Shown here: piece by piece, positions 1 through 64,000 of the stretch | How positions within the stretch are numbered: position 1 is the first letter of the stretch | How the letters are laid out: every line of letters begins with the position of its first letter | Source of the DNA: Elusimicrobiota bacterium | GTDB lineage: Bacteria; Elusimicrobiota; Elusimicrobia; UBA1565; JACRDR01 | Assembly: GCA_041694815.1 (NCBI GenBank) | Contig: JBGFSC010000004.1 | Span: 1-64,000, forward strand | Direction of reading: 5' to 3' | Length of the DNA: 64,000 nucleotides | Notes under the pieces: generated by a model | The model's input: only the letters and a program-made list of their open reading frames with translations | Told to the model about the DNA's origin: nothing | Databases searched by the model: none | Position numbers and translations under genes: made by a program

Positions 1-47
1 AAACAGTTCGCTTCTTGATGTGCAACGCATCAAAACCACCGATCTAA

Positions 48-121
48 CCGGCTTCCAGTTCTAATCGGAGCCCTGGCCACCTTTAAATCGCAAACTGTCC
101 ACTTTTAAAAAACTCCCAACA
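48..121. mobile_element. Probable IS21-family terminal region (element extends beyond the left edge of the window)
   Basis: Subterminal direct repeats CTGGCCACCTTTAAA (73-87) and CTGTCCACTTTTAAA (95-109) at a 22-bp period, ending in ...CAACA at 121. Composition switches abruptly to high-GC coding-like sequence at 122. Confidence 0.45.
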
Positions 122-249
122 CGCCCGAGGCGGGAGATGCGCAAGCCCCCGAGGTCGTGGAGCCTGCGGCCGGTCCCGAGGAAATGCCCGAAGTCCAACA
201 AGAGCAGCCGCAGGAGCCGGCACCCACTCCGGAGACGCCAGAGCAGTAA
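122..249 (+). pseudogene. Orphan Glu/Pro/Gln-rich C-terminal fragment of an interrupted gene
   Basis: Frame 1 reads PEAGDAQAPEVVEPAAGPEEMPEVQQEQPQEPAPTPETPEQ* with host-like codon usage. In-frame stops lie upstream, inside the IS-like end. Confidence 0.45.
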
Positions 250-264
250 CGGAGCGCGGAAGGC

Positions 265-708
265 TTACCCGCCGGCCTTCTCGACGATCCCTGACAGCAG
301 ACCCTCGATGAGGGAGCGCAGGTCCGGGTCGTTCTCATCCACGGACCACCAATCGTCCTGATCGGGCGTATGCTTTTCGCCGTGGGCGTTGACCTCGACG
401 ACGGACTGGCCGGCCTCGCCATCCTTGACGAAGACGGTGAATCGATACCGGAGGGAGGGGCCGCTCTGCGTGGCGAACTCTTTCGGCCGCGTCGCCAGGA
501 TGCCTCCCGACTTGTCCACGGTCAGGATGTCCTCGCCCCACTCTTGCAACGTCAGCAGGGCGGCGTCGAACGCCTTGCCTCTGTCTGCGCTCAGGGCGGC
601 CTGTTTTTCGAGCGGCGATACCGGCATCGTGGCGCATCCGGCCAAGCAGAACGTCAAGGCCGCGCCCAGCACCTTAATGGGTCGGGCGGGAAAGAGTGCG
701 GCCATCAC
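265..708 (-). CDS. Hypothetical lipoprotein
   Basis: Signal peptide with lipobox LAGC; compact alpha/beta-like mature domain. Confidence 0.7.
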   Translation of the reverse strand: MMAALFPARPIKVLGAALTFCLAGCATMPVSPLEKQAALSADRGKAFDAALLTLQEWGEDILTVDKSGGILATRPKEFATQSGPSLRYRFTVFVKDGEAGQSVVEVNAHGEKHTPDQDDWWSVDENDPDLRSLIEGLLSGIVEKAGG

Positions 709-737
709 GCTAGGCGCAACGGCCGCAGAATCCCTGG

Positions 738-1391
738 TCAGAACAGATACGCCAGACGCAGCGAAGGCGTGATGTACTGGATAGGATCATTTTTCTTGTC
801 GTCCAGGTTTATGTCACTCTTCGTGAGATAATGGTGATATCTGGCGTCCAGGCCCACAAGCCAGCTCTCGTGAACGCGGAAATCGGCGCCGACACCCACG
901 TTGAAGCCGAAGTATCCTTTCCATTTGTCCTTCTCGAGTGGCGTTCGGGTGTTGCCGAGATCCGTCAAGGTAATGGTGCCGCCCCTGGTTTGGTCCATAT
1001 AAATGCCGGCACCGACCACGCCATAAGGCCGCCATTTCATTGCCCCTGCCTCGAGCTCCTTCCCAAGCTTCGCCACTGGAGTTAACTGTAGGACCTGCGC
1101 GTCCGTATCCGAGGTGAACGCTCCGAATCCGCCGCCGAAGCGCCCTTCGTATTTATGGGCGAACGAATAGCCGAGCTCAAAGCCGGCGTTCAACCAATCC
1201 ACGACGCGATAGGAGGCATCGGCCTTGAGCGCAAAAGACCCCTTGATGATATCTTTAGCGACTCCTACGGGAATGGCGTAGCCCGGCGCCAGGCCCATCT
1301 CCCAGCGCGGCTCGGCGGCCACATTCCCTGCGAGAAGGGCGCCGCCAAGGCTCGCAACTATGGCCGGTACGATCAGTTTTCTCATTGGCAT
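738..1391 (-). CDS. Outer-membrane beta-barrel protein (OmpA/OmpW-like 8-stranded)
   Basis: Signal peptide, alternating beta strands, RPYGVVGAG and GFNVGVGADF motifs, C-terminal Phe, RBS AAGGAG. Confidence 0.85.
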   Translation of the reverse strand: MPMRKLIVPAIVASLGGALLAGNVAAEPRWEMGLAPGYAIPVGVAKDIIKGSFALKADASYRVVDWLNAGFELGYSFAHKYEGRFGGGFGAFTSDTDAQVLQLTPVAKLGKELEAGAMKWRPYGVVGAGIYMDQTRGGTITLTDLGNTRTPLEKDKWKGYFGFNVGVGADFRVHESWLVGLDARYHHYLTKSDINLDDKKNDPIQYITPSLRLAYLF

Positions 1392-1464
1392 TCTCCTTAC
1401 AGCTTTTTAGCGGAAAAAATTCTACATAAAAATAATGGAATCTGAGCGGCGCCACAGGATGGGT

Positions 1465-2805
1465 TCATGGCCTTGCGGGAAGCAACAGCAGAACGCCGGA
1501 GGCCGGCGGTATCTTCATCGTGGCAGGATTGACCGGAACGCGCTCGGGCAGACGGAGCGCACGGCCCGGAAGCTCAAGGCCCAATGGAAGGGTCTCGGTC
1601 GCATGCTTGTTCACTGCCAGGAGGAACTGCTCCTCCGTGGCGGGGTCCTCGAGCCGGCGCGCGCGGACCCAGTTCCCGTCGCGAGCATACGGGATGCCGC
1701 CGTTTCCCTCCACCAGTCTTAGCCGGGGAAGCCAGGGGGCCAGGGGGGCTATCTGCCGGGCGATTCGGGCGATGGCTTCCCACATCGGAGTCTTCGTCTT
1801 GCCTTTCACCCGCGCTCCCCGTATCCCTCGGCGCGCTCGAGCTTCCCAGTCGGGCATCTTCGCGGGGTCTAGATCCCTCACCCCGCGGAACCGCAGTATG
1901 CTTCCGTCATCTTGATGCTCCGTGTAGTCATGGTACCACCAGAAATCCATGCCTTGGGCGCCGTTGGCGTATCCCAGCCACACCTGGAGTCCGATATCCT
2001 CTGGCGTCGGGAAATGCCCCTTGGGGACCCATCGGCCCTTCTCCACCTTATAAACGTAGGTGGAGCTGGGGACGAGGTAGAACCTAGCGCCGACCTTCCG
2101 GGCCGCCTGAGCGACCTGTTCGATCCAGACCTCGAGCCAGTCCACGAAATCGTGGAAAGGCTCTTCGGGGAGGCCGAAGCCGGCCGTGACAAGCTCGGGG
2201 CGCGTGCGCGCGGTGCCCGAAGACGCCATGTCCGCCCAATGATATTCCACGAAGACCGGATGATGCGGGTCCCGCTGTCGATAGTCGTCGATTAAGGTTC
2301 GCAAGTCCTCGAAAATCCACGGCTCATCCAGGGATATTTCCTCGGTGACGTTCCACGCGAGCAGCGTGCGATCCTCGCGGTAGCGTTCCGCCAGCATCCG
2401 GTAGTGGGGAATCATGCGCTCCCGGAATAGCCGCCGCGCCTCCTCCACCGTGGGCGCCCCGAAATGCGCCTGGTCCTTCGGGTTCCAGTTGTAGTAGTCG
2501 CGCATGAACTGGCCGCCTTCCGGGATCAGCCGCATACCGCGCTCGCGGCAAAGCTCGATCCAAAGCGGCAGGTCGTCGAAATTCAGGTTGTTGGGGTGGA
2601 CCGTATTGATGCCCATGGCCCTCATGTCATCGAGGACCCGACTGATGTAGGCACGATTGGAAAGGCCCTCGGCCTTGGCGTAGTCGTCGACCGTTCCGCT
2701 CATGTACATGGAGAATACGTGGGGAGCTCGATCGATGTCCCGAGGCTTGCCTGCAGCCGGTTCTATTGAGGCAACGGCGACGAGGGCGAGGAGGGTTTTG
2801 AGCAT
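1465..2805 (-). CDS. Secreted glycoside hydrolase-like TIM-barrel protein (clan GH-A-like)
   Basis: Signal peptide; DDMRAMGINTV, LLAWNVTEE, DPHHPV and GAQGMDFWWY motifs. Confidence 0.65.
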   Translation of the reverse strand: MLKTLLALVAVASIEPAAGKPRDIDRAPHVFSMYMSGTVDDYAKAEGLSNRAYISRVLDDMRAMGINTVHPNNLNFDDLPLWIELCRERGMRLIPEGGQFMRDYYNWNPKDQAHFGAPTVEEARRLFRERMIPHYRMLAERYREDRTLLAWNVTEEISLDEPWIFEDLRTLIDDYRQRDPHHPVFVEYHWADMASSGTARTRPELVTAGFGLPEEPFHDFVDWLEVWIEQVAQAARKVGARFYLVPSSTYVYKVEKGRWVPKGHFPTPEDIGLQVWLGYANGAQGMDFWWYHDYTEHQDDGSILRFRGVRDLDPAKMPDWEARARRGIRGARVKGKTKTPMWEAIARIARQIAPLAPWLPRLRLVEGNGGIPYARDGNWVRARRLEDPATEEQFLLAVNKHATETLPLGLELPGRALRLPERVPVNPATMKIPPASGVLLLLPARP

Positions 2806-2806
2806 C

Positions 2807-4336
2807 CTAGCGACCCATGAAACGCATCAAGGCGTCATATTTCGGCGCCCGCTCTCGCGGCTGGGTGAGGTACTCGAGCGCTCCCCAGTTCCCCGGCTGC
2901 TCGAATCCGCCGCAATCCGTCAGGTGCATGAAGAGGCCGCCGCCGGCCTCGGCCCAGTCGTTGAGGTAGCGCGTGTAGAGCTCTCCCATACGCGGATCGC
3001 GGTTGGCCGCGCGGTAGAGCGCGTCGAGCTCCGGGGCCTCGATTCCCGACATGTTCCACAGATGCTGGCCGCCCTCATAGGCGATCAGCGGCAGGCCGTA
3101 CTTCTTGGCGACCGCGGCGTGGGCGAGCATCTGAGCCTTGGCTTTCGGCAGCGAGGAGGTCTCGAGCTCGCGGAAGAGTTCGTCGAGATTCATTTTGCGC
3201 GTGCGCTCGACGGACGCGGCGTCGGAGGCCAGTTCGGTGCCGAAATAGGGCCCGACCGCGATCGCGTCGACATGCTTGCGCGTATCGCCGAACGAGAGCG
3301 CGATCTCATCGGAGTATTCCGGCATCCCGTCGAACTGAAAACTCAGCACGCGCACGAGCCGGCCCTTGCCCAAGACCTGCTCCCAGATCGAGAAGACCTC
3401 GGCCGCGCGCTTCGCGTAAAAGCGCATCGTCGCCTCGTACGGGTCCTCGCTGAGCTTGAGCGCCAGTCCCCTGTCCCGAGCATAGGCCGTCGCGGGGTAG
3501 TGGTCGTTCCAGACCTCGTTGGAGTATTCTAGATAGACCTTGCGCTTCGGGTGGAGGGTTTTTTTGACGAGACCGGCGAAGCGGCGCACGTAGTCGTCGT
3601 CGGCCTCGTGGGTGATCCCGAACCAGGGGTCGGCCGAGAGCTTGTTGGCGAGCGCGACCATGACCTCGATCGGCGCGCCCTTGATCGACCAGCGCGCGTC
3701 TCGCGGGAGCGCGCGGTCTTTCCAGCGCGACGCCGCGCTGTCCTGCGCGCTCTCGCCGAACTGCCAGATCATCATGCGCAAAACGCGGTAGCCCTTGAGC
3801 CGCTCAAGGAAGAGCGGGTTGAATACCTCCGAGGGGGGCGTCTTGGACTTCTCGGGCGTGATGCGGATATTGCGCAGCGGATCACGAGGGTCGGTCGCGA
3901 CCAGGCCCAGCACTGCATCCCCATCCTGCCCCGGGGCGATCTCGATGAGGTCGCGCCGAGGGCGACGCTCGATGAGCCTTGCCGTGTCCGAGTACTCTAG
4001 CGTCCCCCTCCCTTCATACGCGACCACCCAGCGGCGCGGGAGCAGCCCCGGGATCTTCGAGACGCGCGAGAACAGCGTGGCATAAGCGATTTGGCCAGGC
4101 GCAAGCCGCCGAACCCAGCCACGCGAGTCCAGATCGAGCTTGCGCTTGTCTCCCCAAGTCTCGGCCGTTCCCGAGACCCACTCGCTGGCCGTCTTGAAGG
4201 CGTCGATGAAGGGAAGCGAGCCGCTCCAGTACGAGAGCCCGTTGAGATTGACGCCGATCGGAGGGCGCGGCCCCGCGGCAAGAACCTTTCCATGGGCCAG
4301 GAGCAGGATGACAATCGCCCTCGAGATGATGCGCAT
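2807..4336 (-). CDS. Secreted glycoside hydrolase / 'cellulose-binding protein'-like
   Basis: Signal peptide; IGVNLNGLSYW, VYLEYSNEVWN, IAYEGGQH and WGALEY motifs. Confidence 0.7.
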   Translation of the reverse strand: MRIISRAIVILLLAHGKVLAAGPRPPIGVNLNGLSYWSGSLPFIDAFKTASEWVSGTAETWGDKRKLDLDSRGWVRRLAPGQIAYATLFSRVSKIPGLLPRRWVVAYEGRGTLEYSDTARLIERRPRRDLIEIAPGQDGDAVLGLVATDPRDPLRNIRITPEKSKTPPSEVFNPLFLERLKGYRVLRMMIWQFGESAQDSAASRWKDRALPRDARWSIKGAPIEVMVALANKLSADPWFGITHEADDDYVRRFAGLVKKTLHPKRKVYLEYSNEVWNDHYPATAYARDRGLALKLSEDPYEATMRFYAKRAAEVFSIWEQVLGKGRLVRVLSFQFDGMPEYSDEIALSFGDTRKHVDAIAVGPYFGTELASDAASVERTRKMNLDELFRELETSSLPKAKAQMLAHAAVAKKYGLPLIAYEGGQHLWNMSGIEAPELDALYRAANRDPRMGELYTRYLNDWAEAGGGLFMHLTDCGGFEQPGNWGALEYLTQPRERAPKYDALMRFMGR

Positions 4337-4346
4337 CAGGCGTCGC

Positions 4347-5102
4347 CTACGGCTTGGCTCTTGCGCCTGTCCGCTTCGGAAGGCCGGTCAGGTGCAGCCG
4401 CCAACCCTCGTCGTTATGGACCGGCGCCGACACGCGTTGCCCGGCCTTGAGGCCCTTGATCACCGCAGTTTGGGCGGGAACCGGCCGCCAGTTCTGGCCG
4501 TCCGGAGCATTCCACTGGGGGTTGATCATGACCTCTTGGTCCACCGCGGACTGTGCCTTGGCTGCCTTGTTGTCTGCAGCAGTTTCGATCTTCTCGACCT
4601 TGAGGAAAAACGCCTCCCCGCCGACCTCGTCGCGCCTGACGACCCGGCCCTGCAGCGTGCCCTTGAAGCCCATGAGATTCTGCGGCACGAGCGGCTTGAC
4701 CGCGCTCGCGCGAGGTTCGGCCTTGGGGATCGACGCAAGCTCCTTGGCATCGAGCACGCCGTCGCTGCCCTTGTCGTAGCGCTTGAAGTCCACCTCGTCC
4801 CACCACCATTCATCCGCCTGGACCTTGCCGTCCTGGCTCGTGTCCATGGCCGCGATGATCTCGGGATTCTGGCAAGGCTTCTCGGTCCAGGCGACATGGT
4901 TCCACAGGTCCTGCTCGCTTAAGAACCCGTCCTGATCCATGTCCTTGATATCGAACATCTTACGGTCCCAGCCGATCGGCTCGATCTCGGCCCAGGACAG
5001 CTTCCCGTCTCCGTCCGAGTCATGGCCGCGGATGAGTCCATGCGACCAAGCCGAAGGCGTCGCTGCGATCAGCGCGAGCACCGTCATTGCGAGTATCTTC
5101 AT
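4347..5102 (-). CDS. Secreted EF-hand protein with C-terminal beta-rich domain
   Basis: Four EF-hand-like loops: DSDGDGKLSWAE, DMDQDGFLSEQD, DTSQDGKVQADE, DKGSDGVLDAKE. Confidence 0.8.
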   Translation of the reverse strand: MKILAMTVLALIAATPSAWSHGLIRGHDSDGDGKLSWAEIEPIGWDRKMFDIKDMDQDGFLSEQDLWNHVAWTEKPCQNPEIIAAMDTSQDGKVQADEWWWDEVDFKRYDKGSDGVLDAKELASIPKAEPRASAVKPLVPQNLMGFKGTLQGRVVRRDEVGGEAFFLKVEKIETAADNKAAKAQSAVDQEVMINPQWNAPDGQNWRPVPAQTAVIKGLKAGQRVSAPVHNDEGWRLHLTGLPKRTGARAKP

Positions 5103-6661
5103 TGAGCCTCCTTCTGAGGATATGCCGGCCAGAGCGTGATCTGCGCCGAGCCATAAGCTGGCAGTACGAGCGGCACGCGCACCGAGCCGCTCTTAATGGG
5201 CTCGTCGAGCTCCCAGGCAGGCTCCTCTAGCCCCCGGCCGTAATCGGCGGCCGACTCGTCGATGCGCGTGATGGCCCAGTGGAGCTTCGGCGTCTCGAAC
5301 GGCACGCCCTTGAAGAAGACCGCCGTCTCCACGGTCTCGCTCGTATGGTTGTTGACCGTGGCGACCACGCTTCCCTCCTTGGTATGGACCGCCATCGCCT
5401 CAAGGGGAGCGGGCGCTGACGCGCCGATGATCTTGCCGCTCGACATCGCGGCGGCCATTTGAAAGCCGGCGTAGAGCGGCGTCAGGAAGAGCTTCTCCCC
5501 GTGCAGGCGCACGAGGCTGACGCGCCGAACCTGGGTCAGGTCGTAATGGAGCTTCGGGTCTCCGGCCAGGTTATTGTCGTCGAAGAAAAACGAGTAATAA
5601 AGGGCCCTACGGAAACGGCGCCGCGTGGGGTCCTTGAACTCCCGGATGACGTTATGCACGAGATGGGACGCTCGCCGATGCGGCTTGGGCTCCTCCGCGA
5701 TGTAGTCGCTGCTCCAAGACCCCCAGCCGCTTCCGCCAAGCACCTTGGGGGTGTTCGGATCGAAGCCGTGCTCGGCGAGCATCTTCGAAACCGCCTCGGC
5801 GCCGTCTGAGAGCCGGTCGCTCGACCAGGCGTAATCCTGCCAGGCGATGAAGTCCAGGCCCGCGCGACGATCGGCTGAGACCGAGGCGTTGTAGCGCGCG
5901 AGCGCCGCGATCCAATCCTTGAGCTCGAATGGCGCGTCCTGGGTCCACTGTGTCTTCCGCCAGTTCATGGTCGCCGGCCCGCCCACTTGCGCCGTCGGAT
6001 CGGCGGACTTGATGGCGGCGTAAGTCGCCGCGTAGAACGCGACATGCTCCTTTAGGAGCTGCCGGGCGTCGGAGACGCCGCTGCCCTTCCAGGAATCATG
6101 GTGGTCAGGCTCGCCAAGGCTGTGGTAGTAAAGCCCCTTGAGGCCGTGCTTCCCAGCCAGGCGGCCCACGACTTGCGCGACATAGTCAGACCATTCGCGC
6201 ATGGACTTCGGCGCGTAGACCGTGTACTCCGAATCCTCCGGGCGCGACGACAGCGCGCGCGGAACATGTCCTAAGTACACATGCGGCCGGGCCTTGAGCG
6301 TCTTGACGATGAGCTGGACGCGCTTATCGAATTCCGTGAAGTCGTAGGCCAGCTTGCCGTCCGGCCCGCGCGAGGGCTCGATTAACGGCTGGCGGGTCTC
6401 CTTGCCATCGATCGTTTCGAGGTAAAAATGCCGGAAGCCGAGATCGCTCCAGGCCTTGACGATGGGGCTCTTAGGGTCGCCCATGACGGCCTCGAGCGCG
6501 CCGCCGGCGCCGAGAAAGTCGGAGATCGCGGCCGCGTCCCCGATCGGCTTTAGGCAATCGACCACGATTTTGCCAGGCGCTGCCGCATGGCTGACGGAGC
6601 ATAGGCCGAGGGCGACGAAGCCCATGACGATCGCAAGGGAATATCGTGGGCGAAGGTTCAT
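5099..6661 (-). CDS. Secreted GH39-like glycoside hydrolase
   Basis: YDFTEFDK, VPRALSS, GEPD, IKSADPTAQVGGPA motifs and a C-terminal beta-sandwich. Confidence 0.7.
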   Translation of the reverse strand: MNLRPRYSLAIVMGFVALGLCSVSHAAAPGKIVVDCLKPIGDAAAISDFLGAGGALEAVMGDPKSPIVKAWSDLGFRHFYLETIDGKETRQPLIEPSRGPDGKLAYDFTEFDKRVQLIVKTLKARPHVYLGHVPRALSSRPEDSEYTVYAPKSMREWSDYVAQVVGRLAGKHGLKGLYYHSLGEPDHHDSWKGSGVSDARQLLKEHVAFYAATYAAIKSADPTAQVGGPATMNWRKTQWTQDAPFELKDWIAALARYNASVSADRRAGLDFIAWQDYAWSSDRLSDGAEAVSKMLAEHGFDPNTPKVLGGSGWGSWSSDYIAEEPKPHRRASHLVHNVIREFKDPTRRRFRRALYYSFFFDDNNLAGDPKLHYDLTQVRRVSLVRLHGEKLFLTPLYAGFQMAAAMSSGKIIGASAPAPLEAMAVHTKEGSVVATVNNHTSETVETAVFFKGVPFETPKLHWAITRIDESAADYGRGLEEPAWELDEPIKSGSVRVPLVLPAYGSAQITLWPAYPQKEAQ

Positions 6662-6843
6662 GAACGAAAAGTCTATAGTTTTTGAATGTTCATTGCCATC
6701 TGAGCCTATATGCCGACCGCCATTCCGCCGGGTCGATTGCTGGATAAAGGCCTATTACAGAGGCCTCTTCGGGTAGAAAGTGCTACCTATGTCTTCGGTA
6801 TGATGTGGAACCGATCTGTCCGGTATGGACCTGTCCACATTGT

Positions 6844-6874
6844 CTGCCCGAAACCGACAATATCAGAACCTGGC
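6844..6874 (+). repeat. Left att-like half site
   Basis: CTGCCCGAAaCCgAC matches CTGCCCGAAtCCtAC (10510) at 13/15 positions. AACCTGGC lies at +23, the exact mirror position of the GCCAGGTT arm in the full sites. Confidence 0.6.
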
Positions 6875-7255
6875 TCAGGGTATGTCCGTTCGAAAGCCAA
6901 TCTTGGGACGCGGTTCTTCCGGCGGGTCCATGAGGTCCCTCAGCGCCTCAAATAGGCGCTCGATATCCCGATCATGCCCGAGAACCTTGCGCTCAAGCTC
7001 TTCCAGTTTCGCCAGGGCCGTGCTGCGCCACCGTTCCCGCGTCTTCGCGTAAACGAAGGCTCGCATGATCTCGATATTTGCCCGGACAGCTCGTGGACTT
7101 CGGAGCACGCTGGATAGCATCGCGATGCCTTCCTGGGTAAACACCAGGGGCAGCGAGCCTCCGAGCGACCGCCGGGAAGGTATCGCATTTTGCGATACCA
7201 AGGATTCGGCCTCCGCAGCTCAGTTGGAACATGAAGTCGTCTGGAAACCGCAGTA
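6875..7255 (-). pseudogene. ORF6N (KilA-N-related) DNA-binding protein, 5'-truncated and frameshifted
   Basis: RFPDDFMFQL in one frame; [29 protein letters not shown]...RPKIGF in another. Confidence 0.8.
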
Positions 7256-7317
7256 TCAGCCGGCTCTTGCGAGAACCGCAAAGGCTCCAAGAGGAAATTT
7301 TATAGAATGCCCTGACG

Positions 7318-8397
7318 ATGTTCAATCTTGTTCCAAGGATTGTCGCGCTGTGGGTAGCAGCCTTGCTTCATCCATTTTTGACCACGTCCTCGTGGGCCGA
7401 GTCCAATTCTCCGAGTGCGGTTCGAATAAGCTCCTCACCACTCGAACCCTATGAATATTGGATGGTTAAGCGTTCGTCTGGCGAGCCACTTGATGTCTAC
7501 GTGGCTCGAACAGAAGACCAGCATAAACCGCTGATCGTCTTCATACAAGGCTCAAAATGCTTCCCGCTTTTCATGGTCCACAAGAAAGACGGCAAGCCGC
7601 GAACTAAGTCGACCCTCTTGTTCTACGGCATGGAAAAAGAAATCCTTCCGCATGCCCATTTTGCCCTAATCGAGCGTCGCGGACTAAAATCTTTCGGTCC
7701 TCCTCCCAACTCCGAAGCAGAAGCGTCCCAGATGGCGCGATGCACCGCCGCGCGAGGTGGAGTCTCAAAGACCGAGCGCGTCGCTGACGTCGTTGACGTT
7801 GTACGCGCTTTTTCCGGGAAGGCATGGGTTGGCGGCGTATTCCTGATAGGCCACTCGGAAGGCGCCTATGTCGCCAGCGGCGCTGCCAAAACCTTGGGTG
7901 ATGGAATTCTTTCCGGGGTCGGCCTTCTATCGGGACCGGGACCAACGCAATTTTTCGATTTCGTCTTGCAAGCGCGAAAAAGAAGCGATAACGCCGGCGT
8001 TAAGAAGGTGTTAGACGAGATGATTTGGGTTACGGCACCGGGAGCAAAAGGGGATTACCGAGGGGCTGATGTAGAACGACAAATTACTTATGGAATTACG
8101 TCGACGGATATCGATGATCTTCGTGCTTCCAAAGTGCCTCTCTTTGTCGCAGCCGGAGACAAAGACGAAAAAGCTCCTATCGAAAGCACGGAGGTTTTTG
8201 TCGCCGAAATGCTCCGTGACCCGCAGCGTAAACTCCGTTATCTCATTCTACCAGGTCTCGGCCACGACTATACTGACCTCACTGGGGCCGATCACACGAA
8301 CGACGTTCTTAAGACTTTTATCGATTGGACCCTTTTGAAAGACAAGCCCCGCGACGTCATTGTGGGAATACCATCGCGCCTCGATGCCGTTCGGTAG
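7318..8397 (+). CDS. Secreted alpha/beta hydrolase
   Basis: Signal peptide; GHSEG nucleophile, GDKDE acid and GLGH histidine motifs. Confidence 0.85.
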   Translation: MFNLVPRIVALWVAALLHPFLTTSSWAESNSPSAVRISSSPLEPYEYWMVKRSSGEPLDVYVARTEDQHKPLIVFIQGSKCFPLFMVHKKDGKPRTKSTLLFYGMEKEILPHAHFALIERRGLKSFGPPPNSEAEASQMARCTAARGGVSKTERVADVVDVVRAFSGKAWVGGVFLIGHSEGAYVASGAAKTLGDGILSGVGLLSGPGPTQFFDFVLQARKRSDNAGVKKVLDEMIWVTAPGAKGDYRGADVERQITYGITSTDIDDLRASKVPLFVAAGDKDEKAPIESTEVFVAEMLRDPQRKLRYLILPGLGHDYTDLTGADHTNDVLKTFIDWTLLKDKPRDVIVGIPSRLDAVR

Positions 8398-8426
8398 CCG
8401 TGATGCAATAGACAAGCCCTTAAGAA

Positions 8427-8459
8427 AAGGCTCTGGATTGCAAATGCAACCAGAGCCTT
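8427..8459 (+). terminator. Hairpin after the hydrolase gene
   Basis: AAGGCTCTGG...CCAGAGCCTT stem with inner TTGCA/TGCAA. Confidence 0.55.
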
Positions 8460-8535
8460 GACCAGTTCTCGCCAGGTTTGCCCAGCGTACAAAGTGGCTG
8501 CCCTACTCCTACGCTGGACAAACGCTTGCGAGAAC
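8458..8535 (+). repeat. attP-like palindromic site, copy 1
   Basis: Arms 8465-8489 and 8510-8535 are imperfect inverted repeats around a 20-bp core containing TGGCTGCC. 8458-8503 matches 10470-10515 at 45/46 bp. Confidence 0.8.
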
Positions 8536-8701
8536 CGAAAAAGTCTTTTGTTCTTTGGCATAATGTCGATTTCAAGATAGTTCTCGCAGCCCACGGCCGC
8601 CAAGAGATTCTTGCCTTAAACACCTTTTCGGCGCCACCGGCCAGTTCTCGCAACAACCGCAAGACCTGATAGGCGAGCGTTTTATACAATCCACTCTATC
8701 G

Positions 8702-9206
8702 ATGTCGAATCTGCTGCCGATTGAAACGATTGAGCGCCGGATATTCCTGATCCGCGGCCATAGGGTCATGATCGACCGCCATTTGGCGGAACTGTACGGC
8801 GTCACCACGATGGCCCTTAATCAGGCCGTCAAGCGGAACTCGAAGCGCTTCCCCGAAGATTTCATGTTCCATTTGACCAAAGCCGAGCGGGACGAGCTTA
8901 TCACAATCTGTGATAACCTACGCCCCAGCACTGCCCCACGCTTTCACGGAAAACGGCGTCGCCATGCTCTCGAGTGTTCTGCGGAGCAAGCGGGCCATCC
9001 TGGTCAACATTCAGGTCATGCGGACGTTTACGCGCTTACGCCAACTGATCTCGACCCATAAGGAACTTGCCAGAAAAATCGAGGCCCTGGAACGTAAGGT
9101 CAAATCCCACGACCATCAAATCGAGGCAATCTTCGAGGCCATCCGCGAGCTCATGAACCCTCCGGAAACCGGACGCAAGGTCATTGGTTTTCGTTCCGGC
9201 TCATAA
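8702..9206 (+). pseudogene. ORF6N domain protein, frameshifted
   Basis: N-half [18 protein letters not shown]...RFPEDFMF and C-half [16 protein letters not shown]...VIGF are in different frames; short deletion near 8920. Confidence 0.85.
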
Positions 9207-9207
9207 C

Positions 9208-10401
9208 ATGAACTTCCAGCGCATTTGCATTAGGCTGAACGCAGATTGTGTCGTCCAGGCAAGGATCTGTGCAGGCGCCTTCATTTTGCTTGCGGTTCCC
9301 GCCTTATTGTCTGCCGCACCGGCAGCGCCCTCATGCAAGCCGTTCTTCTCCTCGTTGGAACTTCACGATCTCTTGCGCCGTCTCGATGCTTTGAAGAGAA
9401 ATCCTCCACCATGGCCTGGATACCGCCCCGAGCAACAGGTGGTTGTATTCCTGGACCAATATCAAGATGCAAGGTGTGCGGTCATCTGGAAGGCAGGCAA
9501 AATTCTTGAAAATGTTCGTCTCCGAACCGGTTTCTCCCTTCCAACTCCCGTGTACTGGTTTTATCTAAGATCAGAACCTGATAAGGTCCCCAAGTCCTTC
9601 CGGGATTTCGCAAGAATGATGCTGGACGTACCGCCCGAGTTAGACCGTTCCTTGAGGCGGCACAACATCGATCGAGCTCTCCTCTTCAACTTCACTATCC
9701 CGGAAAATGCCCTCGCTCGCATGAGATCACCGGAATACTTCGATCAGTTGAATGTCTTCAGGCTCCACATGGTGGTCCATGAGGGGTTTCACCTGAATGT
9801 TGAATTTCCTAAGTGGTTCTATCTGAAAACAACCCACCTCTGGCCATCTTGGGACCGACAACCTGAAAGGACGGAAGTTGTTAAGCGTTGCTACCGTGCG
9901 AATGAAATGGTCCTAGCAGCCTTCCAAACCGAGCGCGCTCTCCTGGCGGAGGCTTTCGAGAAAATATATCTACAAAGCGACACCGGCCGTGGGCGCGCCG
10001 CCGCCGTCGAGTTCATCAAAGAGCGCGACCAAAGGAGAGAACTGCTTAAAGAGATACGAATACCGTCCGCCGCTGAGCCCACGGTTTCGCTCTCTTGTCA
10101 AGACGCAGAGTCGATCATGGAGTTGGAAGAGGGGTTGCTCGACTATGTTGCCTTCTCTGCCAATCGGAGCATCAAGGGGCTCAGTCGTACACAAATCCAT
10201 TCATGGCTCTCAAAACCTCTTGGAGATCACCCGGATAAAGACCCAGAGCCTTACTATCGCTTCGGCACCATGCAGATGCTTATCCTTGAGAGTCTCTCCA
10301 ATGACAGGGCCGAGTTGCTGCGAAAGATTGGCGCCTCAAGCGGTCCTTCGGGCGGCATCGAAGGCAGCCTTCGCGCCCTGCTCAAGATTCCGACCCCATA
10401 G
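9208..10401 (+). CDS. Secreted HExxH (gluzincin-like) putative metallopeptidase
   Basis: Signal-like N-terminus, VVHEGFHL plus downstream LEEGLLDY; start codon uncertain. Confidence 0.6.
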   Translation: MNFQRICIRLNADCVVQARICAGAFILLAVPALLSAAPAAPSCKPFFSSLELHDLLRRLDALKRNPPPWPGYRPEQQVVVFLDQYQDARCAVIWKAGKILENVRLRTGFSLPTPVYWFYLRSEPDKVPKSFRDFARMMLDVPPELDRSLRRHNIDRALLFNFTIPENALARMRSPEYFDQLNVFRLHMVVHEGFHLNVEFPKWFYLKTTHLWPSWDRQPERTEVVKRCYRANEMVLAAFQTERALLAEAFEKIYLQSDTGRGRAAAVEFIKERDQRRELLKEIRIPSAAEPTVSLSCQDAESIMELEEGLLDYVAFSANRSIKGLSRTQIHSWLSKPLGDHPDKDPEPYYRFGTMQMLILESLSNDRAELLRKIGASSGPSGGIEGSLRALLKIPTP

Positions 10402-10403
10402 CG

Positions 10404-10431
10404 AGCCCCAATCGCGGGTGCGATTGGGGCT
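10404..10431 (+). terminator. Hairpin after the cargo gene
   Basis: Perfect 12-bp stem AGCCCCAATCGC/GCGATTGGGGCT. Confidence 0.6.
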
Positions 10432-10469
10432 GTTGACCTTCTCGGGCTTCGACCGGCCGACCGAGCCGA

Positions 10470-10547
10470 TTGACCAGTTCTCGCCAGGTTTGTCCAGCGT
10501 ACAAAGTGGCTGCCCGAATCCTACGCGCATCAATCGCAAGCGAGAAT
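10470..10547 (+). repeat. attP-like palindromic site, copy 2
   Basis: Direct repeat of copy 1; partial inverted arms (TTCTCGC...GCGTA / TACGC...GCGAGAA). Confidence 0.8.
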
Positions 10548-10563
10548 CAAAAAATCCTTTGTT

Positions 10564-10989
10564 TTGTGGCATAACGCTCCGTGTAGGGTGATTCTCGCTC
10601 CGCATGGCCGCACTCGAATCGTCGATGTAAAAGCTTTTGAGTCGCATCAATCGATTCTCGCTAAGCGGGTCCGCCAGCCGAAACCACCGCTCATTCAAAC
10701 CCAACTCAGGCAGGCCCATGACCTCAAGGCACGTCTCGCCAACGAGCCCGGCCTGACGCGGGAGGCCGTGGCCCGCGAAACCGGCATCAACCCCTCCCAA
10801 TTGACCCGCTTGCTCCGACTGACCGATCTCGCGCCTGAAATCCAAGGACATATTTTGGCTCTACCACCCTCGATCCGCAGATGTCCCGTCACCGAGCGCC
10901 GCCTGCGGCCGGTCGCCATGATCAAGGATCGGCCGGGACAATTGAACGCCTTCCGCCGCCTGCTGGCGCCTATTCCTCAATTGCCTTGA
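10564..10989 (+). CDS. HTH module resembling the C-terminal tail of large serine recombinases of DUF2924-type elements
   Basis: QAHDLKARL...AVARETGINPSQLTRLLRLTDLAPEIQGHIL. The frame stays open upstream through the att site (RFVQRTKWLP). Confidence 0.6.
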   Translation: MWHNAPCRVILAPHGRTRIVDVKAFESHQSILAKRVRQPKPPLIQTQLRQAHDLKARLANEPGLTREAVARETGINPSQLTRLLRLTDLAPEIQGHILALPPSIRRCPVTERRLRPVAMIKDRPGQLNAFRRLLAPIPQLP

Positions 10990-11062
10990 CCTGGCTCGGG
11001 GAAGGAAGGTACGACCTCCACCTGCCTTTGCTGTTGGGCGGGGGGGCAGGGAGGTTTGCGAG

Positions 11063-11326
11063 ATGAGATACAACAGGATCAGATGGTTCGAGTTTCCGTT
11101 CGTAGCTCCGAAAGGCAAGGGGTCAAAGCCGCAACAACCAAAATGGGAGGTTCGAGAGGTCGATCCGCCCGAGAAGACGTTACCGATTCAGCCCTGGAAC
11201 GACCCATTCCGTCTAACGCCGAAGCAGCGACGAGAGCGGATCATCCAACTCTTGGCCGAAGGACTCATACGATTGTGGGCAAAGCAAGAGAAAGCCGCGA
11301 GACCGTCGTGGATTCCTCCGACGTAG
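11063..11326 (+). CDS. Small MGE-associated hypothetical protein
   Basis: RBS GGAGG; LTPKQRRERIIQLLAEGLIRL helix resembles small proteins of resolvase/DUF2924 loci. Confidence 0.5.
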   Translation: MRYNRIRWFEFPFVAPKGKGSKPQQPKWEVREVDPPEKTLPIQPWNDPFRLTPKQRRERIIQLLAEGLIRLWAKQEKAARPSWIPPT

Positions 11327-11372
11327 AAGGGAACTTTTTAAGGGGGTCGATCGTATATATCTATAGAACCCC

Positions 11373-12143
11373 ATGAACCAAGATCCCCTAGAAATGGTAA
11401 AATTACGGTCAGTCAGTTACCTGACCTCCATGGCTCATCACAAAGGCGGACATTCGATGGTCGCAGAAGAACTCCTGTCCATGGGGTTGGATCGTTTTAG
11501 CACGATCCTCGCCGATCCCCCGTGGCGATTCTCCAACCGCACAGGAAAGATGGCCCCGGAGCATAGGCGCCTCTCTCGATACGCAACAATGTCGAATCAG
11601 GAGATCATGGAACTCCCCGTCGCTCAGCTAGCGCGCCAGAAAAGCCATCTCTATCTGTGGGTTCCCAATGCGCTGATTCTCGAAGGACTCGAGGTCATGA
11701 AGCGTTGGGGGTTCACGTACAAGACGAATATCATCTGGTACAAGATCCGCAAGGATGGCGGGCCCGACGGCCGTGGCGTCGGTTTCTATTTCCGCAACGT
11801 CACCGAGCTGGTCCTTTTCGGCGTTCGCGGTTCTTTCCGGACCTTGCAACCTGGGAGAAGCCAGGTCAATATCGTCTCGACTCGGAAGAGAGAGCACTCC
11901 CGGAAGCCTGACGAGCTTTATCCGATCATCGAGAAGTGCAGCCCGGGCCCATACCTGGAACTTTTCGCCCGCTATCCCCGAACGGGCTGGAGCTGTTGGG
12001 GTAACGAAGTTGGCCCTGACGCCAAGAGCAAGCCGTACATCAGCACCTACTCCCCGGAGCCTCGGCAGGCCTTATTGCTCGACGGGAATGGCCGTAACGG
12101 TTATCGCGCGACCAACGGTCATCGAGCGTTGGTCAAGAAGTAG
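11373..12143 (+). CDS. MT-A70 family N6-adenine DNA methyltransferase
   Basis: ILADPPW catalytic motif, HLYLWVPN, WGFTYKTNIIW, REHSRKP, YLELFAR; true start may be 11430 or 11457. Confidence 0.92.
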   Translation: MNQDPLEMVKLRSVSYLTSMAHHKGGHSMVAEELLSMGLDRFSTILADPPWRFSNRTGKMAPEHRRLSRYATMSNQEIMELPVAQLARQKSHLYLWVPNALILEGLEVMKRWGFTYKTNIIWYKIRKDGGPDGRGVGFYFRNVTELVLFGVRGSFRTLQPGRSQVNIVSTRKREHSRKPDELYPIIEKCSPGPYLELFARYPRTGWSCWGNEVGPDAKSKPYISTYSPEPRQALLLDGNGRNGYRATNGHRALVKK

Positions 12144-12228
12144 ACCTTCCTCCACAAAAAGCGCAAATAATCGCAACAGAAGCGGCATTTGCTAGAATGA
12201 CGCTTCGCGGTCGCGAAAACACATTGCC

Positions 12229-12903
12229 ATGGGAATAGAACTCGTACCTGAAGACGTTCGCAAGCTATACGAGGTCCGGGAATGGAAACACGCCTGCGCC
12301 GTTCTCAAGCAGGATTTCCCGAAAGAATGGAATGACCTAATCGAGGTTCTACGGGGGTTCCGCCTAAAACGCTCGCACATGACGGATCCAGGAAAGAACA
12401 TCGGTCCGGTAGCCAAGCACTTCAACAAGGCTTTCTACGATCGAAAGTGGGCGAAGGAACGTTTCAAGACCGTGATCGAAGTGAACGGTCAGAAAAACGA
12501 GACACCAACACACGAAGTCGACTGCGTAAAGGGACGGGTAGCTCTTGAGATTGAGTGGTCGAACAAGGATCCGTTTTTCGATCGGGACCTAAACAACTTC
12601 CGCCTACTCTTCGAGCTTCGCGCGATAAGCGTTGGGGTGATCATCACAAAGTCGGACGATCTAATGGACGTGATGAAGGAAATCTGGGTCGTTACCAAGA
12701 AGGGCACCAAGACGACGGTTTGGAAGAAATACGGGAACTCAACGACTTGGATGAATCAGTTAATCCCCCGCATTGAAGGCGGCGGAGGAGGTGGCTGTCC
12801 GATCTTAGTATTCGGAATACAAGCTGCAACGATGTCGGGACCGACTGAAGGGACTATTTTAGAATCCGAGGACTTGAATACAGACGACGAAGGGGCAGAA
12901 TAG
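12229..12903 (+). CDS. BglII/BstYI-family type II restriction endonuclease
   Basis: THEVD...VALEIEWSNKDPFFDRDL, GGGGGCPILVFGI; adjacent to the MT-A70 gene. Confidence 0.88.
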   Translation: MGIELVPEDVRKLYEVREWKHACAVLKQDFPKEWNDLIEVLRGFRLKRSHMTDPGKNIGPVAKHFNKAFYDRKWAKERFKTVIEVNGQKNETPTHEVDCVKGRVALEIEWSNKDPFFDRDLNNFRLLFELRAISVGVIITKSDDLMDVMKEIWVVTKKGTKTTVWKKYGNSTTWMNQLIPRIEGGGGGGCPILVFGIQAATMSGPTEGTILESEDLNTDDEGAE

Positions 12904-12940
12904 AGCCAGCTAGAAATTTCACCTCTCTCAATAAACAGCT

Positions 12941-14635
12941 CTAATTGTTTTGAAATTGTGATAAGCAATATTTCAGTTCATCGAGGTGGAGAACCTTAGT
13001 CGTACCTTCAACAATTTCTCGTGAACGCATAAGATATTTGCCTTTCGAACTTTTTGCTAACCCAACATAGGACTCAATCGGGCCCTTGCTGAGAATATGG
13101 ATATCATGGCAAGCAAGGTCCTTTTTAACCGCTTCAAATAAGGTCTGAAGTTTACTGTCGTCGGCCAAGGCCTTCCGCTTAGCCGAATTATCAGAATGTT
13201 TGGTTAACGCCTGGCAAAGCTCAGACAGTTGCTTATGACTTCCCAGCACCGATCCGGCCCCATCCCACGCGAAATCATCATCTAGCAAGGCCATCGCTCG
13301 AATTCCCAGAGCAGTTAGCACGTGCTTGACATCCGGCACCTTTGCCTTTCCGCCGCATTCGATGATGGCAACGTCATGCAGGAATCTCGGCCCTAAACCA
13401 GCCACCCGTGCGATTGCGCCTACCAGGTGGACATCGCTGGGACCTTCGACTAATAAGACGTTCCGATGAAAGAAGATGCGAGAGGCGCGCTGAAGATCCA
13501 GTATGAGTAAAACATCCTTTTCAATTATTTCAGATAGTTTGGTCAAATCCGTTTTTCGCTTCTTTGATAAAGTCTTATTCCCCTCAATCTCCTTGTCAAT
13601 AAATGTTAATTGCTTGAGCGTCGATGGGGAGAGCATGTTTGCCGAGTGCGTGGAGATTAATGTTTGGGCAGACTCGGCAATTTGCCCCAACGCATCACGC
13701 ATCTGCTCTTGGGAGCTCGGATGAAGGAAGAGCTCAGGCTCTTCAATCATTAGGAGAATGGGACGAGCAGCTGCGGCTGCACCTTTACGCAAGACCTTGG
13801 CGAGTGCCCGCAGAATGCTCAAGTATAATGCCCGCTGCACTCCTTGGCCTTTGCGGAAGTACGGAGTTCTTACTCCATCATCGACATCGATACTAACGTC
13901 TCCCAAAATACGCTTGATATCGGGAAGTGTCACTCGCAGTCGTGCTGATGTGCCCGAGAAAAATTCCTGGAGATTGGAGGTGATCTCGGCTTCGATCTCC
14001 CTCAACTCCTTTACACGTCCATCATGCCCACCAACAACATTCAGGAGTTTCTCCGCCTCCGCAAATGCTTTATCGAGCGTAGGCTGCGCTGTCTTTTCGA
14101 TCTCGGCCAGGATTAGGGCGAGCAGTTGCCCAAGAGGGCTTGTCGTCTTTCCTGTCGCGACGTCTGCCGCGTCAGCCAAGGCGCGAATAAATATTGGCTC
14201 AGGCAAAATTCGCTTAAGCTCCGCATCAATTCCTGTGGGCAATTTTGCATCCGTCCCATCTGCCGCAATCATCACAAGTGCACCTGGCTTTTCTACGCCC
14301 CTCCCAAACTGACGCCGCAGGTGCAGTGCGCCATCATTCAACATACTTTCTACTTTCTTCTGCATGGCTTCTGAGGAGCATAAAGAGAGGTTGCTACCCA
14401 CATTTTCAATCGTTCCTTCGATTGCCACGGGCTGTTCCGGATTCCAATAGTCTGAATCTTGAATTGACTTTGGCGTTCCCGAAAGAAAAATCTCTACGGC
14501 ATCCAAGACATTTGATTTGCCAGCCCCGTTGCGCCCGATGACAATCGTAAATTTCTCAAAGGAGAATGATTCCTCCATAAACGAACGGAAATTTTTGACC
14601 TTCAGTTCCTTCAGCCTAACTGGATGTGTAGTCAT
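12941..14635 (-). CDS. OLD-family ATP-dependent nuclease (ABC ATPase plus TOPRIM)
   Basis: VKNFRSF, Walker A GRNGAGKS, KGQGVQR signature, IEEPELFLHP, STHS; TOPRIM LVEGPSD...GGK...LDDD. Confidence 0.9.
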   Translation of the reverse strand: MTTHPVRLKELKVKNFRSFMEESFSFEKFTIVIGRNGAGKSNVLDAVEIFLSGTPKSIQDSDYWNPEQPVAIEGTIENVGSNLSLCSSEAMQKKVESMLNDGALHLRRQFGRGVEKPGALVMIAADGTDAKLPTGIDAELKRILPEPIFIRALADAADVATGKTTSPLGQLLALILAEIEKTAQPTLDKAFAEAEKLLNVVGGHDGRVKELREIEAEITSNLQEFFSGTSARLRVTLPDIKRILGDVSIDVDDGVRTPYFRKGQGVQRALYLSILRALAKVLRKGAAAAARPILLMIEEPELFLHPSSQEQMRDALGQIAESAQTLISTHSANMLSPSTLKQLTFIDKEIEGNKTLSKKRKTDLTKLSEIIEKDVLLILDLQRASRIFFHRNVLLVEGPSDVHLVGAIARVAGLGPRFLHDVAIIECGGKAKVPDVKHVLTALGIRAMALLDDDFAWDGAGSVLGSHKQLSELCQALTKHSDNSAKRKALADDSKLQTLFEAVKKDLACHDIHILSKGPIESYVGLAKSSKGKYLMRSREIVEGTTKVLHLDELKYCLSQFQNN

Positions 14636-14657
14636 GGCGCAATTCTCCTACTATGCA

Positions 14658-15341
14658 TCATTCCACGAGCCGCTGGATGGATTTTTTCACTGATGAGGGT
14701 TTCCCCTCTGTCAGAATTTTTACCGTCTCCTTCCTCAAACGCCTTTCCTCAAAACGGACCCGCTTCGCATCGATCGCATTCCGAATGCTGCTTTGCACGG
14801 AATTGAGCCGGCTTTGGCCCGTCTTGAATTCGACAAACGTAATACCAGTGACTTTCCCTTGGTAATAGCCATCGAATACAACAAAATCAATTGGGTCAAA
14901 AACTGGGCGGACATCATAAGGATGGTGTCCAAAGCCAGGAAACATGGGGGCTATTTTTTCAAGCGTCTTCCCGAGCTGACCCGCCCGAGACTGAGCAATT
15001 GCCTTTTGCCGAATTTCCTTCTCTCGAGTTATCATTCGTTTGTCGACTTGGACTTCGACTTTCTCACGCCAAGTTTCTTCAACTGCCTCGAGTTCAATGC
15101 CGTGATCATCTTGCATTTCCTCGATTTGAGCTTCGAGCTCTTCTAATTGTTCATGGAGTGAATCTCTGTCTTTTTTTAAGCGCGCAAGCATGTCGCGAGG
15201 TGGTTCTTTACCATAGGAGAGTTTCACTTCCGAAAGACGAAACGGTTCAGCGCAATGTGGACAACGACCAAAAATATTTTTCTCGTGCTTATAGAAAGAG
15301 AGGAGCGAACCAATATTCCCGCTGAGATTGATGTCTGACAT
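14658..15341 (-). CDS. Holliday-junction-resolvase-like PD-(D/E)xK endonuclease (Endonuc_Holl-like) with N-terminal CxxC and coiled coil
   Basis: CPHC, heptad-rich segment, GKTLEKIAP, PIDFVVFDG, ITFVEFKTG. Confidence 0.85.
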   Translation of the reverse strand: MSDINLSGNIGSLLSFYKHEKNIFGRCPHCAEPFRLSEVKLSYGKEPPRDMLARLKKDRDSLHEQLEELEAQIEEMQDDHGIELEAVEETWREKVEVQVDKRMITREKEIRQKAIAQSRAGQLGKTLEKIAPMFPGFGHHPYDVRPVFDPIDFVVFDGYYQGKVTGITFVEFKTGQSRLNSVQSSIRNAIDAKRVRFEERRLRKETVKILTEGKPSSVKKSIQRLVE

Positions 15342-15370
15342 TTTCTTCCCCCACCTGCCCTAGAAGTTTA

Positions 15371-15402
15371 AGAGGCCGAGCCGTTATTTCGGCCCGGCCT
15401 CT
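15371..15402 (-). terminator. GC-rich hairpin between tRNA-Gln and the nuclease operon
   Basis: 13-bp stem with one mismatch; weak U-tract. Confidence 0.4.
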
Positions 15403-15528
15403 CGATGATTCTCGATTTCGATTGTTCCGCGTACAACATGGACCCCGCTCCTAGGACTCAATCGATTTCGCGCATTTTATCCGGTCAAACGCGTTTTCCG
15501 ATAGCGTTTGCCTTGTTTAATTCAAATT

Positions 15529-15599
15529 CTGCCGGGCTAGGATTCGAACCTAGAATAAGTGGTTCAGAGCCACCCGTGATACCGTTTCACCACCCGGCA
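15529..15599 (-). tRNA. tRNA-Gln(CTG), CCA not encoded
   Basis: TGCCGGG/CCCGGCA acceptor stem, GGTGG-CTCTGAA-CCACT anticodon arm, GGTTCGAATCC T-arm. Confidence 0.97.
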
Positions 15600-15660
15600 A
15601 TGAAGCGTCATTGTACAAAATTGCCGCCGGGCAGGGCCTCTTTTGCGGGTTAGGCCGCCG

Positions 15661-16635
15661 TCAAGGAAACCGGAATCCGTCCAGGCCGATCCGGTCGGCC
15701 AGCACCGGCTCGTCGATGAAGGGATTGCGGACTCCCTGATGCCGCTCGATGAGATCGTTGCGGAGCTTCTCCTCGGGCCCAGGCGGATACCGCCGGTTCC
15801 AATCCAGGAGCGTCGGCAACTGTGAGTTCCAAAAATCGTTCGGGAAATCCTTGCGCATGCGCTGCTTGATCCGGTTCTTGTGGGCCCTCTGCAACGGGTC
15901 GAGCTTGCCGCGCCACTTCAGGTAGTCGCGCGCCCGCGTTTCCCAGTAGTCCCTATCGCCCATGATCTCCTGATCGTAATACGTCGTATAGAAGTAGAAG
16001 AGCGCCCGGGCCACCCGGCCCTTGACCGCGTCCGGCGGCTCGAAGACGCCGTTGCCCAATTTAGCTCCGGCGTTATTGGAGTATTCCATTTCCCCGTATA
16101 CGTTCCCAAAAGGAAGCGAGGCGCGGCGGTTGTTGATGCAAGATAAGGACGGCAGCAGGTTGTGCAGGTCCGATGCCATCAGCTTCTCGCGGAGATTGCC
16201 GTCGTTGCTCTCGAAAAAGCCCCGGGGCCAGATATGCTCGGTGTTCATCTGGTCGTTCTCCGGGCAGTCATCCCCGTTCTGATTGCCGTTTTCGTGGAAA
16301 AAGTAGCCGTCCTTGCCGTGGCCCGCGATGAAGACCCGGGAATAGGCGTCGACGATGCCGCGGACGCCGTCCTGCTCGGTTTTCTCGATGGCCGAAAAGA
16401 GCAATTTCCTCGCGTTCGAATAGGAAAGGTTGCGCGTGCCGCTCTCGATGGAATCTAGGACTTGGTCCCTCAGGCGTTCGTGTAGCTCGCGCAGAAGCCT
16501 CCGGCCCCGGCTCGGGCGTTTGAGGAACGACTGCACGCTCGAGCCGGCGTTCGAGAAGCCGTCTCCGAGCGACATCTGCTCGGCATAGGCCGGCAGCGCC
16601 AATAGGATCGGCAAAAACAGCCGCAACATGCGCAC
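15661..16635 (-). CDS. Secreted endonuclease I family nuclease
   Basis: Signal peptide; MNTEHIWP, SDLHNL, FEPPDAVKGRVARALFYF, RNPFID. Confidence 0.9.
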   Translation of the reverse strand: MRMLRLFLPILLALPAYAEQMSLGDGFSNAGSSVQSFLKRPSRGRRLLRELHERLRDQVLDSIESGTRNLSYSNARKLLFSAIEKTEQDGVRGIVDAYSRVFIAGHGKDGYFFHENGNQNGDDCPENDQMNTEHIWPRGFFESNDGNLREKLMASDLHNLLPSLSCINNRRASLPFGNVYGEMEYSNNAGAKLGNGVFEPPDAVKGRVARALFYFYTTYYDQEIMGDRDYWETRARDYLKWRGKLDPLQRAHKNRIKQRMRKDFPNDFWNSQLPTLLDWNRRYPPGPEEKLRNDLIERHQGVRNPFIDEPVLADRIGLDGFRFP

Positions 16636-16641
16636 GATATT

Positions 16642-16709
16642 AAGATAAAGGCTTTTAGGGGTCGCGACATGGGGCTTTAAGCCTGGAAGCGGGTAGGCCT
16701 TTGGACCTA
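16642..16709 (-). promoter_or_regulatory. Promoter with 14-bp palindromic boxes
   Basis: -10 TATCTT (16642-16647); boxes at 16671 (weak) and AGGCCTTTGGACCT at 16695. Confidence 0.55.
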
Positions 16710-16715
16710 GGAGGG

Positions 16716-16874
16716 CTACTGAAAAAGCTTCGGCATATGCGCGAAGCCTATTTGATTGCGCTTCATCGCCAGGACACGGGCGGCCAGGAAGTCGTGGGCG
16801 ATGTCATGGAGCCGCTTATCCTTGAGGATGCTCTCCGGGCTCACGCGGATTTTGGCGGTCAGTGCTAAGGGCAT
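16716..16874 (-). CDS. Unannotated 52-aa small protein
   Basis: MPLALTAKIRVSPESILKDKRLHDIAHDFLAARVLAMKRNQIGFAHMPKLFQ; host-like third-position GC; -10 TAGACT 6 nt before the ATG. Confidence 0.6.
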   Translation of the reverse strand: MPLALTAKIRVSPESILKDKRLHDIAHDFLAARVLAMKRNQIGFAHMPKLFQ

Positions 16875-17025
16875 GCTAGCAGTCTACGGTATGGGCGCGA
16901 AGCGCCTATTGCGATTGATCGAAGAAAGGGCGAAGGCTGGGCGAAAAAGTTGCGAAGACAAAAAGCCATTTAAAAACAAGCAAAAATTAGCTATTTACAA
17001 GCGCTTTTATTCGCGTTATGATGGA

Positions 17026-18006
17026 ATGCCGATGCTTCAGCAACTGTCGCCCCGGCGCGTTTCCTACCTGCTTTTCTTCGCTTTGGCCGTCGTGGCGGTG
17101 GTTTTCCACCTGACTCCCGCCCTTTTGGCCGGGATATTCTCCTATACGCTCATCGACAGCACGCATCGCGGCCTGGCGCGCTGGATGCCCGTCTCCTACG
17201 CCCGGTGGCTGGCGCTGCTCATCTTCGTGGTAGCCGGCGGGTTGATGGCCTGGATGTTCGCGCGCTTCTTGCACCGCAGCCTGACGACGATCCCGGCCAT
17301 CCTGAGCGCCGCCATGCCGAAGTTAAACGAGGCGCTTCCTCATTATGGCATCGACCTTCCTTTCGAGAATATGAACGAATTGCGCCGCGCCATCATCGAT
17401 GGGCTCAAAGAGAACACCTCGGGCATTACGCAGGTGGGCGGGATCCTGACCAAGCGTTTCTTCCACCTGCTCGTGGGTATATTCGTGGCGGTGCTCTGCT
17501 TCATGTCGGAAAGCCGGAGGGACTACCGTGCCAATCTCTACGACGCCGTCGCCAAGGAGTTCAACGAGCGCGTGCGCCTGTTCATGCAAAGCTTCGAGCG
17601 CGTACTGGGCGCCCAGGTGGTGATTTCGGGGATCAACACCTTCTTCACGGCGCTGTTCTTATGGGGGCTTAATTTCCCGCATGTCACCTATCTGGTCCCC
17701 GCCACGTTCATCCTGGGCATACTGCCCGTCGTGGGGAATTTGCTCAGCAACGCCATCATCGTCGGCACGGCATTGACGATATCGCCGCGCGACGCGGTGT
17801 TCGCGCTGCTCTTTCTGGTCACCATACATAAGGGGGAATACTTCCTAAATAGTAAGATCGTCGGCGGCAGCATCCAGGCCCCCATGTGGCAGACCCTGCT
17901 CGGGATACTCATCGGCGACGCCATCATGGGGATCCCCGGCATCATCCTGGCTCCCGCCCTCCTGCACTACGTGCGCGAGGAGATGCGAGAGATCCCCGCT
18001 TCCTAA
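17026..18006 (+). CDS. AI-2E/PerM family transporter
   Basis: Multiple TM helices, GAQVVISGIN, LGILPVVG, GIPGIILAP; start placed after the TATGAT -10. Confidence 0.85.
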   Translation: MPMLQQLSPRRVSYLLFFALAVVAVVFHLTPALLAGIFSYTLIDSTHRGLARWMPVSYARWLALLIFVVAGGLMAWMFARFLHRSLTTIPAILSAAMPKLNEALPHYGIDLPFENMNELRRAIIDGLKENTSGITQVGGILTKRFFHLLVGIFVAVLCFMSESRRDYRANLYDAVAKEFNERVRLFMQSFERVLGAQVVISGINTFFTALFLWGLNFPHVTYLVPATFILGILPVVGNLLSNAIIVGTALTISPRDAVFALLFLVTIHKGEYFLNSKIVGGSIQAPMWQTLLGILIGDAIMGIPGIILAPALLHYVREEMREIPAS

Positions 18007-19372
18007 CGCCCGCCGAAGGCTTGCGCAACCATAAGCGTCCGCAGCCCGATGGATAAAAATAACGCTCGAGCGCCGCGGTAACGGCGGGAGAAAACCGGCT
18101 CAGGCAGGACTCGCAGCGCACGGCCGCCGCCGTCTCGGCTCGCGCCAGCGCGTCGATGAGGTGCTTCTCTAGGCCCGCCGGGTCGTATAGCCCCTGCGCG
18201 TCGTCGGGAATAAACCATATCATGGCCGCATGAGGTCGGGCGAAGGCGTCTCCGCTCCAAATATCCCATACGCGGGCCCCCGGGGGCAGTTGGTCGGCGC
18301 AGGCCCAGCGCCCGCGCTGGAGCTCATTGCCCATGGCGAGCAGGCGCGCGGAATCCGAAATTGACAAGCCCCACACGGCCATGAGGCCGATCGCGGCCGG
18401 CGCGCTCAGCGCGGGCTTGCGGCGGATCAATGCCAGTAATTCTCCAGAGGCCAGACGGGCCAGGAAGGGGGCGGCAAAGAGCAGGTATTGCGGGTAGGCC
18501 GACGGGGACAAGAAAAGGCCCGCCATGGTCAGCGCGAGAGCGCCGGTTTCCTCGGGCAGACGCCGGAATGATCGCAGGCCGGAGAGACCGAACATCCAGA
18601 TGAGCGGATCCATCCGCAGCGAGGGCCAGAGCGTCCGCGACTAGGCGACGGCCGCGCGCGGAAATCCTGCGTTGTAGGCGATGTAATGGGTCCAGAAAGC
18701 CCCTGCCGCGCCATGGGCGGCTAAATAAGCGATTCCGGCGAGGATGCAGGCCGCGCCGCCGGCTGCGGCGCCGAGCAGAAAGCGCGGCCCGGCGCCCCCG
18801 CGCCTCCAGGCTCCCGCGAGCAGCATTCCCGCCGCGGGAAATACCGCCTTGGGCGAGCACCAGAGGGCGAGCGCCGCGAAGAGTCCGGCTAGAAGGCCGG
18901 CGTGCCGGCTCGAGCCGATCGATGCGGCCGCCGCGGCTAGAACGAGCGCCGCCGCTAGGCCGTCCGGGCGAATTTCCAGGGACTTTTGCGCGAAGGCGGC
19001 AAAGAACGCGAGCCAGGCCGCGGCGAGAAGGCCGCAGAGTGGATCCTCATCCCTGCGCAGGCGAGCCGTCAGGAGAAGGATCGCCAGCCAGACCAAAGCC
19101 GTCAGGGCGCGGCCGGATAGAGCCAGGGCGTAGGATTCTTGGAAGGGGGAGACCCAGGGGGCCAGCGCGGCCCAGAACAGGGGGCCGTGATGCGCGAAGA
19201 AGTCGCGGAAGGGGAAATTGCCGTGCGAGATGAGCAGCGCCGAGTGCAGGTGCACCAGCTCGTCGGTGTCGAAATAGCGCCGCGCCGCCAGTAGTAGCCG
19301 CAGCGAGACCGCCAGCAGGAACGCGGCGGAAAGTCCCGACCAGGCCCAGAGCCGGCGATCGCGCAGGGTCAC
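17942..19372 (-). pseudogene. GT-C (ArnT/PMT-like) membrane glycosyltransferase interrupted by an in-frame TAG at 18641-18643
   Basis: FDTDELVHLH, PFRDFFAHHGPL, EIRPD motifs; the two ORFs are in the same frame across the stop. Confidence 0.7.
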
Positions 19373-19446
19373 CGCAAGGCATTGTAGCACCTATCGCGAA
19401 TTTCTTCCGGTTTTTAAGGCGCTAGGCCTGTGGTGTCCGACGATCG

Positions 19447-19947
19447 CTACTTTTTCAAAAACGCAACAACCGAAGCCAAGGTCAAGGCGACCCCCCAGAT
19501 CGCGAAACCAAGGGGAGAAGGGCTATCATAGGCGCCAGCCATTGCCAAGAAGGTGAGTCCTACGATGAGGAGAGCCACTCCAACACTGGAGTTGCCAGCC
19601 TGATCCTGGGCGAAGGAGCGCGCAACATTAGGAATATGCCGCCTCTTTCCTTTCCGAAGCGAATCGCTTGTAGGCGGGGCGCCGGATTCCTTGGCCTTTT
19701 CCACGACTGCGACCGATGCGTCATTTCGGCTCACGTTTGCGCCTTCTAACACTTTTTGACCATCGGCGGCAGTCGTTGAAGCACTTTCAGCCGATCCGTT
19801 TGCAATTTGCGTTTGAGTTAAAACGCCAACCGCATCGTTTAGGCGGCCTATGCTATCGCTAGCTTGTTCGGTAGAGAAGGCGAAACTGCATCCCAAAACG
19901 GCGGGTATAATGATTCCAGACAAGGCCCCTAATATACGCTTCTGCAT
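19447..19947 (-). CDS. Orphan secreted protein with low-complexity leader and two C-terminal TM helices
   Basis: RBS GGAGG, signal peptide, lower GC. Confidence 0.7.
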   Translation of the reverse strand: MQKRILGALSGIIIPAVLGCSFAFSTEQASDSIGRLNDAVGVLTQTQIANGSAESASTTAADGQKVLEGANVSRNDASVAVVEKAKESGAPPTSDSLRKGKRRHIPNVARSFAQDQAGNSSVGVALLIVGLTFLAMAGAYDSPSPLGFAIWGVALTLASVVAFLKK

Positions 19948-19988
19948 TATTCCTCCCGCTGAAAAACTTATTCAGCGTTATCGTGAGG

Positions 19989-20079
19989 ATTGTACCGGTT
20001 GGCCCAGGTTTTCGACAGGAGCGAAAGACCCAAAATCGGCCTAGGCACTCGGATCCACGGCGATTGGGCCTTTTGGTAC
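19989..20079 (-). promoter_or_regulatory. Triple-box promoter
   Basis: -10 TACAAT (19989-19994); boxes at 20018, 20043 and 20066. Confidence 0.6.
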
Positions 20080-20128
20080 CGAGCTGGCTGCGGCTGATCC
20101 CTGAAAAAGTGTTGTAGAATCAATCATA

Positions 20129-20202
20129 CGGGGTGTAGCTCAATTGGCTAGAGCGCCTGGTTTGGGACCAGGAGGTTCTCGGTTCGAGCCCGAGCACCCC
20201 GA
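20129..20202 (+). tRNA. tRNA-Pro(TGG), CCA not encoded
   Basis: CGGGGTG/CACCCCG acceptor stem, CCTGG-TTTGGGA-CCAGG anticodon arm, GGTTCGAGCC; -10 TAGAAT at 20115. Confidence 0.97.
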
Positions 20203-20211
20203 AATTCGGTC

Positions 20212-21948
20212 ATGATCCTTATTCCCCTTCTGCTTTCTGGGTTACTGCCCTCGGCGCGCGCGCAGCCCGTGCGCAACCCCGATACCTTCGTCTTCGCCGC
20301 CATCGGCGAGGTGACGAGCTTGGATCCCGTCTACCCCTACGACGCGGTGAGCCCGGGCCTAATCTTTAACGTCTACGACACTCTGCTCGCCTTCGAGGGA
20401 ACGGACAACAAGAGAATAGTCCCGCGCCTGTCGACGGCCGTGCCCTCCCTCGCCAACGGGCTGCTGTCGAAGGACGGTTTGAGCTACGCATTCCCGATCC
20501 GAAAGGGCGTGCGCTTCCACGACGGCTCCCCCATGACCCCCGAGGACGTGCGCTACTCGTTGATGCGCTTCATGCTCACGGATCCCGCGGGCGGGCCGGC
20601 CTCATTGTTGCTTGAGCCCATATTGGGCGTCGGCAGCACGCGCGACGCGACGGGCAAGATTCAGGTCCGCTTCGAGGACGTGGAGTCGGCCATCCGCGTG
20701 CAAGGCGATCGAGTGATCGTCCGCCTTAAGCGTCCCTTCGCGCCCTTTTTGTCCATCATGGCCCGCTGGTCGTACGTGATGAGCCGCGAGTGGGCCAAGG
20801 CCCACGGCGATTGGGACGGCTCGGCGGAGCGCTGGAAGGAATTCAACAATCCTCCCAAGGACCGTTCGTATTTCTACGAGCATATGAACGGCACGGGGCC
20901 CTTCGAGCTGGAGCGCTGGGACCGTCAGGGCCGCCGCGTCTACCTGAAGCGGGCCAAGAATTACTGGGGCAAGGCCCCAGCCTTGGAGCGCGTGGTCTTG
21001 GCGACGGTGCCCGAGTTCGGCACGCGCAAGCTGATGCTGCAGGCCGGAGACGCCGACCTCATCGAGGTGCCCCGCCCCTTTCTGCCCCAATTGCGCGGCG
21101 TTACGGGCGTGATCATCGCCGACAGGCTGCCCCGTCTCATGACCGATCCCGTCCTATTCTTCACCTTCAAGATCAACCCGCAGGCCAATCCGGACATCGG
21201 CAGCGGCAAGCTCGACGGAAACGGCATTCCGCCCGATTTCTTCACGGACCCCGACGCGCGCAAGGGCTTCGCCTATTCGATGGACAACGACGCCCTGTTG
21301 CGCGACGCCTTCGAGGGCACCGCGCTGCGCGCCAGGGGGCCGGTGCCGCCCGGCCTGCCGGGGCATGACCCCAAAGGGGGCAGCCACTCGCTCGACCGGG
21401 AGAAGGCCGTCGCTCATTTTAAGAAGGCCTGGGGAGGGAAGGTCTGGGAGCTCGGCTTCCGGCTGACCGTCACCTATAACACGGGCGGGGAGATGCGGCA
21501 GACGGCCTGTCAGATACTCAAGCGCAACGTCGAGGCGATCAACCCCAGGTTCCGCGTCGAATTACGCGGGGTCGATTGGCCGGCCTTCCTGGATAAGGCG
21601 CAGCAGCATAAGATGCCGATCTTTGCCCGCGGCTGGACGGCCGATTACCCGGACGCGTACAATTTCGTCTTTCCTTTTTATCACAGCCAGGGCCGATACC
21701 CCAGCGCGCAGGACTTCCGGGACCCGCGATTGGACGCGGAGATCGAGGCCTCCGCGCGCGAGGTCGATGAGCGTAGTCGGCTGGAGCGCTACCGGCGCAT
21801 CCAGAGGATGGGGTTTGAGGCCGCGCCGCATATCCTGACCGTGCACCCGACCGGCGTCTACGCCATGCGCTCCTGGGTCAAGGGCTTCTACGACAACGCC
21901 GTGTTCATGGGCATCTATTACCACCCGCTGTCGAAGCGCTTCCCGTGA
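20212..21948 (+). CDS. Peptide ABC transporter substrate-binding protein (family 5)
   Basis: SLDPVY, IRKGVRFHDG, GTGPFEL, GWTADYPD. Confidence 0.92.
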   Translation: MILIPLLLSGLLPSARAQPVRNPDTFVFAAIGEVTSLDPVYPYDAVSPGLIFNVYDTLLAFEGTDNKRIVPRLSTAVPSLANGLLSKDGLSYAFPIRKGVRFHDGSPMTPEDVRYSLMRFMLTDPAGGPASLLLEPILGVGSTRDATGKIQVRFEDVESAIRVQGDRVIVRLKRPFAPFLSIMARWSYVMSREWAKAHGDWDGSAERWKEFNNPPKDRSYFYEHMNGTGPFELERWDRQGRRVYLKRAKNYWGKAPALERVVLATVPEFGTRKLMLQAGDADLIEVPRPFLPQLRGVTGVIIADRLPRLMTDPVLFFTFKINPQANPDIGSGKLDGNGIPPDFFTDPDARKGFAYSMDNDALLRDAFEGTALRARGPVPPGLPGHDPKGGSHSLDREKAVAHFKKAWGGKVWELGFRLTVTYNTGGEMRQTACQILKRNVEAINPRFRVELRGVDWPAFLDKAQQHKMPIFARGWTADYPDAYNFVFPFYHSQGRYPSAQDFRDPRLDAEIEASAREVDERSRLERYRRIQRMGFEAAPHILTVHPTGVYAMRSWVKGFYDNAVFMGIYYHPLSKRFP

Positions 21949-22586
21949 GCTCCCCTTCGGAAAAAAAACGGGTCGCGGCGATACGGCAGGGCCTTCGGCG
22001 GCTCTACCCCGACGCCCATTGCGAGCTCAATTTTAAAAACCCGCTGCAGCTCTTGGTCGCGACCATCCTTTCGGCTCAATGCACCGATAAGCGGGTCAAT
22101 CTGGTGACCCCGTCGCTGTTCGCCAAGTATAAGACCGCGCAGGATTTCGCCGATGCCGCGCCGGCCCAATTGGAGGCCGCCATACGCAGCACCGGCTTCT
22201 ACCGCGCCAAGGCCCTCTCGATCCGCGAGGCCTGCCGGTTGTTAGTGGAGAAGTTTTCTGGCAAGGTGCCCAAGACGATGGAGGAACTGCTGACCCTGCG
22301 CGGCGTGGCGCGCAAGACGGCCAATGTCGTGCTGGGCACGGCCTACGGCATCGCCGAGGGCGTCGTCGTCGACACCCATGTCAAGCGCGTGTCCTTCCGC
22401 CTGGGCCTGACGGATTCCAAGGACCCGGCGCGCATCGAGAAGGACCTGCAGACGGCGGTGCCGCGAAAGGACTGGATCTTCTTCGGGCACGCGCTCACCT
22501 GGCACGGGCGGAGGGTGTGCTTCGCGCTGCGTCCGAACTGCCCGGGTTGCATCTTAAACAAAGTCTGTCCCAGGAGGGGAGTTTAG
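21945..22586 (+). CDS. nth: Endonuclease III
   Basis: LLVATILSAQCTD, HhH LRGVARKTANVV, VVDTHV, 4Fe-4S cysteines C-x6-C-x2-C-x5-C. Confidence 0.97.
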   Translation: MSSPSEKKRVAAIRQGLRRLYPDAHCELNFKNPLQLLVATILSAQCTDKRVNLVTPSLFAKYKTAQDFADAAPAQLEAAIRSTGFYRAKALSIREACRLLVEKFSGKVPKTMEELLTLRGVARKTANVVLGTAYGIAEGVVVDTHVKRVSFRLGLTDSKDPARIEKDLQTAVPRKDWIFFGHALTWHGRRVCFALRPNCPGCILNKVCPRRGV

Positions 22587-23480
22587 CTAACGGCTTATCT
22601 CAGCCGGCCCGCCCATCATGGCTTCCAATGCCTTCCGCTGGCTGAAGTAGTGACTTCCACCGTAAAGGACGAAGACATCGGTATGCGTCAGCAGCTCCTT
22701 TTCCAGGACGTCGATGATGAATCGATTTCTTATGATGTCGACATGACCAGAAAGCCGCTGTGTGAAATATTTCCCATCGAGCAAGGGTGCCACTTCCTCA
22801 TCGTTGAAGGATTTAACGCCAAAGGTCTTATTGTTTCTCCGTTGATACCAATTCGCGAACCATTCAAACGTATAATCCGTCGGATGTTTCGGCGCCACCA
22901 GCATCGGGAAGGCTTTGATATATTTAGAAAATAGCCTGGGGGCCGAGTCCGGCGTCAACAGCTTCTGGCGCTTGTATGACGGGAGTCGACGAGTGAAATA
23001 GAATCCCAGCAGGTCTTCATTGCTATAACCCATTTTTAAGACGGCAGAAAGTATGTCGCGGTCGGAGGGTTCGGCGCCCACAAAGGGGATGCGGAGATCC
23101 ACCGCTTTAAGAGCCGCATAGGCGCCTTCTCCCGCCTGGCAGAATCCGGGCTTGCAATGCCTTTTGGCATCTTCGAGAAACCCCTTCAGATTGGGACCCA
23201 AATGGTAGGGGTATGGCTCGATCAATAAAAGATCGACCTTTTTGCCGTTGAAGATTTTATCGATGAGTTGGAACGTCTTGCTCGCCGTATCATGCTCATG
23301 AAGCCCGGCGAGGAAATAGAGATGCCGACCGTTTGAGGTAAATGACGCCACGAATGGCTTGGGCAGTCTGGCCGAGCGTTCAAGCTCATAGGAATACGGC
23401 TCGACTAAATCCGAGAACGACCCGGCTCGCGACGCGGCGGCGAGCGTCAGGAGCAATGCGCCGGCTTTCAGCGCTTCCAC
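22587..23480 (-). CDS. Hypothetical secreted protein (lower GC)
   Basis: Probable GTG start at 23480 with a signal-like segment; HEH, IRNRFI and VLYGGSH motifs resemble TraB/Tiki/EreA-like folds. Confidence 0.55.
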   Translation of the reverse strand: MEALKAGALLLTLAAASRAGSFSDLVEPYSYELERSARLPKPFVASFTSNGRHLYFLAGLHEHDTASKTFQLIDKIFNGKKVDLLLIEPYPYHLGPNLKGFLEDAKRHCKPGFCQAGEGAYAALKAVDLRIPFVGAEPSDRDILSAVLKMGYSNEDLLGFYFTRRLPSYKRQKLLTPDSAPRLFSKYIKAFPMLVAPKHPTDYTFEWFANWYQRRNNKTFGVKSFNDEEVAPLLDGKYFTQRLSGHVDIIRNRFIIDVLEKELLTHTDVFVLYGGSHYFSQRKALEAMMGGPAEISR

Positions 23481-23995
23481 TTGATCGTGCAGCCGATGGC
23501 GTGCGTCTCGGGCTCGCGCACCGGCCGGCCGGCGACAATGTCGTCGAGGGCCTCGCGCAGGTAGCGCCGCTTGACGGCCGAGGGCTTTTCCCAATTGTCG
23601 TCGATCTTGCCCGTGTAGGCGAGGGTCCGGTCGGGACCGAAGACGAAGAGATGCGGCGTATGCGTCGCGCCGTAGGCCTTGGCGACGGCCTGGCTCGAGT
23701 CTCGCAGATAAGGGAAGTTAAAGCCCTTCTGCTTGGCCCGCTCGACCATCTTGTCGAAGGAATCCTCCGGATAGTTGACATCGTCGTTGGAGTTGATCGC
23801 CACCAAGCGGACCTGGGCGGCGTAATCGCGCTGCACGTCGATCATGCGCTGCTCGTAGGCCACGACGTAGGGGCAATGGTTGCAGGAGAATATCACGACC
23901 AAGGCCTTGGCGTCCTGGAAATCCTTGAGGCTGTACGTTTTGCCATCTACCCCTTTAAGGGAAAAATCCTGTGCTTGTTTGAGCGCTGTGGTCAT
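23468..23995 (-). CDS. Thioredoxin-fold AhpC/TSA-like protein
   Basis: FSCNHCPYV, GATHTPHLF, YTGKIDD, AIGCTIKW. Confidence 0.92.
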   Translation of the reverse strand: MTTALKQAQDFSLKGVDGKTYSLKDFQDAKALVVIFSCNHCPYVVAYEQRMIDVQRDYAAQVRLVAINSNDDVNYPEDSFDKMVERAKQKGFNFPYLRDSSQAVAKAYGATHTPHLFVFGPDRTLAYTGKIDDNWEKPSAVKRRYLREALDDIVAGRPVREPETHAIGCTIKWKR

Positions 23996-24091
23996 AAACC
24001 TTCCTCGCCGGTATCGGCTTTTTAGCTTTTATCCATTCGAGCGTGTATAGAGAAAAAGTTGAGAAAGTGTAGAAAGTGGATGCCTGGCACC

Positions 24092-24985
24092 TTATTTCTT
24101 GAGCGAGGTCAGGTCCTGGAAGGTGATGCCGGCCCCGGTGAAATTGCCCTGCGGGTCCTGGATCACGAGGGTGCTAAACCCCAAGAGCCTGGGCTGGTCC
24201 TTGTAGCTCCAGCGCAGGTCCTGGCGCTTGACCACCTGCTTGGTCGAGAGGGTCTTGGTCAGTTGCTCGGCCAGGCTAGGCAGATGCTTGAGGGCCTTGT
24301 CGACGGGCTGGTTGATCACATCGTCTTGAAGCTCCAGGATGCGCTTGGCGGCGGGGTTGCAGATGATGACGCGCCCGCGCAGGTCCACGGCCAAGAATCC
24401 CCCGCTCAGGTTCTCGAGTATGCTCGCGTTGTGCGCGGTGACCTTATTGAGCATCGATTCGAGCCTCAAGAGGCGCAGGGTCGAGGACACCTGCTGGCAG
24501 ACGGCCTCCGCGAACTGGAGATCGTCCTTGCCGAAGGGCCTCGTGCGGCGATTCAAAAATTGCACGACGCCGACTAGATCGAGCCGGTCCATGATCGGCA
24601 GGCATAGCATCGAGCCGGTCTTAAACCCCGTGACGGCGTCTATCTCGGCCATGAAGCGCGGGTCCTTGTAGGCGTCGTCGAGCAGCACGGCCTCGCGGTG
24701 CACCGCCACCCAGCCGCAGACGCCCTGCCCCATGGCGATGGGGACCTGGCTCAATCTGTCGGGCGGCACCCCGAGCGAGTAGTACGGGATCAGTTCGCGT
24801 CCCTTGACCCCCAGCACGAAATAGGTCGCCGCCTCGCAGTCGAGCGCGACGGAGACCTTCTCGAGCACCCGGATCCAGACCTTGTCCTCCGAGACGTCTC
24901 GCAGGCTCGATCCGAACTCGAGTATGTCGTAGATGGCTTCCAGATAACGCCGATCCATGGAGGAGGATGTCTCTTTGGTGATCAT
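24092..24985 (-). CDS. GAF plus PAS sensor protein without output domain
   Basis: GQGVCGWVA, DAYKDPRF, VGVVQFLN (GAF); NPAAKRIL...TFQDLT (PAS), then stop. Confidence 0.85.
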   Translation of the reverse strand: MITKETSSSMDRRYLEAIYDILEFGSSLRDVSEDKVWIRVLEKVSVALDCEAATYFVLGVKGRELIPYYSLGVPPDRLSQVPIAMGQGVCGWVAVHREAVLLDDAYKDPRFMAEIDAVTGFKTGSMLCLPIMDRLDLVGVVQFLNRRTRPFGKDDLQFAEAVCQQVSSTLRLLRLESMLNKVTAHNASILENLSGGFLAVDLRGRVIICNPAAKRILELQDDVINQPVDKALKHLPSLAEQLTKTLSTKQVVKRQDLRWSYKDQPRLLGFSTLVIQDPQGNFTGAGITFQDLTSLKK

Positions 24986-26811
24986 AGCTTTTTCTTGGGC
25001 GCGGGCGCCCGCGCCGAGGGGGCCGCCGTCTTGGCGGCCTGCGCGCCTTCCTGTCGGGAGCGCTCTGCCTCCAGGAATTGTCGAATCCCCTCGAGCATCG
25101 CCCGGGCGACCTTTTTTTGGAATTCCGGCTTGCGCAGCAGCGCCTCTTGCTCCGGAAGGATGATGTAGGCCGATTCGGTCAGTATGGCCGGCATCTCGGT
25201 GATACGAGTGACTAAATAGTTGCTGTAGCGCAGTCCCCCGTCGGGAAGATCGATGTGCTTACGGTAGGCCGCGTGCACCCGCCGGGCCAACTCGAAACTG
25301 CGCGGGTTGTAATAGTAGGTTTCGAATCCCCGCGGCCGCTCGAAGGGATTCTCGCCGTCGCCGATGGCATTGTTATGCACGCTGATGAAAATATCTCCCT
25401 TCTTTTCCCAGGCGTACTCGGGTCGCCGGAGCAGGCTGACCTCCTCGTCGCCCTGTCGGGTTATCACCGGTACGGCGCCCTCGGCTTCGAGCATCCGGAA
25501 CAAGGCCTTGGCGATGTCGAGGTTGGCGTCCTTCTCCAGCAGCTCGCGAGGGCCGACCGCGCCGTGGGCGCTGGGCATATGGCCGGGGTCGATGACAATG
25601 ACGCGGTTCTTTAGCGCGTTGGCGGCGATGGGCGGGGGCCGTCGGAGGTCGAGACGCAGCGTCTTGCCTTCCCAAGAGGCGTGGTAGCCCCAGAGCCTTT
25701 GGTTCGGGGCGAAGGAGACGGAGAGCTCGACCGTCTCGGAGTCCTGCTGGCGCCAGCGGACCTGGCGGATGAGGGAGTCCTTGGGGTCGTAGACGACCCA
25801 ATTGGTATGGCCGACGGTGTTGTAGAGGCGCAGGGTGAACCCCGAAAGATCGGAGTTTTCCTCGACGTCGAAGGGCACGTTCTCCGTCAGGTTGAGCCGG
25901 AGCGCGGCACCGTCGGGGTCTGGCTCGGTCCTGATCGTGCCCAGCACGGCGCGGGGGGGCGCGGTCCCTTCGGGAAGCAAGCGCAACGAGCTCGTGTCGA
26001 CCCAGCCGCTGAGGACGGGAGACAGGCGCAGCCGGCTCTCCGTCCCCTGCCGCCCCGTCACCGTGACGCGGGTGCCCGGAAGCGGGAAGAGAAAATATCC
26101 TTCTCCGGGGGCAGTCTTGACGTTGACGATCCCGCTCGATTTGACCACGGCGACGGAGGGGGTATGCCGCACGGTGACCTTGCCCTTGGCCTTCTCCGAG
26201 ACGCCCCATCCCTTCTGGGTCTTGAGGGAAAAGCGGATCTCGGCGCCCTCGAAGCGATCCCCGTCGCGGATCTGGTAGAAGCCCTGGTAGATGCCGAGCC
26301 CCGGATTGGCCTCCACCATCGGCAGCGGCTTGCCGCCCCCGATGGAGAACTGGGCCGTGCCGCCCTGGGTGCCCTTCATCTGCGCCGTCAGCCAATCGCC
26401 CGGCGCCAATTCCAAGTCGGAGGCGGGCAGCCGCGCCTCCGCGTCGATGCGGGCGGGGCCCGGGGGGGTCGGGGTCAGGGGCGGCGCGACGAGTATCGAG
26501 CGGGCCGCCGCGGTGCTGCCGCCGCCGGGCAGCTCGAGCTGGCAGAGGAAGGTGAAGCTGCCCGGAGACACCGGCGGGAAGGCGATGAAACCGCCGTCCG
26601 GGTGCGGCTTGACCGGCATGCCGTTGATCTTGAAGGGGGCCTTGGGATGGCGGACCCAACCCAGAATGACCTCTCCCGGCGCCATGGACATACTGGTCCC
26701 CTCGCGGGGATAGACGATCGTGATCTGCGGGGGGGCCGGCGTCTCGGCCTTGGGGGCTGCGGCGTGCGCGCGAAGATGTAGCCCGAGCAGTAGTGCGAGA
26801 AGCGGCCGCAT
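24982..26811 (-). CDS. N-acetylmuramoyl-L-alanine amidase (Amidase_3)
   Basis: VIDPGH, EKDANL, FISVHNNA, PAILTE motifs; signal peptide. Confidence 0.92.
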   Translation of the reverse strand: MRPLLALLLGLHLRAHAAAPKAETPAPPQITIVYPREGTSMSMAPGEVILGWVRHPKAPFKINGMPVKPHPDGGFIAFPPVSPGSFTFLCQLELPGGGSTAAARSILVAPPLTPTPPGPARIDAEARLPASDLELAPGDWLTAQMKGTQGGTAQFSIGGGKPLPMVEANPGLGIYQGFYQIRDGDRFEGAEIRFSLKTQKGWGVSEKAKGKVTVRHTPSVAVVKSSGIVNVKTAPGEGYFLFPLPGTRVTVTGRQGTESRLRLSPVLSGWVDTSSLRLLPEGTAPPRAVLGTIRTEPDPDGAALRLNLTENVPFDVEENSDLSGFTLRLYNTVGHTNWVVYDPKDSLIRQVRWRQQDSETVELSVSFAPNQRLWGYHASWEGKTLRLDLRRPPPIAANALKNRVIVIDPGHMPSAHGAVGPRELLEKDANLDIAKALFRMLEAEGAVPVITRQGDEEVSLLRRPEYAWEKKGDIFISVHNNAIGDGENPFERPRGFETYYYNPRSFELARRVHAAYRKHIDLPDGGLRYSNYLVTRITEMPAILTESAYIILPEQEALLRKPEFQKKVARAMLEGIRQFLEAERSRQEGAQAAKTAAPSARAPAPKKKL

Positions 26812-26847
26812 CGGGACCGATTATATATAATTTGCTAAAGTTTACCG

Positions 26848-28602
26848 ATGAAAAGTTCAGACGGCCTCCGCCGCCTGGTCCCCTACCTGAGGCCCCATCT
26901 GGGGCGCTTCCTGACGGCCTCCGTTTCGATGGTTTTCATGGCCGGGTTCAACGGCCTGGCTGTCTGGCTGCTCAAGCCGGTGGTCGACCAGGTGTTCATC
27001 CAGAGGGACGTCGACATGCTCCGGCAGCTGCTGTGGCTCATCCCGATCGTATTCTTCTTTAAGATGTCCTTGGGCTACCTGCAGACCTACCTGATGAGCT
27101 ATATCGGCCAGAAGGTGGTCCAGGTGATGCGGCGCGACCTTTTCCGCCATCTCCACGAGCTGTCGATGGACTTTTTCTGGAGGAAGCGCAGCGGCGAGGT
27201 GCTCTCGCGCGTCACCAACGACCTGGGCAACCTGCAATCGGCGCTGCAATTCACGCCGCTCTACCTGATCCGCGACAGCCTGACGGCCTTGGTGCTCATC
27301 GCGCTTTTGTTCGTCCTGGACTGGAAATTCGCCGCTATCGCCGCGACGACGCTGCCCGTCTGCGTGGGCGTGCTATACGTGCTGGGAAAGAAGATGCGCC
27401 GTTCCAGCATGCGGGGCCAGGAGATCATGGGCGACATCTACCATCGTTTCCAGGAATCCATGCAGGGCATGCTGGTGGTCAAGGCCTTCAATTACGAGGA
27501 AGGGGCCATCCGGAAATTCGACAGGGAAAACGACTCCTTCTTCGACCAGACGATGCGCTACCTGCGCGCGACGGCGCTCTCGGGGCCGCTCATGGAGTTT
27601 CTAGGCGCTTTGATCTTGACCTTCCTCATCTATTACGGCGGGCTCCAGATCTTGAGCGGGCGCATGACCCCGGGCGCCTTCTTCACTTTCTTGGCGGCAT
27701 TCTTTGCGGCCTACAACCCGGTCAAGAACCTGGCCCGGCTCAACGCCGAGCTGCAGCGCGGATTGGCCGCCGTGGAGCGGGTCTTCGAGGTGTTGGGCGA
27801 GAAGCCCACCGTGCTCGAGTCGCCGCGCCCGCTGCCGTTCACGGCGCCAGCGCGCGCCATCGAGTTCCGCGGGGTCTCGTTCCGCTATCCGGACCGGGAC
27901 GCCTGGGCGCTGCGGGGCTTGGATCTGTCCATCGCCGGCGGGGAGCTCCTGGCCGTCGTCGGCCAGAGCGGCTCGGGCAAGACGACGCTGGCGCATCTCT
28001 TGCTGCGTTTGTTCGATCCGGTCGGGGGAGCCGTCACGGTGGACGGCCGGGACTTGAGGGATTTTTCGATCAAGTCCCTGCGCCGGCATATCGGCCTGGT
28101 GACGCAGGACACGATCCTTCTGCACGACACGGTGATGGCCAACGTCGCCCTCGGGCGCCCGGAGGCCTCGCGGGAGGAGATACTCGCGGCCCTTAAGGCC
28201 GCCGACGCCGAGGATTTCGTCAGCCGCCTGCCGGAGGGGACCGAGACGCTGCTGGGGGATCGGGGCGTGCGCCTCTCGGGCGGGCAGAGGCAGAGGATCG
28301 CCATCGCCCGGGCGGTGCTCAAGAACCCCTCCCTGCTCATTTTAGACGAGGCTACCTCAAATCTTGACACCGCCAGCGAGCAAAGCGTCCAAAAGGCGCT
28401 CGAGCCGCTTTATAAAGGCCGCACCGTGCTCGTCATCGCGCACCGCCTCTCGACGGTGCAGGGCGCCGACCGGATCGCGGTGCTGCGGCAAGGCGAACTG
28501 GCCGAGCTCGGGACGCATCGCGAGCTGCTGTCTAAGGGCGGGGTGTACGCCACGCTCTACGCCTTGCAGGATCTGGGAGCCGCCCCGAGCGCCGTATCCT
28601 GA
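26848..28602 (+). CDS. msbA: MsbA-like ABC exporter (TMD plus ATPase)
   Basis: Six TMs, GQSGSGKT, LSGGQRQR, ILDEATS. Confidence 0.8.
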   Translation: MKSSDGLRRLVPYLRPHLGRFLTASVSMVFMAGFNGLAVWLLKPVVDQVFIQRDVDMLRQLLWLIPIVFFFKMSLGYLQTYLMSYIGQKVVQVMRRDLFRHLHELSMDFFWRKRSGEVLSRVTNDLGNLQSALQFTPLYLIRDSLTALVLIALLFVLDWKFAAIAATTLPVCVGVLYVLGKKMRRSSMRGQEIMGDIYHRFQESMQGMLVVKAFNYEEGAIRKFDRENDSFFDQTMRYLRATALSGPLMEFLGALILTFLIYYGGLQILSGRMTPGAFFTFLAAFFAAYNPVKNLARLNAELQRGLAAVERVFEVLGEKPTVLESPRPLPFTAPARAIEFRGVSFRYPDRDAWALRGLDLSIAGGELLAVVGQSGSGKTTLAHLLLRLFDPVGGAVTVDGRDLRDFSIKSLRRHIGLVTQDTILLHDTVMANVALGRPEASREEILAALKAADAEDFVSRLPEGTETLLGDRGVRLSGGQRQRIAIARAVLKNPSLLILDEATSNLDTASEQSVQKALEPLYKGRTVLVIAHRLSTVQGADRIAVLRQGELAELGTHRELLSKGGVYATLYALQDLGAAPSAVS

Positions 28603-28604
28603 CC

Positions 28605-29243
28605 GTGGGACGCGGCGGGTGGATCGACGTCTCCGTCCCTCTCTCCGAGGGCCTGGTCCACTGGCCGGAGAACCCGCCCTTCAAGATACGCCGAGTCAAG
28701 GACATGGCCCAGGGGGGCTCGAGCAACGTCTCCGAGATCTCCATGGGCACTCATGCCGGGACGCATTTGGACGCGCCCGTCCATTTTTTGCCCGGCGGCC
28801 CGGCCGTCGATTCGTTTTCCTTAGAGGTTGCCATTGGGCCGGCGCGGGTGCTCGAGATCCGCGACGGGGAGTCGGTCAAAGCCGAGGAGCTGCGCTCGCA
28901 GCGGATCAAGATCGGAGAGAGGATCCTGCTCAAGACCAAGAACTCATCCCGGCCTTGGGCCGAGGAGCCCTTCAAGCCCCATTTCGTCTATCTTTCGACC
29001 GAGGCGGCGGATTTTTTGGCCTCCAAGAAACCCAAGCTGCTGGGGATCGATTATCTATCGATCGGTGGTTATAAGAAAAATGGACGCCAAGCGCATGAGG
29101 CCCTGCTCAAGGCCGGGGCCTGGGTGCTCGAGGGTCTCGATCTCTCGCGCGTGCGCGCCGGCGTCTACGAGATGATCTGCCTGCCGCTTAAGATCTCCGG
29201 CGCCGACGGCGCGCCGGCGCGGGTACTGCTCAAGAGGTCATGA
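28605..29243 (+). CDS. Cyclase family (kynurenine formamidase-like) metal hydrolase
   Basis: HAGTHLDAPVHF, GIDYLS, GADGAPAR. Confidence 0.92.
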   Translation: MGRGGWIDVSVPLSEGLVHWPENPPFKIRRVKDMAQGGSSNVSEISMGTHAGTHLDAPVHFLPGGPAVDSFSLEVAIGPARVLEIRDGESVKAEELRSQRIKIGERILLKTKNSSRPWAEEPFKPHFVYLSTEAADFLASKKPKLLGIDYLSIGGYKKNGRQAHEALLKAGAWVLEGLDLSRVRAGVYEMICLPLKISGADGAPARVLLKRS

Positions 29244-29244
29244 T

Positions 29245-30438
29245 ATGCGGCGGCAACTATTATGGACAATAGTTGTTCCCCTGTTCTTGGGCTGCCTTTC
29301 CAACGCCTGGGCGTTGGAATTGAGCCCGGAGGATTTGATCTACAAGCGCGAAACCAGCTCCGGCATGCCCCGTTCGATCACCGGACAACAGGCGGGCGAG
29401 GACGTTGGCATCCTTCTTTACGGGCTGGAAAAGGGCTATGGCGGCCGTCGTTTCGTTCCGGCTGAGGATTTCACCGCGGTCAAAAAGGAGTTATTGGTTC
29501 TGTCCAACGCCTCCGCCCGATTGGACGTAGGGTCCTTCTGTGATGCCATCGGGGACATGCTGTGGCGGCTTCCGGACGCCCATTTAAGCGTCAGTCTAAG
29601 GGAAAACAAGTGCGGGAACAGCCGACGGCTGGCGCGGCGCGTCTCATCCGTCGGAGTCAATGTCGGCAAAGGCAATTTCAAGCCGTGGTCTCTATCCACC
29701 AGGCGCCTAGGGGACAAGAGCGTCGTCGTATTGGCGATCACGAAATTCCCGTTCAAGGATGATCCGGGCTGGGACGGTTATGGCGACGCGCTGAAAGCCG
29801 TCATGGCCTCCTCCGCCGCGATTATCGATCTTCGAGGCAACGGCGGCGGGGACGATTCCAGGGGTTATGAGCTGGCCCAGGCGCTATTGGGCCGCCAGCC
29901 TTCGGGCGGGGCGGAGAGGACCTACCGCCGGCAGACTCCCGAGGCGTTCGCCTTGATGATGAATTTCGTTGCCTGGATCATCGAGGAGCGCGAGCGCGGC
30001 CGGCCTGGCCGACATCTTTCCGCCATTCTCGAAAAGTACAAAAAGCAGTATCAAGCCGCGATCGAGGGACGGCTACCAGAAGAGCGCATCGACGTCAATC
30101 GCGGGACAGGGGATTTGGGAAAGAGGGCGTATCGGAACACGATTTATATTCTGGCCGACGCGGCCTGCGCGTCAAGCTGCGAGAGCAGCTTGGAAGTCTT
30201 GAGGTCCCATCCAAACGCCAAGGTGGTCGGGGAAAACACCGGGGGATTTATTCATTTCGGGGACGTCGGGCTCTTGCGCCTGCCGCATAGCGGCATCTTC
30301 GTGAGGATTCCGACGACCTACCATCAATACCCGGGCGGAAAAATCTACGATAAGATCGGTTGGGAGCCGGACCTGCGCGTGCCCGCCGGCCGGGACGCGC
30401 TAGATTGGGCTCTCGACGAAATAGGAGCTGGCCGCTAA
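29245..30438 (+). CDS. Secreted S41 family peptidase
   Basis: DAHL, IIDLRGNGGG, ASSCE, VGENTGG, GWEPD. Confidence 0.88.
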   Translation: MRRQLLWTIVVPLFLGCLSNAWALELSPEDLIYKRETSSGMPRSITGQQAGEDVGILLYGLEKGYGGRRFVPAEDFTAVKKELLVLSNASARLDVGSFCDAIGDMLWRLPDAHLSVSLRENKCGNSRRLARRVSSVGVNVGKGNFKPWSLSTRRLGDKSVVVLAITKFPFKDDPGWDGYGDALKAVMASSAAIIDLRGNGGGDDSRGYELAQALLGRQPSGGAERTYRRQTPEAFALMMNFVAWIIEERERGRPGRHLSAILEKYKKQYQAAIEGRLPEERIDVNRGTGDLGKRAYRNTIYILADAACASSCESSLEVLRSHPNAKVVGENTGGFIHFGDVGLLRLPHSGIFVRIPTTYHQYPGGKIYDKIGWEPDLRVPAGRDALDWALDEIGAGR

Positions 30439-30449
30439 CTCGCATTCTC

Positions 30450-30490
30450 TGACTTTTCTGCTCCGCCAAAATGGCGGAGCAGAAAAGTCA
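30450..30490. repeat. Perfect 19-bp inverted repeat (REP-like element or bidirectional terminator)
   Basis: TGACTTTTCTGCTCCGCCA-AAA-TGGCGGAGCAGAAAAGTCA. Confidence 0.85.
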
Positions 30491-30644
30491 ATGTTAGGAA
30501 GTTACCAAACCCCATTGCTCGGGTTGAATATCGACTTTTCAAGCCCGCTAGCCGCCAACAGCGAGTTTTATTTCTAAAACAAAAGAACGGACAACGTAGC
30601 TTAGGGGGTCACGATGTCTACACCCACTTGCGGAATTCACGGGC

Positions 30645-30734
30645 AGGCCTTAGGACCTATAATGTCTGGGACCAAAGCCTATCGCGGAATTAGGCCTTTT
30701 GCCGCTTTGAGGGATTAAGCCCGGCCGCTATAAT
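30645..30734 (+). promoter_or_regulatory. Triple-box promoter
   Basis: Boxes AGGCCTTAGGACCT (30645), 30668 and 30692; -10 TATAAT at 30729-30734; RBS GAGGT. Confidence 0.65.
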
Positions 30735-30757
30735 TTCGAGCTAGAGGTGTTGATTAC

Positions 30758-31612
30758 ATGAAAAGAGCTCTCCATTTCAATCGATATGTTCTCATAGCGC
30801 TCGTCGGCGCGATTTCCAGTGCTCAATCGGCGGAAACGAGGATGGAACCTGAGTTGTTAGCATCCGTGGCCGCTTTCTTTGCGGTCGAGAGCAATGTCCA
30901 AGATAAGGGTTCCGTAGAGCTTGCGTTGGCCATGCTGGATCCGAATTCCGAGTTCCATCAACGCGTCATGGCGCCCGTGGCCCAAGAGCTTCCCGTTGGG
31001 TTCGAAAGCAAGATAGACCGGTACAACGATCAATGGCGCAAAATGGTTCGCGGTGAAATTCCTATTCCGGGACGCCTTGAGCAGGACCCAGTCCGGCGCG
31101 AATGGGAGGACGTCCGTGAGTCGGTATATCGGGCTATCCGGAACTCCATGGATGCAATCATTCGAGGGATACTCTTGCGCGCAGACGAGATTCAAGCCCA
31201 GCTGGAGAATGAGACGGCGACGCCTGCCATGATGGACAGGGCTTCGCGGGAGTTAATTCCCTTTAGGCATTTCCGGACCCAAAATCCGGGCGTGGCCGAT
31301 TACGTGGAAACCGTTTTGTCCAAAATAGAAGCGACTCGCTCCGGAAAGCAAATGGATATCGCCCAAGCCTTTGCCCGCATCGGGCTCCGCAAGGGCTATG
31401 TCGGCGGAAGCCCTATTTTGATTAATGAGCGAGCCCTGCAGGCGGACGGCCTGCGCCTTAAAATCAAGGGCATGCGTTCCGAGCTTGCGTGCCTTCTCCT
31501 GGACGAGGCGGAGAGCTTGGAGGCGCCGACCGGTCCCAGCCAATCCAGTAAGTTTGCCGAAGATCATGCCAAGATTAGGCGACGGCTTTGGGGCGAGGTT
31601 TTCCCAAACTGA
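30758..31612 (+). CDS. Orphan secreted alpha-helical protein
   Basis: Promoter, RBS and signal peptide; no family recognised. Confidence 0.7.
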   Translation: MKRALHFNRYVLIALVGAISSAQSAETRMEPELLASVAAFFAVESNVQDKGSVELALAMLDPNSEFHQRVMAPVAQELPVGFESKIDRYNDQWRKMVRGEIPIPGRLEQDPVRREWEDVRESVYRAIRNSMDAIIRGILLRADEIQAQLENETATPAMMDRASRELIPFRHFRTQNPGVADYVETVLSKIEATRSGKQMDIAQAFARIGLRKGYVGGSPILINERALQADGLRLKIKGMRSELACLLLDEAESLEAPTGPSQSSKFAEDHAKIRRRLWGEVFPN

Positions 31613-31766
31613 CAAGTTTGAAAATGGCCTGGAGGCGAATCTTTACGATTACGAGAACTGTTGGGAGCTGTTTCTCGCGGCAATGCCGCTTAAAGGCCGC
31701 AAATTGAGGCCTTTAAGAAAAGCCCTCGAAAAGACATGACACTAACGCCGGGCACCCAGAGCCCGG

Positions 31767-33905
31767 CTACCAAACCCGGCATGGGTTGGGGCTGACCATC
31801 GGCGAGCCCGCCTTGCAGCCGAAGGTTTGGGCGAACTCCGGCATGTTGGCGACGACCCCGTTGACGCGGTACTTGCCCGGCGAGTGCGGGTCGGTCAGGG
31901 CGAGGCGGCGGGCTTCCTGGTCGGTCATCTTGGTGCACCAGACCTGGCCCCAGCCCACGAAGAGCCGCTGCTCGGGCGTGTAACCGTCGATCTTTCGCGG
32001 CTGCTTTCCCTTGAGCGAGTTCTGCAGCGCCATCAAGGCGATGCGCAGGCCGCCGTTGTCGGCGACGTTCTCGCCGAGGGTGAGCTGGCCGTTGAGCTTT
32101 AAGTCGTCGACCGCGGTGTACTGGGAGTATTGCTTCTCGATGCAGGCGGCGCGCTCCTCGAAGGCCTTCCCGTCTTCCGGAGTCCACCAGTCGCGGAGGT
32201 TGCCCTTATCGTCGAACTGCCGGCCCTGGTCGTCGAAGCCGTGCGTCAGCTCGTGGCCGATGACGCCGCCGATCGCGCCGTAATTGACGGCGTCGTCGAT
32301 CGCGGCGTCGAAAAAGGGTGGCTGCAGGATGCCGGCCGGGAAGTTGATGTTATTCATCAACGGGTGGTAATAGGCGTTGACCGTCGGCGGGCTCATGAAC
32401 CACTCTTTTTTATCGACGGGCCGGCCGATCTTGGCCAGCTGGCGCCGTATCTCGAACTCGTCGGCGCGCATGCCGTTGCCTAGGAGGTCGTCGCGGCGGA
32501 TCTCGAGCTTGCTGTAATCGCGCCAGCGTTCGGGATAGCCGATCTTGTTGGCCATGGCCGCCAATTTTGCCTGTGCCTCCCGCTTGGTCGCGGGCGTCAT
32601 CCAGGGCAGGGCGTCGATGTCCTCCTTGAGCGCGCGCTCTAAGCCCTTGATGAGCCGGAGCATCCGCTTCTTGCTCTGCTTGGGGAAATACTGCTCGACA
32701 TAGCGTTGGCCGAGAGCCTCGCCCAAGGCGCCGTCGGCCAGGGCCACGCAGCGCTTCCAGCGGGGCTTGATCTCCTTGGCGCCGGTCAGGGTCTGACCGT
32801 AGAACTTGAAGTTCTCGTTGACGAAAGCGGAGGAGAGCAGCGGCGCGGCCGCCCTCACGGAGTGCCAGCGGAGATAGGTCTTCCAATCGGCCGGGGGCAC
32901 GGATTCGAGCATTTGGCCGAAGCGCTTGATGAAATCGGGCGATTCGACGTTGACGGATTGGAGTTCAGGGGCCTGGACATCGGCCAAATAGCGCCGCCAG
33001 TCGAACTTCGGAGCCAAGGCCGAAAGCTGGTCCATGTCCATGCGGTGGTAGACATTCTTGGGGTTCCGACGGGCGACGTTGTCCTGGGAGGCGCGGGCGA
33101 GCTCAGTCTCGATGGACATCACGGTTTTGGCCGATTGAGCGGCCTTCTCGGCCGGTTCGCCCAGAAGGGTAAACATCTTTTCGATATGCGCCACGTATTG
33201 CTCGCGCAGCTCGACGGACTTCTTGTCCTCCTTGAAGTAATAATCCCGGTCCGGAAGGCCCAAGCCCGCCTGTCCGATCTGCGCGATCACCTCGGTGGCG
33301 TCCTTAAAGTCCTGGTCCGAGCTGATGCTAAAGACCGCGTTGATGTTGCCCAGTTTCGCGAAGGCGGCCGGCATATCGGCAGGGCCGCGGATGGCATCGA
33401 TGCGGTCCAATAGCGGTTTGAGCGGCTGGGCCCCCTTCTTCTCCGCCATCCTTTCGTCCATGCAGGAGGCGTAGAGATCGCCGATCTTCTGGTCGATGGC
33501 GCCGCGTGTGCGGCCCGGCTTGGCGGCCTTCTCCAAGATGCGGCGCAGGATGGCATGGTTGTTTTCGGCCAACTCGTTGAAGCGACCCCAGCGGGCCTGG
33601 TCGGAGGGGATCTCCGTCTTGGCGAGCCACCCGCCGCAGGAGTACTGGAAGAAATCGGAGCAGGGGTCGGCGGATTTGTCCATCGCGGCCGGGTCGAAGC
33701 TGATCAGCTTGCCCTTGGCCTCCGGCTTTTTCGCCTTGCCCACCGCGGCCTTTACCTCCGGCGCCTTCTCCTTCTTCTTGGCGCCGTCATAGAAGGAGCT
33801 CAGCTCGTCGGACTCGGAATCGGGATCCTCCGCGGCCGGAGCCCCGGCGGCGGGGATGGCGAGCGCACCCAAGAATAGGGACAGGATGAACAGGCTTTCT
33901 TTCAT
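31767..33905 (-). CDS. M13 (neprilysin/PepO-like) metallopeptidase
   Basis: DPCSDFFQYSCGGW, VNAYY, HELTHGFD, GENVAD; start at ATG 33905 with RBS. Confidence 0.96.
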   Translation of the reverse strand: MKESLFILSLFLGALAIPAAGAPAAEDPDSESDELSSFYDGAKKKEKAPEVKAAVGKAKKPEAKGKLISFDPAAMDKSADPCSDFFQYSCGGWLAKTEIPSDQARWGRFNELAENNHAILRRILEKAAKPGRTRGAIDQKIGDLYASCMDERMAEKKGAQPLKPLLDRIDAIRGPADMPAAFAKLGNINAVFSISSDQDFKDATEVIAQIGQAGLGLPDRDYYFKEDKKSVELREQYVAHIEKMFTLLGEPAEKAAQSAKTVMSIETELARASQDNVARRNPKNVYHRMDMDQLSALAPKFDWRRYLADVQAPELQSVNVESPDFIKRFGQMLESVPPADWKTYLRWHSVRAAAPLLSSAFVNENFKFYGQTLTGAKEIKPRWKRCVALADGALGEALGQRYVEQYFPKQSKKRMLRLIKGLERALKEDIDALPWMTPATKREAQAKLAAMANKIGYPERWRDYSKLEIRRDDLLGNGMRADEFEIRRQLAKIGRPVDKKEWFMSPPTVNAYYHPLMNNINFPAGILQPPFFDAAIDDAVNYGAIGGVIGHELTHGFDDQGRQFDDKGNLRDWWTPEDGKAFEERAACIEKQYSQYTAVDDLKLNGQLTLGENVADNGGLRIALMALQNSLKGKQPRKIDGYTPEQRLFVGWGQVWCTKMTDQEARRLALTDPHSPGKYRVNGVVANMPEFAQTFGCKAGSPMVSPNPCRVW

Positions 33906-33998
33906 GGTTGTTCTCTCCAGGTCGAAAATCGGAAGGATAGGATAGCACAATCGAGGGTTCTTGCGCTTCTCGGAAGGCCTGTTATACTATCGCGCCCC

Positions 33999-35633
33999 AT
34001 GAAATCCCGGTATTTTTCCTCGATTCCGGCCGCTCTTCTCTTGTTCTTTCTCGCTTCGGCCGTGATCCCGGCGGAGCCGTCGCTCGACTCTGGTTACCAG
34101 GAGTTGCGATCCCGGGCCGCCGCGGCCCGCCAAAAGCTTGCCGAGCCCGAGGAAGAGTCCGTCTCGATCGTCGTCTACCATACCAACGACATCCATGGCA
34201 GCATCGACGCCCAACCGCCGAACCCTGAGAAGCATTTCTCCGGCTCGGGCGGCGTCGCATCCCTGGCGACACTGCTCTCGCGCGAGTCACGCCCCCATTA
34301 TTGGGTCGACTCCGGGGATTGGTTCCAGGGCACGCCCGAGGGGAACCTGAGCCGCGGCGAGGCGGTGATCGATGTCTTCAACCGGCTCGGGCTGACCGCG
34401 GCGGTGTTGGGCAACCACGACTACGACTACGGCGAGGGGAACGTGCTTAAGCTCGCGCGCAAGGCCTCCTTCCCGATATTGGGGTCCAATATCCTCTCGG
34501 CCTCCAACGGCAAGCCGGCCGGCTACGTCACTCCCTACGTCATCCGCGAGCCCGCGCCCGGGGTCAAGATCGGCTTTTTCGGCCTCTTGTCGAGCGGTAT
34601 GCCCGGCCTGGCCTTCCCGAGGCACATCGAGGGCTTGAGCTTCGGACGCGAGGCGGACGCGGCGCGAAAGGCGGTGGCCGAGCTGCGCGATCAGGGCGCC
34701 GACATCGTCGTCGCCGTCACCCATGTCGGCATCGAGGAGAACCGGGCCCGGCACGCCGACATTAAGGAGGGGGACCTGTTTTTGGCCAAGAACGTGCCGG
34801 GCATCGACGCGATCATGGGAGGGCACACCCACCAGGAGCTCAGAAAGCCCATGATCGTCGACAACGGCGGCCGCAAGGTCTTGATCACCCAGAACGGGAG
34901 CCGCCTGAGAACCGTCTACCAGGTCGTCTTCGAGGTCGGCCGCAAGAGCGGGCGGCTGCTGCGGAGCTCCGGCAAGCTTATCCATCTCGACCCCGCCAAG
35001 ATCCCTCCCGACCCCGAGACGCACAAGATCGTCGAGAAATACAAGGCGTCGATCGAGCGCGAGATGGGCCGTGTGATCGGCGCCTCCAGCGTGGCGATGG
35101 AGCTGCGCGCCGATCGGGAATGCCTCATGGCGAATTGGATCGCCGACGTTATGCGCCGCCACGCCAAGGCGGATTTGGCCGCCATCAACACCTTCGGCAT
35201 CCGCGCGGAACTGCCTCGGGGCGAGCTGACTTACGGGCATCTCTACCGCGTCATGCCCTTCGACAACTCCCTGGCCAAGGTGCGCCTGCTCGGCTCGGAG
35301 CTGAGGAAGCTCGCGGAGAAGAACATGGGCCCGAACGCCCTGACCCTGCAGTTCTCGGGCGCGGAGATCGTCTACGACCCGGCGCAGCCGGAGGGTCGGC
35401 GCGTGCTCGCCTTCAACGTCGGCGGGGCGCCCCTGCAGGAGGAGCGGGTCTATACCCTCGCCGCGCTCGATTTCGTGGCGACCGTAGACCCCGTCTTCGA
35501 CGGGATACGGCGCGAGGTCGAGACGACGCCCGAGCTGCTGCGGGACATTCTCGTGGAGGAGGTCCGGCGCCGCGGAGTGATCTCCGCCTCCTTGGACGGG
35601 CGGCTCAGGCGTGCCGTGGCCGCTGTCAGGTAG
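33999..35633 (+). CDS. Bifunctional 5'-nucleotidase / UDP-sugar hydrolase
   Basis: HTNDIHG, DSGD, GNHDYD, THVG, GGHTH, MPFDN. Confidence 0.93.
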   Translation: MKSRYFSSIPAALLLFFLASAVIPAEPSLDSGYQELRSRAAAARQKLAEPEEESVSIVVYHTNDIHGSIDAQPPNPEKHFSGSGGVASLATLLSRESRPHYWVDSGDWFQGTPEGNLSRGEAVIDVFNRLGLTAAVLGNHDYDYGEGNVLKLARKASFPILGSNILSASNGKPAGYVTPYVIREPAPGVKIGFFGLLSSGMPGLAFPRHIEGLSFGREADAARKAVAELRDQGADIVVAVTHVGIEENRARHADIKEGDLFLAKNVPGIDAIMGGHTHQELRKPMIVDNGGRKVLITQNGSRLRTVYQVVFEVGRKSGRLLRSSGKLIHLDPAKIPPDPETHKIVEKYKASIEREMGRVIGASSVAMELRADRECLMANWIADVMRRHAKADLAAINTFGIRAELPRGELTYGHLYRVMPFDNSLAKVRLLGSELRKLAEKNMGPNALTLQFSGAEIVYDPAQPEGRRVLAFNVGGAPLQEERVYTLAALDFVATVDPVFDGIRREVETTPELLRDILVEEVRRRGVISASLDGRLRRAVAAVR

Positions 35634-36759
35634 AGGGCGGGCGCTTTTCCCGCAGCAGCTTGGACAACTCGCGACTTACGGCCGGCTCCGACCAGCCATC
35701 GCTTGCGGCCGCGCCCGCGGCTAGGACGGTCTCAGGCGAGATCGGCCAGCGCCATTCCTGAAAGCGCCTCGTCAGATCGGTCTTGAGCTTCGCGCTCAAG
35801 AGAAAGGCGAACACATTGGCCTTTTGCGCGAGCAGCGCGGCGCTCTGCGCACCCTCGGGGACCGTCCAGTCGGACGGATAAGGAAAGGAAGCATGGTAGG
35901 TTCGGATGAAGCCGCGGAAACCCTGGAAGAATTCCTCGAGCCGGCCCTGCTGCCTGAACTCGCGGTAGAGCGCGACCAGCATTCCGGTGAGTATATGGCC
36001 ACGCCCATGGGGACTGCCCTGCGAATTGACCGGCAGCGGAACCATGTCCTCGAAGCGGCGGCCGGAGCGCCGGTATTCCCAAAGGGCCATGTCCGCATCC
36101 ATCCAGGCGTAATCCTCGACGCCCGACATGAAGGTGTCGCAGGGCGGCCTCTGGCCGGCCTTGCGCTCGCAGAAGCCGTCCCAATACCAGGCCTCCTTGA
36201 GGCCCTTGAGTTCGCTGTAGACGCCGTAGCCGAACAGGGCGAAATTGTCGGCCCAGGATTCGGTCATGGCCGCGTCCCAGCGGTAGCCGCTGTCGCGCGC
36301 GTCGAAGGGGGAGAACATGTGCCCGATTTCGTGCGCGAAGGAGGCGAACAGCGGGCGCCGCGGGTGGTTGGCGGTAAAGACGATGTCGCGTCCGACCACC
36401 GCGGCGTCGGCGTAAAGCGCGTTGCCGAGGCGATAGGCCGGGTAGGCGTGCTCTAGGTTGCCCTTGGGGCATTCCGGCCCCCGCGGCTTGTTCGGGGCGC
36501 AGCGCTCGTGGATGGGGATCGGCGTCTGCGGCGTGTATCCGGTCAAATCCTGCATGAAGTCGAAGAACTTCTCGTACTTCTCGAAGTAGGCCAAGGGGTC
36601 TTCGATCTGCCGGGCGTGCTCCGGGTGCAGGTCCCAGAGGAACCGTCCGCAGACGATGGTCCCCGTGTGCCGGAATTCCGCCAGGGAGCGGTCGCAGGAG
36701 ACCGCGGCGCAAGCGGGAGCCGGAACGGAAAGCAGCGTCGCGAAAAGCAGGCGTTTCAT
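35626..36759 (-). CDS. Secreted HExxH metallopeptidase-like protein (M60-like spacing)
   Basis: Signal peptide; FAHEIGHMF...MTESWAD. Confidence 0.65.
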   Translation of the reverse strand: MKRLLFATLLSVPAPACAAVSCDRSLAEFRHTGTIVCGRFLWDLHPEHARQIEDPLAYFEKYEKFFDFMQDLTGYTPQTPIPIHERCAPNKPRGPECPKGNLEHAYPAYRLGNALYADAAVVGRDIVFTANHPRRPLFASFAHEIGHMFSPFDARDSGYRWDAAMTESWADNFALFGYGVYSELKGLKEAWYWDGFCERKAGQRPPCDTFMSGVEDYAWMDADMALWEYRRSGRRFEDMVPLPVNSQGSPHGRGHILTGMLVALYREFRQQGRLEEFFQGFRGFIRTYHASFPYPSDWTVPEGAQSAALLAQKANVFAFLLSAKLKTDLTRRFQEWRWPISPETVLAAGAAASDGWSEPAVSRELSKLLREKRPPST

Positions 36760-36839
36760 GGACCCAGCATAGCTATTAGGCCCGCTAAACATCCAGGAGC
36801 GAAAGGCCTATCCGGAGGTATAATGAGGAAGGAGGCGCC

Positions 36840-37067
36840 ATGCTACATACGGTTCCGAAGCTTCGGCATCGCGGTTTGACGGGTCGTTGGCCCATCGCGG
36901 AACTCCAGGAGCCCGGCGTGCCCGGAGGCGAAAGGCATTCGCGCCGGCACGCGAGGCTCAAATCCTCCGTGCATCGGGCAAGGCCCGTCCCGAATACCCG
37001 CCGCGGGAAATCGGGCGGGCGACGGGATTCCACCCGCGGGCGCAAGGGCATCATCGACCGGCGTTAG
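36840..37067 (+). CDS. Small Arg-rich basic protein (75 aa)
   Basis: TATAAT at 36819, GGAGG at 36831, fills the intergenic gap. Confidence 0.6.
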   Translation: MLHTVPKLRHRGLTGRWPIAELQEPGVPGGERHSRRHARLKSSVHRARPVPNTRRGKSGGRRDSTRGRKGIIDRR

Positions 37068-37073
37068 GCCCGG

Positions 37074-38723
37074 TTACTCGTGCAGGAAGCTGCCGAAGTA
37101 GATGCGGCGCTTTACCGTCGGCGACTCGGTGAGGTCATCGACGCTCTGGCCGCTCTCGATCTCCTCGAGGCCGAGACCGAAGCGTTCCTTGAAACTCGTG
37201 CGCAGCACGCGGCCGGCCGACTTGCGGCTTTCGAGCAGGTTCTCGCCCCCTTCGTAGAGCAGTACGTGCGAGACGGACTTGGGCGAGCCCGGCTTCGTCA
37301 GGAATACGAGATCGCCGGGCTCGAGGCCCTTGCGGCGTATCGGGGACGCCTTGAGGAACTGCTCGTGCGCGTCCCGGGGCAGCCGCAAGCCGGCGCTGCG
37401 GTAGGCCAGCCCGACGAGTCCTGAGCAGTCGACGCCACGCTCCGAGCGCCCGCCCCAGAGATACGGCTTGCCGAGGAAGGATTTCGCGGATTTAAGCACG
37501 GCCGGGGCGGTGGCCCCATCGGCGGGGGGCGCGGCCTCGGGCCTGTTGAAGGTCAGGGCGTCCGCGCGGGTCCACCCGGTGATGCCGTGCCAGCGGCGCG
37601 TCGGCAGGAAGGCAGGCTGCTCTAAGGCCTCGGCCTTGACCCAATGGCCGCGCGCCTCCAGCAGGCGCAACCTTTCCGCAGGTAGGAGCTGCGAGAGTAA
37701 TTCCGACCCGTCCTCGGGCTCGCGGCGCAGGTCGGCCGTCGTCCCGGCATAGGCCGTCTCCGGGAAGGCCGGCCCCAGAACATAGGCCACCCCGCGTTTG
37801 CGCTTAAGCCAGGCGAGGTAAAAATCCTCGCGGGGGTAGACCCGACGCACCGTCAACCGGCTTGGGGCGGCCGGGTCGTAGGCAACCACTTCCCCCTTGC
37901 GCGTGAATCCCGCGACGACCAATAGATGCCCGGGGGTCCTGCGGATAGGAGCTCCCTGGAGCTCTCCCGGCTCGAAGGCGATCGTGACGACAACCGGACG
38001 TCCCGCGGCAATCTCCTCCTGCAATTCTTCCATCGAATCCATCCGCGCGACGCGGCCCCGCAGCCCATGCATGGCGGCGTAGGCCACGTTGAGCGTCCAG
38101 TTGCCGAAGAGCCCCGAGCCGCGGTCGCGCACGCCGTCTGCTACCGAGATCGTCTTAAGCCGCCGTCCCCAGAAATCAAGCAGCATCGACAGCGAGGTCG
38201 GCGAGCATATATCGCGGCGGTAATTGGACTGCTCCTCCATTTGAGAGCGCGGGCGCAACTTGAGCTCACGTACCCAGGGGCCGGGCTTGAAAGGCTTTAA
38301 GGGCGCGGCCTCTCCTCTCGAATCCCAATGGGCGAAAGAGACCCGTCGCAGCCGCGCCTCGCCGGTCATGAGCACCCTGTAGCGGAAGGCTGTGGCAGGT
38401 TGCTTGAGCTCGAGCGTGTCGACGTTGACCTTGCCCCACTCGTCCTCTTGCTCTCCGAGGCTCGAGCCGACTCCTGCCTCGGACTTGCCCAAGCCGTACC
38501 AGCCCGAGGACTTCTTTCCGTCTTGGACCTGAACCTCCAGCCGCAGGCCGCTGCCGGAAGGCAATTCGGCGTTCCAGGAGCCTACGAGACGGTCGAATGG
38601 TGGCGCCCAGACGAGAGGGGATTCCACGCTTCCGGCACCTTCGAAGAGGCCATCCTCGAAGGCGAGGAGGGAGGGCCCTTCGACGCGCGCGCCCGACACG
38701 TCGAGGGCGGTCGCGTGCGTCAT
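37074..38723 (-). CDS. C39-like peptidase / SH3-like / NlpC-P60 fusion
   Basis: SQM...CSPTS...GHLLVV...YDPA; YLWGG...DCSG...HVLLY. Confidence 0.85.
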   Translation of the reverse strand: MTHATALDVSGARVEGPSLLAFEDGLFEGAGSVESPLVWAPPFDRLVGSWNAELPSGSGLRLEVQVQDGKKSSGWYGLGKSEAGVGSSLGEQEDEWGKVNVDTLELKQPATAFRYRVLMTGEARLRRVSFAHWDSRGEAAPLKPFKPGPWVRELKLRPRSQMEEQSNYRRDICSPTSLSMLLDFWGRRLKTISVADGVRDRGSGLFGNWTLNVAYAAMHGLRGRVARMDSMEELQEEIAAGRPVVVTIAFEPGELQGAPIRRTPGHLLVVAGFTRKGEVVAYDPAAPSRLTVRRVYPREDFYLAWLKRKRGVAYVLGPAFPETAYAGTTADLRREPEDGSELLSQLLPAERLRLLEARGHWVKAEALEQPAFLPTRRWHGITGWTRADALTFNRPEAAPPADGATAPAVLKSAKSFLGKPYLWGGRSERGVDCSGLVGLAYRSAGLRLPRDAHEQFLKASPIRRKGLEPGDLVFLTKPGSPKSVSHVLLYEGGENLLESRKSAGRVLRTSFKERFGLGLEEIESGQSVDDLTESPTVKRRIYFGSFLHE

Positions 38724-38759
38724 GGCAGCGGCCGGCCCCGGCGCCAGCAGCAGGGCGGG

Positions 38760-38794
38760 AAATAAAAATCGGGCGCGCCCACGGCGCGCCCGAT
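38760..38794 (-). terminator. Intrinsic terminator of the ferredoxin gene
   Basis: ATCGGGCGCGCC-GTG-GGCGCGCCCGAT stem followed by TTTTATTT. Confidence 0.75.
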
Positions 38795-38819
38795 GTTCAA
38801 GCGGAATTCCAATCGTGGC

Positions 38820-39134
38820 TTATTTCACCAGCTTGTTGCCCGGCTTGTGGGGCGGATCGTTCGGCGGTCGCGGGGTGACCTTGGGGTGGGTCTTAAACTC
38901 CGGGGCCAGTTCCTTGTTAATGGCGGCCCACTCCGGGTTCTCGTCCACCGAGCCGACGATCGCGCCGATGGGACACTCGGGCAGGCAGACGCCGCAGTCG
39001 ATGCAGACGTCGGGGTCGATGATCATGAACTTCTCGCCCTTGTAATCCCCGGGATGGATGCACTCGACCGGGCAGACGTCGACGCAGGCGGCGTAGACCT
39101 CTCCCAGGCACTTATCCAAGATGACGTGTGACAT
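38820..39134 (-). CDS. Dicluster (7Fe/8Fe-type) ferredoxin
   Basis: CVDVCPVECI, CIDCGVCLPECP. Confidence 0.95.
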   Translation of the reverse strand: MSHVILDKCLGEVYAACVDVCPVECIHPGDYKGEKFMIIDPDVCIDCGVCLPECPIGAIVGSVDENPEWAAINKELAPEFKTHPKVTPRPPNDPPHKPGNKLVK

Positions 39135-39202
39135 TCAGTTCCCCCTTATCCAATCGGCGAATGGTCGCAGGCCCATCAAATCTGCTAGACTCGCCGGCAG
39201 CC

Positions 39203-39547
39203 TCAATTGTTGAGCACCTCTTTGGGAGGCAGGCTCCAGGGCAATTTGCTTTCGTTCGGCGTTTCCAGAGGCGACGCGAAGATGACAGATCGGCGGCTCA
39301 CCCCAAGGTTGCGCCTTTCGAACTTGACCGAGTTGGTCCGCGAATCGAATACGACGGCCCGGGCCAGGTGGAGCACGCCGCTGTCGTCGCGGTCGGCCTG
39401 GCGAATGATGTCTCCGATGCGGCGGCAGCGCGAGGAAGCGGGCACGCGGACGACGCCCTCGATGCGCTCCGAGGCGGTGCGCAGTTCGACCCAAAGCTCT
39501 CGGAAGCGAAGGTCGGTTTTGTGTCCCGGGAAAGGCCGATTAGGCAT
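39203..39547 (-). CDS. Small hypothetical protein (DUF6812-like)
   Basis: VELRT...IEGVVRVP...RIGDII...LARAVV pattern; -10 TACAAT upstream. Confidence 0.55.
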   Translation of the reverse strand: MPNRPFPGHKTDLRFRELWVELRTASERIEGVVRVPASSRCRRIGDIIRQADRDDSGVLHLARAVVFDSRTNSVKFERRNLGVSRRSVIFASPLETPNESKLPWSLPPKEVLNN

Positions 39548-39562
39548 GGGTACTCGCTCTCA

Positions 39563-40975
39563 ATGAATTGTAACTATTTCGTCCAAAGGAGTCAATGTCG
39601 GGCTTGGGCGGGGCTCTGCGCCCTGTGGCTCTCCGGAGCCGCCTGGGGCGGCGAGAGCCTCTACCAGCAGTCAGGAAGCTTTTTGCGTAGCGCGCAAGGC
39701 ATTCCCTGGCGCCTGTCGGGCGCCACCTCGCTCAACTGGCGCAACGTAGGCCCCCGGGAGCCCGGCTTCGAGACCCAAATACAGAACGAGGTGTTCTTCG
39801 CCGACACCTATTTCGCCTTCCTAGGGCCGGCCTTAGACGGGGTCCCGTTTCGCATGGAGTTCCAAATGCCGGTGGGCTCCCAGGGGCAGCCTAATCTCTA
39901 CCAGTTTTTTTTCCAATATAAGCGCCTAGATAACTGGGATTTCTATTTCGGGAAATTCCTCGTGCCCTTCGGCCGCTATAACGAGCTCTACCGCCCCGAC
40001 ATGTTCTTGACGGTCACCAGGCCGCTGCTCTATTCCTCGCCCGACAGCCTCGACCTGGTGGTGCGCATCAACTCCCCACGCCCGCCCGTGAGCTCCGGCT
40101 ATGCGGACATCGGGGCGCGCATCTCCTACTACCCCAGCTGGAAGGCCTTGGCCGTCCCATCGGAGATGACCTTCTTCGTGGTTAACGGGCTCAGCGAGGC
40201 GACCAATCGCTTGCGCACCTTCCCCCGCCCCAATAACCTGGGGATCACGCCACCGCCCCCCAACGGGGTGTCCGTGGATTTCGGCCACGAGAACAACAAC
40301 TTGGCCGACAACAACAATAACAAGGCGATCGGCGGGCGCATCGTTTATTCCTTCGGCAATTTGGACCTCCCCTGGCCGATCCCGGAGGGCAAGCGGGACC
40401 TCGACGGCGTGGGCCTCGGGTTCTCGGCGATGGGAGGGCAGTTCGACCTCGAGGCGGTCAACAATTACCATATGGTCGGAGCGGATATCACCTGCGAATA
40501 CCTCGGCATCAACCTCTCCGCCGAGTACATGTACAGCTTCACGCATTTCCAGTCGCCCTTGGAGGCGAACGGTTCCAGCAATACCTTGGCGACCCCTAAC
40601 GTTTTAGTCCGGGATTTCGAGGACATCTATGGTTACTTCGTGCAGGCTTCGTATCCGATCTGGCGTAAGCCCCGGTGGGGTAAGAGGGTGACGGGGATCG
40701 TGGTCTATAACCAGATGTGGCGGCGCGGTCCCCAGCTCGACCTGTTCACGGACCAGACTGTCAACGGGACATTCTTCGCCTCGATCGCGGCCTACAACAA
40801 CCGGGCCCCTCGCATCGACACGCGCATCGACAAGATTACCTTCGCGGTCAACTGGCAAGTGACCGACCATGTCATCCTCAAGTACGATTATTCCTTCTGG
40901 GGGCTGCAGCGCGCCAGCACCCTGTTCACCACGGACATCTACCAAGGCGCGCTGTCGATCGTCGGCAGTTTCTGA
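39563..40975 (+). CDS. Outer-membrane porin-like beta-barrel
   Basis: GKFLVPFGRYN, DNNNNKAIGGR, C-terminal Phe; start uncertain. Confidence 0.8.
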   Translation: MNCNYFVQRSQCRAWAGLCALWLSGAAWGGESLYQQSGSFLRSAQGIPWRLSGATSLNWRNVGPREPGFETQIQNEVFFADTYFAFLGPALDGVPFRMEFQMPVGSQGQPNLYQFFFQYKRLDNWDFYFGKFLVPFGRYNELYRPDMFLTVTRPLLYSSPDSLDLVVRINSPRPPVSSGYADIGARISYYPSWKALAVPSEMTFFVVNGLSEATNRLRTFPRPNNLGITPPPPNGVSVDFGHENNNLADNNNNKAIGGRIVYSFGNLDLPWPIPEGKRDLDGVGLGFSAMGGQFDLEAVNNYHMVGADITCEYLGINLSAEYMYSFTHFQSPLEANGSSNTLATPNVLVRDFEDIYGYFVQASYPIWRKPRWGKRVTGIVVYNQMWRRGPQLDLFTDQTVNGTFFASIAAYNNRAPRIDTRIDKITFAVNWQVTDHVILKYDYSFWGLQRASTLFTTDIYQGALSIVGSF

Positions 40976-41901
40976 TGGTTTTCTCGGCCGTCGCGGCGTC
41001 GGCGCTGTTTTTATCGGCGCTGGCCTGGTCCTCGGCTCCCTCCATCGCCGCGCGGCCTTCGGCCGAGTTCGCCAGCCAGCTGCGGCGCGTGGGCGGGGGG
41101 TACCATCACGACGTCTACGAGCTGCGCTTCCCATCGCCCGTCATCAGCCGGTTCACGCCGAACAACACCGTTTGGGGCCATCTTTACGTCCCGCGGCATA
41201 CCCGGGGCCGGCCCGCCTGCGTGCTGCTTTTGCCGGTGATGGCGGCCCCCAACCTATGGATCGAGCGGCGCTTCGTCTACGAGCTGCTCCTGCGCCGCTA
41301 CGCCGTGCTGTTATTGGAAATGCCGTTCCAATTCCATCGGGTCCCTCACCCTGGCGTGTTAAGCGGACAGGTCTTCTTGGCGCGCACGGCCAAGGCCCTC
41401 TCCTTTAATTTCGCGCAGTCGGTGCTCGACGCCCGGCGGGCGATCGGGTGGTTGAAATCTTGCGATCTCGTCGACGGCGCCCGCGTCGGGCTTTTCGGCA
41501 TCAGCTTGGGCGCTCTGGTGGGGGCGAGCGCGCTCTCCGTTGACGAGCGCCTGGAGGGAGGCGTGCTCTTGTTGGGGGGTGCCGATTTCCCGGACCTCGT
41601 CTTCAACAGCGAGATGACCCGGGACTTCGTACGCCGCTCGGGCGTCGGCTTGGGCGAGATCCGGCGCGCCTGGAACGGGCTCGACCCGCTGGACTACGCG
41701 TCCCGGAACAAAGGAAAGAAGGTGTTTTTGCTCAACACGCGCGAGGACCTCGTCATCCCGATCGCTAACGCGCTCAAGCTCAAGGAGGCCTTTCCCGATT
41801 CCTCCCAACATTGGCTGCCCTTGGGTCATTATACGGCCCTGCTTCACCTGGCCTGGATCCCGGGTTACGTGAGCTGGCTGATGGGCAAGATACTGCTGTA
41901 A
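40975..41901 (+). CDS. Secreted alpha/beta hydrolase
   Basis: GISLG, DLVIP, LGHY; TGATG coupling to the upstream gene. Confidence 0.8.
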   Translation: MVFSAVAASALFLSALAWSSAPSIAARPSAEFASQLRRVGGGYHHDVYELRFPSPVISRFTPNNTVWGHLYVPRHTRGRPACVLLLPVMAAPNLWIERRFVYELLLRRYAVLLLEMPFQFHRVPHPGVLSGQVFLARTAKALSFNFAQSVLDARRAIGWLKSCDLVDGARVGLFGISLGALVGASALSVDERLEGGVLLLGGADFPDLVFNSEMTRDFVRRSGVGLGEIRRAWNGLDPLDYASRNKGKKVFLLNTREDLVIPIANALKLKEAFPDSSQHWLPLGHYTALLHLAWIPGYVSWLMGKILL

Positions 41902-41955
41902 ATTTTTAAATAAATTTGTAATACGCGCCGGGCCTCCGTCCTCTATACTTTTGCC

Positions 41956-43278
41956 GTGCGTTGGCTGCTCCTATGCGTAGCCGCGTGCGCGGCACATCCC
42001 GCGCGCGCGGCCATCTTCAACGACGTGCTCCCGGGCGCGCGGCCCATGGGCATGGGAATGGCCTACACGGCCGTCGGCGACGATCCCAGCGCGATGTATT
42101 TCAATCCGGGCGGCCTGGCCGGCTCGGATTTGACCGAGTTTGGCGGCAGCGTGGGGCGCATGTACTCGCCGGTGGGTCCTCTCTCCTTCGTGACGGCCAC
42201 CTATATTCGCCCCCTGCCACTTCGGCCAAATTCCGTCGTCGGCGCCTCGTTTATGACGCTGCGCGAGAACAACGGCGGGGACAAGGATCAGTTCCTGCTG
42301 CATTATTCGGAGCCGATGAAGTTGCCCCAGCTGCAGCTGACCCGGCCGGCGAAGCTCGGCGCCAACCTTAAGTTCATCAACCTCGACGGCGGGACTAAGG
42401 GCGAAAAATTCGGCCTGGGCCTGGATCTCGGGGCCGTGCTGGAATCCGATTTCGGCCTGCGCTTCGGCGCCTCATTGACCGACCTGACTATGAAGCTGGG
42501 CGTCCCCAACCCATCGCTCAACCTGGGCCTGGGGTACAGCTACGATTGGGTGACCGTCGCCACCGATCTCCGCGTGCGGCAAGGAGCGACCGAGTTCTAT
42601 CCCGGTGTCGAGGGGTCGTTCTTCCACGGCCTGCTCAAGGCCCGCCTCGGGAAAGGAATGCCGCTCCACGGGGTCAGCCAGGTCGCTTTTGGGGTGGGGT
42701 TCAATGTATCGCCGGTCATCATCGATTACGCCATGACCATCCCCTTCAAGGGTATCAACCATGCCGGCGGCGCGTACCAAATGACACTTAATTATAAGTT
42801 CGATGCTCCGGTGTTCTACGGCCGCTTCGTGGGCGCCGCCGCCAAGCAGGCCGAGGAGATCAAGATGGAGCTGCTGCGCTTAGAGGATCGGCGCAAGACC
42901 CTCGAGGCGCAGACCCAGACCACCGAGGCGGCCAAATTGTCGCTGGAGGGGGAGCTACGTTCGATGGAATCGCGCGCCAAGAGCCTGCAGGAGGAAGTGC
43001 GCGCCCTGGAGATCCAAGCCGAGCAGCTGCATTACAAGGCGGCGCAGCCACGCCTGCCGAAGGAGACCCCCCCGCCGCCGCCCCCCAAGCCCGCGGCTCC
43101 CCGCTTTCCGCGCCCTCACGCGGTGGTCCCGGGAGACACCTTGCGCTCCTTGGCGGCGATGTATTACGGCGACCCCAATCTTTGGGAGCTCATCTACGAC
43201 GCCAACCCCGACAAGATCGACCGCGGGTTGCCCCAGGAAGGAAGCGTGTTGACCATCCCGCCGCCGGTGAGGCATTAG
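41956..43278 (+). CDS. PorV/PorP-like beta-barrel fused to coiled coil, Pro linker and LysM
   Basis: GARPMGMGMAYTAVGDDPSAMYFNPGGL; heptads; GDTLRSLAAMYYGDPNLWELIYDAN. Confidence 0.8.
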   Translation: MRWLLLCVAACAAHPARAAIFNDVLPGARPMGMGMAYTAVGDDPSAMYFNPGGLAGSDLTEFGGSVGRMYSPVGPLSFVTATYIRPLPLRPNSVVGASFMTLRENNGGDKDQFLLHYSEPMKLPQLQLTRPAKLGANLKFINLDGGTKGEKFGLGLDLGAVLESDFGLRFGASLTDLTMKLGVPNPSLNLGLGYSYDWVTVATDLRVRQGATEFYPGVEGSFFHGLLKARLGKGMPLHGVSQVAFGVGFNVSPVIIDYAMTIPFKGINHAGGAYQMTLNYKFDAPVFYGRFVGAAAKQAEEIKMELLRLEDRRKTLEAQTQTTEAAKLSLEGELRSMESRAKSLQEEVRALEIQAEQLHYKAAQPRLPKETPPPPPPKPAAPRFPRPHAVVPGDTLRSLAAMYYGDPNLWELIYDANPDKIDRGLPQEGSVLTIPPPVRH

Positions 43279-43287
43279 GAAGCTAGT

Positions 43288-44442
43288 ATGGCATTGGTGG
43301 CGCTGCTTGGCTCAGATCCCGAATCGCGGCGCTCCTTGACCCTGGCGATCGAGGAGATGGGCCACCGCGTCTGCGGCCTCCCGACGCTGGAGGCGATGGA
43401 GGAGGCTCTCTCCGGCCAGAGGCCGCAGCTGCTCGTGGTGGCCTGCGAGGAGGGCTCCCGCCAGGCTGAGCTCGCGCTGGCGGAGGCGGACCGGCTCAGC
43501 CCTCTGCTTCCCGTGATCGTCGCCTTGGAGCGCCGCGACGCCTCGCGCGCGGTGGAACTGATGCTGATGGGTGCCTGCGAGGTCGTCCCGCCTCCCTGGA
43601 CCCGGGAGAACCTTTCGGCCTGCGTGGCCAAGGCACTGCGCTCGCGCGGCACGGGCTTCGAGCCGGTGCTTCCTAAGGCCGAGATCCGCCGCAGCCGGCT
43701 GGCGGCGGCCCTGCTCGGGGCTCTGCTCATGGCTGCGGGATTTTTTTCATGGTCGGCGTACCAGCGCCGCCTGGAGGCCATGCGGCCCCAAGCCAATGCT
43801 TGGGATCTGCCGACCTCGCATCCCTCCGGCCTCGCCTACCGCGAAGGGGAGCTCTGGGTGTCGGATTGGTTCTCGCAGAGCGTTTACCGCTACGACGCGC
43901 GGCGGCACGCCTGGCGCCGCGCGGTTTTCTTCCCGAAAGAGACCCCGATGGCCATGACGCTGAGCGCCGACGCCTTGTGGCTGGTCTCGACCCCTGGGCT
44001 GTTCACCAAGCACATGCTCGACGAGCGGCTGACGGCGCTGTCGAAGCTGGCCGATTCCCACGGACCGACCGTCGCGTTGGCATTCGATGGGCTCTACCTC
44101 TGGAGCGTGGACCGCCGCGCCCGCCGTATGCATAAGCGGCTGCTCGACGGCCAATTGACCGTGCTGGCCTCCTACGCGTATCCGGGTGTGGAGCCCGCGG
44201 CGCTGGCCTTCGACGGCAAGGGGCTCTGGTCGCTGGATGCCGCCAATCGCGAATTGCTGCGCCATGAGCTCGAGGACCCCAGGATCGTGACGCGCAAGCT
44301 GCCGCTGCCCGAATACGCGTCGGGGCTCTGGCGCCCCCGGGGCCTGGCCTTCGACGGCGCGTCCTTCTGGAGCGTGGCCGAAGGCAAGGACGCGGCACCG
44401 CGCCCGGGGCGCCTTTTCCGCCACCGGCTGCCCTCCTCATGA
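43288..44442 (+). CDS. Pseudo-receiver / TM / beta-propeller protein
   Basis: Receiver-like fold lacking the phospho-Asp and Lys; one TM; repeated LAFDG-x-LWS blades. Confidence 0.75.
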   Translation: MALVALLGSDPESRRSLTLAIEEMGHRVCGLPTLEAMEEALSGQRPQLLVVACEEGSRQAELALAEADRLSPLLPVIVALERRDASRAVELMLMGACEVVPPPWTRENLSACVAKALRSRGTGFEPVLPKAEIRRSRLAAALLGALLMAAGFFSWSAYQRRLEAMRPQANAWDLPTSHPSGLAYREGELWVSDWFSQSVYRYDARRHAWRRAVFFPKETPMAMTLSADALWLVSTPGLFTKHMLDERLTALSKLADSHGPTVALAFDGLYLWSVDRRARRMHKRLLDGQLTVLASYAYPGVEPAALAFDGKGLWSLDAANRELLRHELEDPRIVTRKLPLPEYASGLWRPRGLAFDGASFWSVAEGKDAAPRPGRLFRHRLPSS

Positions 44443-44762
44443 TCCGGCGATCCTCGAAGACGCTTCCGGTGCGCTTTGATTTTCCTCCCCAGGAGGACCG
44501 ACAGGAGGGTTGGGGTCGATTCCTCGAACTCGGAGCCGGCGGGGCCCGGCTCCTGTCGCGCTTTCGCCTCGGGGATGGGGACAGCCTGCGGCTCGACTTC
44601 GAGCTTTCCGGGGAGACGTTCAACGGCCTGGCAGCCCAGGTCCGGCGGGCGTGGAAGGACGAGGACGGCTATTTCGTGGCCGAGCTGCGCTTTAAGGACG
44701 AGGTCGGAAAGAAGCGGTTGGAGAGAGTCCTGCGCGAGTTCCTCGCGCGCAGCCTTTATTGA
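44439..44762 (+). CDS. PilZ-like domain protein
   Basis: RRSSK...ELGAGGARL, AQVRR, AELRF. Confidence 0.7.
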   Translation: MIRRSSKTLPVRFDFPPQEDRQEGWGRFLELGAGGARLLSRFRLGDGDSLRLDFELSGETFNGLAAQVRRAWKDEDGYFVAELRFKDEVGKKRLERVLREFLARSLY

Positions 44763-45661
44763 CCCTTCGGGGGATGATACCAGGCTCCGCCGCTATTGCT
44801 CGTAGTGGACATGGTCTGCGCGTCCACCTCGAGCATTTTCGCGACGTAGGTAATTTCTTGCGACAGGCTCTTGGCTTCTTCTAGCTTCGGACGGGCCTGC
44901 GGGGCATGATCGTATCGGTAGGTGTTGGGAAGCTCCACGGTGCTGGTCGTTCCGTCCGGGTTGCGCACGGTGGCCGTTCCTCCAAGGGAGACAAGGGTAG
45001 GGGTCGTGGCGATCGTCAATGCCTCATCGGCGGCATCGACTGCTTTTCCGCTCTGGCCGATGAGCCATTGCGCGTCCTTGACGAGAATCGTGGCGTCCTT
45101 GCTGCAATCCTTGGCCGTCTTGGCGGCGTTATCGGCCTTCGCCTTCGCCTCGGCGGCGTATTCCCTGGCTTCCAGTATCCTTACCGTGGCGGCATGGCTG
45201 GCGGGTCCGTCCTGCTGCGTCGCCTCGATTTCGTCGACGGCGCGCGAGGTTTGCTCCACGGCGGCAGCGGCCAGCGAGGCGGTGTTGACCGAACCGTAGA
45301 TGGCGCTGATGCTCAGGCCGCAAGGGTCCGGCTTCGGCGCGCAGGCGGCCAAGAGCAGCGAGAACGCCATCATGGCGGCGAAGGCCGCTCGGAACGCGCC
45401 GCCGCGCCGCGATTGGGCGGCCTTGGCGGCCGGAGACGGCACCCGCTTGATCGCTCGGGCGCTCGGGGAGCCTTCCGGCTTCGCAGTGCTTCTCGAGGAA
45501 GCGCCGGCCGCCACCGCGGAGGAATCCGCCGCGCCGATCTGCGCGCCCTCGAAGAGCGGGCGCGAGGCGACGGCCTGCTCCTCCAGGTCGCCAGCGCGAG
45601 CGGGCGCGAATCCGGCGAAAAAGATAAAAGCGAGTGCGATCAGAAATCCGGACGTTTTCAT
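44756..45661 (-). CDS. Dual-signal putative lipoprotein, paralog 3
   Basis: Sec signal, EEQAVASRPLFEG, internal LLAA-C lipobox, DPC/DC cysteine pair. Confidence 0.8.
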   Translation of the reverse strand: MKTSGFLIALAFIFFAGFAPARAGDLEEQAVASRPLFEGAQIGAADSSAVAAGASSRSTAKPEGSPSARAIKRVPSPAAKAAQSRRGGAFRAAFAAMMAFSLLLAACAPKPDPCGLSISAIYGSVNTASLAAAAVEQTSRAVDEIEATQQDGPASHAATVRILEAREYAAEAKAKADNAAKTAKDCSKDATILVKDAQWLIGQSGKAVDAADEALTIATTPTLVSLGGTATVRNPDGTTSTVELPNTYRYDHAPQARPKLEEAKSLSQEITYVAKMLEVDAQTMSTTSNSGGAWYHPPKGQ

Positions 45662-46518
45662 CGGCTCTTTTGCGCGCTGGCCGGCAGGCGGGCGGCGGCT
45701 TGTTGGAGCGCGCCGACGCGGGCGAGAGACTCTTTCGATGAATTCTGCGCGGCGGAGAGTTCATCCTTCGCGCCCGAAACGTCGTTATTATAATGATCGA
45801 CGCGGCGATCGGTAATCCCGTCGTTGTCGTCGTCGTAGCGGTGGGTATGGGTCGCCTGCTCGTAGGAGTCCCGTAACGCGGAGACCGTATGATCGTTTTG
45901 GGCCACCAGATTTTGGGCGTCGGCGACGACGTGGGTCGCTTCTGGCGCGCAGTCCGGCGCGACCCCAAAGGCCTTGCCGACGCTGGCGCGCGCCTCGCGC
46001 GCGGCTTGTTCCGCGTTGGCTACAGCGGATTTCGCGGCCCTCGACTTTTCGTGCCGGTTCGCGCTGATTCCCTTGCTTAACTCTTGAACGGCCGCCTCGC
46101 TTTTTTCAACCGCCGTTACGGTCTGCCCAACGGCGTTTTGGGTCAGTTCGCATGGATCAACAGGTTTGCCGCCGCAGGCGCCGAGCACAAGGGAGACGGC
46201 CATGAGGGCCACCATGAATGCGCCGAAAAATCCGCGCCCCTGGGACCGCACTTTCGCCTCCGCGCCTGCCGGGGCGGCAACGATGCGCGTCCCGCGGCCA
46301 CGATCGGCCGTTGACGGCGAGGCAAGACTGGCCCTCCCCGCCGCGTTAGCCTCCCGTTGGACCGCGACGCTCGCGGGCGCTGCGGCCTGTTGTCCTTCAA
46401 ACAGCGGTCGTGACGCTACGGCTTGCTCCTCGATGCTTCCGCGAGAATCTTGAGCGGATCCGATGGACAGGCAGCCCATGGCCCCCGCGGCCAAGAGGAA
46501 AATTTTGCGCGCGTTCAC
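45658..46518 (-). CDS. Dual-signal putative lipoprotein, paralog 2
   Basis: Sec signal, EEQAVASRPLFEG, internal VLGA-C lipobox. Confidence 0.8.
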   Translation of the reverse strand: MNARKIFLLAAGAMGCLSIGSAQDSRGSIEEQAVASRPLFEGQQAAAPASVAVQREANAAGRASLASPSTADRGRGTRIVAAPAGAEAKVRSQGRGFFGAFMVALMAVSLVLGACGGKPVDPCELTQNAVGQTVTAVEKSEAAVQELSKGISANRHEKSRAAKSAVANAEQAAREARASVGKAFGVAPDCAPEATHVVADAQNLVAQNDHTVSALRDSYEQATHTHRYDDDNDGITDRRVDHYNNDVSGAKDELSAAQNSSKESLARVGALQQAAARLPASAQKSR

Positions 46519-47426
46519 TTGTTTCCCGTCGTGGAATTAGGGATGTTGGCAGCGGTCTGCTTGAGAGCGTCGAGCTCGGTTAGGGCGCGTTGCAGGGAAG
46601 CCTGGGCGGCCTTTAGGGATTCTTTCGCGGCCCCGAGCTTGGAGTCGGACACCCACACATCGTCTCCCGAGATGGTTGTCGTGGTGCCATCGGCATTCTG
46701 AATCGTCGTGTCGCCAGTATAATAAGTCGCTTGATCGTACGCTTTTCGGGCGATATCATTCGTACCGCGATTTTGCGCCAAGAGATTCTGCGCGTCGGCT
46801 AAGGCATGCGTGGCCTCCGGCGAGCAGTCGGGAGCGGTTTGGAACGCGGTTTTGACGGCACCTTGGGCCGCATGTTGAGCGTCGCGTGCGCGGCCGATCG
46901 CGTTCTTGGAATCATAGGGGCTTGCCCTGGAGCCGCGTTCAGTATGGACGCTCTTATCCAATGTTTGCACGGCGGATTCGCTTTTCCCGACGGCGTTGGC
47001 CGTCTGGGATATGGCGTTCTGGGTCAATTCGCAGGGGTCGGTGATCTTTGTCCCGCCCCCGCAGGCGCTTAGCAGGCCCAGCGCGAGTAATCCGACCATG
47101 AGCGCCGCCGCTACCCGGCGGCCCAGGCCGGGTCGTTTTTGAGATCGAACATTCGCGGGCGCCGGAGGCTGTGATTTTGATCGGAGTTGCGAGGCCTGCT
47201 GTGGGGCCCCGCCGACGGATGATCCCGACGCGTTGCCGAGGTTCACAGACGGATCTCGTGGCCCGATCTGCGTCCCCTCAAATGTTGGCCGCGACGCGAC
47301 GGCCTGCTCTTCAAGGGAGCCGCTCGGTTCGGCGGAAATGACCGTGGGGGTTAGGGCGAGCGTGATGATTAAAAAGCCAGAGAGTTTTATTGCAAAAACA
47401 GCCGTCGGGATATTTCCTTTGTTCAT
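46515..47426 (-). CDS. Dual-signal putative lipoprotein, paralog 1
   Basis: Sec signal, EEQAVASRPTFEG, internal LLSA-C lipobox; ATG at 47426 with RBS GGGAG. Confidence 0.8.
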   Translation of the reverse strand: MNKGNIPTAVFAIKLSGFLIITLALTPTVISAEPSGSLEEQAVASRPTFEGTQIGPRDPSVNLGNASGSSVGGAPQQASQLRSKSQPPAPANVRSQKRPGLGRRVAAALMVGLLALGLLSACGGGTKITDPCELTQNAISQTANAVGKSESAVQTLDKSVHTERGSRASPYDSKNAIGRARDAQHAAQGAVKTAFQTAPDCSPEATHALADAQNLLAQNRGTNDIARKAYDQATYYTGDTTIQNADGTTTTISGDDVWVSDSKLGAAKESLKAAQASLQRALTELDALKQTAANIPNSTTGNK

Positions 47427-47436
47427 CGATCTCCCG

Positions 47437-48213
47437 CTATTTGCCGTCGAGCTTCTGCCCCAGCAGGCGGCCGATTTTCCCAATGAGCCGGGAACCCTTG
47501 ACGGCGCCTATCACAGTCCCGACGAGCGACGCCAAGGCCACGAGTTGCATGAGTCCCTCGGCCCCACCAACCAAACTGAGAAGCGATGCCGCCATGAACG
47601 ATACGGTCAGCACAGCTCCGCCACCCAGCACCAGACCCAAGAAGCCGCCCAGCTTTTCCAGAACTCCCGCCCAAGTGAGGAAGGGAGGCCCAGGCTCCTT
47701 GCCGATCTTCCTGGCGAGCCAGGCCCCGAGATGGCCGCCTATCATGAAGCCGCCAGTGCCGCCGATTCCCAAGCCCAGGAGAAATAGGACGGGCGCCACT
47801 ATGAAAAGCAGTCCTATGAGCGCAAAACCGGCCCCCTCATTGTAGGGCGCATTGGGGTTGGTGAGGTAGGAGACGTTGGCCGCGACGGTATGCACCGCCC
47901 AGCCCGCGCCGGCAATAGCTCCGGACAGCATGCCGACAGCTTTTCCTGTGTCTCGCCCGAACTTGCTCTTGGGACCCTCCTCAGAGGGAGGCTCTGGCGG
48001 CTCGGAGCAATCGAGCGCCCGCCGTCCCGCCGTAACCGGAGCCACGGGGCGCGCCAATTTAAGCGCTTCGCGGATCGATGGCGCCTCAGGCGCGGATCCA
48101 TTAACCTTGTTATGGTCGAAGAGTTGAGCGGCCGCTGCAGCATCCTTCTCTGGGACCTGCGCCCCGGCGAGGCTTGGGCCGAGCAGAAAAATGATAAATA
48201 ACGCGTCCTTCAT
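47437..48213 (-). CDS. Secreted glycine-zipper membrane protein
   Basis: Signal peptide, AAQLFD leader, Pro-rich linker, multiple GxxxG hydrophobic helices. Confidence 0.75.
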   Translation of the reverse strand: MKDALFIIFLLGPSLAGAQVPEKDAAAAAQLFDHNKVNGSAPEAPSIREALKLARPVAPVTAGRRALDCSEPPEPPSEEGPKSKFGRDTGKAVGMLSGAIAGAGWAVHTVAANVSYLTNPNAPYNEGAGFALIGLLFIVAPVLFLLGLGIGGTGGFMIGGHLGAWLARKIGKEPGPPFLTWAGVLEKLGGFLGLVLGGGAVLTVSFMAASLLSLVGGAEGLMQLVALASLVGTVIGAVKGSRLIGKIGRLLGQKLDGK

Positions 48214-48258
48214 GAAGGCCTCCAATTCCTGTCCAGCTATGGCTCCTTTGCGTCTAGG

Positions 48259-48348
48259 ATTGTATCCGTCCCTCTATAATCTCGAAAAGAAGCGAAAGGC
48301 CTAAACCCCTAGAGTCTTTCGACCCACGAGAAAAAGGGCTAAAGGCCT
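48259..48348 (-). promoter_or_regulatory. Triple-box promoter
   Basis: -10 TACAAT (48259-48264); boxes at 48289, 48312 and 48335 (AGGGCTAAAGGCCT), 23-bp period. Confidence 0.65.
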
Positions 48349-48371
48349 ATATTCTCCAACGCAACCTTATC

Positions 48372-48400
48372 TTGACTTCACTAAGAGATCGCGGTATACT
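48372..48400 (+). promoter_or_regulatory. Sigma70 promoter of the TA operon
   Basis: TTGACT-17 bp-TATACT; GTAC-containing imperfect palindromes downstream. Confidence 0.8.
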
Positions 48401-48434
48401 GGAGATACTTTAAACAGTACATTTGGAGGTACTA

Positions 48435-48713
48435 ATGGAGATTCATCCCCGTCAGGGCGTCCAGCCGATTTCCGACTTCCGCAAGGACAGCGCTCGAGTG
48501 CTAAAGCTGCTCCGCGAACGCCGGGAGCCGGTGATTTTGACCCAGAGAGGCCGTTCGGTGGCTGTCCTATTGGACGTTGAAACCTATGAGCGGTTGGAAT
48601 ATGCCTCGGGTTTGAGGGCCTCCTACATGAGAGGCGTCGAAGATCTCAAGCGGGGGCGGGCTCGCCCGCATGAGGAGGTCGCCAAAGAGGTGTTGGGCCG
48701 TCTTCGCGCATGA
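48435..48713 (+). CDS. Phd/YefM family antitoxin
   Basis: PISDFRK, PVILTQRGRSVAVLLDVETYE. Confidence 0.92.
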   Translation: MEIHPRQGVQPISDFRKDSARVLKLLRERREPVILTQRGRSVAVLLDVETYERLEYASGLRASYMRGVEDLKRGRARPHEEVAKEVLGRLRA

Positions 48714-49015
48714 AACGATGTTCCGTCCGCTGGTCCGCCGAGGCTATCGGCAACCTGCGGGCGATCATCGAGCATATCGCCGTTGACTCGCCCTCCCGCG
48801 CGCATGCTTTCGCGGAAAAATTGCTTCAAAGCGCGGCGCGCCTGGGCGCCTTTCCTGGCTCCGGAAGGAGGGTGCCTGAACTTGCAGACCAGATTCCGCC
48901 ACCCCGCGAGATTTTGGTCGGGGAGTATAGGCTGCTTTACCGGGAGGGCGCCCGTGGCGTGGAAATCGTCACGATCGTCCATGGCCGCAGGCTGCTGCCG
49001 CGGTTCCGGGAATAG
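48710..49015 (+). CDS. RelE/ParE family toxin
   Basis: VRWSAEA, FPGSGRRVPE, REILVGEYRLLY, IVHGRR; ATGA overlap. Confidence 0.92.
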   Translation: MKRCSVRWSAEAIGNLRAIIEHIAVDSPSRAHAFAEKLLQSAARLGAFPGSGRRVPELADQIPPPREILVGEYRLLYREGARGVEIVTIVHGRRLLPRFRE

Positions 49016-49054
49016 TCCTAGGCGCACTCCCTCCTTATTTGTTATTCTAGGCTC

Positions 49055-50161
49055 ATGATCTCCACGGAGCTCAGGCGCACGGCCCTTCAGGGGGTCCAGA
49101 GGCCATTGGGAGCCAAATGGGTGGACTTCCACGGCTGGGAGCTGCCGATTCAGTTCTCCTCCATCCTTCAGGAGCACAAGGCGGTGCGCGCCGCCTGCGG
49201 GCTCTTCGACGTCTCCCATATGGGGCAGATCTTCGTCGAAGGACCGAAAGCGCTGGATTTTCTTCAGAAAGTCAACGCCAACGATATCTCCAAGATCGCT
49301 CCCGGCAAGGCAATTTATTCGCATCTGCTCAACCCGAAGGGGGGGGTAGTCGACGACGTGATCATCTCCTGCCTCGCCCCGGCGAGGTACCTGGTCGTAG
49401 TCAACGCCGCGACCACGGACAAGGACGCGGCCTGGTTCAAGGAGAACCTGCCCGCGGCCGGGGTCTCCCTTGGAAACCGCAGCGACGAGCTCTCGATGAT
49501 GGCGCTGCAGGGCCCCGCCGCCGCGCGGGTGATGGAAGCCTTTGCCCCGGAGGCCGTGCGCCTGCCCCGCTTCGGCGCGATGGAGGCCCAGCTCTTCGGC
49601 CAGCCCTGCGTGATCACGCGCACGGGCTACACCGGCGAGGACGGCTTCGAGATCATCGCCCCCAACGAGATCGGCTCGAGGATATGGCAGGACCTGCTGG
49701 CCGTCGGCGGGTCCTTCGGAATACTGCCCTGCGGGCTGGGCGCGCGGGACACGCTACGCCTGGAGGCCGGCTACCTGCTCTACGGGCAGGACATCGATGA
49801 CGAGCATACGCCCCTGGAGGCCAATTACGGCTTGGTGGTCAAATTCGACAAGGGCGAATTCATCGGGCGGCAGGCGCTGCTCCAGCAGAAGCGCGAGGGG
49901 ATCAAGCGCAAATTGACCGGCGTCGAGCTGACCGAGGCGGGCGTCCCGCGCCCCGGCGCCGTCGTCTCGGCGGAGGGGAAGGCCTTGGGCAAGCTGCTCA
50001 GCGCCACCTATTCCCCGACGTTGCAAAAGGGGATCGGCGTGGGCTATCTCGACGACCCGGGGCTTCCCGCGGGCAGGGCGGTCTCGGTCTCCCTCCATGG
50101 GCGGCAGGCCGCCGGCGCGGTGGCCGCGGTCCCATTCTACAAGAGGACAGGAGCTTGCTGA
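49055..50161 (+). CDS. gcvT: Glycine cleavage system T protein
   Basis: GLFDVSHMG, RTGYTGEDGFE, GLGARDTLRLEAG. Confidence 0.97.
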   Translation: MISTELRRTALQGVQRPLGAKWVDFHGWELPIQFSSILQEHKAVRAACGLFDVSHMGQIFVEGPKALDFLQKVNANDISKIAPGKAIYSHLLNPKGGVVDDVIISCLAPARYLVVVNAATTDKDAAWFKENLPAAGVSLGNRSDELSMMALQGPAAARVMEAFAPEAVRLPRFGAMEAQLFGQPCVITRTGYTGEDGFEIIAPNEIGSRIWQDLLAVGGSFGILPCGLGARDTLRLEAGYLLYGQDIDDEHTPLEANYGLVVKFDKGEFIGRQALLQQKREGIKRKLTGVELTEAGVPRPGAVVSAEGKALGKLLSATYSPTLQKGIGVGYLDDPGLPAGRAVSVSLHGRQAAGAVAAVPFYKRTGAC

Positions 50162-50550
50162 TGGCATCTCCCGATCGCTGCAGATTCGCGAAGTCGCATG
50201 AGTGGGTGGCCGTCGAAGGTGACACGGCGACGGTCGGGATATCCGACCACGCTCAGCGCGAGATCACGGACGTCGTTTTCGTCGAGCTGCCAAAGGTCGG
50301 GCGCAGCGTCAAGGCCGGAGAGGCATGCGCCGTCGTGGAATCGGTCAAGGCGGCCTTCGACATCTACGCCCCAATCTCGGGAACGGTAAGCTCCGTCAAT
50401 CCCGCCATCGTCAAGGATCCAGGCTTGGTCAACCAGTCGCCCCATGACAAGGGCTGGTTTTTCACGCTCAAGCCTTCGGCGCCGAAGGAGCTCGACGGCC
50501 TCATGGAGCTGCGACAGTACGAAGATTTCATCAAAACGGCCGCGCACTGA
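50161..50550 (+). CDS. gcvH: Glycine cleavage system H protein
   Basis: [12 protein letters not shown], lipoyl motif VESVKAA. Confidence 0.97.
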
Positions 50551-50554
50551 ACCA

Positions 50555-53452
<2,898 letters not shown>

Positions 53453-53540
53453 AGACGTTTAAATTTCCCCTTTTACCAGCGGCTACTCCTTGATAAGAGG
53501 CGGTAGAGGCCTTATACTCCTTGCGTCCAAGGAGGAGGGA

Positions 53541-53771
53541 ATGAAAGCGTTTGTCCTTTGCCGTCTGGTGGCGGGCTTGGAGCAGAAGGCGCTGGCCCAG
53601 ATCCGCAGCATCAAGGGGGTCAACGACGTTTATTTGACCTTCGGTCATTGGGACGCCGTCCTGAGCGCCGAGGCCGACACCATCGACAAGCTCAGCGGGC
53701 TGATCGTGCGCGAGGTGCGGGGCATTCACGGGGTGCAGAGCACCGAGACCCTCGTCACCACTAATCTTTAG
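53541..53771 (+). CDS. Stand-alone Lrp/AsnC ligand-binding (RAM) domain protein
   Basis: AFVL...GVNDVYLTFGHWD...GVQSTETL; RBS AGGAGG. Confidence 0.88.
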   Translation: MKAFVLCRLVAGLEQKALAQIRSIKGVNDVYLTFGHWDAVLSAEADTIDKLSGLIVREVRGIHGVQSTETLVTTNL

Positions 53772-53849
53772 CCGACCGTTTTTGACGCCTATTGACTGGG
53801 AGTCGAATGACGTCCCGCGGGGAAATGTTGTATAGTGGGCGCGTTCCGC

Positions 53850-54496
53850 ATGAGGTGGTTTTTCCCTTTCCTGACTTCATCGATCGGCAAGAAACTGCAG
53901 GTCGCCGCCGCGGGGCTGCTGTTGTGCGTATTCCTCGTATCCCATCTGGCCGGCAATCTTCTTCTCTATTTCGGCCCCGAAACGTTTAACCTGTACGCTG
54001 AAAAGCTGGCTAAAAATATATTCCTGCCCATCGCCGAAGTAGGATTGTTGGCCCTCTTCCTGCTCCATATCGCCTCCGCCCTTTGGGTACGTTATGAGGA
54101 TATCAAGGCCCGTCCCGTGCCGTATCAGAGCTACCGGTCGTTGGGGGGGCGCAGCCTCGGGTCGAGGACGATGGCCGCCTCGGGCATCCTGCTGTTGGCG
54201 TTTTTGATCGTCCACGTCAAGACCTTCCGCTTCACCCCCAACGAGAACCTCTACTACCACGTCATCGGCAGCTTCAGGAGCGTCCCCTACGCCCTGTTTT
54301 ACCTCGCCGCCATGGCGGCGTTGGGGCTGCACTTGAGCCACGGCGTGCAAAGCGCTTTCCGCACTTTCGGTGTCGAGCACCCGAAATATACCCCCGCCAT
54401 CGAGCGCGCCGGCTGGGCCTTCGCGGGCGTCATCGCGGCGGGATTCGCCTCGATCGTGGTCTGGGCCGGCTGGTTCGCCGCGAGAAGCTGCTGCCA

Positions 54497-54500
<4 letters not shown>
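53850..54500 (+). CDS. sdhC: Succinate dehydrogenase cytochrome b subunit
   Basis: SSIGKK, HLAGNL, HLSHG; five TMs. Confidence 0.92.
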
Positions 54501-56434
<1,934 letters not shown>

Positions 56435-56435
56435 C

Positions 56436-57185
56436 ATGAACCTCACGCTGCGGGTCTGGCGGCAGAAGGATTCCTCCTCCCCCGGACGGATGGTCGCCTA
56501 CGAGGCCGGCGGGGTTTCCCCCGATATGTCTTTCTTGGAGATGCTCGATACCGTCAACGAGGCGCTTATCCGCAAGGGGGAGGACCCGATCGCCTTCGAC
56601 CACGACTGCCGCGAGGGCATCTGCGGCATGTGCAGCCTCGTCATCAACGGGCAGGCCCACGGCCCGGAGAGGAACTCGACCGTCTGCCAGCTGCACATGC
56701 GCCATTTCAAGGACGGCGATACCATCACCATCGAGCCGTGGCGCGCCCGCGCCTTCCCGGTGGTCAAGGACTTGGTCATCGACCGATCCTCCTTCGACCG
56801 GATCATGCAGAAGGGCGGCTACGTGTCCGTGCCCACCGGCTCGGCGCCCGACGGCAACTGCCTGCTCGTGCCGAAGGGGCGCTCCGAGGCGGCGATGGAC
56901 GCTGCGGCCTGCATTGGCTGCGGCGCCTGCGTGGCGGCCTGCCCGAACGCCTCGGCGACGCTGTTCGTCGCCGCCAAGATATCCCATTTGGCCCTGCTCC
57001 CCCAAGGGGGGCCCGAGCGCGAGCGCCGCGCGGCGTCCATGACGAGAGCCATGCAGGAGGAGGGCTTCGGGCATTGCACGCACGAGGCCGAATGCGAGGC
57101 GGCCTGCCCGAAGGGCATCAAGCTCTCCAACATCGCGCGCATGAACCGCGAGTTCCTCCGCGCCAGCCTCCTGTCGCGTGAATGA
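56436..57185 (+). CDS. sdhB: Succinate dehydrogenase iron-sulfur subunit
   Basis: [33 protein letters not shown]. Confidence 0.96.
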
Positions 57186-57255
57186 TTCGCGTCGGACGCC
57201 TAGACGAAGATATTCCCCTCATTTTGAGCGCTTCACGTCCCGCCAGGCGCCGAGA

Positions 57256-57618
57256 CTAGACCTTTTCATCCCATAGTCCGCGGCGCTTGGGCTTTTCGAT
57301 CCATCGCGCGGCTACCATATCTCCCAGATGTCGCCGGGCCCGGGGCAAAATCACAAGGTCGCAGAGCATCGCGTCAAGCAGTCGCCGCAAGGTCGAGACT
57401 TGGACGTCTATCCGGCCTTTTTCAAGGCGGGCTATATGGGCCTGCGGCACTTTTGCCCGCTGAGCTAGGATTCGTTGAGGCATTAAGAGCTTTACGCGCA
57501 GGGCCCCAACGAGTGGGCCAGGCTCAAGGGGCTCCGGTAGCTGTAGATGTTCCGCATAAATGAGCGCCTGATGCAAGCTGCGGCGCTGGCGGATCGAGAT
57601 AAAGGATTGTCGGCCCAT
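57256..57618 (-). CDS. XRE-family HTH protein
   Basis: QRILAQRAKVPQAHIARLEKG...TLRRLLDAM. Confidence 0.8.
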   Translation of the reverse strand: MGRQSFISIRQRRSLHQALIYAEHLQLPEPLEPGPLVGALRVKLLMPQRILAQRAKVPQAHIARLEKGRIDVQVSTLRRLLDAMLCDLVILPRARRHLGDMVAARWIEKPKRRGLWDEKV

Positions 57619-57658
57619 GCCATTAATACGAATTGCCGCTGATTTAGTTCCATGGACT

Positions 57659-57822
57659 TAGAAGCCATCCCAAAACCCGGTTGCGCCTGCAAACGCGGCT
57701 TTCGGCCTGCGCCTGCGTCGCTCCTCGCTTGCGTACCTTTCAGGTACGCAGCGCTCGTCGCTCCTTGAATCGGCTCGAAATTCGCGTTTTCGCGTTTCAA
57801 CCGGGTTTTAGGGTGGCTTCTA
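57659..57822. mobile_element. 164-bp MITE-like palindromic element
   Basis: 25-bp terminal inverted repeats (23/25), nested inner inverted repeats, TTAG/CTAG flanks. Confidence 0.75.
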
Positions 57823-57969
57823 GTCAACCACTCGCGAATCCTTCTAGCTTTAATATGTTTAAGCGCATAAATCCCAGAAGGATTTTGAGTGCCTTATCTA
57901 CATAGCGGACGATCGCTCGACTCGGTGGGGCGCATTTTGTACACTTCCGTGCGATATTTTCGCGCTCCT

Positions 57970-58401
57970 ATGGAGAAAAAAACGCAGCCTCGGCCCGGCG
58001 AAGGCAAGGTGGTGATGGTCGTCGACGATGACGAATCCATCCGCGAGCTGCTGGAGTACGTGGTCAAGAAGGAGGGCTTTGGCGTCGTCAAGGCCGTCGA
58101 CGGCGAGGACGCCCTCCGGAAGATCGACGAGGCCTCGCCGCATTTGATCCTCCTGGACCTGATGCTGCCTCGCTACGGGGGATTCGAGGTGCTGCGCAAG
58201 CTCCAGGCCGGCCCCACGGCCAGCATTCCGATCGTCGTCGTCACGGGCCGCTATACCGAGCGGACGACGATGGAAATGATCCGCCAGGAATCGAACGTCG
58301 TCGAGTTCCTGGAGAAGCCGCTCAAGACCCCGGTGCTGGCGGCGCTGCTCCACCGCATTTTGGGCGGCGAGCCGGCCGGCTCGAAGCCGGCCAAGGGCTG
58401 A
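57970..58401 (+). CDS. Stand-alone response regulator receiver
   Basis: VVDDDE, LLDLMLP, TG, KP. Confidence 0.93.
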   Translation: MEKKTQPRPGEGKVVMVVDDDESIRELLEYVVKKEGFGVVKAVDGEDALRKIDEASPHLILLDLMLPRYGGFEVLRKLQAGPTASIPIVVVTGRYTERTTMEMIRQESNVVEFLEKPLKTPVLAALLHRILGGEPAGSKPAKG

Positions 58402-58402
58402 C

Positions 58403-58855
58403 ATGGAAGAACAGGGCGCGCTGGCCGATCCCAAGGAGAAGCTGATCCTCATCGTCGACGACGACGAAAGCATCCTGGACCTCATGGAGCACGTCGTCAA
58501 GAAGGAGGGCTTCCGCGTCGAGCGCGGCTCCGACGGGCAGGAGGCGGTCAGCAAGGCGCAGGCCTTGAACCCCGATTTGATCATACTGGACTTCATGCTC
58601 CCGGGGATGGGCGGCTACGAGGTCGTCAAGGAGCTCCAAGGCGAGCGCTCCGCGATCCCCATCCTCGTCATCACGGGCCGGCACCTCGACCGCCAGTCGA
58701 TCGACATGGTCAAGCGCGAGAGCAACGTCCGGGAATTCATGGAGAAGCCGATCAAGCCCGTGCTCTTGGGCGCCACCCTGCACCGTATCCTCAAGACCCG
58801 CCCGCCCGAGATAAACCGCGCCGCCGACCGCGGGCCCTTGGGCGGCCGGTGGTGA
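58403..58855 (+). CDS. Stand-alone response regulator receiver (tandem paralog)
   Basis: IVDDDE, ILDFMLP, TG, KP. Confidence 0.93.
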   Translation: MEEQGALADPKEKLILIVDDDESILDLMEHVVKKEGFRVERGSDGQEAVSKAQALNPDLIILDFMLPGMGGYEVVKELQGERSAIPILVITGRHLDRQSIDMVKRESNVREFMEKPIKPVLLGATLHRILKTRPPEINRAADRGPLGGRW

Positions 58856-58904
58856 CGCTCGCCCCTCCCGCGGGGAAGCGAGTAGCCGAGGGGAATCGTC
58901 CTTC

Positions 58905-59330
58905 ATGAAGTGGTTGTTGTTGCCGTTAGTTCTCTACGGCCTCGCCGCCGCGGACCTCGCCCTTCGCGCTCGGCGCGCCTGCGCCGAGGGAGAGAAATAC
59001 ATGCTTTGGCATTCGGACCCGGCCTCCAAGCGCGGCTTTTACGAGGCCCTGCTCGCACGGCGCAAATCGGAGCTCTTAGCCGAGCGCGAGTCGGGCTTGG
59101 GTGAAGCGCAGTACCGTCGCAAGCTGGCGTTGGCCGAGGTGGAGAAGGAGCACGCCGTCTCCGAGAGCTCGCTTAAATTCGCCGTGCGGTGGTTTGAGAC
59201 CTGCGCCGACCTTTTCTCGCCGCCGGAGAACCCTTGGGTGCGACGCTGCCGCCGCCGCCTCGAGGAGGCGCGGGTACAATGGGACCGCGAGCTGCGCTCC
59301 GCCAAGGTCCCAGAGCCCCGGCCGCGTTGA
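58905..59330 (+). CDS. Hypothetical membrane-anchored protein
   Basis: N-terminal hydrophobic helix; operon context. Confidence 0.65.
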   Translation: MKWLLLPLVLYGLAAADLALRARRACAEGEKYMLWHSDPASKRGFYEALLARRKSELLAERESGLGEAQYRRKLALAEVEKEHAVSESSLKFAVRWFETCADLFSPPENPWVRRCRRRLEEARVQWDRELRSAKVPEPRPR

Positions 59331-60046
59331 ACCGTTCCGCTTACCGGTGGGCCAAATGGGTCTTCGGGGCCGCCGGCCTTCCTCTGGCCGCTGGCGCCGT
59401 GGCGGCCGCGGCCCTGTCGCTGCTGCAGCTGGCCAGCCGACCTCGCGAGACGGTTTTTTTCCTCGGAGGTTTCCTGGCGTATCCGCTCTGGCGCCTGGCC
59501 TCCGCGGTGCGGCAGGGCCGGCTCTACGTTCTCGGCCACGAGCTCGCCCATGCCATGGCCGCCTGGGCGAGCGGCTATCGCGTCCATCGCATTTCCGTGG
59601 GGCGCCGCGGCGGGCATGTGGATTTATCCGGCAGCAACGCCGCCGTCGCCCTGGCTCCCTACGTGCTGCCGACCTACACCCTGATGGCGGTCGTCGCCTA
59701 CCGGCTTTGGCTGCTGCGCTTCGAGGCCGCCCCCTGGTCGGAGGCAACGTTTCTTTCCCTCGCCGGGCTTTCGCTGTCCTTCCACCTGGTCGCGACCGCC
59801 GAGATACTGCTGGGGCGCCGGCAGTCCGACCTGGCGGCGGCGGGGGGAGTTCTCTTCTCGCTGACGGCCATCGGCCTTTGCAACGGCGTTTTCGTGGTGC
59901 TGCTGCTTAAATGCCTGTTCCCCGGGGCCGTGTCGGTGGCCGCGGCGCATCGGACGGCGTTCGGCTTCGCCGAGGCTTGCCTTGGGGCGCTGGAGTGGTC
60001 AGTCGAGGGCGTCCGAGCCCTGTGGGTTTTTTTTAAAGTAAAATGA
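59327..60046 (+). CDS. M50-like membrane metallopeptidase
   Basis: YVLGHELAHA, GGHV, ALAPY, QSDL; TTG start overlapping the upstream stop. Confidence 0.75.
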   Translation: MNRSAYRWAKWVFGAAGLPLAAGAVAAAALSLLQLASRPRETVFFLGGFLAYPLWRLASAVRQGRLYVLGHELAHAMAAWASGYRVHRISVGRRGGHVDLSGSNAAVALAPYVLPTYTLMAVVAYRLWLLRFEAAPWSEATFLSLAGLSLSFHLVATAEILLGRRQSDLAAAGGVLFSLTAIGLCNGVFVVLLLKCLFPGAVSVAAAHRTAFGFAEACLGALEWSVEGVRALWVFFKVK

Positions 60047-60050
60047 AGGC

Positions 60051-62306
60051 GTGGCGGCCTTCAAATACACGAAAAAAACCTTGTCTCGCGTCTTCAGGGC
60101 GCTGAAAATACTGCTTCGGGCGGCGGCATTTTTACTGCTTTTGGCCGTCTTTCTGGTCGGCTCGGCGGTCCTGGCTTTGCGCTTTTTGGTTACACCGGAG
60201 CACGTGCGCGCGTTCGTGTCGACCGAGTTGCAGGAGATACTCCATCGCCCCGTCCAGATCGGCAGCATTGACTTATTGGTTTTCCAAGGATTGCGCGTGC
60301 GCGGCCTGCGCGTATTGGAGTCGCCCGATTTTCCGGGCCAGGAGTTCATCACTAGCGAGGTGCTTCTCGCCAAATACCAATGGAGGGCGCTGCTCAACGG
60401 CCGCCTCGACTTCACCGAATTGCGCCTGGTAGCGCCGCGAATCCGCCTGCTACGCCGCGAGGACGGGCGATGGAATATCGAGGATATTTTTTCGGAGAAG
60501 GCCAGTGGCGGCGCTATGCCCCGGGTGCCCTTAAGCGCCCTCCCGGTTTCGCTGGTGGCCGACATGCTTTCCGTCGACCACGGCGACGTTGAGATCGACG
60601 ACCGCAAGGAGGGGCAGCGCCGCCTCATCCGGGATTTCAACCTGGAGGTCCGTCGTTTCAACACTAAAGGACCCTTCGCGGCGAAATTTTCCTTCCAAAC
60701 CTCCGGATCGCTCGGTGGGAAACCGATCCGTTTGGCGGCGGCGGCCACCGGCAGCCTTTCGCTGGCCGGCTTCAGGTGGGCGGAGGCCTTTTTCCAGGCT
60801 GAGAAAATACGCGCCGTCGTCGATGGCGAGAGGCTTTCGGGCTCGGGCAGCCTCAAGAACTTCACGGCCCCCCAAGTCGACTTGAGGGTGGAACTGCCCC
60901 GGATCGACTCGGCCACCCTCTCGCGTTACCGTTCAGTGCCTTCGGGAATCGCGATCCCGGCGTCGCAGCTGCGGCTGAAGGCGCGCATGCCGGCGCCGGG
61001 AGATTTCCGGGTCGACCTGCTTGAATGGTGGGCCGATCCGTTGAGGTTGAGAGCCAAGCTCGCTTATTATCCCGTCAAGAACGGTCGGGCCTTCGAGCTC
61101 TCGGCCGGCGCGCCCGCCTTGTCGCTGCAGAGGATCTCGCAGCTATGGACAGGGCTGGAGCGCTACCGTCTCGCCGGCAGCGCCGACGCGAACGTCATCC
61201 TTTATGGAGTACCGCAAGACCCCAATTCCCCCATCGGCATCAAGAAACTGATGATTCAAGCCCGAGGATTGAGCCTTTCCTTGCCGAAAGACAGGCGCTT
61301 CTCGGCGGCCAATATCCGCTTCACCGCGCAGAGGCGCTTCGCGGAGACCAGCCTGCAGGCCAGCGGCGCGGCCGTGAACGCTTACGGCAGCCGCTTTGCC
61401 GATATCAATGCCGGAGTGACATCCCGGCAGGAGAAAGTCGAGGTCGAACGCCTGGATTTCTCCTGGAATGGATCACACGTGAAGCTCAAAGGCAAGCTGG
61501 AGGGGCTGGCCTCTCCCAAGTCCGTCTACGTGGAAGGGTCGGTAGATAGGCTCGCCTTGAAGGAGGCCATCCGCGCGGTCTCGGGTATCGTCGAAGAGTT
61601 GCGTGGCGCGCCGGGAGCATCCCCCGCTCCAGCTCCCGCCGGGCCCAGGAAATGGTCGCAGGTTTTGAAGTACTCTATCCCCAAGACATTCCCGGCGATC
61701 TCGGGCCGCCTTCGGATCTCCGATCTCGTCTATCCCAATTTCAATACTTTCAATTTGGAACTCTCCTGGCAGCTCACGGGCATTTCGACGGGCTTGCGCA
61801 AGGCCAGCGGCAGCGTCCGGACGGCGTTCGGGCCGGGCCGAGTCAGCAATATCCCGGAGTTGCAGAACGAGGGGAAGGTGCTGCGCGTCCTCTTCCTCCC
61901 TTTCGTGTTCATGCACCGTTTGAACAACTCCGTCGTCTTCAGCCTGCAGACGGCCTACCCCAAGACCCTGGATTTCACGAGGCTTTATGGGGAATACGGC
62001 CTGCGGCAGGGGGTCGTCGACGTCCGGATGTTTTACGTCGACAGCCCGCAGCTGCTGGCGTTCGCCGACGGGAAGGTGGACTTCCCCCGTGAGAAGGTGG
62101 ATATGCACGTTCTGACCCGGCTGACCTCCTCAAGGGGCCCTCTGCCCGAGGCGCTTTCCGACGAAAAGGGCCGGCCCTCGATCGGCTTCTTCGTGCGGCA
62201 GGACTTAAATAAGCCGACGGTGGAGGTGCAGTTCCGGAAAATGGGCGCCAACGCCATCGAGGACGCCCTGCAGCAGGCGCTTCGACGGACGGGGAAGTCT
62301 TTTTGA
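60051..62306 (+). CDS. AsmA family protein
   Basis: N-terminal TM, RPVQIGSIDL, PRIRLLRREDGRWNI, beta-rich body. Confidence 0.8.
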   Translation: MAAFKYTKKTLSRVFRALKILLRAAAFLLLLAVFLVGSAVLALRFLVTPEHVRAFVSTELQEILHRPVQIGSIDLLVFQGLRVRGLRVLESPDFPGQEFITSEVLLAKYQWRALLNGRLDFTELRLVAPRIRLLRREDGRWNIEDIFSEKASGGAMPRVPLSALPVSLVADMLSVDHGDVEIDDRKEGQRRLIRDFNLEVRRFNTKGPFAAKFSFQTSGSLGGKPIRLAAAATGSLSLAGFRWAEAFFQAEKIRAVVDGERLSGSGSLKNFTAPQVDLRVELPRIDSATLSRYRSVPSGIAIPASQLRLKARMPAPGDFRVDLLEWWADPLRLRAKLAYYPVKNGRAFELSAGAPALSLQRISQLWTGLERYRLAGSADANVILYGVPQDPNSPIGIKKLMIQARGLSLSLPKDRRFSAANIRFTAQRRFAETSLQASGAAVNAYGSRFADINAGVTSRQEKVEVERLDFSWNGSHVKLKGKLEGLASPKSVYVEGSVDRLALKEAIRAVSGIVEELRGAPGASPAPAPAGPRKWSQVLKYSIPKTFPAISGRLRISDLVYPNFNTFNLELSWQLTGISTGLRKASGSVRTAFGPGRVSNIPELQNEGKVLRVLFLPFVFMHRLNNSVVFSLQTAYPKTLDFTRLYGEYGLRQGVVDVRMFYVDSPQLLAFADGKVDFPREKVDMHVLTRLTSSRGPLPEALSDEKGRPSIGFFVRQDLNKPTVEVQFRKMGANAIEDALQQALRRTGKSF

Positions 62307-62329
62307 GCCTCTAGGCGGGAGACGAGACA

Positions 62330-62917
62330 ATGAAACGGATGGAGAAATCCGACGTGATCAGCATGCTACAGGAGCACGGGGCCCTCATCAACGGTCACTT
62401 CGAGCTGAGGAGCGGCCTGCATAGCCCCACCTATATCGAAGTGGCGGTGGTGCTCCAATACCCCTACATGGCCCAGCGGTTGGCGCGCGGCCTGGCCGCG
62501 AAATTTCCCCAAGAGGTCGACGTGGTCGTGTCGCCGGCCATGGGGGGCGTCGTCATAGGCCAGGAGGTGGCGCGCGCCAAGAAATGCCGCGCGATTTTCG
62601 CGGAGCGCTCGGGGGCCTCCATGGGATTTAGGCGTGATTTTAAACTGTCTAGGGGCGAGCGGGTCCTGGTAGTCGAGGACGTATTGACCACGGGACACTC
62701 CACCGGCCAGGTCGTCAGCCTCGCCGCGGTCTATGGGGCGAAGGTTATCGGGGTCTGCGCCATTATCGATCGCTCGATGAACGCCCTCCCGCTGCGGGTT
62801 CCCGTCCGCGCCTTGGCCTCCTATCCTGTCGAGGTGTTCCCACCGGAATCCTGCCCCCAGTGCGCGGCGGCCGTCCCGTTGACCCGTCCTTCCAGAGGAG
62901 GCTCGGAATCGGACTGA
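62330..62917 (+). CDS. pyrE: Orotate phosphoribosyltransferase
   Basis: GHFELRSGLHSPTY, PRPP motif VVEDVLTTGHS. Confidence 0.93.
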   Translation: MKRMEKSDVISMLQEHGALINGHFELRSGLHSPTYIEVAVVLQYPYMAQRLARGLAAKFPQEVDVVVSPAMGGVVIGQEVARAKKCRAIFAERSGASMGFRRDFKLSRGERVLVVEDVLTTGHSTGQVVSLAAVYGAKVIGVCAIIDRSMNALPLRVPVRALASYPVEVFPPESCPQCAAAVPLTRPSRGGSESD

Positions 62918-64000
62918 ATTCGCGCCGCGTTTGGGTCCTTTTCGCCTGCCAAGCCCTGATCGCTGGGGGCATGGCGCTGTCGTTCCCTTTTTTGGCGATC
63001 TACCTGCACCGGCAGCGCGGCATCCCGATGAGCTGGGTCGGCGGGGCTTTGGCGGCCAGCGTGGTGGTGACCTCCTTTAGCCACGGCCTCGGCGGGGAAT
63101 TGTCGGACTTGATCGGCCGCAAGCGGGTGCTTCTGCTCTCGATGGCCCTACGCTCCTTGAGCGTGCTGGCAATGGCGGCCGCGGTATGGGGCGAGGCATC
63201 GTTTCCCGCCTTGACGGCCATCCATGTGCTCTCGAACTTTGTCGGCAATTTCTTCGATCCCGCCGCCCGCGGATGGATTGCGGACCACTGCGGGCCGAAC
63301 GAGCGCTCGAGGGCCTATGGCCTGCTGCGCATCGCGGTTAATCTGGGCTGGGCCGCGGGGCCGGCGCTGGGCGGCGCGCTGGCCGCGAGCTCCTACCCCT
63401 TGATGTTCGCGCTCTCGGCCCTGGCGTGCGCGGCCTGCGCCGTGCTCGTTGCCCTCTATCTTGAGGATCGCCCGGGCGCGCGGCGCCAAGGCGATTTCAA
63501 TTTCGGCGCCCTCTGGCGCGTCGCCGAGGATCGGCGCTTCATGCGCCTATGCTTTTTCGACGTGCTAATCGCGCTCGTGATGGCGCAGCTGGTGGTGTCG
63601 ATGTCGGTGCACGCTACCACCTTCGCCGGCTTGAGCGAGGCGCAGGTGGGGATCCTGTTTTCGATCAACGGCCTTATCGTCGTGCTGCTGCAGTACCCGG
63701 TCGGGCGGCTTTGCGAGCGCTGGAAGATCAGCTCCGCCTTGGCGGCGGGCAGCCTGCTCTACGCCGGCGGCTACGGGGGCGTGGGCTTTTCCAAAAGCAT
63801 GGCGACGCTCTCCGGGGCAATCGTGGTCGTGACCCTAGGCGAGATCGTGATGTCCCCCGGGCTTCAGGCGCTGGCCGCCAACATGGCGCCTCACGGCCTC
63901 AAGGGGCGCTACCTTGGAGCTCTCGGTTTTTCCCATCAGTTCGGGACGGCGCTGGGCCCTTTGATCGGCGGACTGGGCTTGGAGCACTTAAGCCCCGCTT
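62914..64000 (+). CDS. MFS transporter (truncated by the window edge)
   Basis: PFLAIYL, motif A GGELSDLIGRKRVL, NLGWAAGPALGG; start uncertain (CTG 62914, GTG 62860 or ATG 62971). Confidence 0.88.
   Translation, partial: MNSRRVWVLFACQALIAGGMALSFPFLAIYLHRQRGIPMSWVGGALAASVVVTSFSHGLGGELSDLIGRKRVLLLSMALRSLSVLAMAAAVWGEASFPALTAIHVLSNFVGNFFDPAARGWIADHCGPNERSRAYGLLRIAVNLGWAAGPALGGALAASSYPLMFALSALACAACAVLVALYLEDRPGARRQGDFNFGALWRVAEDRRFMRLCFFDVLIALVMAQLVVSMSVHATTFAGLSEAQVGILFSINGLIVVLLQYPVGRLCERWKISSALAAGSLLYAGGYGGVGFSKSMATLSGAIVVVTLGEIVMSPGLQALAANMAPHGLKGRYLGALGFSHQFGTALGPLIGGLGLEHLSPA

Follow-up and report, generated by a model that had tools for sequence, protein, structure and literature searches.

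The region behind a tRNA-Gln gene in a 64,000-nt stretch of Elusimicrobiota DNA (hereafter referred to as the window) raises the question of how units that carry cargo genes and no insertion enzyme came to be arranged there one behind another. As judged from the sequence, three such small units are stacked behind the tRNA (Table 1). The array is probably the product of accretion at tRNA-Gln by a family of large serine recombinases (LSRs), the gene of which is aimed into the tRNA's 3' terminus and spans attP; a member of this family, P0002 (707 aa), carries Resolvase, Recombinase and Zn-ribbon domains. Serial integration at this tRNA, yielding attP-like LSR junctions, had been proposed in an initial annotation and is supported by homology to LSR gene ends, by the tRNA loci of relatives and by the register of the arms. 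The proposed cargo gene calls agree with Pfam and PADLOC, no LSR is present in any of the three units, as had been stated, and the expected variation in unit content is borne out by differing cargo between genomes (the unit-2 chassis at locus L111). The layout of three units was retained with two changes: unit 3 now ends at site 4 (10510-15442) and the terminator placed at 6803 was dropped. The GC content is 0.52-0.54 in the units and 0.61-0.63 in the flanks.

Table 1. Features of the tRNA-Gln array in window coordinates
Feature	Position	Strand	Basis
Site 1, distal attR-like junction: core CTGCC and P-type right arm	6844..6875	+	Arm search in the order
ORF6N remnant, C-terminal half, inverted	6875..7240	-	PF10543 E 0.004; 51% identical to unit-2 ORF6N half
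Block like 8636-8690 (promoter-like stretch before first unit-2 cargo gene)	7259..7300	+	Repeat family D4, alignment
Unit-1 cargo: alpha/beta hydrolase	7318..8397	+	PF12697 E 3.5e-6, PF00326
Hairpin with U-rich tail on tRNA strand	8427..8457	-	-23.4 kcal/mol, z -4.4
Site 2, attP-like hybrid junction with palindrome 8465-8535 and core CTGCC at 8498	8458..8540	.	Repeat and palindrome alignment
Truncated integrase tail, shifted (GC) frame	8497..8669	+	66% to P0002 residues 527-576
ORF6N gene, unit 2, frameshifted	8702..9206	+	PF10543 E 2.5e-21; alignment
Unit-2 cargo: HExxH-motif protein, no named family	9208..10401	+	Pfam, PADLOC and NCBIfam all empty
LSR gene remnant (3' end) containing hairpin 10404-10431 and closing with site-3 left arm	10404..10509	+	Homology to L009, L057
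Site 3, attP-like hybrid junction with core CTGCC at 10510	10470..10549	.	Arm pairing
Headless integrase C-terminal tail, ParB-like HTH, 160 codons from core	10507..10989	+	PF17762; 62% to P0002 C-terminus
Small helical ORF, 'TPEER' motif, integration module	11063..11326	+	Conserved in L111; profile matches
Unit-3 cargo: MT-A70 methyltransferase and BglII-like restriction endonuclease	11373..12903	+	PF05063, PF09195; PADLOC MTase_II
Unit-3 cargo: OLD-family ATPase/TOPRIM nuclease and Holliday-junction-resolvase-like endonuclease	12941..15341	-	PADLOC Old E 7.5e-102; PF20469, PF10107
Hairpin before site 4	15370..15403	-	-29 kcal/mol, z -7.0
Site 4: unit-3 left arm, altered core ACCCC at 15442, tRNA-like right half	15406..15470	.	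Arm alignment; junction of like kind in L097
Mini-unit, 87 bp, ending in P-like arm 1 nt out of register	15442..15528	.	Arm alignment
tRNA-Gln(CTG), target; acceptor stem as core, T-arm as B half-site	15528..15600	-	ARAGORN; arm-motif register

The 46-nt direct repeat described earlier (8458-8503 and 10470-10515, one mismatch) was reproduced, with homology around it extending to 113 nt at 84% identity, as was the 71-bp palindrome with its axis between CT and GCC, which is good at site 2 (with a 1-nt bulge) and weaker at site 3 (16/42). The right-half site reported at 6844 agrees with the site-3 right arm at 13 of 15 positions and has AACCTGGC at the mirror offset; the tRNA-Gln was likewise recovered. 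The site-3 left arm pairs with the site-2 right arm at 14/14 positions, and in units 2 and 3 the inner arms of each unit are each other's best partners, while the arms of unit 1 pair at 12/30 positions only. Site 4 had been overlooked and unit 3 taken to end at the tRNA; the site-4 left arm (15406-15441) is the best partner of the site-3 right arm (24/30 positions; binomial P ~1e-9, uncorrected). The arm beside the tRNA had looked weak because unit 3 ends at site 4 and the mini-unit follows. Inverted arms surround an axis between T and G at sites 1-3 and in the tRNA, and site 4 has a central CC; units 1 and 2 and the whole array carry the same central dinucleotide at both ends, and unit 3 carries CC versus TG. 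A tRNA-Ala was rejected as the origin of the site-4 core, as the register does not fit.

The hairpin preceding site 2 is probably a terminator of read-through from the tRNA. The hairpin at 6803-6840, formerly regarded as the original tRNA terminator, has a z of -1.4, with 21 of 200 shuffles folding equally well and no terminator scored, and that assignment was abandoned. A hairpin had also been reported to follow the cargo at both internal sites; the one at site 3 exists (z -4.5), but it belongs to the remnant of an integrase gene 3' end. The block at 7259-7300, resembling the putative promoter stretch of unit 2, suggests that unit 1 is a chimera of two units. Aligned with its intact counterpart in L111 (179 aa), the unit-2 ORF6N gene lacks 14 nt, which throws it out of frame. 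The HExxH protein, with no Pfam, PADLOC or NCBIfam match, falls into unnamed Atlas clusters (0.94-0.96), with recognition below threshold.

The arms lead from the window to LSR genes elsewhere. The site-2 left arm is 88% identical to L009 and 97% to L057, and the remnant before site 3 matches the L009 LSR end at 77% across 110 nt and L057 at 83%; at L009 the window's left arm terminates an LSR gene fused to tRNA-Gln, the LSR itself being cut by the contig end. The top 30 LSR loci include 23 in which the gene enters, in antisense orientation, a tRNA called by ARAGORN (Gln, Asn, His, Asp or Ser). An integrase ending in RF..R.KWLP had been predicted; the frame in the left arms of sites 2 and 3 is instead ...DQFSPGLPSVQSGC (L009, P0002), and both frames occur in the family. 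Site 1 opens a short integrase-tail peptide, truncated in the window (a codon-position test, 80/70/90, speaks neither way), and at L115 an LSR-like C-terminal reading frame continues into the same arm. Of 101 genomes of the order, 14 contain this 27-nt arm, against 0 for a control with the pattern reversed, and near-identical arms border many unrelated 1-5 kb units across 10 genera.

The arm motif occupies position 20 in 18/18 LSR-adjacent arms versus position 15 in tRNA arms, the latter lying outside its training set, and is thus 5 bp further out in element arms than its copy in the tRNA T-arm. This register matches the rule, given in the accessible text of PMC3783163, that the zinc-domain motif lies 5 bp nearer the centre in attB than in attP. 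According to the same text, classical LSRs do not recombine attL with attP, and repeated insertion at the tRNA junction would therefore need relaxed directionality.

The HTH protein at the beginning of unit 3 is, by homology, the detached C-terminus of an integrase; its reading frame opens at the att core, where no start codon is conserved. Such tails occur in 31 of 401 genomes of the phylum, in frame from the core, with dN/dS values of 0.18-0.40 (12 pairs). The tail is truncated in unit 2, near the same point as in L111, and is interrupted in L111, so that not all cassettes need it. HTH_ParB was the sole match in a ParB/Noc test, with no N-terminal CTP-binding ParBc domain and 17.6 bits against TIGR00180 versus a cut-off of 58. 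The TPEER ORF normally lies just upstream of the LSR, profile matches being found up to 400 nt upstream of most family LSRs. TTCTCGC has nine copies in the array, 4-fold above the genome rate; it was rejected as the tail's binding site, with 7 occurrences observed versus 7.5 expected after tail cores family-wide, and is partly codon-explained. The origin of the HTH as a detached integrase C-terminus had been overlooked in the initial annotation.

Virtual excision yields an in-frame LSR-HTH fusion in 9/9 elements, including one whose two ends both use the shifted frame; these joins are not independent, as 8/9 are in one frame, two have cores differing at +1 and one has weak arm symmetry. Natural LSR-HTH fusions are found in P0002, P0034, P0156, P0158, L058, L078, L146 and L190, and P0156 is a chimera of an LSR 88% identical to that of L008 and a tail identical to that of L054. 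The reading frames demonstrate the logic by which the gene of the family's enzyme would be split on insertion and regain its tail on circularisation or insertion of a neighbour, which makes a recombination-controlled domain switch in the LSR likely.

In the mechanism envisaged, the LSR would bind the tRNA acceptor stem and T-arm as an attB half-site, as the register suggests, and the 5-bp-longer P arms of the circle. The host half beyond the tRNA being barely conserved, the tRNA junction would remain a usable target, and a newcomer would insert between the tRNA and the previous element, generating hybrid palindromes of two P arms, as seen at sites 2 and 3. Integration would separate the LSR from its in-frame tail, left headless at the far end, and circularisation or a neighbour's insertion would rebuild a 690-780-aa LSR-HTH protein. 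The fused form may be integration-competent or attP-specific and the truncated form may serve the integrated state, with the TPEER protein perhaps acting as a directionality factor. The window units would be deletion derivatives that retained arms, hairpin and sometimes tail and TPEER ORF, lost the LSR, exchanged their cargo and were moved later by the LSR of a helper, singly or as a block. An extension of this scheme, held only tentatively, is a cassette system spread through the phylum whose integrase gene acts as a switch on itself: recombination would attach or detach the ParB-like DNA-binding tail, and integrase-less cassettes would retain the headless tail because, when inserted between tRNA and resident element, they complete and reprogram the integrase of that resident. 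If true, the array would grow serially in the manner of an integron, with a serine recombinase as its motor and a chimeric integrase arising at each tandem junction, P0156 being a chimera of this sort.

The HTH tail may alternatively be a repressor or partition-like protein, fused by chance or made from an internal start, the fusion reflecting ancestry, an explanation that is somewhat unlikely and yet deserves weight. The predicted fold of the tail (pLDDT 86) resembles most closely Noc/ParB DNA-binding domains, none at E<=0.001; among 86 related LSR loci on viral contigs, the HTH is encoded by the neighbouring gene downstream in 72 and is fused in 1; and the AlphaFold model of full-length P0002, from an alignment of 4, has a low-confidence linker and a pTM of 0.30. 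Internal TTG, GTG or ATG codons exist in several tails, but an in-frame ATG near the start is absent from 18 of 28, and 6 of the 28 have neither ATG, GTG nor TTG within the scanned start region. Preservation of the frame across the core in both frame subtypes also argues for the switch.

The units may also have arrived as autonomous elements whose integrase was lost after arrival, or have been mobile only in cis, alongside a neighbouring autonomous island, the att sites being fossils and no unit moving alone, which is considered improbable. The ORF6N genes are broken in units 1 and 2, the site-4 core is altered, and a genome search found no cognate LSR in this 97.8%-complete genome; the only LSR there, terminating in tRNA-Asp, with 33% identity to P0002 and with arms that differ, is an unlikely helper. 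Cis-mobilisation or fixation was proposed for 15 module-less ssrA islands in the accessible part of PMC3146451. L111 has the unit-2 chassis with other cargo (79% over 731 nt) and units 2 and 3 in the window's order, and the pair may have moved together as a single block. That the deletion end-points are almost the same in the window and in L111 while the cargo differs implies, however, that integrase loss predates the spread, and the site-1 arms shared by unrelated units in 10 genera likewise speak against relics. Units without an LSR account for 29 of 30 short inter-junction units in relatives; the count covers 28 loci chosen by hand, none longer than 20 kb, so that large autonomous elements fall outside it. 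A search for the empty site turned up neither such a site nor a relative sharing the window's flanks: of 100 other genomes in the order, one has the left-flank glycosidase gene, and a 4.5-kb stretch there holds no tRNA, homologues of the right-flank nuclease are not beside tRNA-Gln among the relatives listed, and the left-arm pattern gave 0 matches in metagenome contigs. The window units, as products of accretion by the LSR family, are probably stranded in this genome. That the repeat is merely a duplicated fragment of one decayed gene, with no site-specific recombination, is extremely improbable: it does sit within coding remnants of integrase and tail, but the arms are complementary between unit ends, are fused to tRNA-Gln at the same base elsewhere and obey the attP/attB register, and the cargo varies, so that L009 and L111 refute it as far as sequence can.

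Among known systems, integrons are arrays of short cassettes with one recombination site each, the newest lying beside a fixed target. The term integron-style, applied earlier to this array, is apt for its behaviour and not for membership: it has no IntI, no tyrosine recombinase being found among the array ORFs and the three flanking genes scanned, and no resident integrase, and its sites fit double-stranded palindromic LSR geometry and are probably not attC. SCCmec elements form serial cassettes at one site, some without a recombinase; the present family resembles them in its CcrB-related LSR (CcrB profile E 6.5e-45, far below the cut-off) and differs in its tRNA target in place of rlmH, its single LSR and its split gene. 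DUF2924-associated modules, with the DUF2924 gene upstream of the LSR in 2/2 scanned, have a 36-45% identical LSR and, like the window family, a small ORF before it and the HTH after it; their HTH is a separate adjacent gene, whereas in the window family attP lies between LSR and HTH.

A close precedent described in the accessible text of PMC3146451 is provided by the Dehalococcoides ssrA islands, tandem islands at a structural RNA 3' end with the serine integrase DsiB, a CcrB-like LSR whose 3' end overlaps attL with the stop outside the island; 15 islands there lack the integration module, and it was speculated by the authors that a whole dsiB exists solely in the circular state or next to a neighbour. 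The window family shares the LSR 3' end over attL, tandem arrays and module-less units. Compared with what that text covers, it targets tRNAs (Gln, Asn, His, Asp, Ser; tRNA-Gln in the window, which has no tmRNA). The window shows no dsiA/parBc/mom module, the units of the family frequently span 1-6 kb and carry one or two genes, and the 3' piece lacking from the LSR can be named, a conserved ParB-like HTH of 130-195 aa. Tandem LSR islands with integrase-less units are thus already known, and the HTH as a detached integrase C-terminus is new. Archaeal suicidal tyrosine integrases of the SSV1/pTN3 type also have att within the integrase gene at a tRNA and are split on integration, with chimeric integrases and rescue by an incoming element proposed (PMC8371274, in the part accessible, which calls gene-disrupting recombinases exclusively archaeal). 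The window family has the same arrangement with serine recombinase domains in a bacterial host, and its catalytic, recombinase and zinc-ribbon domains stay together, only the accessory HTH being lost. In mycobacteriophage BPs, attP lies in the repressor gene and integration by a tyrosine recombinase removes a degradation tag (PMC3694055, accessible text); integration alters a protein C-terminus in both cases, the affected gene here being that of the serine integrase. Literature searches found no paper on an att-split LSR-HTH gene, and the TIGER work on 'regulated gene integrity' may contain cases.

The detached HTH would supply the missing piece for the 2011 speculation, as worded in the accessible text of PMC3146451, that some serine integrases become whole only in circular form. 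With it comes a candidate directionality mechanism, maybe without a separate factor, in an enzyme class used for genome engineering, and the tRNA-targeting LSR family seems to read mostly one half-site, allowing repeated insertion. The array illustrates the way in which an uncultured phylum accumulates restriction-modification, OLD and other cargo.

The array at the tRNA-Gln has a lower GC content (0.52-0.54) than its flanks (0.61-0.63), and the 46-bp repeat, the 71-bp palindrome, the 13/15 match at 6844 and the tRNA-Gln(CTG) itself were all recovered as described in the initial annotation; the hairpin that it had placed outside site 1 is not significant (z -1.4). A repeat finder identified complementary segments at the two ends of unit 3, a pairing overlooked earlier, which also scores best when every left arm is compared with every right arm (24/30; binomial P about 1e-9). 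The left arm of site 3 pairs at 14/14 positions with the right arm of site 2; the left arm of site 2 itself has a mismatch there. The arms thus match across each unit, as they should if every unit had once existed as a circle whose attP was palindromic, and the sites are very probably att junctions. The units measure 1,654, 2,012 and 4,932 bp, with an 87-bp mini-unit adjoining the tRNA, and unit 1 looks chimeric. Strong hairpins, which would act as terminators, precede sites 2, 3 and 4 (z -4.4, -4.5 and -7.0). Site 4 has the core ACCCC and a right half that resembles a tRNA half-site 1 base out of register and bears the variant arm motif of unit 3 itself; a similar junction in another genome (L097) is in exact tRNA register. 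Site 4 could represent either the decayed fragment of a tRNA or a decoy attB carried by a mini-element. Left of site 1 lies a glycoside-hydrolase-like gene cluster that may be an older acquisition, since its GH39-like gene was found in only one of 100 other genomes of the order.

A search with P0002, a 707-aa protein matching Resolvase, Recombinase, Zn-ribbon and HTH_ParB, gave matches in 44 of the 101 genomes of the order, and 23 of the 30 best large serine recombinase (LSR) loci run antisense into a tRNA called by ARAGORN (Gln, Asn, His, Asp or Ser), most of the remainder meeting contig ends or other junctions. At L009, a locus of the same order, the left arm of the window is the end of an LSR reading frame, fused to tRNA-Gln at the CTGC core, and the match of the window to this gene end implies that unit 2 retains about 110 nt of a lost integrase. 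A hairpin within LSR coding sequence was observed at L008, L017 and in the window, its pairing being preserved despite changes on both sides between the L008/L017 and window types. With a 7-nt arm profile, the peak falls at position 20 in 18/18 LSR-adjacent left arms, on which the profile was trained, and at 15 in the T-arm of the tRNA, which was not used in training; this is the 5-bp difference in zinc-domain motif position that distinguishes attP from attB (PMC3783163). The host-side halves are nearly unconserved past a few bases, and we infer that target choice is governed mainly by the tRNA half. Such control would permit repeated insertion at the tRNA junction, new elements entering at attL; since attL is a substrate of classical LSRs only when a cofactor is present (PMC3783163), this would need relaxed directionality. 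The arm type of the window also occurs at non-tRNA sites sharing only CTG, which suggests off-target insertion. A tRNA-Gln(CTG) duplicate in one relative and a displaced tRNA fragment in another are the signature of another insertion chemistry acting at this tRNA.

The headless HTH of unit 3 shares 62% identity with the P0002 C-terminus. Of 401 genomes sampled from the phylum, 31 have this tail, and 28 tail hits show a core-like motif in frame just upstream (two seem spurious); 18 of 28 tail starts have no in-frame ATG nearby and six have no ATG, GTG or TTG. Virtual joining at the core was performed for nine contigs that have an LSR beside a tRNA and, 8-67 kb away, a tail at the far end, and gave an in-frame protein of 689-757 aa in all nine; eight share one frame and one has a shifted frame at both ends, one distal core lies at a contig start, and two joins with cores unlike at +1 may pair different elements. 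Natural fusions of 707-784 aa occur (P0002, P0034, L078, L146), as do partial ones (L058, L190, P0156, P0158). P0156 combines an LSR 88% identical to that of L008 with a tail identical to that of L054, whose own element carries a different LSR, and is a chimera formed at a tandem junction. The frame is shifted on both sides of the core in unit 2 and P0002 and standard in unit 3. Tail dN/dS is 0.18-0.40 (12 pairs above 58% identity), an average that spans autonomous ancestors too, and the tail model (pLDDT 86) has the Noc and ParB DNA-binding domains as nearest folds (best E 0.005). The tail profile matched 1,090 representatives at E<=1e-10. In related LSR loci on viral contigs (86 distinct ones), the HTH is mostly a gene of its own next to the LSR (72 loci); it is fused to it in one locus and missing from 11 (several truncated). 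The LSR-HTH partnership is thus old. Two of the 86 loci end in a tRNA, and both upstream ORFs scanned were DUF2924. In the LSR clade of the window, attP has come to sit between the LSR and the HTH.

The small helical TPEER protein of unit 3 belongs to a family whose genes lie upstream of most family LSRs, at a distance of up to 400 nt, and are retained in many integrase-less units; it is a candidate directionality factor. Its fusion to a lone Recombinase (PF07508) domain, seen in several integrase-less units and one autonomous element, is predicted to be a catalytically dead att-binding protein.

Integrase-less units are found in relatives as well. L111 carries the unit-2 chassis (right arm, truncated tail and ORF6N) at 79% identity across 731 nt, the tail being truncated near the same point, followed by an unrelated 326-aa cargo gene and the same hairpin and left arm; integrase loss thus preceded the spread of the chassis, and cargo was exchanged. 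A unit-3-like chassis comes next, in the order of the window, and the locus contains no tRNA, both of which count against independent movement. Of the 101 genomes of the order, 14, from 10 genera, carry the site-1 arm, in many cases as two copies within 1-5 kb; at seven loci (L093, L096, L103, L107, L113, L114, L115) a second direct half-site copy, possibly an accessory site, lies about 88 nt past it. From 23 of 28 hand-picked loci, 30 inter-junction units of 0.56-7.8 kb were obtained, 29 without an LSR, each locus being at most 20 kb so that large autonomous elements were excluded by the sampling. PADLOC matches at E<=1e-15 were found for 18 of 57 cargo proteins, which is a plain count and not a measure of defence enrichment, and include restriction-modification, OLD, Fic and candidate families; other cargo comprises ankyrin-caspase proteins, kinases and metabolic genes. 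Caspase-domain proteins recur in site-1-type cassettes (L099, L100, L102, L104, L113); most are encoded on the tRNA strand, and several have ankyrin repeats and an N-terminus like a signal peptide.

Coordinates of features in the window, in its genome (contigs C2 and C6) and at loci in other genomes or contigs (L-numbers)
Feature	Location	Remark
Glycoside-hydrolase-like cluster	window 1465-6661	
Hairpin outside site 1	window 6803-6840	
Integrase remnant	window 10404-10513	77% identity to LSR gene end of L009
LSR-internal hairpin	window 10404-10431; L008:1150-1185; L017	
HTH tail	window 10507-10989	
Complementary arms	window 10522-10549, 15406-15433	
TPEER ORF	window 11063-11326	87 aa
tRNA-Gln(CTG)	window 15528-15600	
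Resident LSR	C6:42777-44532 (L002)	antisense end in tRNA-Asp
Tail of a different kind	C2:11240-11602	
TPEER-Recombinase fusions	L061:12866-13342; L066:14657-15082; L147:6246-6650	
Two copies of the MT-A70 + BglII-like pair of unit 3	L053:4316-5577, 13407-14600	78% and 59% identity; neighbouring units of another array
Beta-lactamase-family (PF00144) protein with DUF3471	L114:2631-4268	one metagenome cassette
One LSR twice, identical C-termini	L180:1443-12632	9.6 kb apart, third LSR in between; no tRNA beside any of the three
Window arm type at non-tRNA sites	L057:3439-3540; L111:5930	
Tandem duplicate of tRNA-Gln(CTG)	L006:1005-1332	
Displaced tRNA 3' fragment	L007:4303-4345	43 nt

A recombinase supplied in trans had been proposed, and a search of the genome (97.8% complete) yielded a single LSR; it belongs to the same class, but at 33% identity to P0002 and with tRNA-Asp as its target it is judged non-cognate to the array. 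Until a helper arrives, which would mobilise the integrase-less units, the array is probably stranded. This LSR adjoins prophage-like genes; the tail on C2 resembles those fused to Asp-type LSRs (L158, L159, L163) and may be the far end of its element. At the level of sequence, the boundaries, LSR class, tRNA target, attP/attB register, in-frame tail and cargo exchange are demonstrated. The chances that single units have moved in trans are about even, and it is somewhat likelier that the tail alters recombination or its regulation, the fused and truncated integrases then differing in function.

The closest described system is that of the Dehalococcoides ssrA islands, with tandem arrays, an LSR overlapping attL and 15 module-less islands, whose authors guessed that only the circle carries a complete LSR gene (PMC3146451). 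Archaeal suicidal tyrosine integrases (PMC8371274) and phage BPs (PMC3694055) are functional analogues, and tycheposons target tRNA, mostly with a tyrosine integrase (10.1101/2020.12.28.424599). Engineered C-terminal integrase-RDF fusions reverse direction (PMC12286644, which does not mention 'ParB'), so a C-terminal add-on can matter. A literature search, mostly at title level, found no description of an att-split LSR-HTH gene. The array itself is a tandem LSR accretion of an already described sort; what is new here, and sets the system apart, is a split integrase with a defined, conserved, recombination-joined tail, a putative switch that is directly testable.

Follow-up and report, generated by a model that had tools for sequence, protein, structure and literature searches.

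A lipoprotein-type signal nested behind a first signal, a conserved tag and a spacer in a protein family of an Elusimicrobiota bacterium

Lipoprotein signals are N-terminal by textbook. The locus described here raises the question of what such a signal does in the interior of a protein, behind another complete signal, and whether it could function there. Three adjacent minus-strand open reading frames (ORFs), termed A, B and C, each encode a small helical protein as judged from the translation. They lie in a window of 64,000 nucleotides, which is the whole stretch of DNA that was analysed. The source organism is an uncultured groundwater bacterium. The features of the locus are listed below.

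47437..48213, minus strand: first gene of the operon, 258 aa
46515..47426, minus strand: paralog A, whole gene, 303 aa plus stop, ATG start
47331..47426, minus strand: first signal of A, aa 1-32, ends VISA, assigned from sequence pattern only
47274..47321, minus strand: tag of A, GSLEEQAVASRPTFEG, aa 36-51
47151..47273, minus strand: spacer of A, 41 aa, rich in Ser, Pro, Ala and Gly
47061..47150, minus strand: nested lipoprotein-type signal of A, aa 93-122
46518..47060, minus strand: mature part of A, a Gly-rich tether and a four-helix bundle with a beta-hairpin insert
45658..46518, minus strand: paralog B, whole gene, 286 aa, GTG start
46393-46440, minus strand: tag of B, from the translation
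46174-46269, minus strand: nested signal of B, ends LGAC
44756..45661, minus strand: paralog C, whole gene, 301 aa, ATG start
45545-45592, minus strand: tag of C, from the translation
45341-45424, minus strand: nested signal of C, ends LAAC

The original prediction, made from the DNA of the window, described three tandem paralogs that carry two signals and a conserved leader. Translation confirms this description, which applies to more genes than were listed. The A/B and B/C junctions are 4-bp overlaps (GTGA and ATGA), and the stop codon of the operon's first gene lies 10 nt ahead of the start of A. The product of this first gene has a signal-like start, a variant of the tag (EKDAAAAAQLFDH), a spacer and several hydrophobic segments. 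It shares the prefix with A, B and C but is otherwise unrelated to them, and a Pfam search with it returned no match. The candidate first signals of A, B and C (32, 22 and 23 aa) have hydrophobic starts and, by eye, small residues at -1 and -3 of their ends VISA, IGSA and PARA. The 16-aa tags of the three proteins, GSLEEQAVASRPTFEG, GSIEEQAVASRPLFEG and GDLEEQAVASRPLFEG, share the form GS/DL-EEQAVASRPxFEG. They are followed by spacers of 41, 41 and 40 aa; the linker that had been described is thus present, at 40-41 aa and not at about 45 aa, and in A it is predicted to be disordered (pLDDT under 50). The internal segments that come next end in LLSAC, VLGAC and LLAAC. That of A comprises a basic region with a charge of +5, an uncharged stretch of 17 aa and the box LSAC, which ends at Cys122.

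The layout extends well beyond the three genes. The family consists of 14 paralogs in the source genome, some of which form an eight-gene array on C9, and of one metagenomic homolog with the same two-signal layout (P0018), in which 54 residues separate the tag from the membrane segment. Four further paralogs on C24 have a related domain without the lipobox Cys. In an alignment of the 15 family members, which are 17-41% identical to A, three columns alone are invariant: the lipobox Cys (C122 of A) and, in the mature part, C132 and C201. The original prediction hinged in part on the internal Cys being conserved, and it is retained in 15/15. No member has a stop codon between the two signals. Over the 13 codons of the tag, gene pairs differ at 6-9 codons synonymously and at 0-1 codons non-synonymously. 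A conserved RNA or DNA element in place of the leader peptide is ruled out by this synonymous variation. Because the tag codons change synonymously, the Cys are invariant and the nested-signal pattern is uniform in all 15 members, the layout is more than chance. As judged from these sequence comparisons, the prefix and the prolipoprotein modules form one translated chain, and both are selected at the protein level.

This bears on a simpler account of the locus, by which the nested signal alone matters. Translation from an internal start, or an unused first signal, would yield an ordinary lipoprotein, and the long form would be minor or regulatory. Public gene calls are short for 3 of the 14 genome members: P0004 opens A at Met110, P0008 opens B at a GTG (residue 90), and P0015 opens one C9 member at an internal Met. 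B has a GGAGG 10 nt ahead of this GTG, and the shorter product would open with a textbook lipoprotein signal. In a scan that covered 7 of 13 genes, an in-frame start codon was found 25-36 codons before the Cys in five of the seven. However, a Shine-Dalgarno-like site was seen at one of these seven genes (B), and two of them (A and one C9 member) lack any start codon upstream of the basic region; their internal starts lie within the hydrophobic stretch only, which would leave no basic n-region. GTG is also common as a Val codon at the G+C content of this genome. Moreover, all 15 members retain the first signal and the tag under selection at the protein level, and the 4-bp overlaps put the long-form starts at the preceding stop codons. 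Internal initiation, named by the original prediction as a way in which it could fail, is not conserved, and we consider this account improbable.

The family is narrowly distributed. A profile search of 1.84 billion representatives gave 23 matches at E <= 0.001. These comprise the 14 source-genome members, P0025 (a C24 paralog of the source genome), P0018 as a true outside homolog, and seven matches (P0017 and P0019-P0024) that were discarded as repeat proteins or as generic signal-plus-helix likeness. P0020-P0024 and the locus L072 were also considered as homologs of the bundle and rejected, the likeness being weak and a matter of a generic signal plus helix alone. The family profile had no matches in 40 relatives, and a profile search of 400 other Elusimicrobiota genomes did not find the family. 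It gave two weak matches, of which one is an ordinary ankyrin/PDZ lipoprotein and the other sits in a 1672-aa ORF. A word-index search with A returned its own truncated gene call as the sole match, and the ESM Atlas gave no usable match. Pfam and NCBIfam scans of A, B and C gave nothing over cut-off. Below the cut-offs, NF058595 ('invert_tail', a lipo-invert putative C-terminal anchoring domain) reached 15.3 bits (E 0.019, cut-off 37 bits) over residues 102-131 of A only, and NF040598 (Lpp/OprI alanine-zipper lipoprotein) reached 15 bits in B only (curated cut-off 43 bits). An ordinary N-terminal lipoprotein homolog of the bundle, which would show descent from a lipoprotein, was not found in these searches. 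A literature search found the term 'lipo-invert' in no paper, and no work on a lipoprotein with an internal lipobox or a second signal peptide. Among the papers listed on Elusimicrobia and lipoproteins, none deals with nested signals, judging by title or abstract.

How closely does the internal segment resemble a lipoprotein signal? In all 15 members, the 12 residues ahead of the hydrophobic stretch have a charge of +3 to +6, the uncharged h-region up to the Cys is 12-19 aa long, and the residue at -1 is small. A relaxed lipobox pattern fits 15/15 members and the strict pattern [LVI][ASTVI][GAS]C fits 7/15. The 15 residues past the Cys hold 0-2 positive and 0-3 negative charges. The lipobox Cys is separated from the next Cys by 7 to 15 residues rich in Gly, Pro and Thr, like a lipoprotein tether. 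The enzymes that would act on such a signal are each encoded at one locus, Lgt (PF01790, 169.9 bits) and LspA (PF01252, 125.2 bits), and ordinary N-terminal lipoproteins with the boxes LSAC, LAAC and LGAC occur in the genome according to a loose scan that includes false positives. Charge, length, box, tether and an even Cys count hence uphold the claim of a real and conserved nested lipoprotein signal. It departs from lipoprotein precursors in its position: the lipobox Cys stands at residue 61-122, behind another signal, and the signal is not at the N-terminus. A Tat signal was considered and rejected; some n-regions have a twin arginine and others do not, and Tat would leave the topology conflict discussed below in place.

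The same segment could be read as a membrane anchor. In that case, A, B and C would be type-I membrane proteins, in which the first signal is cleaved, the tag and spacer serve as a fixed-length periplasmic tether for docking on a partner, the hydrophobic segment is a stop-transfer anchor whose N-terminal end faces outward and whose C-terminal end faces inward, and the bundle is cytoplasmic. The likeness to a lipobox would then be incidental, or the Cys would have another role. This is the default outcome of the Sec machinery for such a chain. Inclusion of the Gly, Ala and Thr that follow the Cys extends the uncharged stretch to 18-27 aa, which is long enough for a normal membrane anchor, and the C24 paralogs without the lipobox Cys suggest that a basic cluster followed by a hydrophobic segment may have a meaning unrelated to lipoproteins. 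Against this, the charge bias is the reverse of that expected: in 15/15 members a charge of +3 to +6 precedes the segment and no more than +2 follows, so that the net positive flank of a stop-transfer segment is missing. All 15 members keep the Cys that closes the segment and have small residues ahead of it, and a variable Gly/Pro tether lies past it. Though anchor-like in length, the nested segment does not look like a plain anchor by its sequence features; the type-I anchor is nevertheless the main rival of the lipoprotein reading.

The side of the membrane on which the bundle lies is a further point of difference between these readings. A structure model predicts the mature domain with confidence to be a four-helix bundle, in line with the helical domain originally proposed. 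In A, the predicted helices span residues 131-162, 168-195, 203-233 and 261-293. The invariant Cys132 is at the start of helix 1 and Cys201 in the turn between helices 2 and 3, and the model places them at the same pole of the up-down bundle. Past the lipobox Cys, 15/15 members have an even number of further Cys (2 or 4); in P0009 the second Cys pair is placed differently from the paralogs and the count is still even. Among the fold matches, periplasmic four-helix-bundle sensor domains rank highest (for example 4k0d_B, Z 13.5, rmsd 2.9, 140 residues), and designed bundles tied at Z 12.9 in the same search, a level that is possibly generic for helical bundles. Foldseek found nothing in the PDB at E <= 0.001, and no match in a profile search of PDB sequences had an E under 0.028. 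The source genome has two DsbA-like ORFs. DsbB and VKOR were not found in it at 97.8% completeness, which weakens the argument from disulfides and counts in favour of a cytoplasmic bundle. Taken together, the even Cys count, the Cys placement, the DsbA-like ORFs and the weak fold matches suggest that the bundle is probably outside the cytoplasm, and the even count and the periplasmic fold matches speak against the anchored type-I form.

The leader is not confined to this family. As had been anticipated, it is fused to unrelated cargos, with 21 tag-bearing ORFs in the source genome and leader matches in 16 of 300 other Elusimicrobiota genomes (1-2 each). The tag is amphipathic and has an invariant Glu and Phe ten residues apart. 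In the source genome it mostly precedes ordinary membrane segments: 15 of the 21 ORFs have no lipobox, and in these the prefix stands ahead of one-, two- or multi-pass membrane segments with an identical plan of spacer, basic cluster and membrane segment. In 18 of the 21, the distance from the tag to the membrane segment is 50-61 residues, which suggests a ruler along one side of a membrane. Both observations fit the type-I reading, which we nonetheless regard as doubtful given the charge, Cys and fold evidence set out above. Elsewhere in the phylum the tag is found at the head of secreted glycosidases and of small membrane proteins; it follows directly after the signal of alpha-amylase-type and PF10091 glucoamylase-type enzymes. 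This placement indicates that the tag is extracytoplasmic. Since these enzymes have no second signal, the leader is not dedicated to nested signals, and the earlier idea that it is a second-step signal for them is not borne out. The prefix is an uncharacterised N-terminal sorting or docking module that occurs across part of the phylum.

Parts of this architecture are known from other systems. Bacterial prolipoproteins have the same basic n-region, short uncharged h-region, small residues at -1 and -2, Cys at +1 and flexible tether, but the signal of the family begins 60-100 residues into the chain, behind a complete signal, tag and spacer. Signals with the ESPR of autotransporters and two-partner secretion proteins have a conserved N-terminal extension and, one after another, two charged and two hydrophobic regions. 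The doubling of charged and hydrophobic regions is shared with the family, whereas the ESPR is about 25 aa long and lacks a spacer, a lipobox and a cleavage site behind the first hydrophobic region; none of the Pfam matches of A, B and C at E <= 1 resembles the ESPR. The bipartite presequences of thylakoid-lumen and mitochondrial intermembrane-space proteins contain two serial targeting signals that are read in turn. The series of two targeting signals is common to both, but bipartite presequences address two different membranes by two machineries, and no second membrane system is known here. In the TolB box and TonB box, with the Pro-rich spacers of TonB and TolA, a short conserved peptide likewise ends a disordered spacer of periplasmic length; there is no sequence likeness, and in the family the tether precedes the membrane segment. 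M13 procoat and type-I membrane proteins have a cleavable signal and then a second hydrophobic segment. Their positive charges come after this second segment, whereas those of the family come before it. Internalized or tandem prolipoprotein signals were reportedly engineered by Hayashi et al. in 1985 and by Coleman, Inukai and Inouye in 1985. These, and an interiorized haemagglutinin signal (PMC2114505), also place a signal behind extra N-terminal sequence or another signal. They are laboratory constructs, whereas the family of A, B and C is natural and conserved.

We tentatively favour the reading that each gene encodes a composite precursor with a functional nested lipoprotein signal, and give it a probability of about 0.42. 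The first module would be the prefix, with a cleavable Sec-type signal, the amphipathic tag and a disordered spacer of fixed length. The second would be a complete prolipoprotein with n-region, short h-region, lipobox Cys, Gly/Pro-rich tether and a bundle with one Cys pair. The first signal would carry the tag and spacer over the inner membrane and be removed by signal peptidase I. Since it is short and signal-like, the nested signal would not act as a permanent stop-transfer anchor and would reach Lgt and LspA at the periplasmic face. Each gene would then give a mature lipidated helical-bundle protein and a leftover peptide of tag, spacer and h-region, the layout of which would match that of other small tag-bearing membrane proteins.

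The topology is the weakest step of this model. By standard Sec logic, Lgt and LspA would meet the nested signal of an outward-moving chain the wrong way round. If the tag and the bundle are both outside the cytoplasm, a plain membrane-spanning form of the nested signal, its basic end facing inward, is not an option. A study in ER microsomes reports that an interior signal, preceded by a functional N-terminal one, was carried across the membrane without stopping transfer, which is a precedent for the favoured reading; it also reports that the interior signal stayed uncleaved, which counts against it (PMC2114505).

The topology conflict invites accounts in which the nested signal is handled a second time. 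Delivery of A, B and C as effectors, so that the Sec, Lgt and LspA of another cell use the nested signal, would formally resolve it, and the family is lineage-specific and expanded, as is often the case with effector families. Nevertheless, no secretion system, host-association marker or toxin-like domain lies beside any of the four clusters, the tag also heads ordinary glycosidases, and a protein bound for a periplasm would take a detour by entering a cytoplasm and being exported again. The second translocation into a host or prey cell that was first suggested thus finds no supporting evidence at the four clusters, and we regard it as highly improbable.

Alternatively, the second handling could take place at home. 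An exported AAA+ protein could grip the disordered tail and extract the nested signal or hairpin from the inner membrane, or draw it across, after which Lgt and LspA, or another membrane, would receive the signal. Machines of the AAA+ type use handles of this sort, a disordered tail of fixed length. Of 5 Clp/Hsp100-type AAA+ ORFs in the source genome, 4 have signal-like starts, as does a second adenylate kinase, and one of these AAA+ genes (1573 aa) follows the eight-gene C9 array on the same strand. However, the argument is one of genomic context throughout, the signal-like AAA+ starts could be membrane anchors, and the cluster of A, B and C in the window has no AAA+ neighbour. ATP-driven re-sorting of this kind is therefore a long shot. 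In a broader form, some Elusimicrobiota would have a second sorting step after Sec, in which the tag, carried on a fixed-length spacer of about 55 residues, is caught outside the cytoplasm, possibly by exported AAA+ ATPases; we hold this to be unlikely. The nested signal or a hydrophobic hairpin would be re-oriented or moved to its final membrane, and for A, B and C as substrates this second step would end in lipidation. Such a step would explain more than 20 proteins of the source genome in which the charge bias of the membrane segment contradicts the topology set by their own first signal.

What the locus shows is a natural, conserved and expanded family that nests a lipoprotein-type signal behind a complete signal. 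Because gene callers truncate some of its genes at internal starts, the architecture is hidden in public protein sets. The prefix-bearing proteins of the source genome have a charge distribution that violates the positive-inside rule. If the nested signal is functional, Lgt and LspA would act on interior signals in vivo, and one gene would give rise to two envelope products. If, alternatively, a second sorting step operates, this lineage would have one that has not been described.

The three paralogous genes A, B and C lie in tandem on the minus strand and are preceded by a fourth gene:

48213..47437, minus strand: fourth gene, upstream of A
47426..46515, minus strand: gene A, in tandem with B and C
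46518..45658, minus strand: gene B, in tandem with A and C
45661..44756, minus strand: gene C, in tandem with A and B

The stop and start codons of A and B, and likewise of B and C, share a 4 bp overlap, and 10 nt separate the stop of the fourth gene from the start of A; the four genes therefore make up a single tight operon. At its end the operon meets a convergent gene for a small PilZ-domain protein (44439..44762, plus strand), the end of which overlaps that of gene C by 7 nt, and it starts opposite a divergent pair encoding a Phd/YefM antitoxin and a ParE toxin (48423-49015, plus strand). The two larger ORFs before the PilZ gene (440 and 384 aa; 41956-44442, plus strand) have no Pfam match. 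A 549-aa protein that joins Peptidase_C39-like, SH3 and NlpC/P60 domains is encoded at 37074-38723 (minus strand).

The original prediction described A, B and C as proteins with two signals separated by a conserved leader and a linker, and translating each part by its coordinates bears this layout out. The first signals are hydrophobic, 22-32 aa long, and end in VISA, IGSA or PARA. Each is followed by a tag with the consensus G-S/D-L/I-EEQAVASRP-T/L-FEG and a spacer (41, 41 and 40 aa) abundant in Ser, Pro, Ala and Gly. The nested signal then opens with a basic cluster, continues through an uncharged stretch to LLSAC, VLGAC or LLAAC, and leads into a mature sequence of approximately 170-195 aa. 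Overall identity among the three proteins is 34-43%.

A profile of A, B and C found further copies in the same genome (a 2.77-Mb assembly of 54 contigs, 97.8% complete). A wider profile gave 15 matches there. Three are those of the window, contig C15 holds a tandem pair, C17 a single copy and C9 a tandem run of eight; the fifteenth, on C24, is weak. The two-signal plan is present in all of them except the C24 group. The C9 group has a shorter link, in which the first signal is followed by Q-D/E-F-G/D/S or D-L-G, about 25 aa and the nested signal. The C24 group contains four tandem paralogs:

L059:3311-7015 (a retrieved stretch of this genome; = G000 C24:36310-40014), minus strand: four paralogs with the tag variant S-x-E-x-Q-H-x-x-A-A-x-L-T-D-G-V and a spacer

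All four have a hydrophobic segment that lacks the lipobox Cys; three carry a related Cys-containing helical domain, and the fourth is short and without the domain. Profile searches found the two-signal family in none of 40 genomes related at family or order level and gave only two weak matches in 400 other genomes of the phylum, one an ordinary N-terminal lipoprotein and the other within a 1672-aa ORF. HMMER against 1.84 billion representative proteins returned 23 hits at E <= 0.001, comprising 15 from the same genome, one genuine outside homolog (P0018) and seven that were discarded as repeats or generic signal-plus-helix matches. P0018, 308 aa from a 3.8-kb metagenomic contig, starts with a first signal, a W-D-G motif and a spacer; RRGRRG and a hydrophobic stretch follow, then LVGC and the two mature Cys.

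The nested segment has the features of a lipoprotein signal. Aligning 15 family sequences (17-41% identical to A) leaves just three columns without variation, all of them Cys: the lipobox Cys, kept in 15/15 as the prediction of internal Cys conservation demands, and two in the mature part. The uncharged stretch is 12-19 residues long and runs up to the lipobox Cys; the 12 residues ahead of the stretch carry three to six positive charges, and the residue at -1 is Ala, Gly or Ser in every sequence. Scored with lipobox patterns taken from general knowledge, all 15 fit the relaxed pattern and 7/15 the strict one. The 15 residues after the lipobox Cys hold 0-2 positive and 0-3 negative charges. The next Cys follows after a variable 7-15 residues abundant in Gly, Pro and Thr, a stretch that resembles the tether of bacterial lipoproteins, and the number of further Cys is even (2 or 4) throughout. 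The genome has one gene each for Lgt and LspA, and a loose scan found ordinary N-terminal lipoproteins with the same boxes. Residues 102-131 of A (P0001) match NCBIfam NF058595 ('invert_tail, lipo-invert putative C-terminal anchoring domain') at 15.3 bits against a cut-off of 37; a literature search found no paper on that family.

An AlphaFold2 model of A, built with the 15-sequence alignment, predicts an antiparallel four-helix bundle (helices 131-162, 168-195, 203-233 and 261-293) with a beta-hairpin insert and pLDDT mostly >90 within the bundle. Residues 1-118 have pLDDT < ~57, and the only helices drawn there cover seven residues of the tag and the nested h-region (102-118). Cys132 stands at the opening of helix 1 and Cys201 in the turn joining helices 2 and 3, therefore both are at the same pole of the modelled bundle, and we infer from the model that a Cys132-Cys201 disulfide may form. 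The genome, at 97.8% completeness, has two DsbA-like ORFs, and neither DsbB nor VKOR was found. Foldseek returned nothing for the mature domain at E <= 0.001. In an exhaustive structure alignment the top ranks went to periplasmic four-helix-bundle sensor domains (4k0d_B, Z 13.5; PcaY, McpS, Tar, Tsr and TorS, Z 11-13); designed bundles tie with them, and scores of this size may be generic for helical bundles.

The long form appears to be what selection maintains. Across the 13 tag codons, pairs of A, B and C differ by 6-9 synonymous and 0-1 non-synonymous changes, therefore conservation acts on the protein; an RNA or DNA element is ruled out by the same differences. In every family member the reading frame runs from the first signal into the nested one without a stop codon. 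Public gene calls give 3/14 genome members in short form from internal start codons (P0004, P0008 and P0015; window 46515-47426, window 45658-46518 and G000 C9:85478-86089; 194, 197 and 150 aa), so that the first signal and tag are missing from protein databases and the architecture is hidden. Translation starting just before the nested signal would make it an ordinary N-terminal one. An in-frame start of some kind does lie ahead of the basic region in 5/7 genes examined, but a usable start is absent in the other two and a ribosome-binding-like site occurs in only one, gene B (GTG with GGAGG 10 nt upstream), the sole gene that fits. We consider internal initiation improbable.

The tag is also a more general prefix. 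A tag HMM found the same motif in many other ORFs of the genome, always directly behind a signal-like start. In an 18-sequence alignment only Glu and Phe, ten positions apart, are invariant, with Ala, Ser or Gly between. The resulting profile matches 21 ORFs in this genome and one or two in each of 16/300 other Elusimicrobiota genomes, where inspection by eye placed the motif behind a signal in 12/17 loci. Four genomes have the tag on alpha-amylase-type enzymes (one confirmed by Pfam), and other cargos there include a PF10091 glucoamylase-type enzyme and small one- or two-segment membrane proteins; the expectation that the leader would be fused to unrelated cargos thus holds. Since the tag sits behind signals of exported enzymes and small membrane proteins, exported proteins carry it at their mature N-terminus. 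None of the alpha-amylase-type or glucoamylase-type enzymes has a second hydrophobic segment. In every tagged ORF of this genome the tag is followed by a spacer and at least one hydrophobic segment, usually with a basic cluster between the two. The tag Phe lies 50-61 residues from the start of the uncharged segment in 18/21 ORFs, across poorly conserved spacer sequence; two of the three outliers reflect a weak first segment skipped by the segment finder and one a false parse. The distance is 54 in P0018 and ranges over 62-75 for three membrane proteins from other genomes, where two more were mis-parsed; it is 23-30 in six of seven C9-group members submitted (one was unparsed; the eighth was left out). 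This near-constant distance looks like a molecular ruler.

The main rival is a type-I membrane protein with a fixed-length periplasmic tether and a cytoplasmic bundle. It is the default Sec outcome and accommodates the fixed-distance ruler, the tagged proteins without a lipobox and the C24 paralogs, but the invariant lipobox Cys, the reversed charge bias, the tether after the Cys and the even Cys count speak against it, and we think it unlikely. The tag lies outside the cytoplasm, as to all appearances does the bundle, and the charge bias of the nested signal is that of a segment with its N-end inside; a single short hydrophobic stretch in one membrane cannot meet all three. Two-pass tagged proteins present the same conflict, since behind a signal that looks cleavable they have basic clusters on both outer flanks and a loop that is short and neutral.

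We favor, tentatively (probability about 0.4), a composite precursor that makes use of both signals, the nested one being processed to a mature lipoprotein, because of the nested-signal features and the precedents for interior signals. Internalized prolipoprotein signals were reportedly the subject of work in 1985. For ER membranes, one report describes a signal placed behind a working signal that was carried across without stopping transfer and was not cleaved (PMC2114505). In the composite precursor, the first signal would export the tag and spacer, and the nested signal would not be a permanent anchor. If it reaches the right orientation by some putative route, Lgt and LspA would then yield the mature lipoprotein, leaving a tag-spacer-h-region peptide.

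The genome contains several further ORFs with signal-like starts:

C9:74398-74847 (plus strand), C9:74955-79676 (minus strand; = L056:2956-7677), C25:56562, C15:4531 and C2:24263: second adenylate kinase and Clp/Hsp100-type ORFs with signal-like starts
L057:9379-12370 (= G000 C15:13378-16369), plus strand: 514-aa protein whose start is signal-like and which has the middle and C-terminal domains of FliG, then MotA/ExbB-type and MotB/OmpA-type genes

Just downstream of the C9 array and in the same orientation lie genes for a signal-bearing 2OG-Fe dioxygenase and a signal-bearing 1573-aa double-AAA+ protein with a tag-like ..AERLFDGS.. after its signal. The second adenylate kinase is convergent to these two genes; the housekeeping copy is on C48. 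Signal-like starts occur in 4/5 Clp/Hsp100-type AAA+ ORFs of the genome. Adenylate kinase and Clp/Hsp100-type AAA+ proteins are classically cytoplasmic and ATP-dependent. The C15 paralog pair directly precedes the 514-aa FliG-domain protein. Because of the signal-bearing AAA+ and adenylate kinase ORFs and their genome context, there is room, at long odds, for an ATP-driven step outside the cytoplasm acting on tagged tails. The original prediction had the nested signal used after delivery into another cell; nothing in the neighborhoods of the family clusters backs this, and we regard it as very improbable.

A literature search for internal or second lipoprotein signals found nothing relevant, and we know of no natural family with a nested two-signal layout. 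The parts are known, but their nesting is not, nor are the tag they share and the near-constant length of the spacer. The two-signal question is one that a few straightforward expression experiments could settle, which makes the family especially interesting.
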